The position numbers and the translations under genes were made by a program. Positions 1 to 41,455 of a stretch of DNA of 41,455 nucleotides are shown here, one piece after another. The DNA comes from a virus. Taxonomy: Duplodnaviria; Heunggongvirae; Uroviricota; Caudoviricetes. The notes under the pieces are model-generated. The model had not been told where the DNA came from, searched no databases, and saw only the letters and a program-made list of their open reading frames with translations. Every line of letters begins with the position of its first letter. Within the stretch, counting starts at the first letter, position 1. The DNA is taken from IMG/VR virus record IMGVR_UViG_2585427970_000004; one strand, given 5' to 3'.

Positions 1-774
<774 letters not shown>

Positions 775-1314
775 GTCTTTAAGTGATAAGCATAAACCGC
801 AGCACGATCTTCTTGCATACGACGTGCTACGGTTTTATTTATCTCCGACCGGAAACTTCTTATACAGTGTCGATATACCAACATCATAGATGATCGCCAC
901 CTTCTGGCGAGGAACGCCTGATGCAATTAATCGCCCGGCCTACGCCCATTGTTCTGGTGTAAGTTTGGGACGACGTCCACCAATTCGTCCCTGTGCGCGA
1001 GCAGCTTCCAGTCCAGCTTTTGTTCGTTCAACAATCAGTTCTCGTTCCATTTCAGCCAGGGCACCCATCACATGAAAGAAAAAGCGCCCCATTGGGGTAC
1101 TGGTATCAATTGAATCCGTCAGACTACGAAAGTTGATGCCTCGTTCGCGCAACTCCTCCACCAGCACGACAAGATGCCGCATACTGCGCCCCAGTCGGTC
1201 CAGTTTCCAGACAACCAGAGTGTCACCTGCCGATAATGTCCTGAGCAGTTTTTTCAGTCCCGGCCTTTCGGACTTTGTACCGCTTATCTTGTCTTCAAAA
1301 ATCAGCTCGCATCC

Positions 1315-1339
1315 TGAACCGCCCCGGGTTTCCTGGAGA
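1315..1339. repeat. IS terminal inverted repeat (left)
   Basis: tgaaccgccccgggtttcctggaga; matches the reverse complement of 2600..2624 with 2 mismatches. Confidence 0.8.
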
Positions 1340-1356
1340 GTGTTTTATCTGTGAAC

Positions 1357-2247
1357 TCAGGCTGCCAGATCATCGTTTCCGATGGAAGCATAATAAGCTT
1401 TTTCTGCTTCTGCCGGAGGAGTATGGCCCAGCCTTTCCAGCAATCGTCGATTGTTATACCAGTCCACCCACGTGAGTGTGGCCAGTTCCACTTCTGCACG
1501 GTTTTTCCAGCTCTTACGGTGTATTACCTCCGCTTTGTAAAGACCATTGATGCTCTCCGCCATCGCGTTGTCATACGAGTCGCCTGTACTTCCTGTTGAT
1601 GCCAGTAATCCGGCTTCCTTAAGCCGCTGTGTGTAGGCCAGCGATACATACTGAGAACCTTTATCACTGTGATGGACCGTGCCGGACGGTCGACGGGCCC
1701 ATAACGCCTGCTCCAGTGCATCCAGCACGAATGTCGTTTCCATGGACGATGAGACCCGCCACCCCACGATGTATCCGGCAAACACATCAATGATGAACGC
1801 CACATAGACGAAGCCCCGCCATGTGCTGACGTAAGTAAAATCAGCCACCCACAGCTGGTCAGGTCGTTCTGCCACGAACTGACGGTTTACGCGGTCGCCT
1901 GCGGCAACGGCTTTCCGGCTGATGGTCGTACGGACCTTTTTACCCCGGAGAACACCGGCAAGTCCCATAACCGCCATGAGACGTGCCACAGTGCATCTGG
2001 CCACTCTGATACCTTCCCGTAACAACTGACGCCAGACTTTACGCACACCGTATACCTTGTGATTTTCATCGTATACGCGCTGTATCTCTTTCTTCAGCCA
2101 GTCATCGCGCTGCGCACGGGCACTGCGTTTATCCGGATGATGTCGCTGTTGCTGACAGTGGTAATACGTTGACGGGGCAATATGTAGTTCACTGCATACC
2201 GGTCCGACCCCGTACAGCTTACGCAGCTTATCCAGCAGTGGCATCAC
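1357..2247 (-). CDS. IS3-family transposase OrfB (DDE integrase core), probably expressed as an OrfAB frameshift fusion
   Basis: 296-aa ORF with DDE-type core ([11 protein letters not shown]...HSDKGSQY...[15 protein letters not shown]); overlaps OrfA in the -1 frame at an AAAAAG stretch (2247..2252 on the minus strand). Confidence 0.9.
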
Positions 2248-2570
2248 TTTTTCCAGAGGCGGTCGAACTCCGCCTTCGCAAAATAAGCGGAAGCCTGGCG
2301 AAGGATATCGTTACTGCGGCGCAGTTCACGATTTTCACGTTCCAGCTCTTTCAGACGCTGACGTTCAGCGGTGGTGAGCCCTCCATCACCGCCCCCGGTA
2401 TCCCGCTCATGCTGGCGAACCCAGACACGCAGAGTCTCCGGCGTACAGCCAATCTTTGGAGCAATGGAACAAATTGTCGCCCATTGTGAGTCATATTCGC
2501 TCTGACTTTCCAGAACCATACGGACTGCCCGTTGACGGACTTCGGGGGAAAAACGAGTATTTTTAGTCAT
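2244..2570 (-). CDS. IS3-family transposase OrfA (HTH)
   Basis: 108-aa [53 protein letters not shown]...; leucine-zipper-like C-terminus; recalled as IS629/IS1203-type OrfA. Confidence 0.9.
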
Positions 2571-2599
2571 CCTGTTTACCTCTTTCTCAGGAAGTTTAG

Positions 2600-2624
2600 T
2601 CTCCAGGATTCCCGGGGCGGTTCA
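2600..2624. repeat. IS terminal inverted repeat (right)
   Basis: tctccaggattcccggggcggttca; reverse complement of the left inverted repeat. Confidence 0.8.
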
Positions 2625-2728
2625 TCCTGCACAGTTCAGCGCATTACGTTGTAGATCTGTGTTCTGGTCATTTGTTGACACACGTACATAGCCAATAAGC
2701 ATGGTAGATCTCCCTGACAAAAGCAGGA

Positions 2729-3121
2729 ATGATGCCATTTGCTCGTTATTTCTGCATTTTCATAAACGTTGGTTTGGGAGAAGCGGCTAAAAGGAATGTA
2801 GGGACAGGGGCGAATCAGATACCTGATATGGGTAGCTTCACGCTTTCTGTTTCAGGTACTGGATATCAAAAATTACCATCAGGTTTTATTCTTCAGTGGG
2901 GCTCAATCGGCGCACCAGGCATTGCACAGGATGTAGTAACCCATTTCCCGATTGCATTTCCAAACAGATGTCTGCGTGTTTTGGTCTCACAAGACTACAC
3001 ACCAGATAGCGGGGCTGTTGGTTATATTGCCTGTGCAGGTTTTAGTCCCGACCCGGTTAAATTTATATCCAGAGCCAGTACTCCTGGCCTCGGCGCTTCA
3101 TTTTTAGCGTTAGGCTGTTAA
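2729..3121 (+). CDS. Alternative tail-fibre C-terminal variable segment (silent orientation; expressible only after inversion)
   Basis: Frame is continuous through the crossover site (…INVGLGEA… versus …ENLGLGEG… in the expressed fibre); the ATG at 2729 is probably read-through, functional segment about 2784..3121. Confidence 0.5.
2758..2783. other. gix/hix-like invertase crossover site (left boundary of the invertible tail-fibre segment)
   Basis: rc = CTTCTCCCAAACCAACGTTTATGAAA; shares 19 of its first 20 positions with 4633..4658; AAACC-N-GGTTT core resembles Gin/Hin recombination sites. Confidence 0.6.
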
Positions 3122-3142
3122 TTTAGCTATATGGAGTGAAAA

Positions 3143-3583
3143 ATGAATTACATATATTCCGCGACTACAAACTCTTTCTATCCGCTGGAGATGAAAGAGG
3201 ATTACACTCAAGCTGACTCATGGCCAGATGATGCTGTTGAAGTTGATGAGCAAGTGTATATTGAGTTTTCCGGATTACCGCCGAAAGGAAAAATCCGTAT
3301 CGCTGGAGAAAATGGTTTTCCTGCATGGTCTGAAATTCCACCACCAACATATGAGGAACAGATTGCTGCAGCCGAACTGGAAAAGCAGCAACTGATTAAT
3401 CAGGCCAACGATTATATGAACAGTAAACAATGGCCTGGTAAAGCGGCTATTGGTCGTCTGAAAGGTGAGGAACTGGCGCAATATAATTTGTGGCTGGATT
3501 ATCTGGACGCACTGGAGCTGGTCGATACTTCCGGTGCGCCAGATATTGAATGGCCTACGCCTCCGGCAGTTCAGGCCAGATGA
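3143..3583 (+). CDS. Tail-fibre assembly protein, alternative copy
   Basis: 146-aa ORF directly after the alternative fibre tip; C-terminal motif (LWLDYLDALELVDTSGAPDIEWPTPP) parallels that of the opposing copy (LNAVLDYIDAVTATDTSTVPDVIWPELP). Confidence 0.6.
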   Translation: MNYIYSATTNSFYPLEMKEDYTQADSWPDDAVEVDEQVYIEFSGLPPKGKIRIAGENGFPAWSEIPPPTYEEQIAAAELEKQQLINQANDYMNSKQWPGKAAIGRLKGEELAQYNLWLDYLDALELVDTSGAPDIEWPTPPAVQAR

Positions 3584-4157
3584 CATCCGGCACGGTGCTG
3601 GTATCTGTTGCCGTCACCGCGTCAATGTAATCCAGCACAGCGTTAAGGCGGGTTGTTTCTGCCTGCGTTAGTTTACGTCCGGCCTGCAATTTCAGCTGAA
3701 TCAGACTGATGGAGGCCATTGCAGTATCAATCAGCGACTGGCGCTGTGCTTCTGCTGCATCTACTGCTGCGCCGTGCTGTGCCTCGGTATCCGTCCCCCA
3801 TTTCTCACCATCCCATTTATCGTATGGCGTTAACGGGGCGATAGTGGTTGTATTATCAGGGTAATCACCCGGAGCTGTGATTTCTTTTGATTCCCCTGTT
3901 TCGGTGCTAAAAACGATTTCACCGCGATGGTCTGGCATATATTCCCATGATTTTAAATCTGCTGAACGGCAAATTGTATAACCAGCTTTATGTGTAACTG
4001 GTGCATCTAAACAAGAACATGCCGGGATACCGACGCCAACCGCAAGATATTCAGTTGATGTGGAAATATATTCCCGCGTTTCACCATCATAGTTATAAAC
4101 GGTAATATCCCCTGCCTTTGTAGCAACAAGTCCACTATTTAATATTGCTTTATCCAT
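3555..4157 (-). CDS. Tail-fibre assembly protein (expressed orientation)
   Basis: 200-aa ORF directly downstream of the fibre gene; convergent with its alternative copy. Confidence 0.65.
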   Translation of the reverse strand: MDKAILNSGLVATKAGDITVYNYDGETREYISTSTEYLAVGVGIPACSCLDAPVTHKAGYTICRSADLKSWEYMPDHRGEIVFSTETGESKEITAPGDYPDNTTTIAPLTPYDKWDGEKWGTDTEAQHGAAVDAAEAQRQSLIDTAMASISLIQLKLQAGRKLTQAETTRLNAVLDYIDAVTATDTSTVPDVIWPELPEA

Positions 4158-4936
4158 TATGCTGCTCTCACGATATAGTTAAATGCAATGTTTCTTGGTC
4201 TGTTCTCTGAGGCAGTTGGCACTACTCTTGAAGCATCAAAATTGACTAAATGAGGATTGTTTGGGGTATTTGGAATGATTGTGGTGTTACCTATCGTATT
4301 ACGAAGTGCTGATTGACTTACAAAAACACCACTCGCTGTATTAAAGCTAATAGCCGCATTAGCTTCGGTTTGTCCATTACCAAATGTGCCGGTTATATTA
4401 CGAATAGCATCCCCCTGAGCAGACAGAATTTCGCGCCCCGCGTCAATACCGCGCCCGTCATCCCAACCACGAATAAACTCACCACGTAAATCAGGCAATT
4501 TATTTGTTGGATAAGCCTTTGCCAGTTCCGGGTATTCTTCAGCAGAAAAAACCGCACCGTTGCATTTCAGCCAGCCTGTTGGCGGAGTGGCGGAAGGCCA
4601 CGGAACAGGGACACCAACAGGTAATGCAGAGCCTTCTCCCAAACCAAGGTTTTCGAGAGCCGTTGGTACTGTGCCGTCCGATTTGATATCACCAAACGGA
4701 TTCTTGCGGCTTAACAGCAGCGCACGAAGCGCGGTAAGCAGCTGGTCGTGCCGCGCCTTCTCGAGACTGGCACCGGATGCCTCTACAACGCTGCAAAGCT
4801 CCTCCTGCAACATGTCAAAGTAGTCATCATCCAGATCGGTGGCAGGCGTGCCAGTCTGGGGGTTACCACGGGTAAAACCGTTTTTACCCGCGCCGAACTT
4901 ATCCTTCTGCGCGGTTTTCGTGTCTATACGATGCAT
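4157..4936 (-). CDS. Tail-fibre protein (constant N-terminal part plus current variable C-terminal part)
   Basis: 259-aa ORF; N-terminal region [50 protein letters not shown] typical of Mu/e14-type fibres; contains the crossover site. Confidence 0.7.
4633..4658. other. gix/hix-like invertase crossover site (right boundary, inside the tail-fibre gene)
   Basis: cttctcccaaaccaaggttttcgaga; inverted relative to 2758..2783; encodes ENLGLGEG at the constant/variable junction of the fibre. Confidence 0.6.
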
Positions 4937-4939
4937 GGA

Positions 4940-5524
4940 TTACTCCGGATATTTAAAAATTACGTAGGTATGCGACGGGCAGAGTTTGTTAAGCACGCAC
5001 TCGACAACGGTGTCCCCCCAGATACGCAGTGCGGAATCACAGGGATCGCCACATGTCATCCAGGTGGTGTTGGTGGCGGCTGGCATGTTGACCTGCCAGT
5101 AATACCGCCATTCCGGCGCATTCACTGCATCAGTACAGGCCGATGAGCAGGTGAACGTGCTTTTATCGTATCGCGTGATGGTGGCGTCTGGTCTGCCCAG
5201 GGCAGCAAGCTGTGCAAGGTAAAAATCCTCATTGATGCCGCCCGCCAGATTAACCTTCGCATCCAGCCGTTGCTGACGCTGGCGAAGGGTCTGTGTCCCT
5301 GCGGGAATACATTCATCCGGCAGGCCGCACAGACGCTCCCAGCGATTTATCAGTTCGGTGGTGGTGCGCGGATCCAGCTCCCGCATCAGGGCATCTGCAC
5401 GCTGATGAACGCGGGTTAATGACGGTGCTGCACCGGCAATCGCCGGATCGCTGGCTGACCACGCCGGACCAGGGGGCAGCAGTGCCGACAACAGACGGAT
5501 GTAATCATCGTTTGTCACGTCCAT
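4940..5524 (-). CDS. Mu gp48-like tail protein (DUF2313/YmfQ-like)
   Basis: 194 aa; position between baseplate J and the tail fibre; sequence recalled as YmfQ-like. Confidence 0.55.
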
Positions 5525-6573
5525 GAAATCGTCCCCAGAACCGCCAGTTCATTTTTCGCAATGGTGATATTGTCCGCCGGGGCAAGCAACTGATGGCTGT
5601 ATTCCCCGTTCGCACCGGAAATCGCTTCACTGATACGCGATACCTTCAGCTCTCCCTGCGGATAACCATCACGCAGCAGGAATGAACGCAACTCCGCGGT
5701 GATGGCAGCCCGTATTTCCGGTGTGTCCGGCGTCACGTGGATATGAAAATCCACTTTATGCGCCACCGGCCTGAACACATACAAATCAGAGCCTGCCACC
5801 GGGGCCAGTGGCCCGATATGTTGCCTTGCCGCCGTTTCCGTTGATTCTTCCGGAATGGGATTAATCAGGTCACTGCTGGCAATCATCACACCGACAGTTC
5901 CCGTTCCCATCCAGTGACGGTATGTCCATGCGCGGGTAATGCCGGGCACTTCTTTAGCCCAGACGACATAGTCCCCGTCAGCCCCGCCCTGCGGCGTCCA
6001 GTAATACCGCTCAATGACGCGGGCGCGCCACGTTTCCAGATCTTCAGTATCGAATCCGCCAGTCAGGGTATCTGCCACACCGGAAGACGGCAGACCATTC
6101 ACCGGCGTGACCAGGATTAATGCCATACCGTCGTCAGCGTTACCGACCGCGCCTGCAGTTGAGCAGGCGATCGGCACGCGCAGGACACCACCGGAGCTGG
6201 TTGCATCAGAAGTTGCCGTGTACTGAACCAGGTCATCGCGCTGAATAACACTCCCGGCGGTCACCTTCAGGCCATCGCTGACACCTTCCCAGCGCATATA
6301 CCCGCTGGCAGACGTGGCCCCCTTGCGCGGACACCGTTTCATCGCAGCATGTCGCGCCAGCCAGGACACATCGCACAGGTCAGGCAGCATGTTCATTGCC
6401 AGATAATCGATGTAACCGTAAACCGTATGCAGCGCCGCCGCATACACCTTTGCCCGCACGTCTTCATCCATGCGCCGGAGCGTGTCGCTGACGTCCAGCC
6501 TGGCGAATAAATCGTTACGGAGCATACTGATATTTTCTGCCAGCGTCGGGCGCTGAAATTCACTGTCCGCCAT
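5515..6573 (-). CDS. Baseplate J-like protein (Mu gp47-like)
   Basis: 352 aa; conserved position in the Mu-like baseplate gene order. Confidence 0.65.
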
Positions 6574-6988
6574 GCGTTATCGCACTCCACAGATCATCAA
6601 AAGAAATCATTACCGGTCCGTCACGACGCCAGAGAGTGATACTATTACCCAGTTCATTAATCCCGGTGCGGCGGATATCCAGATCAATACGGGACACCAC
6701 GCCGTCATCAATCATCCATTGCAGGCATTCGCGGATATACCCCCTTACCGTCTGCACCAGCTGATTGGTCAGTTTGCTGCGCTGAAGCAGCCACAGTCGG
6801 GAGCCGTAACGGTCATTCTGTACCGCAGGCCAGGTATCCCCCCACCATCCCATCGGGACGCCGGCGTTGTCATCAGGCTCCGCCCGCCGCCAGGTAAACA
6901 GGGAAATCACCACGGCGCGGGTCAGCGGATCCAGCGGTGCGCTGGCGCAGGTGCGTTTACCGTTCACCGTCAGCCACAGTTCCATCAT
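6560..6988 (-). CDS. Mu gp46-like baseplate protein
   Basis: 142 aa; ATG at 6988; synteny. Confidence 0.5.
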   Translation of the reverse strand: MMELWLTVNGKRTCASAPLDPLTRAVVISLFTWRRAEPDDNAGVPMGWWGDTWPAVQNDRYGSRLWLLQRSKLTNQLVQTVRGYIRECLQWMIDDGVVSRIDLDIRRTGINELGNSITLWRRDGPVMISFDDLWSAITHGGQ

Positions 6989-7533
6989 GCCTCCATCGCT
7001 TTATCAGGTTTGTCGGTGTTACTGCCCTGACCGTTCTCTCTGTGACGATGCCCGTTATAGGCAAGCCGCATCGCTGACATGGTGGTGCCGCTGGAGTCGC
7101 ACAGGTCTTTCACCTGTCCTGTCACTTCTAGGTCCATTTCAAAACGTGCTTTAGGTGAATTGCGAAACGTGATCGTTTTACCTGCACCGTCCACCACGAT
7201 CCCCTCCCGGGTCAGCGTCACGGACTGCCCCTGATCGTCATAGACCGCCACCTCACCCGTCTGCAGCCCTTTCAGGCGGTAGCGCCGGTCCGACACCGTA
7301 ACAACCACCGCATGAGAACGGTCGCCATCCGGAAACAACACCACCGCTTCCGCACCGCTGTTTGCCCTTGCGGTAAAACCGTAGGGTTCAAGATGTTCAA
7401 CCCCGGCTTTGGGTTCACCGGCAATCAGGGACACATCCACGGTCTGACATTTCGTGGCGGCACTGATGCTTTTCACCACTGCCCGCCCAATCAGGCCGAG
7501 GAGTTGTCGCTGCATGGCTTCAATCGTCCTCAT
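6985..7533 (-). CDS. Baseplate assembly/spike protein (gpV-like, Mu gp45-like)
   Basis: 182 aa; synteny. Confidence 0.5.
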   Translation of the reverse strand: MRTIEAMQRQLLGLIGRAVVKSISAATKCQTVDVSLIAGEPKAGVEHLEPYGFTARANSGAEAVVLFPDGDRSHAVVVTVSDRRYRLKGLQTGEVAVYDDQGQSVTLTREGIVVDGAGKTITFRNSPKARFEMDLEVTGQVKDLCDSSGTTMSAMRLAYNGHRHRENGQGSNTDKPDKAMEA

Positions 7534-8612
7534 CAGAACGGGTCCTCCTGTACTCTGGCTTTTTTCTTTTTCCGCGCGCCGGGATCTTCGGGTTCAGGCA
7601 GATAAGCATCAGGCGGGCCGACACGGATTTCCGTCAGGGTGCCGTTCTGGTCCTGAGTAAACGTGACTTCCGAAACAAGCAGTTCGGTATTGTCGAAACC
7701 ACAGACCGGATCAAAGACAATCACCCGCTGGTTGGGCTGCCACAGCGTACCGTTACCCTGTCGCCAGCCCTGCACCACATAGGTGGTTTCATCCGTCCGC
7801 GCCGCCCGTTGCCGGGCTTCAAAGTCAGCACGCGCAATACAGCCTGCCCCCGTAGCCTGCCCTGTCTGCCTGATATACATCGGACGGTAACGGGCAATAA
7901 ATGCGTCCTCTGTGCGGGCCCGCAGCGCGGTGGTGGTGGCCTCACCGAAATCATCGTCGTTTCCGGCACGCTGCCCCGCCACCTGGTAAACAGAAAACCG
8001 CTCCCGGATACTCTTCTCCGTATCGCAGGAAAGGATGTTTTCCCCGAGTACCAGCGCGGTATGTGCCCGCGTTGAGCCAATACCGCCAATCACCAGCCTG
8101 CCGTGCGGGTCGTCGTAAGCCAGTGCCTGCTGCTGACCGAGTATTTTGTTGATTACCTCAATCACCGTTTCACCGTGATCAGGCTGAACATCAGGAATAA
8201 CACCCGACGGCGCACCGCTGTTCACCACCTCAATGCCGAAAGGCGCAGCAAGCGCCTGCGCAATCTGTACCAGCGATCGTCCGTTAAACTGTGTCGGTTC
8301 GGCTGCACAGTCAATCAGGTCAGCGGTCAGACTGCGTCCGGCAATACCGGTGCTGACCGAACGGGCATCGTAACGAACGGGAGTCGCCTCCACCCAGCCG
8401 GTGATCACCAGCTCATCACCAATCAGCACTTCCACTTTTGAACCGTTTTTAATGCGCGGCTGAAGCGTGGTGATACCCTCATCTCCCGGCCACTGGCGAG
8501 TGATCTCCACACTGAAATCCCGCGCCAGCCGTTCAATACCGGCACCGATGCGCACCGATGTCCAGCCATTCCACTCCCGGCCATTTACCCGTAGCGTGAC
8601 ATTGTCGTTCAT
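7533..8612 (-). CDS. Tail protein (Mu P / P2 gpD-like)
   Basis: 359 aa; synteny downstream of the DNA-circulation-like protein. Confidence 0.5.
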   Translation of the reverse strand: MNDNVTLRVNGREWNGWTSVRIGAGIERLARDFSVEITRQWPGDEGITTLQPRIKNGSKVEVLIGDELVITGWVEATPVRYDARSVSTGIAGRSLTADLIDCAAEPTQFNGRSLVQIAQALAAPFGIEVVNSGAPSGVIPDVQPDHGETVIEVINKILGQQQALAYDDPHGRLVIGGIGSTRAHTALVLGENILSCDTEKSIRERFSVYQVAGQRAGNDDDFGEATTTALRARTEDAFIARYRPMYIRQTGQATGAGCIARADFEARQRAARTDETTYVVQGWRQGNGTLWQPNQRVIVFDPVCGFDNTELLVSEVTFTQDQNGTLTEIRVGPPDAYLPEPEDPGARKKKKARVQEDPF

Positions 8613-9937
8613 TGCACTGGCACCTTCAGAGGGATCACCGGCACAAAGCCGGGATGCGTAATGGCATTACGCCGGATAATGTCCGCGTCACGCGCCGCGT
8701 TATCAAACCAGGTCGCCGCCAGCACCAGCGCGGGTAAAACCTCATCCGGTGTGCGCTGAATGATCCGTGCAGACTGTTCAAGGCGCGTGTTGATATCCGC
8801 ATTCAGATCTGCTTTCACCCGGCGCAGCGCCAGAAACAGCGCATCACTGGTTGTACGGGACAACTCCTTATCAATTGCCGTATTCAGTGTGTCGCGAATG
8901 TCAGTCAGTTCTTCCCACGTCGGCAGGTCAACCGTGTTTTTCACCGCCGGTACATTGTTTAGTGCCGGATGCGTGACGGAAGGCCAGCCAGTGCTCTGCG
9001 CGGGTGTTGTTGCCTGCCCCACTGCGGAATTCTGCATCACCGCGGAAATTGTTGGCGCAGGCAATCGGGTGACGGTATACGCCGCTTCGCTGATTGCGGT
9101 CGTACGAAGGGTGCTGGCAACCACGTTACGCTGCTGCGTCGCCGTGGCGGTGGTTTTACTGTCCGTTTTCCAGACGCCGCGCGGTTGCAGATCGCTGCCG
9201 AGGCTGACACCGGAAAGCGTTTTGATCATGGTGACCAGGTCGCTGGCGTTACCATAAAGGCGTTTCCCGGTACGCCACATTTTCTGCACCTGCTCAACGA
9301 AATTTTTGCCTGACGATGGCGGCGGCAGAAGTACCGAGATATCCCCCTGCAACAGCCTGGCGGCATCCGATACGGCAGAATCCACCACTTTCATCGCATC
9401 AGAAACATACCCCAGCATCATGCTGGCATTACCGATAACGTCGTTCTGCACGAAATCCGCCACACCATCGATACTGAAACCGCTGAAGCTGTCACTGATG
9501 CAGTCATCCAGTGCAGAACAGGATGACATCAGCGTCTGCGCCGTCGCCGCACCTGATGTGGGGTAAGAGAGTTCTCCCGCTTCGACAAACTTCAGGTCAA
9601 AGCGGACAATACGCCCTTCACTCTTCGATGTGCTGACCCGAACCTCTCCGTCAACACAGACTTTCAGCTCACCGTAAGTCGGATGGACAAGCGTGCCGGG
9701 ACCGGGTTTATTCAGCGCGTCAATCAGACGATCGCGCTGGTCAAAGCAGTCATCTCCCACCACATAAGCCGTGATGGACGGGCGGAAAGTGATTTTCCCC
9801 AGGTCTTCAGTATAGGGTTTGTCGCGGTTCGGGTATTCGTGCGTTTCCACACGACGACCGGTTCCCGCACTTTCTTCTTCAACCTTAAACGGCACACCGC
9901 GAAATGACGCGTCCTGAAGTCTGTCTTTCCACGTCAT
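8609..9937 (-). CDS. Mu N-like (DNA circulation N-terminal domain) tail protein
   Basis: Likely start at ATG 9937 (MTWKDRLQDASFRGVPFKVEEES…) with GGAG RBS rather than the ORF-track start at 9979; synteny after the tape measure gene. Confidence 0.55.
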   Translation of the reverse strand: MTWKDRLQDASFRGVPFKVEEESAGTGRRVETHEYPNRDKPYTEDLGKITFRPSITAYVVGDDCFDQRDRLIDALNKPGPGTLVHPTYGELKVCVDGEVRVSTSKSEGRIVRFDLKFVEAGELSYPTSGAATAQTLMSSCSALDDCISDSFSGFSIDGVADFVQNDVIGNASMMLGYVSDAMKVVDSAVSDAARLLQGDISVLLPPPSSGKNFVEQVQKMWRTGKRLYGNASDLVTMIKTLSGVSLGSDLQPRGVWKTDSKTTATATQQRNVVASTLRTTAISEAAYTVTRLPAPTISAVMQNSAVGQATTPAQSTGWPSVTHPALNNVPAVKNTVDLPTWEELTDIRDTLNTAIDKELSRTTSDALFLALRRVKADLNADINTRLEQSARIIQRTPDEVLPALVLAATWFDNAARDADIIRRNAITHPGFVPVIPLKVPVQ

Positions 9938-9950
9938 ATAAACTCCGTAC

Positions 9951-9974
9951 ATAAAAAATCCCACCGGAGTGGGA
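9951..9974 (-). terminator. Hairpin plus T-tract between the tape measure and N-like genes (possible partial terminator)
   Basis: Minus strand TCCCAC-TCCG-GTGGGA followed by TTTTTTAT. Confidence 0.3.
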
Positions 9975-9997
9975 CTCATTAACAGATTAATTTTTCA

Positions 9998-11833
9998 TTA
10001 CCTGCCAAAGCGCGTATAGCCAACATCATGGCTGACATCAAAACCGCTGGATCGCGTTTCCATAACCCGCATACCCGGAGGCGAATTCACAAAAGAGACC
10101 TTGATCTCACCATCAACTTTTGGCGCAGTAGCTTTATTAATCATGAAGGGATTCGGGCCTGTGGCATCGGAGGCGTTGTTTGACTGAGCCAGATCTACCG
10201 CCGGATAAGGTGTGTATCCCCGTGCCGGTATTCCCGTCCCATAAGCATCATAAGCACCCGCGCCCCACTGCGCAGAGTTAATGGCATCGACCGTGTCTCC
10301 GGAACTGTCGGTAAACCACTCAATAATTGGCTTCAGCTTGTCCCACATATCCTGAAACCACTTAACAACCGGCCCCCAGTTATTGATCACCATCCCCAGC
10401 GGCGACCAGGCAAAAACTTTCTTAAGGAGTTCCCAGCCAGCCTCAAAATAAGGACCAATGGTTTCCCAGAGCTTCTTGAAATAAGGTCCGACAACATCCC
10501 AGTTAGTGATAATTAATCCCGCAGCCAGGGCTATCGCCGTCGCAATCATGCCAATCGGCGTCATCGACATGATCCTGCTGATAATGCTGATGGCACTGCC
10601 CACGCCCATCAATCCCAGTTTCAGAATCGCAAGACCGGCAGCAAGCCCGACGACGCCGCGAATAACCCGGGGATTTTCATCCGCAAACTTCGTGAATTTT
10701 TCCCCCAACTCCCCCAGCCATTGCGTGATATTTTTAGCGTCACCAGAAAATGCGCCGCCAATAGCTGCAAGACCGTTAGTTGCGGTCCCCGTCATTGCCT
10801 CCCACAGGTTGGACAGCGTACCAAGCTGTGCCTGAACACGTTTATTCAGGCTGGCCTGTTTATGCATCTTCTGCTGGATCTGATCGTAACCATCCTTTCC
10901 TTTATCGATCAGAGCATTGACCACCTGAAGGGTTTCGGCATCATCACCAAATATTGCCTTAAGTACACCGGTTCGCTTAACGTCGGTCAGTTTTCGCAGC
11001 TTTGCCAGTTGCCTGAACATGTTATCAAGACCGCCAAAACTCCCTTTGCCATCAGTAAAATCGAGCTGTACCCCGAGTTTCTGGCGGGCCATGATTTTAT
11101 TGACGTCCCTGATTTTCTTAACGCTTAATCCGGACTGGATAACTTTTCGCAGGGCATTACCTGCCGACTCCCCGTTCATCCCCATCTGATCCATCATGAC
11201 ACTGATGGGGGCAAGACTCTGTGCAGCCTGAAGACCGTCCTTATTCACCATCTTCAGAACAGAGCTGGTTTTAGTGAAGAATGACAGCATGTTGGTGTCG
11301 TCAACGCCCAGATAAAACGCCTTCTGAATTGTGTCGAACAGCCCCATCATGTCTTCTGAGGCCGTTCCGGTAGCATCCTGCATCTTTGCGGCAAACTCGG
11401 CAGCCGCTTCCGGTGTTTTTTTCAGTTGTACCGCAAGATAAGCTGTCGCTTTACCCACACCACCAAGAATGTTTTCTGCCGGGATCCCCTGACGCACCAG
11501 CATCTGCATCATGTTCTGGAAATCAGCCGTTGTACCGGGTAGCTGGTTACCCAGGCCAATAGCCAGTTTATTGATGTCCTGAAAGCTCTTTCCAACCTCG
11601 CCGTTCGCATCCATCATGGCGACTTTCAGCCCGGTGGCGGCGTTTTCCTGATCAGCATAAGATTTCAGGGAAAGCGTCAGACCCGCAGCCAGTCCGCCAC
11701 CAAGCGCCAGCCCACCCTGTGACGCTTCTTCCGCCTGGCGTTTAAATCCCCGGATTTTCTTTTGCATTTTCGACAGCGCGGGAGAAAGCCTGTCGACACC
11801 GGTGATCAACGCCTTAAGCTCAAATTCAGCCAT
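9998..11833 (-). CDS. Tail tape measure protein
   Basis: 611 aa; Ala/Gly-rich with predicted helical segments; position between tail chaperone and baseplate genes. Confidence 0.8.
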   Translation of the reverse strand: MAEFELKALITGVDRLSPALSKMQKKIRGFKRQAEEASQGGLALGGGLAAGLTLSLKSYADQENAATGLKVAMMDANGEVGKSFQDINKLAIGLGNQLPGTTADFQNMMQMLVRQGIPAENILGGVGKATAYLAVQLKKTPEAAAEFAAKMQDATGTASEDMMGLFDTIQKAFYLGVDDTNMLSFFTKTSSVLKMVNKDGLQAAQSLAPISVMMDQMGMNGESAGNALRKVIQSGLSVKKIRDVNKIMARQKLGVQLDFTDGKGSFGGLDNMFRQLAKLRKLTDVKRTGVLKAIFGDDAETLQVVNALIDKGKDGYDQIQQKMHKQASLNKRVQAQLGTLSNLWEAMTGTATNGLAAIGGAFSGDAKNITQWLGELGEKFTKFADENPRVIRGVVGLAAGLAILKLGLMGVGSAISIISRIMSMTPIGMIATAIALAAGLIITNWDVVGPYFKKLWETIGPYFEAGWELLKKVFAWSPLGMVINNWGPVVKWFQDMWDKLKPIIEWFTDSSGDTVDAINSAQWGAGAYDAYGTGIPARGYTPYPAVDLAQSNNASDATGPNPFMINKATAPKVDGEIKVSFVNSPPGMRVMETRSSGFDVSHDVGYTRFGR

Positions 11834-12244
11834 GTGTGCGTTTCTCCTGCTCTATCCTGTTTGCCTGACTGACCAGCAAGGGAATTTCACTGATCGGCAT
11901 ATTCAGCAATTCGAAGGGATTAATGCGCCAGTAGCTGGCGCAGTCAAAGAAGCGATCAGTGAGGTATTCAGCCGTCAGGCCTGGAGGAAAAAACCAGCCA
12001 CAAGCCACGCCGCAGCATTCAGGTCTGCCGGAGACATCTGGTCGACAGAGTTTTGCGGCACTTTCGCCAGCCGCACAATGTATTTCGATACCACATGCGC
12101 CAGAAGTCTGACGGACTCATCCTGATTCATCTGGTAGGGATACCCCAGCTCGCGGACATCTTTCCCGGTGGGCTCATCAAACTCCAGTACGGAGAGTGTC
12201 TCGCCATGAGCGGTAATCGGTTTCTTTAACTCAAGCTCTTTCAT
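11826..12244 (-). CDS. Tail assembly chaperone (two overlapping frames, 11975..12244 and 11826..12008; possible programmed frameshift pair)
   Basis: 89-aa ORF then an overlapping 60-aa ORF in another frame, between tail tube and tape measure, the conserved position of G/GT-type chaperones. Confidence 0.45.
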
Positions 12245-12600
12245 TACTGGTAATCCCCTTCTTCACCGTGGAACTCAAGATCAACCGTGCCTTCTTCGGC
12301 ATTATGGTTCGCTTCGCCGTGCAGCCAGGCAGACGACAGTACATAGACCTGACCGTTCGCCAGCTCGGCAGTGATTGTCATCTCATCAGACGAGGTGATT
12401 TTGTTCACCGGAAAATTCTTCGGCACCTTGAAGGTCCCTTTGACATAAGGCGCACGGTGAGTTTCCTTGCGGTCCACTGAACCGTCCAGGCCGATGATGT
12501 CATCATTGACCGTCCTGTTCATGGGCACCTCAATGCCGCCGGTCAGCGATAGCTGCTGACCGTCAATTTTGAAATAACAGGTTCCCCCGATACGGGCCAT
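12244..12600 (-). CDS. Tail tube protein
   Basis: 118 aa; directly downstream of the sheath gene. Confidence 0.65.
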   Translation of the reverse strand: MARIGGTCYFKIDGQQLSLTGGIEVPMNRTVNDDIIGLDGSVDRKETHRAPYVKGTFKVPKNFPVNKITSSDEMTITAELANGQVYVLSSAWLHGEANHNAEEGTVDLEFHGEEGDYQ

Positions 12601-14096
12601 TATGCAGACTCCTCTGAATACTGAAGACGGAACTGATTAACCACGGCAAAGACACGCAGCTGGTTAACATAGTCAGGCGGGAACAGCGTGTTCAGGCGGT
12701 TCGGATCGCTGGCATCACGCTCCACAACCAGGTACTGCTTAAACAGTTCGTAGTTTTCCACGATCCCCGCACGCTCAAGCTGACGGTAGGTTGCCAGCAG
12801 TTCCCCTTTGATCACCGCCGGGGTGACAATCGCCTGACCGGGACCAAAGCGGGTACCGTCACTGGCAAGCTTGTGACGCCCGTACTTACTGGTAATGACG
12901 GATTTCAGTTTGCGCAGTACATACGCGCTGGTATGCAGTGTCTCACTGTCGAGGTAGCTGTTATCCGCAACCCCGTAAGCGTTTTTCCTGTACGTGGTGA
13001 CATCACGCTGAATGCGCAGTACCCCGCTTTCGACATACGCCGTTGCCACGCCATGAGACAGCAGGGTCTGTTGCTCGGTCATCGTGAACCGTTTCCCCTT
13101 CGGCGCAGGCAGCATACCCACCAGCTCACCGGTCTGCGTGGGACGTGCCGGATCGTTGCGGATAAACACCGCTGCGCGGGCGGTACGGCTTGCCGCCAGC
13201 TCGTCGGCAGGCGTCTGGGTCTCTTTTTCGTACCCCGCCAGGGTAATGTGCTGCTGGTTAAACTGGTCACCTGCGGTCACCAGTTCTGACAGCGAGCCGA
13301 TCTTTGCCGTATACACATGACCATACAGCTGACGCGCATAGCTCCAGCGACCGCTGGTATCGTTCATCTCGGTCACCAGCGTGTTAACGGAGGCCGTGTC
13401 GTTGAACGGCAGGCCGATATAATCAAACGGCTCATCCGCCATTGCAGCCACCGCGCTGGTGAGAACAGGAGCGCCCGTTCCGGCGGTCCCCGTCGCCACG
13501 GCAATCTGTACGCCCGCTGGCAGCACTTCGCCCCCACCAAAGCCGTAGTAATTGAGGCTGACAGGAATTTCATTCCCGCAAAGCCCCTTATGACGCGCGG
13601 TCAGTGTGACCACGCCTGCCGAAGATGAAGCCGTAAACGGCAGGGCCGGAACGGCATTGATGGCATCCTGGATACTGCTGGCAATCGTCGTGACGTTATC
13701 GCCGTTGGTCACCGGAGCCTGCACGCGGGTACGTCCCACATAGACATTCACCGTGCCGCTTTCGGTTGCTTCCCCGGTCACCGTCAGCGTAACCGTTGCC
13801 GCCGCGCCTGTGGCTTCCGGAACGGCAATCACATACAGCTCGCCAAACGGGTCGGTCTGGCGATAAGCCTCGACCATACGCGCCAGCTGACTTCCCGCAC
13901 CACAAATCTGGCGTGCATAGTCTGCCGACGGCATCAGTACCAGACTGTTGGCAACAATCTCTGCACCGTTATTGGCATGACCAATCAGCAGCGATGCTCC
14001 GCTGTCCTGTGCAGTATTCGCCGCCTGGTTATCCATTTCCGCATAAAACAGCGGAACCAGCGTATTCGACGGAATGGTGTTAAAGCTTATCGTCAT
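12600..14096 (-). CDS. Contractile tail sheath protein
   Basis: 498 aa; ATG at 14096; size and position typical of Mu/P2-type sheaths. Confidence 0.8.
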   Translation of the reverse strand: MTISFNTIPSNTLVPLFYAEMDNQAANTAQDSGASLLIGHANNGAEIVANSLVLMPSADYARQICGAGSQLARMVEAYRQTDPFGELYVIAVPEATGAAATVTLTVTGEATESGTVNVYVGRTRVQAPVTNGDNVTTIASSIQDAINAVPALPFTASSSAGVVTLTARHKGLCGNEIPVSLNYYGFGGGEVLPAGVQIAVATGTAGTGAPVLTSAVAAMADEPFDYIGLPFNDTASVNTLVTEMNDTSGRWSYARQLYGHVYTAKIGSLSELVTAGDQFNQQHITLAGYEKETQTPADELAASRTARAAVFIRNDPARPTQTGELVGMLPAPKGKRFTMTEQQTLLSHGVATAYVESGVLRIQRDVTTYRKNAYGVADNSYLDSETLHTSAYVLRKLKSVITSKYGRHKLASDGTRFGPGQAIVTPAVIKGELLATYRQLERAGIVENYELFKQYLVVERDASDPNRLNTLFPPDYVNQLRVFAVVNQFRLQYSEESA

Positions 14097-14250
14097 CGGT
14101 ATTCACCTTTTTATTCACGCGCCGGATATCACCCGCTGCTTCACGGCGCAGCCAGTAGTTGTTCTCGTCAACATTTCGCCCTTCGGCGGGCAAAAGGTCG
14201 CCGCGGGCAGGGTCAGGAACTGACCGCCCTTTAACAGGTTTCACAAACAT
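14080..14250 (-). CDS. Small basic hypothetical protein (57 aa), below the ORF-track threshold
   Basis: ATG at 14250 with GAGGA RBS 6 nt upstream; MFVKPVKGRSVPDPARGDLLPAEGRNVDENNYWLRREAAGDIRRVNKKVNTDDDKL; stop overlaps the sheath start. Confidence 0.35.
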   Translation of the reverse strand: MFVKPVKGRSVPDPARGDLLPAEGRNVDENNYWLRREAAGDIRRVNKKVNTDDDKL

Positions 14251-14258
14251 GAGGATCC

Positions 14259-14819
14259 TCAGGAAGGAAGGGTTATTTCGGTGTGATGTTCGATATCGCC
14301 GTCAGGCCCGTTACCGGGCTCGAGATAATCAACATCAATCGCCAGCGTTTGCAGTTCATCCAGACTGTTCAGGTCATCCTGCTGGCGGGTATCGTCTTCA
14401 GTCAGCTCGCTGATGACCGAAAAATCGAACTGATAAATCAGCTCATGACGATTCAGATCCAGCAGCGTACCGCCGTCATAGGTAATCGGGTTACCGCACG
14501 CTTCCGGGTTCCAGCCCAGCAGGGCCTTAAAGAGCATCTGTCGGACATCGTCCACCACATCATACGAGGCAAACTGACCGCGCTCATCACGCCCGTTACT
14601 CAGTATGACAACCACGGAGAAGCCCTCTTTCAGCTCCTGCCAGTAGTCGGTCTGGCTTTTGTTTTCTCCCGGAGAATCATCACCCGGTACCACATACGCC
14701 GCCGGGAGTCTCAGCTTTCCGACCTCCGGCAGATTTTTGAACTGTGCCGCACCTGCCACCCGGTTTTCAAAATACGGGCAGCGGGCACGCAGCGCAGCAA
14801 TAACAGGCGTCAGTTTCAT
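14259..14819 (-). CDS. Tail completion/terminator-like protein
   Basis: 186 aa; position between head-tail joining genes and the sheath. Confidence 0.4.
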   Translation of the reverse strand: MKLTPVIAALRARCPYFENRVAGAAQFKNLPEVGKLRLPAAYVVPGDDSPGENKSQTDYWQELKEGFSVVVILSNGRDERGQFASYDVVDDVRQMLFKALLGWNPEACGNPITYDGGTLLDLNRHELIYQFDFSVISELTEDDTRQQDDLNSLDELQTLAIDVDYLEPGNGPDGDIEHHTEITLPS

Positions 14820-15322
14820 CTGTGTCGTCGCTCCGGCTTCAGTGATTTACGCAATTCCCGCGCCAGAAAATAGCGTGTCCAGCTGCGGTTCTTTTCAAGA
14901 GTTTCCACCATGAAGTTATTACGTGGAGCCAGTCGCCAGCCGCTGCCACCGGATGCACCACGATGATGACTACGACGACGTTTTGCTCCTCCCCGGACAC
15001 CAAAAAACAGAAACGCCGGATAGAAGTCACCAGAGATCATCCGGTTCCCCTTCCCGTTGCGCTGGTTAGGGGCAATGCGTGTCATAAAACCGGCTCGCTT
15101 TTTACTGGCTCCCGGCACCATATAACCAATCGAACGAGCCAGGCGTCCGGTCTGATAACCGGGGTTTTCACCCGGTGCCGACCGCGCACGGCGCATCACC
15201 AGCCGACGGGCATCACGCATATGACGCTGCCCAATCGTGACAAACGCCCGCCGGACACGGGCGCGGTTAAAGCGCATCTCGGCGGGCTGCTGAACATCAA
15301 CGTGAAAAAAGGGAGTCGCCAT
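14816..15322 (-). CDS. Head-tail joining protein (HK97 gp10-like)
   Basis: 168 aa, basic; synteny. Confidence 0.4.
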   Translation of the reverse strand: MATPFFHVDVQQPAEMRFNRARVRRAFVTIGQRHMRDARRLVMRRARSAPGENPGYQTGRLARSIGYMVPGASKKRAGFMTRIAPNQRNGKGNRMISGDFYPAFLFFGVRGGAKRRRSHHRGASGGSGWRLAPRNNFMVETLEKNRSWTRYFLARELRKSLKPERRHR

Positions 15323-15707
15323 TGCTGCCTCCGTGACTCTGCCTACATTCGCCCAGCTCCGTACACTCCAGCAGCAGAAAGCGCCGCGCCCCGTTCAGAT
15401 CGCGCTGACGTTTCACCCGGTACACACTGTCACCGCAGACCACCTCATAATCAGCGGTGATCCCCCGGCGGTAACGAATGGTGATGTAATGGGTGATGGC
15501 GTCCCCGGTCTGCGCGGTTTCCTGCCAGGTGGTGGCACTGGTCTGGATAACCTTCGCCCATGTCCGGAACGTAACCGGGTATTGAGGCTCCACGCCAAAG
15601 TTATCCGCGGGCATATCCACCCGCAGGCGGATCAGGACGCGTTTATTCAGTTCACCGGGGTCCGGCAGAATGTAGGTTGCGCTGGTCTGCGCCTGACGAA
15701 TTTTCAT
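15297..15707 (-). CDS. Head-tail adaptor/joining protein
   Basis: 136 aa; synteny. Confidence 0.45.
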   Translation of the reverse strand: MKIRQAQTSATYILPDPGELNKRVLIRLRVDMPADNFGVEPQYPVTFRTWAKVIQTSATTWQETAQTGDAITHYITIRYRRGITADYEVVCGDSVYRVKRQRDLNGARRFLLLECTELGECRQSHGGSNGDSLFSR

Positions 15708-16027
15708 TGCGGAAAGTACCTGTACGGGCCGACAAGCCAGCCAAAACTCTGCGGCATGTCGAGTTTCTCCACTTCCGTAACCGACGAGCGGTTTTCGTAA
15801 AAATGGCTGATAAGCATCAGCATCCCCAGACGAATATCATCCGGCAGGTGCAGCCCGTCCGGATCGCTGTCCGGAATGGTTTCATCCGGTGCATAGAGCT
15901 TCCGGTTCAGATACGTTTCCGTCCGCTTTTGTGCCGCACAGGCCAGCAGTTGCAGATGGCGGTCATCAGCATCGAAATCCTCATCCAGCCGGAGTTGGGC
16001 TTTAATCTCTTCCATTGTCAGAAGCAT
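15704..16027 (-). CDS. Head-tail connector protein (gp6-like)
   Basis: 107 aa, acidic; immediately downstream of the capsid region. Confidence 0.5.
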   Translation of the reverse strand: MLLTMEEIKAQLRLDEDFDADDRHLQLLACAAQKRTETYLNRKLYAPDETIPDSDPDGLHLPDDIRLGMLMLISHFYENRSSVTEVEKLDMPQSFGWLVGPYRYFPQ

Positions 16028-16029
16028 AC

Positions 16030-16230
16030 TCAGCCCTCTTTACTGGTCGTGGCTTTTTTCTCTTTTGCCGCTTTACTGCTTTTTGCACTGATTCCGCGCT
16101 CTGCTAACCCGGCCTGAAGTGCAATCTCCTGCACCCGGGCAGGAAGTGCCCCGTCGTCATACTCACCGGCCCGAATGACCTCAACACGCATACCGTCCGG
16201 TGACCATTTCAGATCTTGTTTCAGGATCAT
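16030..16230 (-). CDS. Hypothetical protein
   Basis: 66-aa ORF with ATG start between capsid and connector genes. Confidence 0.35.
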   Translation of the reverse strand: MILKQDLKWSPDGMRVEVIRAGEYDDGALPARVQEIALQAGLAERGISAKSSKAAKEKKATTSKEG

Positions 16231-16279
16231 GATTCTTCACCCGTCAGAACAGGGGGCGCGGTTCCGCGCCCCTGAGTGA

Positions 16280-17485
16280 TTACGCCGCTGCAATCTTCAG
16301 CAGTTTGATGGCCTGCGAATCGACCAACATCCCGCCGGTGCGCTTGGTGGTATAAAAACCGACAAACGGTTTATTGGTGTACGGGTCACGCAGAATGCGG
16401 GTGCCGATACGGTCAACGATGGTGTAACCCCGTTTGAAGTTACCAAATGCAATGGCTTTCGCATCAGCGGCGATATCCGGCATCTGTTCGTTTTCAGCGA
16501 TACCGTAACCCGCCAGAGAGGACGGCTGCCCCAGTTCCAGCCCCGGACGCCACAGATAGTTACCCTCGGTGTCTTTCAGCAGACGGATGGCAAACAGGCT
16601 GTTGTTGTTCATCATGAACTTCGCGCCAGTGCGGTGTGCCTTACGCAGCGTGTAAATCAGTTTGATAATGGCGTCTGCGGTCACCGCGGTCGCTTCGCCG
16701 GATACAATATGCTGAAGTTTGCCGAACGCCCGGACCTTGTCGGTTTCATCAGTGGATTCATACGCCAGGAACCCTTTCGGCTTCTTGGTGCCATCGCCTG
16801 AGGTAAAGGCAATTTCTTCCTGTTCGGCAAATTCGGTTGCCAGCTCGCTGTTGATCCAGGCCTCCACGTTGAAGAAGGCATCGTCCAGCATTTTCTGGGT
16901 AGCCTGCGGGTTGCCGTAGATTTCCCCCATGAGAGGTTCAATCAGCTCCAGTCTGGAGGTGGCAGTCTGGGCTCGCGTATCCGTTTCCCCCACCCATCCG
17001 GAAGCCGTGCCGCCCAGATTCACCAGTTTTTTGTAGTCGGAACCACCAACGGTGATCACCGTGGCTTCCTGGCGCATCACCACTTCATCTTTCAGCAGGG
17101 TGAGAATGTTGCGATCCAGTGCTTCCGGCACGGCATAGCCACCGTCTTCATCGGTGCCCACCTGTAATGCCTTGCGCTCCAGATCGCGCAGACCATCTTC
17201 ACGGCCTTTACGCAGGAAGCCCACAAACGCTTCTTTATGCTCGGTGGCCAGTTTATTTTGCGCACCACCTGCCGGACGTTTCAGCTCAAGCAGCTCTTTT
17301 TCAAGATCGCTTTTGAGGTTTTCCAGCTCGCTGAGTTTCCCGTTCAGGGTTTCCACCTGCCCGGCAAGTTTGCCTTTTTCCTGCTCAATCGCATCCACGC
17401 GCTTGTCGTTCTTTGCTTTGAAGTCGTCAAACTTCTGCTGCAGCTCCTGCGCGACCTGTTCGACATCTTTAATATCAACCGCCAT
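16280..17485 (-). CDS. Major capsid protein, HK97 family
   Basis: 401 aa; N-terminal coiled-coil delta-like region (EQVAQELQQKFDDFKAKNDKRVDAIEQEKGKLAGQVETLNGKLSELENLKSDLEKE); strong RBS; follows the prohead protease. Confidence 0.85.
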   Translation of the reverse strand: MAVDIKDVEQVAQELQQKFDDFKAKNDKRVDAIEQEKGKLAGQVETLNGKLSELENLKSDLEKELLELKRPAGGAQNKLATEHKEAFVGFLRKGREDGLRDLERKALQVGTDEDGGYAVPEALDRNILTLLKDEVVMRQEATVITVGGSDYKKLVNLGGTASGWVGETDTRAQTATSRLELIEPLMGEIYGNPQATQKMLDDAFFNVEAWINSELATEFAEQEEIAFTSGDGTKKPKGFLAYESTDETDKVRAFGKLQHIVSGEATAVTADAIIKLIYTLRKAHRTGAKFMMNNNSLFAIRLLKDTEGNYLWRPGLELGQPSSLAGYGIAENEQMPDIAADAKAIAFGNFKRGYTIVDRIGTRILRDPYTNKPFVGFYTTKRTGGMLVDSQAIKLLKIAAA

Positions 17486-17499
17486 CGTATTTCTCCTGA

Positions 17500-18186
17500 T
17501 TAGAAGTTCAGATTTTTCAGTGCATTCAGTGCAGAGCCCACATCCTCAGCGTCGCGCAGGGACAGTGCGCCATAGCCCCCGGCCATGAATGCTTTGGCCT
17601 GGGTACGGGAGAGTCCGACATCACGCAGGACTCTTTCGATTTTTTTCTGTTCGGGGATTTCCCCGCGGGCCAGTGCGTTCTTGACGTCGCTGATCCGCGC
17701 CTCGTCGTTAGACGGGAACGTCACCAGGCTGACTTCCCAGAGGTCGATTTCTTTCAGCAGAAAGGCTTCTTTGCTCCGGTCGTATTCCCAGTCTTTCAGG
17801 ACGTACCCAATAGAAAGGCCGGTTAACGAACCGGCCTTCATGTGTGCATGTGCGCGTTTTGCGAGGGGATCATCATCAATAAGCAACCGTCCCCTGACGT
17901 AAAGCCCGACATCGTCTTCCTTCATTTCGGTGTAAACACCGATGGGTTCATCCATGCGGTGCTGCCAGAGCAGCGCAGGTAACGCTTTTCTGTCACTCCA
18001 CGCCCGCAGGGAAGCAGCAAATGCCCCGGACATCACCACATCATCGTGGCTGTCCTTTACACCAAAGACGGAGCCATACCCTTCAAACTCACCGGAGTCA
18101 CTGACAGATTTCAGACTCAGCGGTACATCAAGACGTTGTTTCGTCTGCATTGGCGTTATCCTTCTGCTTACCGGCTTTACTGCCAT
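17500..18186 (-). CDS. Prohead protease, HK97 family
   Basis: 228 aa; GYGSVFGVKDSHDDVVMSGAF motif typical of HK97-type prohead proteases; between portal and capsid. Confidence 0.8.
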   Translation of the reverse strand: MAVKPVSRRITPMQTKQRLDVPLSLKSVSDSGEFEGYGSVFGVKDSHDDVVMSGAFAASLRAWSDRKALPALLWQHRMDEPIGVYTEMKEDDVGLYVRGRLLIDDDPLAKRAHAHMKAGSLTGLSIGYVLKDWEYDRSKEAFLLKEIDLWEVSLVTFPSNDEARISDVKNALARGEIPEQKKIERVLRDVGLSRTQAKAFMAGGYGALSLRDAEDVGSALNALKNLNF

Positions 18187-19369
18187 CGGAGGGTTTCGTG
18201 GTCATGTTCATCGGTGTGAGATAGACATCACCACCGGGACGCGGATTCATATCTTCCAGGTCGCGGCAGTCATTGGGAGAGTAAATTCCCCAGTTGATCC
18301 CGGTGGCGTAGGCTTCAAAACGGGACTTCATATCCCCGCGCAGTAACGCCCCGGCGTTAAATTTGGCGTAATAAACGCCCTGCTTACTTTTTCGTACCAG
18401 TCCGGTGTTGATCCGCTGTTCGATGCGGGTCAGATACGGCACCAGTGAATAGTTGATAAATCCCAGCCCCAGCTCTTCGATATTGTTGAAGGTGGCGCGA
18501 TCGGTGTTCTGCACCATGTGCAACGGCACCCGGAACAGACGACAGATTTCTTCAAGCTGAAACTTGCGGGTTTCCAGGAACTGGCTGTCCTCGGCGTTCA
18601 GCGCCATCGACTTCCAGTCCAGCCCCATCTCAAGGATCATCGGGCGGTGAGCATTGCCAAGCCCGGTGTGACGCTCCTCAAAATCTTTCTTCAGGCGCTC
18701 ATAAGCCTGATCTGACAGCGTCTGCTCTGTACGCAACACACCCGACGTCACCGCGCCATTGCTGAACAGTCTGGCCCCGTGCTCTTCGGTCGCTGCCGCC
18801 AGCGATATTGCCTCGCGGGCATAGGCGATGGGATTCAGCCCCACCAGTCCGTCCAGCGTCAGCGTGCGCACATGCCAGATATCCTCCTGGCTCAGTACAT
18901 CCGTGGAGCCATCCGGGAATGTGACCTGATAGACCGGCTCCCAGCTACTGTTAAGCTTCGGTACCACACAGCCGGGATCGACGGGCAGCAGTTCAGCCAC
19001 TTCGCCAAATGCTTTCACTTTGTAGGCGTAAAAGTTTCCCCGCAGGCACAGACAGGTGACCACCAGCTCCCAGAACTCCTGCGGCGTCATATAGCCATTG
19101 GGATGCGTGGAGATCAGCTTATGCAGACGTTCGCCAGTGGCTCTCTGCTTCAGGCTGCCGTTCAGGTGATACAGGTTGCAGGGCAACATCCCGACCGACT
19201 CCGCCAGCACCCTGACGCAGGAAAAAACCGCCGTCAGTCGCATGGCCCTCTGGCTGCTGATCTGCTTTCCGGTATAGGTGTCGTATGACAGCCCGATAGC
19301 ATCCGCCAGCTCTGCTGGCGTGGTCACCGGTGCGTCACTTTTTCGTTGAAATAATCCCGAAAAGAACAC
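18128..19369 (-). CDS. Portal protein, HK97 family
   Basis: 413 aa; GTG start at 19369 with GGAGG RBS; follows large terminase. Confidence 0.8.
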   Translation of the reverse strand: MFFSGLFQRKSDAPVTTPAELADAIGLSYDTYTGKQISSQRAMRLTAVFSCVRVLAESVGMLPCNLYHLNGSLKQRATGERLHKLISTHPNGYMTPQEFWELVVTCLCLRGNFYAYKVKAFGEVAELLPVDPGCVVPKLNSSWEPVYQVTFPDGSTDVLSQEDIWHVRTLTLDGLVGLNPIAYAREAISLAAATEEHGARLFSNGAVTSGVLRTEQTLSDQAYERLKKDFEERHTGLGNAHRPMILEMGLDWKSMALNAEDSQFLETRKFQLEEICRLFRVPLHMVQNTDRATFNNIEELGLGFINYSLVPYLTRIEQRINTGLVRKSKQGVYYAKFNAGALLRGDMKSRFEAYATGINWGIYSPNDCRDLEDMNPRPGGDVYLTPMNMTTKPSDGSKAGKQKDNANADETTS

Positions 19370-19551
19370 TATTTACCTCCACCAACAGACATCTGTGTAC
19401 GGTCGAGATATCGCGCCACCAGCCACGACCAGAACAGGCACAACGCCCCGGCAACAACAAACCCCGCAGGGGGATAAATCAGCCAGGCACCATACGCCAG
19501 CAAAAGCACCCCCAGCACGCCCACCAGAGGCGCGAGAATCAGCATGATCAT
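19369..19551 (-). CDS. Small membrane protein (2 predicted TM helices)
   Basis: 60 aa; ATG with GAGGT RBS; hydrophobic [26 protein letters not shown]…. Confidence 0.4.
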
Positions 19552-19562
19552 AATTACCTCAG

Positions 19563-21296
19563 TTAAAGCGAGCGGATCCCGTAGGACTCAATGTGATCAG
19601 ACAGCGTGTCTTCTTTCTCGTACAGCATGGCTCTGCCAACCGCCATAATCAGCGCAACTGCACCGTCAATTTTGTTTTCCGCCTGCTCTTTGACGGGTTT
19701 CACCACATCATCGTTACCCGGCATGTTTTTGCCGACCACGTTGCCGATACACCAGGTCATGATGGGATTGCCGTCATGATGAAAACGTCCCGATTCAATC
19801 GCTGCTTCCAGCTCTTTCATCGGATCGGACATATTGGTGAAGTTCTGGAAGATAGTGACGGGATTCAGGTCTTCATCAGCAAGGTCATGTGACAGCCCGG
19901 TCGCCCCGAAGGGGTCGATGGGTGACTCGCTGACCGGGCTGATTTTGTTCGCCGCTTTGGCCTCTTCGAGGATGTAGCGATAATCCACCTCTGCACCATC
20001 GGTAACGGTCAGGACGCCCATTTCCACCCATTTCTGAAAGCGTTCGGCTGTCCGGCGATCTTCATTTTTCTCGACGCTGTACACCGTGTCATACGGTACC
20101 CAGAAACGCGGGGCCACACTGTAGTAATGCGTTTTACCGTCAATCTCGCGGGTATAAAGTCGCGCCATGCTGTTCATATCCAGTTTACGCGCCAGGTCAA
20201 AGGCCAGAATGCACGGCTGCCCCTCGAATTGCTCAAGAGTCAGTGATTTATCCTCGCAGCTCTGCCAGCTCACCAGGTTGAAATACGCCGAACGCGCCGA
20301 CACCCAGATATTGAGGTGTTTTGTTTTAAAGACGTTTGCCAGACGGGCGTTATTTTTCGCACGCTGCTGCTGACTTAACAAAAATTCGCGATAAACCGAC
20401 ACGCCAATATTTGGATTGGCTTTTTCCAGCACCTGCGGGTCGGTCCAGTCGTCACCTTCATCAACGGTATAGATGATCCCGAACAGTTCATCGTTGGGCA
20501 CCGAGCCGTTGAGCATCTCGATGACTTCCCGCCGCTTGTCGTAGCACGGCCCCTCAATGTTGTACCCGGCAGTAGTAATGGCCCACATCAGTGGCTGACG
20601 TCGCGCCCCCATCCCGGTAAGCATCGTGGTGTAAAGCGCATCGGTGGCGTGCTCGTGATATTCATCCACCACCGCACAGTGGGGTGATGATCCATCACCG
20701 GGGTTACCGATCAGCGGTTCAAACCGCGCGCCATCCTCCGGACGGTTCATGTTTGAGGCGTTAACCTCAATCCCGAACGCTTCCGTCAGCATGGGTGTGC
20801 GTTTACACATCAGTCGCGCCGGGCGAAAGACTTCCCACGCCTGTTTCTCTGTCGTGGCACCGGAATACACTTCCGCGCCAAACTCGTTATCACAGGCAAA
20901 ACAATACAGGGCGACACCGGCAGAGATTGCCGATTTGCCGTTCTTACGGGGGATTTCGGTATACACCTCACGGAAGCGGCGCAGCCGGGAGCCTTTATTG
21001 ACCCAGCCAAACGCGCAGCAGATCACAAAGAGCTGCCACGGCTCCAGCGTGATGGGCATCCTCTTGAATGCCCACTCACCCTTGGTGTGCGGCAACAGCT
21101 GAATAAATTTGGCGGCCCGTTCAGCCAGGTCCTTGTCGAAGCGGTAACGAAACGACTTACTTTTTTCCGCCATCAGGTCATCAAGATGGCGCTGGCAGGC
21201 CTGAATCACAAACTGGCAGGCCACAATCTTTCCGCGAACGACATCCCGGGCATACTGATTGGCAGCATTTACGTTGGGGTAAGATTTCCGGCTCAT
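19563..21296 (-). CDS. Terminase large subunit
   Basis: 577 aa; ATG at 21296; upstream of portal, overlaps the small-subunit stop. Confidence 0.85.
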
Positions 21297-21787
21297 GATT
21301 CGATGATTTTCAGAAACGGGTTAGTAGCTTTCTTCTGCCCCGCCAGGCCAATCAGACGCTGGCGGCTGCTGGGGTCGAGTCCGAGCATTGCCCCCGTGCT
21401 GCTCATCTCGGACTCCTGTTCTTTTTTGGCGGTCAGCTCCGGGTTTTTGACCATACCGCCCATTGCACCGGTGATGGTGTTGCCCTGGCTGGCAATATTT
21501 TTCACGGCACGTCGCCAGAACTCATAGGCCACGCACCACCGCTCAAGCACCGCGAGGTCAGTCACGCACAGCAGGCCCTGACCGCAGAGTTCTTTAGTTG
21601 TCAGTTGCCACATGATCGTAGCGAGAGGGAGATCTTCTTCAGCGAACCACTCCGGTGGCTCAACACCTTTGATGGGCGTAAAAACAGGTTCATCTTTGTT
21701 CAGGGCTCGCTTGCCGGGGTTTCCGGACAGCGCCTTGCGCGCCGTTGGCTTGGGGCGACGCCCGGAACGCCCCGCCGTTCCAGCCAT
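21293..21787 (-). CDS. Terminase small subunit, P27 family
   Basis: Start refined to ATG 21787 (AGGAG RBS); [30 protein letters not shown] motif typical of P27-type small terminases. Confidence 0.75.
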
Positions 21788-21912
21788 ATGCGGCACTCCT
21801 GGTTAAATTTCATTTTTCGCGGGTATAAAAAAACGATGGGGCGGGCAGTCCGGAAGACGTCAGGTCACAGAGATTTGACCCGCCCCTCCCCTCAGACAGT
21901 TGAGAGTTATTA

Positions 21913-22263
21913 TCACTTAAGCCGTTCACGGGCCGTCTTCGCCTTATGACACGGCCAGCACAGACTCTGCAGATTACTGTCGGCATCAGTGCCGCCATGC
22001 GCTTTAGGGATGATGTGGTCAACAGTTTTCGCCTCACGCACCACACCAGAACGCAGACATAACTGACACAGGCCTTTGTCACGCTTCAACACACGCACGC
22101 GGATAACATCCCACTTCGAACCATAACCGCGCTGATGACGGGATTGTCCTGGCTTGTATTGCTTCCAGCCTTCGCTTTTGTGGCTTTCACAATAGCCTGA
22201 CGGGTCTGTGGTGGTATGGCGGCAGCCACGAACACGGCAGGCTTTTGGGATTCGTGATGGCAT
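21913..22263 (-). CDS. HNH endonuclease (packaging-associated)
   Basis: Start refined to ATG 22263 (GGAG RBS); Cys/His-rich HNH-type motif (…VDHIIPKAHGGTDADSNLQSLCWPCH…); adjacent to small terminase as in HK97-like cos phages. Confidence 0.75.
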   Translation of the reverse strand: MPSRIPKACRVRGCRHTTTDPSGYCESHKSEGWKQYKPGQSRHQRGYGSKWDVIRVRVLKRDKGLCQLCLRSGVVREAKTVDHIIPKAHGGTDADSNLQSLCWPCHKAKTARERLK

Positions 22264-22383
22264 ATGTACTCCAATGAAGAAGCCACCGACATAGCCTCCT
22301 CCATTCATCGTGAAACTATTTTCATCTACCCAGTAATGAATTCTTTGTAGAGTTGTGATCAATACAACTCACTAATGGAGAGG

Positions 22384-22405
22384 CTTGTCCAACACGTTGG
22401 ACAAG
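22384..22405. repeat. Perfect 10-bp inverted repeat with 2-bp spacer in the putative cos/packaging region
   Basis: cttgtccaac-ac-gttggacaag. Confidence 0.6.
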
Positions 22406-22485
22406 TTTCCTGTTTGATTTACTGGACACTATAGAAGGACAGAATGCCTTCATCACTCGAATAACATCAATTAAGGAGGTTCAAC

Positions 22486-22608
22486 ATGTTTCATTCCACA
22501 AATCATCAGGCTGTAATTATGGCTGCATCAGCTTGTACCACAGACCTTTTCCGCTTCACTTTGAGCCTGATTCATTTCTACCTGACCGGCTCGCCTCTAT
22601 CTTTTTAA
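22486..22608 (+). CDS. Small hypothetical ORF (40 aa) with a consensus Shine-Dalgarno sequence
   Basis: TAAGGAGGT 5 nt upstream of ATG 22486; MFHSTNHQAVIMAASACTTDLFRFTLSLIHFYLTGSPLSF. Confidence 0.25.
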   Translation: MFHSTNHQAVIMAASACTTDLFRFTLSLIHFYLTGSPLSF

Positions 22609-22788
22609 TCCCCGCTTTATCCAAATTGCATTGCCAGAATGCCGACAACAGACTGACATTCAAATCCTGACTACCTCCAATAGTCTGACCGTACACCTAT
22701 ATAGTTTTAATTTTCATCAATCCATTTAACTATCGTTTAATTGTTGTCACATAGGATTCTGCCGTTTTTAACAATGCAGGATAATAAG

Positions 22789-23082
22789 ATGAAAAAAATG
22801 TTGTTTTCTGCCGCTCTGGCAATGCTTATTACAGGATGTGCTCAACAGACGTTTACTGTTGGAAACAAACCGACAGCAGTAACACCAAAGGAAACCATCA
22901 CCCATCATTTCTTCGTTTCGGGAATTGGACAGGAGAAAACTGTTGATGCAGCCAAAATTTGTGGCGGCGCAGAAAATGTGGTTAAAACAGAAACCCAGCA
23001 AACATTCGTAAATGGATTGCTCGGTTTTATTACTTTAGGCATTTATACTCCGCTGGAAGCGCGGGTGTATTGCTCACAATAA
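22789..23082 (+). CDS. bor: Bor-family lipoprotein (lambda Bor-like)
   Basis: Start at ATG 22789 (MKKMLFSAALAMLITGCAQQTF…, lipobox LITGC); recalled as near-identical to lambda Bor; opposite strand to the lysis genes. Confidence 0.85.
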   Translation: MKKMLFSAALAMLITGCAQQTFTVGNKPTAVTPKETITHHFFVSGIGQEKTVDAAKICGGAENVVKTETQQTFVNGLLGFITLGIYTPLEARVYCSQ

Positions 23083-23113
23083 TTGCATGAGTTGCCTATC
23101 GATATGGGCAGCG

Positions 23114-23575
23114 CTATCTGCACTGCTCATTAATATACTTCTGGGTTCCTTCCAGTTGTTTTTGCATAGTGATCAGCCTCTCTCTGAGGGTGAAATAATC
23201 CCGTTCAGCGGTGTCTGCCAATCGGGGGGAGGCTGCATTATCCACGCCGGAGGCGGTGGTGGCTTCACGCACTGACTGACAGACTGCTTTGATGTGCAAC
23301 CGACGACGACCAGCGGCAACATCATCACGCAGAGCATCATTTTCAGCTTTCGCATCAGCTAACTCCTTCGTGTATTTTGCATCGAGCGCAGCAACATCAC
23401 GCTGACGCATCTGCATGTCAGTAATTGTCGAGTTCGCCAGCTTCAGTTCTCTGGCATTTTTGTCGCGCTGGGCTTTGTAGGTAATGGCGTTATCGCGGTA
23501 ATGATTAACAGCCCATGACAAGCAAACGATGATGCAGATAACCAGAGCGGAAATAATCGCGGTTACTCTGCTCAT
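23114..23575 (-). CDS. Rz: Rz-like i-spanin
   Basis: 153 aa, N-terminal TM helix then coiled-coil; overlaps the endolysin stop; lambda Rz-like. Confidence 0.8.
23173..23355 (-). CDS. Rz1: Rz1-like o-spanin lipoprotein embedded in Rz (+1 frame)
   Basis: [41 protein letters not shown]: lipobox plus proline-rich segment, nested within Rz. Confidence 0.8.
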
Positions 23576-24048
23576 ACCTCAATCTCTCTGACCGTTCCGC
23601 CTGCTTCTTTGAATTTTGCAATCAGGCTGTCAGCCTTATGCTCGAACTGACCATAACCAGCGCCCGGCAGTGAAGCCCAGATATTGCTGCAACGGTCAAT
23701 TGCCTGACGAATATCACCGCGATCAATCATCGGTAAAGCGCCACGCTCCTTAATCTGCTGCAATGCCACAGCATCCTGGCTTTTCGGAGAGAAGTCTTTC
23801 AGAGCAAGCTGCTTACGGTAAGCATCCCACCAACGGGAAAGAAGCTGGTAGCGCCCGGCTGCTGTTGATTTGAGTTTTGGGTTTAGCGTGACAAGTTTGC
23901 GAGGATGATCGGAGTAATCAGTAAATAGCTCTCCGCCTACAATGACGTCATAACCATGATTTCTGGTTTTCTGCCGTCCGTTATCCGTTCCTTCTGACCA
24001 TGCCACCATATCGAGGAAAGCCTTACGCTGAGGATTAAGATTTTGCAT
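23572..24048 (-). CDS. R: Endolysin, lambda R-type lytic transglycosylase
   Basis: 158 aa; …[46 protein letters not shown]… recalled as near-identical to lambda R. Confidence 0.9.
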
Positions 24049-24352
24049 TTTTCACCCCTGTCAGTCGTTCCCAGAAGTACGTCAGTGCAACCGAACCCAT
24101 CGCACCACTAATCCCCGCTGTCGCGAGAATCATGTAAATACTGAATCCACTTTCGATGCTGATCAGGCCACCAATAACACCGGTGAATCCTGATACCACT
24201 ATCTGAGCCAGAGCATTTATCCAACTCCACGTTGCTTTACTCTGCTTCACATCTATCAGGTAGCGGACCAGACCGCCCCAACCTGCGATGATCAGCAAAA
24301 CGAGCCAGAACGCTCCGGCAAGGCTCTCTTTTTCGTGCATATGAATAGCCAA
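24035..24352 (-). CDS. Holin
   Basis: About 101-105 aa with three hydrophobic segments, immediately upstream of R; track start is TTG at 24352, in-frame ATG at 24340. Confidence 0.65.
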   Translation of the reverse strand: MAIHMHEKESLAGAFWLVLLIIAGWGGLVRYLIDVKQSKATWSWINALAQIVVSGFTGVIGGLISIESGFSIYMILATAGISGAMGSVALTYFWERLTGVKNAKS

Positions 24353-24454
24353 TGTTTCGCCGCCGACAAAAGGCCGGGACGTTAAATGTCAGAAATCAGA
24401 CTCACGGGGTAATTTAACGACAAAGCACGGAGTTGATGCTCCCCGCAAGCCTGG

Positions 24455-24480
24455 AATAAAAAAGCCAGCATGTAGCTGGC
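24455..24480 (-). terminator. Rho-independent terminator, tR'-like (late operon leader)
   Basis: Minus strand GCCAGC-TACAT-GCTGGC followed by TTTTTTATT, about 180 nt downstream of the Q-like gene and upstream of the holin. Confidence 0.55.
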
Positions 24481-24661
24481 AACAGAGGGTTAAGCAATAT
24501 CAACTCAACAGCTGAAGACACCCTGGCTGGGGTACGTTGGAAGGATACTCACCGCCCAGAAACAGAAAAGCCCAAGGCTTTAAACCTCGAGCTTGAATTT
24601 GGATTACTGCCAGTGCGTACAACATTGGCAAAATATCAGATTTATATGAAATATATGCTTT

Positions 24662-25351
24662 TTAATCCAGTTTTGCAATATTTTGCTGTGAAAATGTCGC
24701 CTTTTGTTTTGAACGTGTTCTCGTTAGAAGCAATAAAGCTTCGCTATCAAGCTGTAGAAAAATGTGCTTCATTGCAACCCAGCGTTCAGTGAATGTCTCA
24801 GACCAGTTTTTTGATGTCACTCCCACCAGTGACGCCAGTTCCTGGTATTCATAAGCCTCACGCCCTACCAGTTCGCTCTTCACATCCTGTGCCGCCAGCC
24901 AGATCAACTTCTTCAGGCGTTCCAGTGTTTTACCTGCAATTTTTCTGGTACCCAACAGAGTCTTAAACTCGCTCCATGCCCACTGCGTTATGGTGACCTG
25001 ATGTTCCCAGCGAACACTTTCGCTGTAACTCCACAGCAACCACGCTTTCTGATGTTCTTCGAGAGACAGAACCGCGCGGCGCCATGAAGATGTTGAGAAC
25101 TCAACCTGGCTGACCAGTGCAATGGATGAACCTTTTGCGTACGACTGCTTACCGGAAATCGGCGGATTATCCAGCGTAATCATCTTGCCCGTTACCTCAT
25201 CCAGAATGCGCGGCTTCTTTCGTTTATATTTACCAGTATCAAATTGTGCATGCTCCAGCCAGGCTTCAAGCTGGCCTTTCGTTGCTCCGCTCAAATCAGC
25301 AGTAGCCACAATGAGTTGCTCGCGGACATACTGTAAATATTGGGTATTCAT
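24662..25351 (-). CDS. Q-like late antitermination protein
   Basis: 229 aa; position between the nin/rusA block and the lysis cassette, followed by a terminator; family assignment by position and recall only. Confidence 0.55.
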   Translation of the reverse strand: MNTQYLQYVREQLIVATADLSGATKGQLEAWLEHAQFDTGKYKRKKPRILDEVTGKMITLDNPPISGKQSYAKGSSIALVSQVEFSTSSWRRAVLSLEEHQKAWLLWSYSESVRWEHQVTITQWAWSEFKTLLGTRKIAGKTLERLKKLIWLAAQDVKSELVGREAYEYQELASLVGVTSKNWSETFTERWVAMKHIFLQLDSEALLLLTRTRSKQKATFSQQNIAKLD

Positions 25352-25488
25352 GCGGCAGCTCCTTTCAGTGTTTTGGCGTAATTCTTCAGTATCCGGTAAT
25401 CGGTCAAAACAGAACCGGGGAAACGATATAAGCGCAGGCGTATCCAGCGGTGGCGAAGACGTTCTGCCATATAAGACTCAAACATCAT
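25348..25488 (-). CDS. YlcG-like small protein (46 aa), below the ORF-track threshold
   Basis: [46 protein letters not shown]; start overlaps the rusA stop and stop overlaps the Q start (ATGA). Confidence 0.5.
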
Positions 25489-25847
25489 TCATTCCCCAGT
25501 TCGGTGATGGTCAGCTCCAGCTTCCCACCTTTGGTAACGGGCATCTTCACAACACGGTAATCAACGACCTGAACATCATCCAGCCAGAAACCTGCTTTGG
25601 TGAGTGCGTCAAAAGCGGCTTTTTGCAGATTATCCAGGTCACGGCGACGGCGATCCGGCATGTGGCACTCAATGCGGATTTTCACAGGGATAGCCAGGCC
25701 GATATCCAGCATTGCGTTTTTAATGATTCTGGCGACGTTATCGCGGTATGCCTGCCCCTCTGCGCTGACGTGCGTGCGCCCGCGATTATGGCGGTAATAG
25801 CGATTATTGCTCGGAGGCCAGGGTAATGTGATGCTGTAGGTATTCAC
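25485..25847 (-). CDS. rusA: Holliday-junction resolvase RusA
   Basis: 120 aa; [38 protein letters not shown]… recalled as near-identical to DLP12 RusA. Confidence 0.9.
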
Positions 25848-26173
25848 GCCTTAATAACCCCCTCTTTCAGCCACATAACCTGTGTTCTCGCCATACCTTC
25901 CAGCGCGCATTCTTTTGCATATCCAGCGTCAACAAAATGCGTGCGACGGTCGATCTCATCGTGACAGGCAGAACATGCAATGGTGGCAATCAGGTCTGGC
26001 GGTTTGGTACCGGTGCCGCACAATCCAGCCAGCCGGATATGTGCCAGTACTGACGTTTCAGGATTGCCATTACATACGCCAGGGATTCTTACCTGGCATT
26101 CCCGACCACGCGCTGCTTTTCTCAAATCAGCCATGATTCCTCCTTGCTGCCAGTCGCAACCATTTTTTATCAA
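25844..26173 (-). CDS. YbcO-like protein (DUF1364)
   Basis: Cys/His-rich (…[25 protein letters not shown]…[13 protein letters not shown]…); recalled as DLP12 YbcO-like; true start may be the internal MADLRK. Confidence 0.7.
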
Positions 26174-26297
26174 CCAGGCTGGCGGTATATCCGAGCAGTG
26201 TTGGTATTTCGGATGGTTTCAGCTCAGGCTTACGCTTACGACGATTTGGTACTCTGTAGATGTGTCCGTTCATGACACGAATAAGCGGTGTAGCCAT
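26127..26297 (-). CDS. ninE: NinE-family protein
   Basis: Start refined to [32 protein letters not shown]… at 26297, overlapping the YbcN stop (TAATG). Confidence 0.65.
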   Translation of the reverse strand: MATPLIRVMNGHIYRVPNRRKRKPELKPSEIPTLLGYTASLVDKKWLRLAARRNHG

Positions 26298-26752
26298 TAC
26301 GCCTCCTGCTTGTCGCGCAGTAGCTGGAATTCGCAGCTCTGTGGAATAGTCAGGTGGCAACCAATATTCATCGCCCAGGCTTCAACCTTACACAGGAAGA
26401 CATACATCTCTCCGGTATCGAGATCGGAGGTATGACGTAATGACTGAATGGTGGTGATTTCACCGGTTACGACATCAACCAGTTCTTTGGTTTCATAACC
26501 GAGATAAGTGTGTTTGAGAGCATCTTTTACCCAAGCTGGAGTGGCGAACGTTTTACCCCTGCTGATGAGGTATTCACTGATTTCGCTGTACCACATGTGG
26601 CTGAGTGCATTCTGGGAAAGACTGCGTCTCTCGCGCCACGGTTTAAGCACCATGCGAAAGCATTTGCCGTCCTCCAGATAAGGCTGGATCTGCCGACCGA
26701 TAGCGGTGAAGTTACCGCGATGCAATTTGATACCATCTTGTGGGAGGTTCAC
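26297..26752 (-). CDS. YbcN/NinB-family protein
   Basis: 151 aa; [55 protein letters not shown]… recalled as DLP12 YbcN-like. Confidence 0.75.
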
Positions 26753-27090
26753 GCTTCACCTCCGCAGAGATCAAACGCTGGATGCAAAATATCGCAGGTG
26801 CATTTCTGCATCTGTGAATGGAGAAGAGAGGTTGGATTGTATGTGCGCATAAACGTCCCCGTTTAGCGCAGAAGTCACCGGAGTTGTTCAGGCTCCGATG
26901 ACATGATTATGGCGGGTTGATAACGAAAAATCAAAACTACTTTTTGGTGTTCTGTTCGGCCATTTCGATGTAGCGCGGATCAGATGCGCTGGCTATTCTC
27001 TGGCGACCCGTTCCGCTATCATCGGCATGTTCAAACATTTTGTAAGCGTCACCGGAGGTGGTGAGATCAACGTTACATTACTATATTTAT

Positions 27091-27122
27091 AATAAGCCTC
27101 AATTCAAACATTGAGGCTTATT
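27091..27122 (-). other. Perfect 12-bp-stem hairpin immediately downstream of the RloB-like gene (possible terminator or RNA stability element)
   Basis: aataagcctcaa-ttcaaaca-ttgaggcttatt; 13 nt past the stop codon; no clean U-tract. Confidence 0.4.
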
Positions 27123-27134
27123 ATAATGAAAAAA

Positions 27135-27770
27135 TTACGGCACAAATGAATCTATAGCATCAAGCAACTCATTCACATTCGTATAACACCCAAGAAGAAA
27201 TGGTCTATTAGAATGAGGAGGAGCTGCATTTAAACTTTGTTTATTTAGTGCCTTCGCTCTTTGTCTGGCATAAGGAATACCAAGTCTAATTTTCTTATAC
27301 AACGTAGCATCGGCTTTATTATAATCCTTTATACCCACTGATAGTAAATCTTTTTTCAAAGTAGAGTTTTTCTTTAGATCATCAAAACTTGAGTAAGGTG
27401 TATTCTTAAATGCAAAGTGTTGTAAAATCCACAATTCAAAACAAACATTTGACAACGCAATATTAATATTGTTTGCATGGGCTAAATCCCATGCTTCATG
27501 GTGTAATGTGTGTGGGTATTTTGTGACAGCCTCTCTATCATATACAACCCAAAATTCATCATCATCCGATGTATCACCACTTTCCTTGTGTTTAATTGCA
27601 GCCTTTACTAAGGCTATTGGTGTGTTATATTTTATATCAGGGATATGTATAACTTTTGCTTTCTCACTAGCAAATTCATCGATATAACCCTGCAAGTACA
27701 TAGGTTCTGTTTTAGACCCTTCGCAAAAAATATGCATTCGTTTCTCTAATTTTCTCACGTTTTTTGCCAT
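27135..27770 (-). CDS. RloB-like (Toprim-like) protein, AbiLii-like
   Basis: 211 aa; N-terminal HIFCEGSKTEP and acidic FWVVYDRE motifs consistent with RloB/Toprim; AAGGTGA RBS; starts 6 nt after the ATPase stop; AT-rich. Confidence 0.65.
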   Translation of the reverse strand: MAKNVRKLEKRMHIFCEGSKTEPMYLQGYIDEFASEKAKVIHIPDIKYNTPIALVKAAIKHKESGDTSDDDEFWVVYDREAVTKYPHTLHHEAWDLAHANNINIALSNVCFELWILQHFAFKNTPYSSFDDLKKNSTLKKDLLSVGIKDYNKADATLYKKIRLGIPYARQRAKALNKQSLNAAPPHSNRPFLLGCYTNVNELLDAIDSFVP

Positions 27771-27776
27771 GATCTA

Positions 27777-29117
27777 TCACCTTAAATCTTCTGGAATATC
27801 ATCGATGTTACCAAATACTGTTAAATCAGTATCTTCAGGTTCACCACCTGTTACCCCAATGATAAAATCCTTTATTTTCATATAGTTAATTGATGGGACG
27901 CCACCAAAACGCCCTTCATCATACCACTTGTTAAAAGGTGAATTAGCCTTAACCTTTTCTTTATCAAACTCATCTAAACTATAAACTTCGGTTACACCTT
28001 TTTTCTTTTCAGTAAACCAAATCTGATCTCTTCTCATATTTTCTGATTTCATCAGCTCAATGTTATGAGTTGTAAATATGAGCTGAGAGCCTACTTTATT
28101 AACCTCACTATCGTTAAACAGTCTGATTAAAAGTGCAGCCAAATGTGGATGCATGCTGTGGTCTATTTCATCGATAATTAACACTCGATTTATTAAAAGA
28201 CCAGAAATTAGGGCAGGTGTTAATTCAAATAACCTACGGGTTCCTGCTGACTCATTTTCAATATCTATATCAGCACATTCTCCACCCTCCATGTCATGCT
28301 CAAATTTAAAGCTAAATCGATTTTCAGCCAAAATTCTTCGTTTCATATCTTCCGGCATTTCATCAGGTAGCTTAATATCTAGTTCTTTATTTTCGACAAT
28401 CCTTAGTTGGTTTATACCCGTATCAACCAATGATAAGAAGTTACCGGAAAAACGAATAAGCATGTCTCTAAATTTCTCATCCTCAAGATGAAGAGCATTA
28501 AAACTTGATTCCATTCCAATAGGACAAATTAACTGCGAAAAGTACTCATATACTTCCTTAGCAATCTCTGGAGCCTCAGCGACAGTGCCGATCTTTGATA
28601 GATAAGAGTTATTTTTAGAAAATGGAATTTTCTTTACTCCACCTTTGAATTGCGCCCCAAATTTAATATTCTCCCAACCATTATTCACACGATAGAACAA
28701 ATTCGATGGCTGCTTGGAGTAATAACAATCTAAACTCTCCAATATAATTTCTTTTTGAAGATAATGTATTTTATATTTAAATTTCAAATCATTGATCACA
28801 AAGTCAATTTCAAACTTTACTGGCTTTGAGATTGTTTTTTGACAAAGAGAATATGGTTCATAACAAGGGATATCCTCGCCATCTTTCAACGAAAAGCTAT
28901 CCTCAACAAGATAATTTAATGCAGAAAACACCTTTAGAAGGTTTGACTTCCCTGAAGCATTAGGACCATAAATTCCAACGGTACGTACAACCCGCTCATT
29001 GCTTTTGGGAAGAACAAGCAAATTATCGCTTAAGTGGTTACTTGTTGAACTACGCAGATCAAAGTTAACCTCTTCTTTGATCGACCTAAAATTCTCAACT
29101 TTTAAGGAAATTATCAT
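27777..29117 (-). CDS. ABC/AAA_21-type ATPase, AbiLi-like
   Basis: 446 aa; Walker A GPNASGKS (about aa 51-58), Walker B LIIDEID (about aa 313-319), TTHN H-loop-like motif; long helical insert between them as in OLD/AbiL-type ATPases; AT-rich. Confidence 0.7.
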   Translation of the reverse strand: MIISLKVENFRSIKEEVNFDLRSSTSNHLSDNLLVLPKSNERVVRTVGIYGPNASGKSNLLKVFSALNYLVEDSFSLKDGEDIPCYEPYSLCQKTISKPVKFEIDFVINDLKFKYKIHYLQKEIILESLDCYYSKQPSNLFYRVNNGWENIKFGAQFKGGVKKIPFSKNNSYLSKIGTVAEAPEIAKEVYEYFSQLICPIGMESSFNALHLEDEKFRDMLIRFSGNFLSLVDTGINQLRIVENKELDIKLPDEMPEDMKRRILAENRFSFKFEHDMEGGECADIDIENESAGTRRLFELTPALISGLLINRVLIIDEIDHSMHPHLAALLIRLFNDSEVNKVGSQLIFTTHNIELMKSENMRRDQIWFTEKKKGVTEVYSLDEFDKEKVKANSPFNKWYDEGRFGGVPSINYMKIKDFIIGVTGGEPEDTDLTVFGNIDDIPEDLR

Positions 29118-29473
29118 AAAACGATCCTCTAAAACGTACTTTTACAGTAAAAAAATGACAAAAAATGCCTAATCACGAGATTGTAATCTATAATAATATA
29201 CTTTTATACAACTATTTCTTGGTTTTGTACCCTTATAAGCACAAGAAGAATGCAATCATCATATTGAGTTACTACAAGAGCTGGACTGCCCCCTTCCGGA
29301 AGACGATCTTGCCCGATAGTTTCTTCCCTCCACTCCCACGGGTCTACGCCAGTTGGGCATCCTGAAAACTCCCGACAATCTCGATGGTTTCCAGCGCTGC
29401 TATGGGGTCGTTCATGATAATTATATTAAGTTTGACCAAAAACTGACTTCACCTTCAGAAGGAGCGCAGTTAA

Positions 29474-29674
29474 TCAAATCGATAATTTCTTCAGGTGTCT
29501 CTTTAACGTCGATATACTCGCCAGAGGATATTTCAGAGTTGTAATACCATGCAGAGTCATGATAACGATATGCCCTACGGCAACAAACACAGGCTCGAAG
29601 ACTGTTTCAGGTTCCCAGCCATATTTCCCCTGACGCTCAATCGTCGCTTGCTGGCTCAATTTGATGATTTTCAT
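29474..29674 (-). CDS. Hypothetical protein downstream of ren
   Basis: 66-aa ORF, start overlapping the ren stop; no assignable family. Confidence 0.3.
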   Translation of the reverse strand: MKIIKLSQQATIERQGKYGWEPETVFEPVFVAVGHIVIMTLHGITTLKYPLASISTLKRHLKKLSI

Positions 29675-29964
29675 GTCTTAGCTCTCCCATATACCGCCAA
29701 TACCCGTTTCATCGCGGCACTCTGGCGACACTCCTTAAAAATCAGATTCGTGCTCACCTTTCCTTCCCGTTCTTCTCTGGTAGCGAACCGGTAATACACC
29801 GTTCGCCAGACCTTACCATCAACGACCAGGATTCCTGCCCGCGCCATTTTAGCCGCAGCCTGATTTATGCTGGTTACGGTTGCGCCTGTTACCGCGGCAA
29901 CGTCCTGCGCACAGAAGTTCTTATGAGTCCCCAGGTAATGAATAATTGCCTCTTTGCCCGTCAT
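29671..29964 (-). CDS. ren: Ren-like protein
   Basis: 97 aa; MTGKEAIIHYLGTHKNFCAQDVAAVTGATVTSINQAAAKMARAG… recalled as lambda Ren-like; overlaps the P stop. Confidence 0.8.
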   Translation of the reverse strand: MTGKEAIIHYLGTHKNFCAQDVAAVTGATVTSINQAAAKMARAGILVVDGKVWRTVYYRFATREEREGKVSTNLIFKECRQSAAMKRVLAVYGRAKT

Positions 29965-30662
29965 ACACTTACTCCTTTCAGCCCAAACTTAGCTTTGATT
30001 TCTGCGATCTTCGCCAGAGCCTGTGCACGATTTAGAGGTCTACCGCCCATGACAGGAAGTTGTTTTACTGGTTCAGGTATAGCCTCACCACGGTTAATTC
30101 GTGCGGCCATACAGGACAGTTCATCGGCAGCCTTGCGCCGTAATTCCGCGTCAGTCAACGCATTGGCCCGCATGTTCTGATACAGGTTGGTAACCAGCCA
30201 GTAGTGCGCGTTTGATTTCCACGGATAAGACTCTGCATCCGGATACAGGCCACGCTTCCGGCAATACTCGTAAACCATATCAACCAGCTCGCTGACGTTT
30301 GGCAGCCCGGCGTTAACAGATGCTTCTTCCCGGCACCAGGCGACAAACTGCCCGGGTGATGGCAGGAATGGTCGATTCTGCCGACGGGCTACGCGCATTC
30401 CAGCGTTAACCTGTTCCATTGTGGTGATCCCGTTTTCCCGGAAAGCCAGAACCCACTGGCGGCGGATTTCGTTCAGTTCATTCTGGTCACGGTTAGCCAG
30501 GCTCGCCGGGAAAGTTGCCAGTAACTGGCTGAACACACCGTTGATGATCTGCGCTACCTGCTGTACCTGCGGCTTTTCGTCGTACTGTTCCGGCATATTG
30601 TTGGCGATCCGGCGCATCTGCTCACGGTCAAAGTTAACCATCTGTGCGGCGATGTTTTTCAT
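29961..30662 (-). CDS. P: Replication protein P (DnaB helicase loader), lambda-type
   Basis: 233 aa; MKNIAAQMVNFDREQMRRIANNMPEQYDEKPQVQQVAQIINGVF… recalled as near-identical to lambda P. Confidence 0.9.
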   Translation of the reverse strand: MKNIAAQMVNFDREQMRRIANNMPEQYDEKPQVQQVAQIINGVFSQLLATFPASLANRDQNELNEIRRQWVLAFRENGITTMEQVNAGMRVARRQNRPFLPSPGQFVAWCREEASVNAGLPNVSELVDMVYEYCRKRGLYPDAESYPWKSNAHYWLVTNLYQNMRANALTDAELRRKAADELSCMAARINRGEAIPEPVKQLPVMGGRPLNRAQALAKIAEIKAKFGLKGVSV

Positions 30663-31588
30663 AAATCCACCCCGTAAATCCAGTCAGTGTTCGTCAGGTC
30701 GAGTTTTGGTTTGCCGGCTGTCACGCCAGCCTGTTGCTTGTTTCGGTTGATTTCGAGCTGGGTCCACTTGTCGCGGAGTTTGGCCGGACTCAGCACGTTA
30801 CCGGACCAGAAGTTGTCCTGGCATGCCCAGCGGAACAGCACGCACATGTCGCGGTGGTTACGTCCGTCACGTTCACGCATCAGGCGGATATCGTTAGCCC
30901 ACCCTGCAAAATTCGGTTTTCTGGCTGATGGCGCGATGGTCTTCACCATGTCAAACATCCACTCTGCGGCGGTCAGGTCTTCTGCTGTCCCCCACTTGCT
31001 GCCACTCTGAATTGCAGCATCCGGTTTCACCACAGGAAGGTCGTTTTCTGGCTGGTCAGAGGATTCGCCAGAATTCTCGGACGAAAAAGGTTTTATATTG
31101 TCTTTTGTTAGTTTGTCTTTTGTGTTTACCTGATTCGGGTAAACGCCTTTACCTGTTTTGGGTAAACTTTTCTTACCTGATTCAGGTAAATTTACCTCTT
31201 TCAGGTAAACTTTATTTTTCTTACCTGATTCGGGTAATGTTGACCATTCACTGACCACATTATTAATGCCGATATTCCGCCCGCTCTGAATAAGAATCCC
31301 ACGCTTTACCAGAACGCTTTTTGCAGCAGAACACTTGTGCGGCAATATCCCGGTCAATTCGGAAAGTTGCTCGTTGCTCACCCAATCCAGTTTTTTATTA
31401 AAGCCATATGTTTTGCGCATGACAGCCAGGAAGACCAGAAGCTGGTGCTGTGTTAATCCGGCCAGCATCACAGCTTCCAGCAACTCATTTGCAATGCGCG
31501 TATAACCATCATCGAGATCTGCCACGCGCGGCTCCTTTTGTGCCGCATCCGGCACTGGAAAATTGAATATCTCAGCAGTGTTTGCCAT
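30659..31588 (-). CDS. O: Replication initiator O-like protein (lambda O-type N-terminus, divergent C-terminus)
   Basis: Start refined to ATG 31588 (GGGAGG RBS; MANTAEIFNFPV…ADLDDGY…LRKTYGFNK resembles the lambda O N-terminus); iterons lie inside the gene. Confidence 0.8.
   Translation of the reverse strand: MANTAEIFNFPVPDAAQKEPRVADLDDGYTRIANELLEAVMLAGLTQHQLLVFLAVMRKTYGFNKKLDWVSNEQLSELTGILPHKCSAAKSVLVKRGILIQSGRNIGINNVVSEWSTLPESGKKNKVYLKEVNLPESGKKSLPKTGKGVYPNQVNTKDKLTKDNIKPFSSENSGESSDQPENDLPVVKPDAAIQSGSKWGTAEDLTAAEWMFDMVKTIAPSARKPNFAGWANDIRLMRERDGRNHRDMCVLFRWACQDNFWSGNVLSPAKLRDKWTQLEINRNKQQAGVTAGKPKLDLTNTDWIYGVDL
31125..31237. repeat. Replication origin iterons (five palindromic repeats) inside the O gene, next to an AT-rich tract (about 31080..31124)
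   Basis: Five copies of TTTACCTGATTCGGGTAAA-like palindromes at 31125, 31148, 31172, 31191 and 31219; encode the repeated LPESGKK peptide in O. Confidence 0.75.
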
Positions 31589-31674
31589 AATTCCTCCCGC
31601 AATGAGTGTGTTACGATTTGCACCTGAAAGTCGGTTCTGTTCCAGCAGACCGGCTTTCGCCATTTCTGAACCTG

Positions 31675-32220
31675 TCATATCGCCCCCAGCATGGTAGTAA
31701 CCATCGCCATCAATGGACCAGCCAGATCCGGGTCCACACGAAACATCGACACAATACCTTCACTAATTTCCTTCAGTTTCTGGTGGCGTGGTGCGTTGAG
31801 AATGACCGCCTGCTTTGCCTCACAGAGTTCCTTTTCCATTTCAGCCAGCCGAGCCATGAAGCTATCCTGCTCAACCAGGTGGCCGCGATATTCCAGCGGT
31901 AGTACCGCCAGAATTGCCGGGGTCAGTTCACGCACGTTATTTCGGTATTTTTCAGAATCGAATTTGTTATCGAGGAAGCGGAACAGCTTCTGGCGTGCAC
32001 GGCTGACATCATCAGGGAAATCGATGGTGCCGCCGCCCTGCTCCCGATACTCATTCACAATGAGTGCGGCAACAACATCCTGATTATCTGCAGCCGACCA
32101 GGCGCGAACGGCATCACGGATTTTTTCGTGGCCTGGCGCCTGTTTTGTTTGAGAACGATTTATCACCGCCGTCGGGCTAAATCCGCTAGTCTGTTGGTAT
32201 GTAAGTGATTGCATAGTCAT
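31675..32220 (-). CDS. CII-position regulatory protein (YdaT-like)
   Basis: 181 aa; between cro-like and O; stop overlaps the track-predicted O start; family guess by position and weak recall. Confidence 0.4.
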   Translation of the reverse strand: MTMQSLTYQQTSGFSPTAVINRSQTKQAPGHEKIRDAVRAWSAADNQDVVAALIVNEYREQGGGTIDFPDDVSRARQKLFRFLDNKFDSEKYRNNVRELTPAILAVLPLEYRGHLVEQDSFMARLAEMEKELCEAKQAVILNAPRHQKLKEISEGIVSMFRVDPDLAGPLMAMVTTMLGAI

Positions 32221-32244
32221 TGCCTTATCAGTTAACGCCGCAGT

Positions 32245-32472
32245 TTAGGCGGCAGAATTACTCGCGTTAAACAATGGTGCGAGGTCGGGACGAATATCTG
32301 CTGGTTTAATCTTTCCACCAGTGGCTGAGACAATTTTCATTACATAGCGGGCATCAATTCCGCCACCGTGTAGCCAACGCCAAACAGTGGGTTGGGCTAC
32401 ACCGCATAGATCTGCCAGTCGTTTTTGACTACCTGTAATACTAATTGCGAGTTGAATGGTTTGATTTGTCAT
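32245..32472 (-). CDS. Cro-like HTH regulator (YdaS/Cro family)
   Basis: Start refined to ATG 32472 (AGGA RBS); HTH segment SQKRLADLCGVAQPTVWRW; divergent from cI. Confidence 0.6.
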   Translation of the reverse strand: MTNQTIQLAISITGSQKRLADLCGVAQPTVWRWLHGGGIDARYVMKIVSATGGKIKPADIRPDLAPLFNASNSAA

Positions 32473-32503
32473 TATCAATTCCTATTGGTATTGCAATGAA
32501 TAG

Positions 32504-32532
32504 ATAATAGCAATGCGTATTAACTCAATCAA
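32504..32532 (-). promoter_or_regulatory. PR-like sigma70 promoter for the cro-like operon
   Basis: Minus strand -35 TTGATT (32527..32532), 17-bp spacer, -10 TATTAT (32504..32509); operator-like AATAGCAAT motif in the spacer. Confidence 0.55.
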
Positions 32533-32546
32533 TAGCAAAACGTGTT

Positions 32547-32575
32547 TTGACCATCAATACGCAAGCGTATAAATT
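32547..32575 (+). promoter_or_regulatory. PRM-like promoter for cI; transcript predicted leaderless
   Basis: -35 TTGACC (32547..32552), 17-bp spacer, -10 TAAATT (32570..32575), ending about 7 nt before the cI ATG at 32583, which has no SD. Confidence 0.45.
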
Positions 32576-32582
32576 AAAACTT

Positions 32583-33275
32583 ATGAAAAAAGAAACTCTT
32601 GCTGATCGCTTAAACCTAGCGATGGAACAATCTGGAATGTCTCAAGGCGCTCTTGCAAAGGCGTCTGGCGTAGCTCAACCCACAATCTGGAGACTGACAA
32701 GCGGCAACGCGCGTGGCTCAACAAAAATTGTTGAAATAGCTAATGCATTGGGTGTTCGAACAGAGTGGCTCTCATCAGGCATAGGCCCGATGAGAAATGA
32801 CGGTCAACAATCAGGAAAGCCTGCTGTCAACCATTCCAAATACTTCAAGATTGACGTTCTTGATATAGAAGTGAGTGCCGGGCCGGGAGTCATCAACCGT
32901 GAGTTTGTAGAAGTTCTACGCTCGGTTGAGTACTCGTTTGACGATGCTCGTCACATGTTCGATGGTAGGAAGGCAGAAAATATCCGCATCATTAACGTGC
33001 GTGGTGACAGCATGTCAGGAACGATCGAACCAGGTGATCTGCTGTTCGTTGATATCACGGTTAAATCTTTCGACGGTGATGGTATCTATGCGTTTCTGTA
33101 CGACGACACAGCCCATGTAAAGCGCCTGCAAATGATGAAGGATAAGCTGCTGGTTATCTCTGATAACAAGAGCTACTCACCGTGGGACCCGATCGAGAAA
33201 GACGAGATGAACCGGGTGTTTATCTTCGGGAAAGTTATTGGGAGCATGCCGCAGACGTACAGGAAGCATGGGTAA
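32583..33275 (+). CDS. cI: CI-like repressor (HTH_XRE plus S24 LexA-like peptidase domain)
   Basis: Start refined to ATG 32583 (MKKETLADRLNLAMEQSGMSQGALAKASGVAQPTIWRL…); C-terminal GDSMSGTIEPGDLLFVD…HVKRL autocleavage-type motifs (Ser…Lys); track start is TTG. Confidence 0.85.
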   Translation: MKKETLADRLNLAMEQSGMSQGALAKASGVAQPTIWRLTSGNARGSTKIVEIANALGVRTEWLSSGIGPMRNDGQQSGKPAVNHSKYFKIDVLDIEVSAGPGVINREFVEVLRSVEYSFDDARHMFDGRKAENIRIINVRGDSMSGTIEPGDLLFVDITVKSFDGDGIYAFLYDDTAHVKRLQMMKDKLLVISDNKSYSPWDPIEKDEMNRVFIFGKVIGSMPQTYRKHG

Positions 33276-33320
33276 AAATGGAATTTATGAAACTTTAAAT
33301 TAATCAAATATTGAGTTTAT

Positions 33321-33740
33321 ATGATGCAACATAATATTCATAGTGATTATTTCAAGTGGTGGTGTGGAACGGTAATCATTGGAGCAATCCCTATCTTTAT
33401 TAGATTTATTGCTTATTTCATCACTAATAAAAATATAGAGATGATCAATATAACTGAGTTGATATGTTTTGGCTTTGCCATACAAATATCCAGCATCTAT
33501 TACGGAATGGGCCAACCTAGTAAGCAAACTGAAAACAATATTATTTTAAATACTACTATATCGATTGTTTTCATTGTGATTTTTTCTATAATTTACATTA
33601 TTGTCATGCTGGCTGATAACATCCTTAACATGAATACGACTCGCATATTAGTCGCTATTACTTGTGGTATATCCTTATACATTGGACAAAATTCGGTCAG
33701 GTGTGCTATTATCAATAACAAATTAGCAGCGCAGGAGTAA
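33321..33740 (+). CDS. Small integral membrane protein (4 predicted TM helices), first gene of the cassette in the rexAB-equivalent slot
   Basis: 139 aa; four hydrophobic segments; very AT-rich; immediately downstream of cI. Confidence 0.55.
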   Translation: MMQHNIHSDYFKWWCGTVIIGAIPIFIRFIAYFITNKNIEMINITELICFGFAIQISSIYYGMGQPSKQTENNIILNTTISIVFIVIFSIIYIIVMLADNILNMNTTRILVAITCGISLYIGQNSVRCAIINNKLAAQE

Positions 33741-33743
33741 ATT

Positions 33744-33920
33744 ATGGAGTTCTTAATTACTATTTTATCCATAATAGCTGTTGTGATACCTGCTGTATTG
33801 GCATGGTTTTCAAGAAAAAACCTCAAAAATGCACAGGAAACTTTAATTCACATAGAAAGGATCAGAAAATCAAACAGCGATGACTTTGAAAGAAAGAAAG
33901 AACAACTTAAATATCACTAA
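33744..33920 (+). CDS. Small single-TM protein (58 aa), below the ORF-track threshold
   Basis: AGGAG RBS 6 nt upstream of ATG 33744; MEFLITILSIIAVVIPAVLAWFSRKNLKNAQETLIHIERIRKSNSDDFERKKEQLKYH. Confidence 0.4.
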   Translation: MEFLITILSIIAVVIPAVLAWFSRKNLKNAQETLIHIERIRKSNSDDFERKKEQLKYH

Positions 33921-34830
33921 TGGAATTGGTATGCAGTTAAAAAATATCATTTATATTGATTATGAGAAGGTCTACTCTTTAAGCTCTCAATTATTTGAGG
34001 GCGTAATTCAATCCGCGATGGAGCATAAAGAGTCTACTCTTTCAAATATAGATGCAGTCGAAATTAAGACAAAAAGTAGTTCAAGTAAAACGAGTGACAC
34101 AAAAAAATTATCAACAGTGTTAAACCCTCATGATTACCATTATCTGAAATTTGAAAACGAACTTAGCAATAGAGGAATTCTATCTAACATAACTTCCCCG
34201 ATCGACTCGAACAAAATTAAGGCTAATTGCTTTGTTAAAATCACCTGCCCTATTCAATTTAATGACTATAGTAAATTAAAAAATACCGCGAAGGATTTTT
34301 GTAAAATTCACTATGCTATTAATTTCGTTCATCGAAATGGTGAATTAGAAAACCTAGAATCGATGCTGAAATCGATAAAACCCAAATCCAATGAATTTAA
34401 TATTATCAAGGCAAGACAAGCACAAATCAAAAGTGAGCTTGATAATTTAACTTCTCCAAATAAGAAAAAGTTTCTTGAGCATCTGTCTTCTGTTTTAGAT
34501 TACGCATATGGTGACGAAATAGAAATATCACAAAAAATGCAAGATATTAAATTCACCTCATTCTTAATCAGAGATTTTCTTAAAATCAGCCCAGAAATGT
34601 TTGTAAAGTTATATTCTCGTCGAACGACCTCTGCATTCACTGTCGTAGGGATGATAACGCGTACATCAACGTCTGAAGGCGATCAGGAATCAGAGGCTCG
34701 TGAACTAAGCGGCATTCGCAGTGCGGTCTGGAATATGAATGACAGCCTTTTTGATCTGGAGTCAACATTTTGTGCCCCTGACTCTGATGAATATTTCATT
34801 GAGCCTATTGCTGTTTACAATGAGCTATAA
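33880..34830 (+). CDS. Hypothetical soluble protein (~300-316 aa), third gene of the rex-slot cassette
   Basis: ORF from ATG 33880 overlaps the 58-aa ORF by 41 nt; alternative start ATG 33931 lies 10 nt after that ORF's stop; no motif I can assign; AT-rich; followed by a terminator. Confidence 0.55.
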   Translation: MTLKERKNNLNITNGIGMQLKNIIYIDYEKVYSLSSQLFEGVIQSAMEHKESTLSNIDAVEIKTKSSSSKTSDTKKLSTVLNPHDYHYLKFENELSNRGILSNITSPIDSNKIKANCFVKITCPIQFNDYSKLKNTAKDFCKIHYAINFVHRNGELENLESMLKSIKPKSNEFNIIKARQAQIKSELDNLTSPNKKKFLEHLSSVLDYAYGDEIEISQKMQDIKFTSFLIRDFLKISPEMFVKLYSRRTTSAFTVVGMITRTSTSEGDQESEARELSGIRSAVWNMNDSLFDLESTFCAPDSDEYFIEPIAVYNEL

Positions 34831-34835
34831 AAACA

Positions 34836-34863
34836 ACCCGGCCACTGCGCCGGGTTTTCTTTT
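34836..34863 (+). terminator. Rho-independent terminator after the rex-slot cassette
   Basis: ACCCGGC-CACTGC-GCCGGGT followed by TTTTCTTTT, 6 nt after the stop at 34830. Confidence 0.65.
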
Positions 34864-35004
34864 GCCCTCCCCTCATCACACAAACCGTTCGAAAAACCAC
34901 CACAACCTCGCTTCAGTTACCGCTATGCGATGCAAGTCACAAAATTAATTCTTTTTGCTATCAAACAGTTAATATCAAAACACATCAATCAATAGCAATA
35001 AGTA

Positions 35005-35033
35005 TTGATATCACCAATAGCAATAGCTATTAT
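35005..35033 (+). promoter_or_regulatory. PL-like sigma70 promoter with operator-like repeats (OL)
   Basis: -35 TTGATA (35005..35010), 17-bp spacer, -10 TATTAT (35028..35033); upstream TCAATCAATAGCAA (34985..34998) identical to the OR copy at 32525..32538. Confidence 0.55.
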
Positions 35034-35106
35034 CACCATGTCGCAACAACACAACGATACGGCAACCACCTGATTCACCGTTGCGATGACCGCTTAGATC
35101 CGCAGC

Positions 35107-35517
35107 TTGAATTTCAGCAGGCTACGGGAAGTGCGAGGGGTGAAGCGGACGCGTGAACGTCGGTGTGACCAGCTGAAATCAACTCAACACTTCATACCTC
35201 AGTCGCTTCAACGAGGCGGCTTAGTTATGACAACCGGCGGCCATCCACCGCCTGAATACGCGCAGAAGTCTTTATATGTTCAGCAGCCCAGCTTACGGGC
35301 AGGAGCTTTTATGGTTCATCAACATTACGGAACGCAGACCGTTAATCGCGGTGCGGTCATGCCAGGAATGCTGGTCAAACACAAAGATGGTACCTGGACA
35401 GCATCAGCTAATTTACGCGGACGGCTATATCTGCATCGCGGCATCGAGCGCACTTATACCCGTGATTTGCTCGTGGAAGTTTTTCTCGACGGACGCGGTA
35501 ACGGCCTCAATCACTAA
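35107..35517 (+). CDS. Hypothetical ORF in the N/kil position; probably a 69-aa product from ATG 35311
   Basis: Long open frame with no ATG before 35227; ATG 35311 has AGGAG RBS 5 nt upstream ([32 protein letters not shown]…); upstream segment encodes an arginine-rich stretch (KRTRERR). Confidence 0.3.
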
Positions 35518-35592
35518 TCCCCTTTCCTGTTTTCCTAATCAGCCTGGCATTTCGCGGGCGATATTTTCACAGCCATTTTCAGGAGTTCAGCC

Positions 35593-35889
35593 ATGAACGC
35601 TTATTACATTCAGGATCGTCTTGAGGCTCAGAGCTGGGCGCGTCACTACCAGCAGATCGCCCGTGAAGAGAAAGAGGCAGAACTGGCAGACGACCTGGAA
35701 AAGGGTCTGCCCCAGCATTTGTTTGAATCGCTCTGCATCGATCATTTGCAACGTCACGGGGCCAGCAAAAAAGCCATTACCCGTGTGTTTGATGACGATG
35801 TTGAGTTTCAGGAGCGCATGGCAGAACACATCCGGTACATGGTTGAAACCATTGCTCACCACCAGGTTGATATAGATTCAGAGGTATAA
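35593..35889 (+). CDS. gam: Gam (RecBCD inhibitor), short GamS-type form
   Basis: 98 aa; [34 protein letters not shown]…HQVDIDSEV recalled as near-identical to the lambda Gam C-terminal 98 aa; AGGAG RBS; in-frame stop at 35536..35538. Confidence 0.9.
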
Positions 35890-35894
35890 AACGG

Positions 35895-36680
35895 ATGAGT
35901 ACAGCACTCGCAACGCTGGCTGGGAAGCTGGCTGAACGTGTCGGCATGGATTCTGTCGACCCACAGGAACTGATCACCACTCTTCGCCAGACAGCATTTA
36001 AAGGTGATGCCAGCGATGCGCAGTTCATCGCATTGCTGATCGTCGCCAACCAGTACGGCCTTAATCCGTGGACGAAAGAAATTTACGCCTTCCCTGATAA
36101 GCAGAACGGCATCGTTCCGGTGGTGGGCGTTGATGGCTGGTCCCGCATCATCAATGAAAACCAGCAGTTTGATGGTATGGACTTTGAACAGGACAACGAA
36201 TCCTGCACATGCCGGATTTACCGCAAAGACCGCAATCATCCGATCTGCGTTACCGAGTGGATGGATGAATGCCGCCGCGAACCATTCAAAACCCGCGAAG
36301 GCAGAGAAATTACGGGGCCGTGGCAGTCGCATCCCAAACGGATGTTACGGCATAAAGCCATGATTCAGTGTGCCCGTCTGGCCTTCGGATTTGCGGGTAT
36401 CTATGACAAGGATGAAGCCGAGCGCATTGTCGAAAATACCGCATACACTGCAGAACGTCAGCCGGAACGCGACATCACTCCGGTTAACGATGAAACCATG
36501 CAGGAGATTAACACTCTGCTGATTGCCCTGGACAAAACATGGGATGACGACTTATTGCCGCTCTGTTCCCAGATATTTCGCCGCGACATTCGCGCATCGT
36601 CAGAACTGACACAGGCCGAAGCAGTGAAAGCTCTTGGATTCCTGAAACAGAAAGCCTCTGAACAGAAGGTGGCTGCATGA
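35895..36680 (+). CDS. bet: Bet (Red-beta single-strand annealing protein)
   Basis: 261 aa; [66 protein letters not shown]… recalled as near-identical to lambda Bet. Confidence 0.95.
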
Positions 36681-37357
36681 CACCGGACATTATCCTGCAG
36701 CGTACCGGGATCGACGTGAGAGCTGTCGAACAGGGGGATGATGCGTGGCACAAATTACGGCTCGGCGTCATCACCGCTTCAGAAGTTCACAATGTGATAG
36801 CAAAACCCCGCTCCGGAAAGAAATGGCCTGACATGAAAATGTCCTACTTACACACCCTGCTTGCCGAGGTTTGCACCGGTGTGGCTCCGGAAGTTAACGC
36901 TAAGGCGCTGGCCTGGGGAAAACAGTACGAGAACGACGCCAGAGCCCTCTTTGAGTTCACTTCCGGCGTGAATGTTACTGAATCCCCGATCATCTATCGC
37001 GACGAAAGTATGCGCACCGCCTGCTCTCCCGATGGTTTATGCAGTGACGGCAATGGCCTTGAGCTGAAATGCCCGTTTACCTCCCGGGATTTCATGAAGT
37101 TCCGGCTCGGTGGTTTCGAGGCCATAAAGTCGGCTTACATGGCCCAGGTGCAGTACAGCATGTGGGTGACGCGAAAAGATGCCTGGTACTTTGCCAACTA
37201 TGACCCGCGCATGAAGCGTGAAGGCCTGCATTATGTCGTGGTTGAGCGGGATGAAAAGTACATGGCGAATTTTGACGAGATGGTGCCGGAGTTCATCGAA
37301 AAAATGGACGAGGCACTGGCTGAAATTGGTTTTGTATTTGGGGAGCAATGGCGATGA
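36677..37357 (+). CDS. exo: Exo (lambda 5'-3' exonuclease)
   Basis: 226 aa; [44 protein letters not shown]… recalled as near-identical to lambda Exo. Confidence 0.95.
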
Positions 37358-37536
37358 AGCATCCTCGCGATAATATCCGGGTAGGCGCGATCACTTTCGT
37401 CTACTCCATTACAAAGCGAGGCTGGGTATTTCCCGGCCTTTCTGTTATCAGAAATCCACTGAAAGCACAGCGGCTGGCTGAGAAGATAAATAATAAACGG
37501 GAGGCGGTATGCACAAAGCATCTCCTGTTGAGTTAA
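37348..37536 (+). CDS. Hypothetical small protein
   Basis: 62-aa ORF overlapping the exo stop. Confidence 0.3.
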
Positions 37537-37700
37537 GAACGAGTATTGAGATGGCACATAGCCTTGCTCAAATTGGAGTCAGGTTTGTGCCAATACCAGT
37601 AGAAACAGACGAAGAATTTCATACGTTAGCCACATCCCTTTCACAAAAGCTGGAAATGATGGTGGCGAAAGCAGAAGCAGATGAGAGAGACCAGGTATGA
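37509..37700 (+). CDS. Hypothetical small protein
   Basis: 63-aa ORF. Confidence 0.3.
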   Translation: MHKASPVELRTSIEMAHSLAQIGVRFVPIPVETDEEFHTLATSLSQKLEMMVAKAEADERDQV

Positions 37701-37710
37701 CAACCACTGA

Positions 37711-37992
37711 ATGCATTTTTCTGGCAGCGGGCTTCATATTCTGTGTGCTTATGCTTGCCGGCATGGGGCTTGTTCAGTGACACCTCAGCAAGAAAACGCC
37801 CTTCGCAGCATTGCCCGTCAGGCTAATTCTGAAATCAAAAAAGCCAGACAGCAGTTTCCGGATAAAAACGTCGATGACATTTGCCGTAGCGTACTAAAGA
37901 AGCACCGCGAAACGGTAACGCTGATGGGATTCACACCGACTCATTTAAGCCTGGCGATCGGCATGTTGAACGGCGTCTTTAAGGAACGATGA
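37711..37992 (+). CDS. Hypothetical small protein
   Basis: 93-aa ORF; start uncertain. Confidence 0.3.
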   Translation: MHFSGSGLHILCAYACRHGACSVTPQQENALRSIARQANSEIKKARQQFPDKNVDDICRSVLKKHRETVTLMGFTPTHLSLAIGMLNGVFKER

Positions 37993-38090
37993 ACATGAAA
38001 AGCAAAATCATCAGGGAGCTACAGGCTCCTTTTTTATTATTCGCATTTACCCTCAAGCGTATTAACCAACAATTCAGGGATTAATGAAAG

Positions 38091-38309
38091 ATGGCAGACA
38101 TCATTGATTCAGCATCAGAAATCGAAGAATTACAGCGCAATACAGCAATAAAAATGCGTCGTCTGAACTACCAGACTGTATCCGCAACTCATTGTTGTGA
38201 GTGTGGCGATCCGATAGATGAGCGAAGACGCCTGGCTGTTCAGGGTTGTCGGACTTGTGCAAGTTGCCAGGAGGAGATCGAACTTAAGAACAAACAATGG
38301 GGACTGTGA
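38091..38309 (+). CDS. TraR/DksA-family C4 zinc-finger protein
   Basis: 72 aa; CxxC…CxxC (CCECGDPIDERRRLAVQGCRTCASCQ) typical of phage TraR-like proteins. Confidence 0.7.
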   Translation: MADIIDSASEIEELQRNTAIKMRRLNYQTVSATHCCECGDPIDERRRLAVQGCRTCASCQEEIELKNKQWGL

Positions 38310-38635
38310 TGGCCTCAAAGCAGCAAATTTCAACATCGTCCAACTGGGGTGTAAAAATGTTCAGAATCATTTTTCCTAACACCTGGTACGTCGACCACCA
38401 CGGCACTCCCTGCAAAATCCTGCGTTCTACCCACAACAAAGTTCACTACATCCGAAAAGGCAGAACATGTATCGCCAGCATGTTCCGCTTTAATCATGAC
38501 TTTGAACCTGTGAATAAAGCTGATGCAGATCGGATAGCAGAAGAGATCGAAACGGCAGAACACATTAAGAAGTTACGTGACATGCGTTCAAAAAGCAGAG
38601 GTAACCATGGAATCATACAGCCTCACACTCGATGA
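38309..38635 (+). CDS. Hypothetical protein
   Basis: ATG 38309 overlaps the TraR-like stop (TGATG); track start is ATG 38297 in the same frame. Confidence 0.35.
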   Translation: MASKQQISTSSNWGVKMFRIIFPNTWYVDHHGTPCKILRSTHNKVHYIRKGRTCIASMFRFNHDFEPVNKADADRIAEEIETAEHIKKLRDMRSKSRGNHGIIQPHTR

Positions 38636-38957
38636 GGCCTGTCAGTTTCTTAAGATATCCAGACCAACCGCCACCAACTGGATACGAACAGGCCGCCTAC
38701 AGGCAACACGTAAAGATCCAACCAAGCCAAAATCTCCTTACCTCACAACACGGCAAGCCTGCATTGCGGCGCTTCAGTCTCCGCTGCATACTGTCCAGGT
38801 GAGCGCGGGTGATGGCATAACAGAGGAAAGAAAATGTCACTCTTCCGCAGAAGTGAAATATGGTACGCCAGTTTCACATTGCCGAACGGTAAAAGATTTA
38901 AACAGTCTCTTGGAACAAAGGACAAAAGGCAGGCGACAGAGCTCCATGACAAGCTAA
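38607..38957 (+). CDS. Excisionase-like HTH protein
   Basis: ATG 38607 with GAGGT RBS; [34 protein letters not shown]; immediately upstream of and overlapping int. Confidence 0.5.
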
Positions 38958-39997
38958 AGGCTGAAGCATGGCGGGTCAGCAAACTTGGTGAAATACCTGA
39001 TATAACGTTCGAGGAAGCGTGTGTCAGGTGGCTTGAAGAGAAAGCACATAAAAAATCACTGGACGATGACAAAAGCCGGATCGGATTCTGGCTTCAACAT
39101 TTCGCAGGAATGCAACTAAGAGACATTACTGAATCAAAAATTTATTCAGCAATGCAGAAAATGACGAACCGGCGTCATGAGGAAAACTGGAGACTCAGGG
39201 CAGAAGCATGCAGAAAAAAAGGGAAACCTGTTCCAGAATACACGCCAAAACCAGCGTCCGTTGCAACGAAGGCTACGCATCTTTCATTTATAAAGGCCCT
39301 ACTAAGAGCCGCAGAGCGTGAATGGAAAATGCTGGATAAGGCACCAATTATTAAAGTGCCTCAACCAAAGAATAAACGGATCCGCTGGCTGGAGCCCCAT
39401 GAAGCACAAAGGCTGATTGATGAATGTCCGGAGCCATTAAAGTCTGTTGTTGAATTTGCACTGGCAACAGGCTTAAGACGCTCGAACATCATCAACCTTG
39501 AATGGCAACAAATAGACATGCAGCGCCGGGTGGCATGGATAAACCCGGAAGAGAGTAAATCAAACCGCGCAATTGGCGTTGCGCTGAATGATACTGCATG
39601 TCGCGTTTTGAAAAAACAAATCGGGAATCATCACCGTTGGGTATTTGTGTACAAGGAAAGCTGTACCAAACCAGACGGAACGAAAGCGCCAACAGTAAGG
39701 AAGATGCGGTATGACGCAAACACAGCCTGGAAAGCGGCGCTGAGACGGGCTGGTATTGATGATTTCAGATTTCACGACTTGAGACACACCTGGGCAAGTT
39801 GGCTGGTTCAAGCCGGAGTCCCGTTGTCAGTGTTACAGGAAATGGGAGGCTGGGAGTCTATCGAAATGGTTCGTCGATATGCTCACCTTGCACCTAATCA
39901 CCTTACCGAACACGCACGGCAAATAGACTCGATCCTGAACCCATCGGTCCCAAATTCGTCCCAGTCAAAAAATAAGGAAGGTACTAATGATGTGTAA
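38834..39997 (+). CDS. int: Tyrosine integrase (tRNA-Thr site-specific, IntF-like)
   Basis: 387 aa; C-terminal catalytic motifs (…[42 protein letters not shown]…); ends 15 nt before the tRNA 3' end. Confidence 0.9.
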
Positions 39998-40011
39998 CTT
40001 ATTGATTTAAA

Positions 40012-40087
40012 TGGTGCCGATAATAGGAGTCGAACCTACGACCTTCGCATTACGAATGCGCTGCTCTACCAACTGAGCTATATCGGC
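40012..40087 (-). tRNA. thrW: tRNA-Thr (anticodon CGU), thrW-like; prophage integration target
   Basis: rc = GCCGATATAGCTCAGTTGGTAGAGCAGCGCATTCGTAATGCGAAGGTCGTAGGTTCGACTCCTATTATCGGCACCA; cloverleaf with anticodon loop TTCGTAA, TPsiC-loop TTCGACT, 3' CCA. Confidence 0.9.
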
Positions 40088-40201
40088 CCTGAAAGGACAT
40101 GTTCACGAACGTGAATCACGGTGGACAAGGTTAAAACTAACCGGGCGATGCGTCAATGGCCTTGTGAATCAAATGGCTACTTTTGCATCACCCGGTTTTA
40201 T

Positions 40202-41455
40202 TTACGCACGAATGGTGTAATCACCAATGCCGATCCACTTGTAAGTGGTCAGTGCTTCCAGCCCCATTGGGCCACGCGCGTGGAGTTTTTGTGTGCTTAC
40301 CGCCACTTCCGCACCCAGACCAAACTGGCCGCCGTCGGTAAAACGCGTAGAGGCGTTAACGTAAACAGCGGACGAATCCACTTCGTTAACAAAACGCTGG
40401 GCGTTGCGCATATCGCGGGTCAGGATCGCATCGGAGTGTTGTGTGCCGTGTTCACGAATATGGGCGATGGCATCGTCAAGATCGCTGACGATTTTGACGT
40501 TCAAATCTAATGACAGAAACTCATCGTCATACTCTTCGGCTTTAACAGCAACCACCTTCGCAGGGCCTGCCTGCAACTGCGCCAGTGCAGCTGCATCTGC
40601 GTGTAATGTCACGCCGCTTTCCGCCATTTGTTTGCTTAATGCGGGCAGGAAGCTATCGGCGATGTTTTTATTCACCAGCAACGTTTCAACCGTATTACAT
40701 GTGCTCGGACGCTGAGTTTTCGCGTTGACGATCACTTTTAATGCTTCAGCGATCTCTACACTTTCATCAACGTAAATATGGCATACGCCTATACCACCTG
40801 TGATCACCGGGATTGTCGACTGTTCACGGCACAGTTTATGCAAACCAGCGCCACCACGCGGGATCAGCATGTCGATGTATTTATCCATACGCAGCATTTC
40901 ACTGACCAGCGCACGGTCAGGATTATCAATCGCCTGCACGGCACCCGCCGGTAAGCCGCAGGATTTCAGGGCGTCCTGAATCACCGCCACCGTTGCAGCG
41001 TTAGTGCGACACGTTTCTTTGCCACCGCGCAGGATCACCGCATTACCGGTTTTCAGGCACAGCGAAGCGACATCAACCGTCACGTTCGGGCGCGCTTCAT
41101 AAATCACGCCAATAACCCCCAGCGGTACGCGACGACGCTCAAGACGCAGGCCGCTGTCCAGTACGCCGCCATCGATTACCTGCCCCACCGGATCGGCGAG
41201 GTTGCACACCTGACGTACATCGTCGGCAATGCCTTTCAGCCGTGCGGGCGTCAGTGCCAGACGGTCAAGCATCGCTTCGCTAAGGCCATTGGCTCGCGCG
41301 TCAGCAACATCCTGGGCGTTAGCGTTGAGGATGATTTCGCTTTGTGCTTCCAGTTCATCGGCGATTTTTTCCAGCACGCGATTTTTTTCGCGGCTGGAGA
41401 GTTGCGCTAATTTATACGAGGCTTGCTTCGCGGCAATGCCCATTTGTTCCAGCAT
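40202..41455 (-). CDS. proA: Gamma-glutamyl phosphate reductase ProA (host gene)
   Basis: 417 aa; [66 protein letters not shown]…; start coincides with the window end. Confidence 0.95.

Follow-up and report, generated by a model that had tools for sequence, protein, structure and literature searches.

Lambda Gam is found in two forms that presumably arise from two translation starts, and both are active when expressed from plasmids (PMC5218532). The gam locus on a 41,455-nucleotide stretch of viral DNA (IMG/VR record IMGVR_UViG_2585427970_000004; the whole stretch is referred to as the window) raises the question of whether the longer form, GamL, can be made at all from this copy of the gene, or whether, as a first-pass annotation of the sequence had proposed, only the short, GamS-type protein is encoded.

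The gam gene and the frame upstream of it

The relevant part of the window holds the early-left recombination genes of a lambda-like prophage, namely a kil-like gene, gam, bet and exo in that order. The features on which the argument depends are as follows.

35311–35517, + strand: gene for a Kil-like cell-division inhibitor, 68 aa from ATG 35311 (NCBIfam match below cut-off; annotation of relatives)
35518–35592, + strand: kil–gam spacer, 75 nt, non-coding (lambda alignment)
35536–35538, + strand: in-frame TAA, 57 nt before the gam ATG, the shifted-frame equivalent of lambda cCTAATc (alignment and sequence reading)
35576–35579, + strand: TTTT run, one T more than the lambda TTT, 14–17 nt upstream of the gam ATG (lambda alignment)
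35581–35585, + strand: Shine–Dalgarno sequence AGGAG, 7 nt ahead of the gam ATG (direct sequence reading; kept in lambda and in distant Gam loci)
35593–35889, + strand, stop codon counted: gam, encoding a 98-aa GamS-type inhibitor of a host nuclease, RecBCD (open reading frame list, PF06064 and PDB matches)
35895–36680, + strand: bet, RecT-family annealase, immediately 3′ of gam (Pfam RecT, 115.6 bits; synteny)
36677–37357, + strand: exo, lambda exonuclease with a YqaJ domain (Pfam YqaJ, 106.7 bits; synteny)

The gam frame runs from the ATG at 35593–35595 to the TAA at 35887–35889, and its 98-aa product matched the Pfam Gam profile PF06064 with 214.5 bits (cut-off 25), residues 1–98 falling on profile positions 1–98 of 98. 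A phmmer search aligned the same residues with residues 1–98 of the GamS chains 5MBV_A and 2UUZ_A from the PDB (E = 2.3e-60, approximately 95% identity). Like lambda GamS (PDB 2UUZ, 2UV1 and 5MBV), the window protein is therefore a 98-residue chain that is collinear over its whole length, and it differs from the solved chain by a few conservative substitutions, for example L22I, M35L, S61A and A65V. The position of the gene also follows the lambda Red module, 3′ of a kil-type gene and directly 5′ of bet and exo, an order that is annotated likewise in lambda, PhiR26_1, 933W and E. coli T2. NCBIfam and PADLOC scans of the window returned no match to a Gam model, which reflects the content of these libraries and has no bearing on the identity of Gam. 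The window protein is a lambda-type Gam encoded by a normal, intact gam gene.

Binding and inhibition of RecBCD by this protein are suggested by its approximately 95% identity to the protein in the RecBCD–GamS cryo-EM structure. The GamS dimer is a partial DNA mimic that sterically blocks the DNA site of RecBCD, and one of its N-terminal helices enters the RecB channel for 3′ single-stranded DNA (PMC5218532). By virtue of this near-identity, the window Gam would likewise form a dimer that mimics DNA and sits in the DNA-binding site of host RecBCD, so that linear phage DNA would be protected.

Translation of the gam frame from 35413 revealed two in-frame stops ahead of gam: the TAA at 35536–35538, and a second TAA at 35515–35517 that is the stop codon of the Kil-like open reading frame, itself in frame with gam. 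No in-frame ATG, GTG or TTG was found between 35539 and 35592. In the window there is accordingly neither an in-frame start approximately 120 nt upstream of the GamS methionine, as required for a GamL-type gene, nor an uninterrupted frame from such a start, which the two TAA codons break. The first-pass annotation had placed the gam start at ATG 35593 behind an AGGAG ribosome-binding site and an in-frame TAA 57 nt farther upstream, and direct reading of the sequence agrees on both points (35593 − 35536 = 57 nt). Taken alone, the upstream stop is unremarkable, because at this base composition chance would place an in-frame stop among the 19 codons ahead of a start in approximately 58% of cases. 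Its significance lies solely in the comparison with lambda, whose frame stays open for 40 codons upstream of the GamS start, an outcome with a chance probability of approximately 0.16.

Comparison with lambda and possible routes to a longer Gam

The lambda counterpart of this region was examined by nucleotide alignment of the window with the lambda reference, NC_001416. The kil stop (TCACTAA) is the exact point at which homology with lambda sets in; from there it continues at approximately 96% identity through gam, and the two loci share the gam ribosome-binding site, the start context and the place upstream of bet and exo. The Kil-like gene is unrelated in sequence to lambda kil, and its TAA at 35515–35517 marks the onset of the homology. 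In lambda, Gam is annotated as a 138-aa coding sequence (32816–33232), which is GamL, with an open 40-codon extension; the corresponding frame is closed in the window. The GamL ATG, at record position 33232, lies inside lambda kil (33187–33330), a region that has no counterpart in the window.

Two features, independent of each other, make GamL impossible here. First, an unrelated Kil-like gene replaces lambda kil and, with it, the GamL start codon. Second, a T-run that is one base longer shifts the frame, so that gam is closed off by the two TAA codons: the window reads CCATTTTCAGG where lambda reads CTATTTCAGG (in an alternative extract of the indel site, CAGCCATTTTCAGGAG versus CAGCTATTTCAGGAG), and the extra T turns the lambda codons CTA-ATC (Leu-Ile) into a TAA-containing frame. 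In a three-frame walk, moreover, the GamL-equivalent frame ahead of the indel proved to be open from no earlier than 35502 and to lack a start codon, so that GamL could not be initiated even without the extra T. The alignment with lambda gam and its upstream sequence, which had been put forward as a check on the short-form proposal, thus closes the long form, and together with the three-frame walk it bears out the claim that an N-terminally extended Gam cannot be initiated here.

The spacer between the Kil-like gene and gam is homologous to the part of the lambda GamL extension that lies downstream of kil. A terminator scan flagged a hairpin at 35542–35559 followed by a T-run, and the lambda tL2 terminators presumably map near the kil–gam spacer. 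No terminators are annotated in this region in two lambda records. The fold of the window spacer was no better than that of shuffled sequences (z = −0.97), and a consensus fold computed from seven diverse spacers was weak (−2.15 kcal/mol), as was covariation; a conserved RNA structure or terminator in the spacer was not established.

A longer Gam could in principle be produced by recoding, either through readthrough of both TAA codons from the Kil-like open reading frame or through a −1 shift from a second open reading frame (35276–35596, + strand, 106 codons) that overlaps the Kil-like gene. The shared frame of the Kil-like gene and gam would allow the former; the latter draws on the end of the 35276–35596 frame in ATGA at the gam start, its TGA overlapping the gam ATG; and in one relative, L002, both stops are mutated and kil, spacer and gam form a continuous open reading frame. 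We nevertheless consider recoding very improbable in the window. Two tandem TAA codons are the strongest kind of termination signal, the T-run contains no canonical X XXY YYZ slippery heptamer, the spacer structure is not significant and gam has its own strong ribosome-binding site. The 35276–35596 frame lies wholly within the Kil-like gene and spacer in another frame, and it is probably spurious, because its ATG is not preceded by a ribosome-binding site. Frameshifting from an upstream start in another frame, which had been named as an observation that could overturn the short-form proposal, accordingly fails: there is no upstream open reading frame that could plausibly be joined to gam.

Equally slim are the chances of a non-canonical start in the spacer, for example at ATT 35563 or ATT 35575, which would yield a Gam a few residues longer than GamS. 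In-frame ATT codons are present there, and rare non-canonical initiation does occur in E. coli, but these codons have no Shine–Dalgarno sequence, the sole such sequence is placed for ATG 35593, and distant homologues keep the AGGAG–ATG arrangement rather than the upstream codons. In the preferred reading, translation of gam would start only at ATG 35593, from the strong AGGAG site, and give a 98-residue protein collinear with lambda GamS; no feature of the sequence speaks in favour of a longer one. It is thus highly probable, judging from the sequence and its alignments, that the short GamS form alone is encoded and translated in the window, and that this short-only arrangement is common among lambdoid phages.

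Relatives and surrounding genes

The distribution of the two arrangements was surveyed in two samples of gam loci. In a similarity-ranked sample, consisting of IMG/VR loci fetched with the Gam protein and of loci from genome contigs, 54 loci had the stop at −57 and no upstream start. A less biased sample of IMG/VR loci was fetched by a 27-nt pattern at the gam start and provided at least 117 usable loci; it is a convenience sample, drawn from among the matches listed and containing many related E. coli prophages. Among these listed matches, an in-frame upstream start was absent from 85 of 117 loci, whereas the other 32 had a GamL-like open reading frame that begins, as in lambda, with an ATG at −120. 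Counted as distinct sequences over both samples, again among the matches listed, approximately 96 of 126 were closed and 30 of 126 open. Short-only Gam is the majority state among the relatives, and the open GamL frame of lambda is a minority state.

The four-T allele was found in 80 of the 117 IMG/VR loci among the matches listed, which were assembled independently, and also in phages 933W and PhiR26_1. It is paired both with the window-type Kil-like gene and with lambda-type kil, in which case the GamL ATG is present and out of frame. More generally, 1-nt indels occur at two places in the spacers of relatives, one of them in a C-run just past the kil stop. The recurrence of the allele bears on the least probable of the alternatives, namely that the extra T at 35576–35579 is a sequencing or assembly error in a phage with an open, lambda-like GamL frame: homopolymer runs are prone to indel errors, but the identical allele occurs in these many independent records and in complete E. 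coli genomes that are 99.6% identical, and with one T removed the frame into gam would still lack any ATG, GTG or TTG from its opening at 35502, because lambda kil, and the GamL ATG embedded in it, are missing from the window. A sequencing error at the upstream stop, the other circumstance that had been thought able to undo the short-form proposal, is thereby set aside.

Closest to the window are the Escherichia phages PhiR26_1, 4A7, Lambda_4C10 and Perceval and many E. coli prophages, which have the same arrangement of Kil-like gene, spacer and gam at 96.6–99.6% nucleotide identity. E. coli T2 is 99.6% identical over 35400–35900, and its Gam was annotated as 98 aa by PGAP (WP_000995411.1); PhiR26_1 is 98.1% identical over 35200–35900, and its Gam is likewise annotated as 98 aa. 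In both records the annotated length, which we checked, is that of the window protein. The genes between the repressor and kil differ between this group and the window, whereas the kil–gam region is essentially the same. Of 5,426 complete E. coli genomes, which contain roughly 4,100 gam places in all, approximately 2,141 have a match that covers at least 80% of window positions 35400–35900, and a match of this coverage must reach into the window-type Kil-like gene. The Stx phage 933W and related Stx-converting phages resemble the window in the identical four-T allele, the TAA 57 nt upstream and the annotation of a 98-aa Gam (AF125520 for 933W). Unlike the window, where the Kil-like gene is another one and this ATG is lacking, 933W retains a lambda-type kil together with the GamL ATG, which the shared four-T allele puts out of frame. 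A 98-aa Gam in such phages is therefore already known, having been annotated by depositors and by the NCBI pipeline.

More distant Gam genes, with 69–76% protein identity, were found in Citrobacter, Escherichia sp., Pseudescherichia and an Enterobacteriaceae genome. They begin at the GamS-equivalent methionine after an AGGAG-like site. In most, a stop closes the frame a few codons before this methionine, and the indels by which the spacers differ have lengths not divisible by three.

Several individual loci departed from these patterns. In L002 (IMGVR_UViG_2713896771_000008, approximately 1108–1794), mutation has changed both TAA stops ahead of gam, to TAC and GAA, leaving the Kil-like gene, spacer and gam in one frame that is open for 393 nt upstream of the GamS methionine, a potential natural Kil–Gam fusion. 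In L098 and L099 (chromosomes of E. coli ECMA0423 and Shigella flexneri, approximately 1460–1790), a Gam-like gene with 83% identity does not have the MNAYY start. Approximately 10 codons upstream is a GTG that may serve as its start, with GGAAGGA as ribosome-binding site; the gene may have diverged or be in decay. Lambda-identical gam regions appeared in assemblies of Shewanella, Pseudomonas, Kitasatospora, Oceanobacillus, Neobacillus, Chromatium and others (L086, L088, L094 and others of L084–L093), several of them on contigs of approximately 48.4–48.5 kb. These are contaminating lambda DNA and not real prophages; the genome-contig scan consisted mostly of such lambda contamination, and the contaminant loci were left out of the main counts.

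The genes around the module were also inspected. The Kil-like product scored 61.8 bits against NCBIfam NF008465 ('FtsZ inhibitor protein'), under the cut-off of 92, and its equivalents in PhiR26_1 and E. coli T2 are annotated as Kil or as 'phage encoded cell division inhibitor protein'. A search for an N antiterminator gene ahead of the Kil-like gene, at 34940–35310, found none. Operator-like TATCACC repeats with a promoter-like site lie at 35005–35033; with no N gene separating these repeats from the Kil-like gene, kil–gam–bet–exo seem to be the first genes of the early-left operon. PhiR26_1 has the same N-less layout.

Farther upstream is a low-GC cassette (33321–34868, approximately 31% GC versus approximately 52% around it) that encodes a 139-aa membrane-like open reading frame (33321–33740) and a 316-aa DUF6414 protein (33880–34830) and ends in a terminator-like hairpin (34836–34868). 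It adjoins a cI-like S24 repressor gene (32547–33275), in the position of rexAB in lambda, and PADLOC gave no match in it. The same slot holds a Ser/Thr kinase and a PP2C phosphatase in E. coli T2 and a lipoprotein in PhiR26_1, and has the look of a variable site for morons or defence genes. Elsewhere in the window, matches at the Rfam gathering score were obtained for an ALIL pseudoknot (2173–2289, − strand, 116 bits), a programmed-frameshift element of IS3-family insertion sequences, and, near the other end, for a tRNA (40015–40087, − strand, 71.8 bits), which is possibly the prophage attachment site.

Status of the GamL extension

The minority position of the open frame among relatives leaves its status in lambda to be weighed. 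The GamL extension is intact in at least 24 distinct sequences of the lambda-type subgroup, and GamL may therefore still matter in lambda itself. A codon-position test for selection on the extension across lambda-type sequences drew on just 11 polymorphic sites, distributed 2/3/6 by codon position, and gave no clear signal in either direction. Set against this, we give even chances to the reading that lambda GamL is a lineage-specific, probably accidental open frame and not a selected isoform. That reading draws on three observations: single-nucleotide indels that break the frame are common in the spacer, also in loci that retain kil of the lambda type and the GamL ATG; every distant Gam gene begins at the GamS methionine; and a 40-codon open stretch is not improbable by chance, as calculated above. 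If GamL is indeed accidental, the conserved spacer would be non-coding, perhaps regulatory or terminator-like.

Whatever its role in lambda, the GamL extension is, as far as comparison of these loci indicates, not conserved, and the 98-residue form appears as the conserved unit of the Gam family. The window itself has the ordinary and commonest gam configuration, which is of little wider import. When lambdoid prophages are annotated, the GamS methionine is the right start for Gam, and the 138-aa call of lambda should not be copied to relatives. For users of Gam in recombineering, in cell-free expression and as a model RecBCD inhibitor, these comparisons support the 98-residue form as the functional unit conserved in evolution.

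Follow-up and report, generated by a model that had tools for sequence, protein, structure and literature searches.

Does the excisionase-like ORF that runs 124 nt into the neighbouring integrase gene encode a genuine protein over its whole length, and what keeps its reading frame open inside another gene? I analysed this locus in a 41,455-nt stretch of DNA (the window, hereafter) from a Caudoviricetes virus record, IMGVR_UViG_2585427970_000004. The xis ORF (38607..38957, plus strand) comprises 116 codons and a TAA stop codon at 38955-38957, and no earlier in-frame stop from 38607 was found by ORF reading. A Shine-Dalgarno-like AGAGG (38597..38601, plus strand) lies 6 nt 5′ of its ATG, as judged by sequence inspection. 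The int gene (38834..39997, plus strand) encodes 387 aa and has its own start codon, ATG 38834, preceded by the Shine-Dalgarno sequence GAGGA (38823..38827, plus strand), which lies within xis codons 73-74 (Glu-Glu). The dual-coding overlap (38834..38957, plus strand) is 124 nt long and consists of Int codons 1-41 and of Xis codons 76 (third base) to 116 plus the stop codon. The int frame is the xis frame +2, so that each wobble base of int is at the same time the middle base of a xis codon. An earlier note made from the sequence had described an ORF open from ATG 38607 to 38957, an int gene starting at 38834 with its own ribosome-binding site, and an overlap of 124 nt; all of these coordinates were confirmed. 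On the other side, a DUF4222 gene (38357..38635, plus strand, the longest ORF starting at 38297; Pfam DUF4222, E 3e-19) overlaps the xis start by 29 nt. Thus, xis is overlapped at both ends. The identical 29-nt overlap is annotated in SfI and E. coli TUM9812.

Is the ORF an excisionase gene? The protein matches PHROG 2907 'excisionase' with an E-value of 4e-52, residues 1-116 being aligned to profile positions 2-117 of 117, and it is 90.5% identical in amino acid sequence to P22 Xis over residues 1-116 (tblastn). These two results bear out the excisionase assignment made in the earlier note. The amino acid identity to the Xis proteins of SfII, SfIV, SfV, and phi458 is 95-98%, and even phage relatives with an identity of only 35-47% still align over the full length, with the tail included. 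Met1 is invariant among 48 homologues. A Pfam HTH_17 match was found at residues 6-36 (E 9e-9), while the score for TIGR01764 'excise' is 27.8 bits, slightly below the cut-off of 28.8. A sequence search of the PDB gave only chance-level matches (erbB-2, E 0.04; Pukovnik Xis, E 1.3), and lambda Xis was not matched in this search at E <= 10. Membership in the lambda Xis family was rejected, since no lambda-type excisionase family appeared among the Pfam, PHROG, and NCBIfam matches. According to the account in PMC7498355, which cites Mattis et al. 2008, P22 Xis has been purified and binds and bends att DNA. Deletion mutants of P22 xis show no excision (PMC8575938).

What kind of integrase is encoded downstream, and where does the element reside? 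Int matches Pfam Phage_integrase at residues 184-355 (E 3.5e-48) as well as PHROG 10426 and the PHROG 1 integrase, and it is 89% identical in amino acid sequence to P22 Int. Integrases of the P4/IntF type carry a P4-type N-terminal arm-binding domain (PF13356/DUF4102) and are roughly 400-470 aa in length. The earlier note had referred to this type, but the reference does not hold: Int lacks the P4-type N-terminal domain, with no PF13356 match at E <= 0.1, is 387 aa long, and has the Int proteins of P22, SfV, and SfI as its closest relatives. The Pfam scan of Int at E <= 0.1 returned Phage_integrase, a weak DUF6538 match, and nothing else. At the nucleotide level, the xis-int-att region is 98.5% identical to SfI, 97.5-98.7% identical to SfV, SfII, SfIV, and phi458, and 81% identical to P22.

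A tRNA-Thr(CGT) gene, thrW (40012..40087, minus strand), was found by ARAGORN and begins 15 nt past the int stop codon. Its 3′ part (40012..40057, minus strand) is an exact match to the 46-bp att core of SfI (PMC3636060), and the 23-bp core of P22 is contained in it. The proA gene (40202-41455, minus strand) lies beyond thrW, and proA and proB are annotated at the corresponding place in E. coli TUM9812. The remaining genes in the window include phage tail genes and genes for a CI-like repressor, RecT, a YqaJ-type exonuclease, a DksA-like protein, and DUF4222. The att core in thrW and this phage gene content indicate that a lambdoid prophage has integrated into thrW and that the window covers one of its ends. 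A second copy of the att core was not found, as no repeat of at least 16 nt from 39980-40110 occurs elsewhere in the window. The other prophage end, where the P arm would lie, is outside the window, and it and any gtr genes are outside the window or lost. By every feature testable here, the locus is an ordinary xis/int pair of a P22/SfV-type prophage at thrW. I consider it very probable that this is a P22/SfV-family lambdoid prophage module in thrW by proA, in which xis encodes a full-length 116-aa P22-type excisionase. As a textbook P22-type xis-int module, it carries little weight for discovery. Of 5426 complete E. coli genomes, 1043 contain 80% or more of the xis-int-thrW block used as the query.

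Some other genes of the window may be mentioned here. The CI-like repressor (HTH_3 plus Peptidase_S24) is encoded at 32547-33275, and a 316-aa DUF6414 protein is encoded just downstream at 33880-34830, a position typical for accessory (moron) or defence genes. An ORF with a GIY-YIG (LEM-3-like) domain is present at the window start (1-774), and an ORF for an rve-type (IS3-like) transposase is present at 1357-2247 on the minus strand, near the tail-fibre end of the prophage.

Is the long overlap common among relatives? Conservation of the overlapping frame had been set beforehand as a check, and the frame proved to be kept. A genome scan with one genome per species returned 50 loci, 45 of which have a recognisable int. 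In 43 of these 45, the xis frame reaches into int, by 124 nt in 26 loci and by 145 nt in 17, and 14 of 15 phage loci showed one of these two lengths as well. P22 (NC_002371; xis of 351 nt), SfI, and HK446 (43% Xis identity) have the 124-nt form, and APSE-1, Serratia BZS1, and epsilon34 have the 145-nt form. The two lengths are explained by the Int sequence: Int Leu41-Lys42 (CTA-AAG) puts a TAA in the xis frame, while Int Arg41-Lys42 removes the CTA-A stop, so that the frame continues for 21 nt. The exceptions are frameshifted or truncated copies; in the two exceptional genome loci (L059 and L062), xis is disrupted, and the int of L062 is additionally cut to 202 aa. The overlap is real and family-wide, and reference records already annotate it for P22, SfI, SfV, HK446, APSE-1, and others. 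Thus, the finding is already known. Full-text literature searches found no paper with an explicit discussion of the 124-nt overlap.

The start of int is also conserved. A GAGG/GGAG motif 6-11 nt 5′ of the int ATG was found in all 37 dereplicated relatives, and the ATG is likewise kept in 37/37. Nucleotide diversity in the 60 nt 5′ of the ATG is 0.45-0.53 at all three codon positions. The conserved motif and ATG favour ATG 38834 as the int start, against a TTG 45 nt downstream.

It had also been proposed that the true Xis product might be shorter, ending before or near the int start. Protein clusters of 64 aa that share the first 36-43 residues, the Xis of SEN22, which stops after 45 aa, and the lack of a xis annotation in many phage records might seem to speak for such a product. 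However, the short forms are frameshifts, each breaking elsewhere, and their C-termini correspond to the alternative frame of the window at 38632-38802; wherever a relative has a stop ahead of or close to the int start, its allele carries a frameshift or a deletion (SEN22, L059, L062, and the 64-aa clusters). The absent annotations reflect the gene callers, as in phage L, whose xis was added by hand (PMC8022706). In the window, no in-frame stop occurs between 38607 and 38955, and the family profile and the intact homologues are 115-116 or 122-123 aa throughout. The shorter product is therefore barely credible.

Frameshifted xis alleles encoding 64-67 aa occur in E. coli genomes (protein clusters P0095, P0097, P0098, P0100, P0102, P0104, and P0106); the 64-aa clusters are P0095, P0097, P0100, P0104, and P0106, and P0095 is found on 23 contigs. 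In SEN22, the frameshifted xis (L012 1501-1638) encodes 45 aa. Prophages with a frameshifted xis have probably lost the ability to excise. In S. flexneri SFBU1023 and E. coli ECMA0423 (L018/L019 and L027/L028), the module is present twice, the copies lying some 13 kb from each other (about 309 kb and 322 kb); one copy has a full xis and an int cut to 242 aa, while the other has a full int and a match to only residues 36-116 of Xis. These double copies look like rearranged prophage remnants at thrW. Near-identical enterobacterial xis-int sequences were also found in assemblies of a Bacillota MAG, Chryseobacterium sp., Micromonospora sp., and a Segatella copri MAG (L016, L023, L039, and L059), probably due to contamination or mis-binning.

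The locus has some practical value for annotation, since gene callers may drop xis or shorten int so as to make the overlap smaller. Because of the long overlap, xis is often skipped by gene callers; it needed manual addition in the phage L paper (PMC8022706). It is unannotated in the records of Edno5, HK639, Stx 75/02, SEN22, and ev243. In E. coli TUM9812, PGAP places the int start (L066 1820) at the TTG equivalent to 38879, 45 nt past the conserved ATG. In the SfV record and in several NCBI proteins, xis is given an upstream start that lengthens the product to 144-147 aa. The PGAP TTG start, the absent xis, and the extended xis are annotation artefacts of the long overlap.

Is the xis frame within int maintained by selection? 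The alternative is that the tail is translated but functionless, a passive read-through extension whose apparent conservation is a by-product of the conserved Int N-terminus. Between the window and P22, the overlap has 10 differences, of which 8 are silent in int but alter Xis. The int-synonymous sites of the overlap differ at 8/41, about equal to the 17/75 of the upstream xis third positions, as a functionless tail would predict. In such a close pair, these values indicate that the constraint on the Xis tail is weak in the short term and clearly weaker than that on Int. As a test of synonymous suppression on its own, this pair was rejected as confounded, since its divergence is lower throughout the xis region than in the remaining int. 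It was replaced by deep comparisons of 37 int genes that remained after dereplication to less than 93% nt identity; in these, the fraction of differing codons at identical amino acids was divided by the value expected at saturation. The ratio is 0.47 for int codons 2-10, 0.63 for codons 11-20, and 0.46 for codons 21-30; it is 0.83 for codons 31-41, 0.89 for codons 42-48, and 0.94-0.96 for codons 49-80. The suppression in the overlap is significant in a Mann-Whitney test on columns (p = 2e-9, or p = 1e-6 without codons 2-10), these p-values being approximate because the lineages share ancestry. A set of 12 int sequences gave the same picture. That the suppression is confined to the overlap and recovers directly after it speaks against a functionless tail. 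The last ten or so Xis residues are under little constraint (ratio 0.83), and two tail lengths coexist.

Individual codons and stop codons were informative as well. Int Leu26 is CTT in 37/37 lineages (background share 20%), which preserves Xis Leu102; the alternative leucine codons would change this residue to Trp, Ser, or a stop. Int Asp30 is GAC in 36/36 (background 41%), which preserves Xis Thr106, while GAT would give Ile. These codons are neutral for Int and fixed as Xis needs them, in contrast to what is expected of a functionless tail. Some other conserved residues do have the trivial explanation: Xis Cys77 is forced by the int ATG plus a Ser codon, and Xis Gly86-Thr87 is forced by Int Trp10 plus Tyr/His11. 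Across int codons 2-41, stops in the xis frame occur in 0/37 lineages, while in four int blocks of equal length elsewhere they occur in 76-97% of the sequences; the third frame of the overlap has stops in 37/37 sequences. The identity of the xis frame is 0.48 for codons 2-41 and exceeds that of a control block (0.35 for codons 49-88) at an equal Int identity of 0.68. In a simulation with the Int protein fixed and random synonymous codons, the xis frame remained open with a probability of 0.15-0.54 per lineage, which by itself would leave room for the functionless tail, but these chances multiplied over about 10 deep lineages amount to about 1e-5. Even with the low pLDDT of the tail (see below) counted in its favour, a tail without function seems improbable. 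Three tests, namely synonymous variation, fixed codons, and control blocks, point to an overlapping xis frame that is translated and under selection. This agrees with the suggestion in the earlier note that the C-terminus of Xis is translated from int-overlapping sequence, which fits both the conservation and the codon evidence. With 124-145 nt of one strand read in two frames, both of them selected, the codon analysis gives a clean small example of dual coding.

Could the constraint on synonymous sites in the first part of int instead stem from a cis-acting RNA or DNA element, such as the initiation region, an mRNA structure, or a recombination hot spot, rather than Xis coding? Synonymous constraint is common at the 5′ ends of genes, the SD-ATG region of int is highly conserved, and the mosaic junctions with ev243 and Stx 75/02 (see below) fall at 38852-38870. 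Against this, the suppression remains (p = 1e-6) without codons 2-10 and is seen as far as about codon 30, the avoidance of stops is frame-specific (0% in the xis frame versus 100% in the third frame), and the fixed codons end in C or T, which is not a simple AT-rich 5′ bias. A cis-acting element as the cause is thus highly unlikely, and selection on the xis frame remains the preferred reading.

What does the selected part of the protein look like? AlphaFold2 was run on Xis with 48 homologues. The N-terminal winged-helix DNA-binding domain (about residues 5-57; 38619..38777, plus strand) is predicted with a pLDDT of 77-90 and has the order strand, helix, helix, strand, strand, helix. In a Foldseek search, this domain matched BldC, RacA, Pukovnik Xis (4j2n; TM 0.74, rmsd 1.6), and P2 Cox (4lhf); these are small MerR-like winged-helix DNA binders, and two of them (4j2n and 4lhf) are recombination directionality factors. 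The linker (about residues 58-75; 38778..38833, plus strand) is poorly conserved, as judged by pLDDT and nucleotide diversity, and has the int ribosome-binding site inside; its residues 62-73 have a pLDDT below 50 and are predicted to be disordered. The whole tail has a pLDDT of 44-63. It has the motif C-x-S-S-x-E-x3-G-T, followed by a helix at residues 88-106 (38868..38924, plus strand, corresponding to int codons 12-31) that is predicted with low confidence (pLDDT about 56-63); the end beyond is disordered. L98, L102, and T106 are invariant, and the predicted helix coincides with the strongest synonymous suppression in int (0.46-0.63, codons 11-30).

Are xis and int exchanged as separate modules? 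The window is identical to ev243 (L015) over 38348-38852, 505 nt without a mismatch, and the identity then falls to about 70%; the first mismatch is at 38853, and mismatches are dense from 38866. The int of ev243 is only 72% identical in amino acid sequence, with an argU-type core and an overlap of 145 nt. The mosaic junction thus lies inside the dual-coding overlap, and ev243 combines the Xis N-domain and linker of the window with another tail and another int. At the level of sequence comparison, this natural experiment supports a modularity of xis and int. In Stx 75/02, the stretch shared with the window is 38781-38851 and has the same boundary on the right. Crossovers between xis modules and int modules seem to take place at the conserved SD-ATG-MSLFRR segment. 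Outside the core, motifs such as GCGCTCACACGTCCCA recur in the attP P arms of SfI, P22, ev243, and BZS1 (L002 2499-2790, L001 2208-2560, L015 2892-3200, and L007 2889-3170), although the tRNA-derived cores of these phages are of three types (thrW, argU-like, and one other). The shared motifs are consistent with common arm-type sites and/or Xis sites.

How might the module work? By analogy with lambda and P22, xis and int would be co-transcribed from the early-left operon after induction. The winged-helix domain (about residues 5-57) would bind and bend direct repeats in the P arm of att, and the flexible linker would carry the ribosome-binding site of int. The conserved tail would then supply protein contacts, most likely with Int, that steer the reaction towards excision. 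As a physical part of int, the tail passes on together with its own integrase every time, unlike the DNA-binding domain, which can be exchanged. The C-terminus of lambda Xis gives cooperativity with Int, and I infer by analogy that protein contacts, most likely with Int, are the function of the tail here. As for a promoter serving int only, no CII/C1-type site (TTGC-N6-TTGC) was found near 38300-39000, the two matches elsewhere being at chance level, and a scan for sigma-70 promoters and terminators over 37900-40150 gave nothing above the shuffled expectation.

A more specific proposal is that residues 77-106 of the tail contact the arm-binding N-terminal domain of Int. This is a tentative possibility that I would not favour on balance; the ev243 junction, with an identical DNA-binding domain but a different tail and a different int, fits it. 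No experimental test of the tail of a P22-type Xis was found in the searchable literature. If the proposal is true, one and the same DNA, read in two frames, would encode both the surface with which Xis makes contact and the first 31 codons of its partner domain in Int, and the partner specificity would be locked together through mosaic exchange. It would then be a clear case of an interaction module born by overprinting.

How does the locus compare with known systems? P22 (NC_002371; xis P22gp24 and int P22gp23) is alike in its 116-aa Xis (90.5% identity), its 387-aa Int (89%), its 124-nt overlap in the same relative frame, and its att core in thrW directly 3′ of int. In contrast, the nucleotide identity to P22 is 81%, with 88-92% in xis and the overlap and 65-83% in the remaining int, and the upstream gene is eaC in P22 but DUF4222 here. 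Closer are the Shigella serotype-converting phages SfI, SfV, SfII, and SfIV and the E. coli phage phi458, which share 97.5-98.7% nucleotide identity across xis-int-att, and SfI also has the upstream DUF4222 and DksA-like genes and the 124-nt overlap. Integration in this group is at thrW by proA (PMC3636060), as here. Unlike the window, the SfV record annotates a longer xis of 444 nt from an upstream ATG, and the gtrABC prophage end of the serotype-converting phages is absent from the window.

In lambda, xis likewise lies directly upstream of int in the same orientation, and its 3′ end overlaps the 5′ end of int. Lambda Xis is a small basic winged-helix protein, like the Xis described here, and its C-terminal tail mediates cooperativity with Int, as the present tail would by analogy. 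However, it has 72 aa and no detectable sequence similarity to the present Xis in the Pfam, PHROG, and NCBIfam matches, and its gene overlaps int by 23 nt rather than 124. The earlier note had called the overlap longer than typical; this is correct relative to lambda but not within its own family, since the length is that of the P22 annotation. Finally, the 145-nt variant, found in epsilon34, ev243, Stx 75/02, APSE-1, and Serratia BZS1, shares the Xis architecture, the frame relation to int, and the tail motif, while its Xis is 122-123 aa in length and several of its members reside at other tRNA cores, such as an argU-like one.
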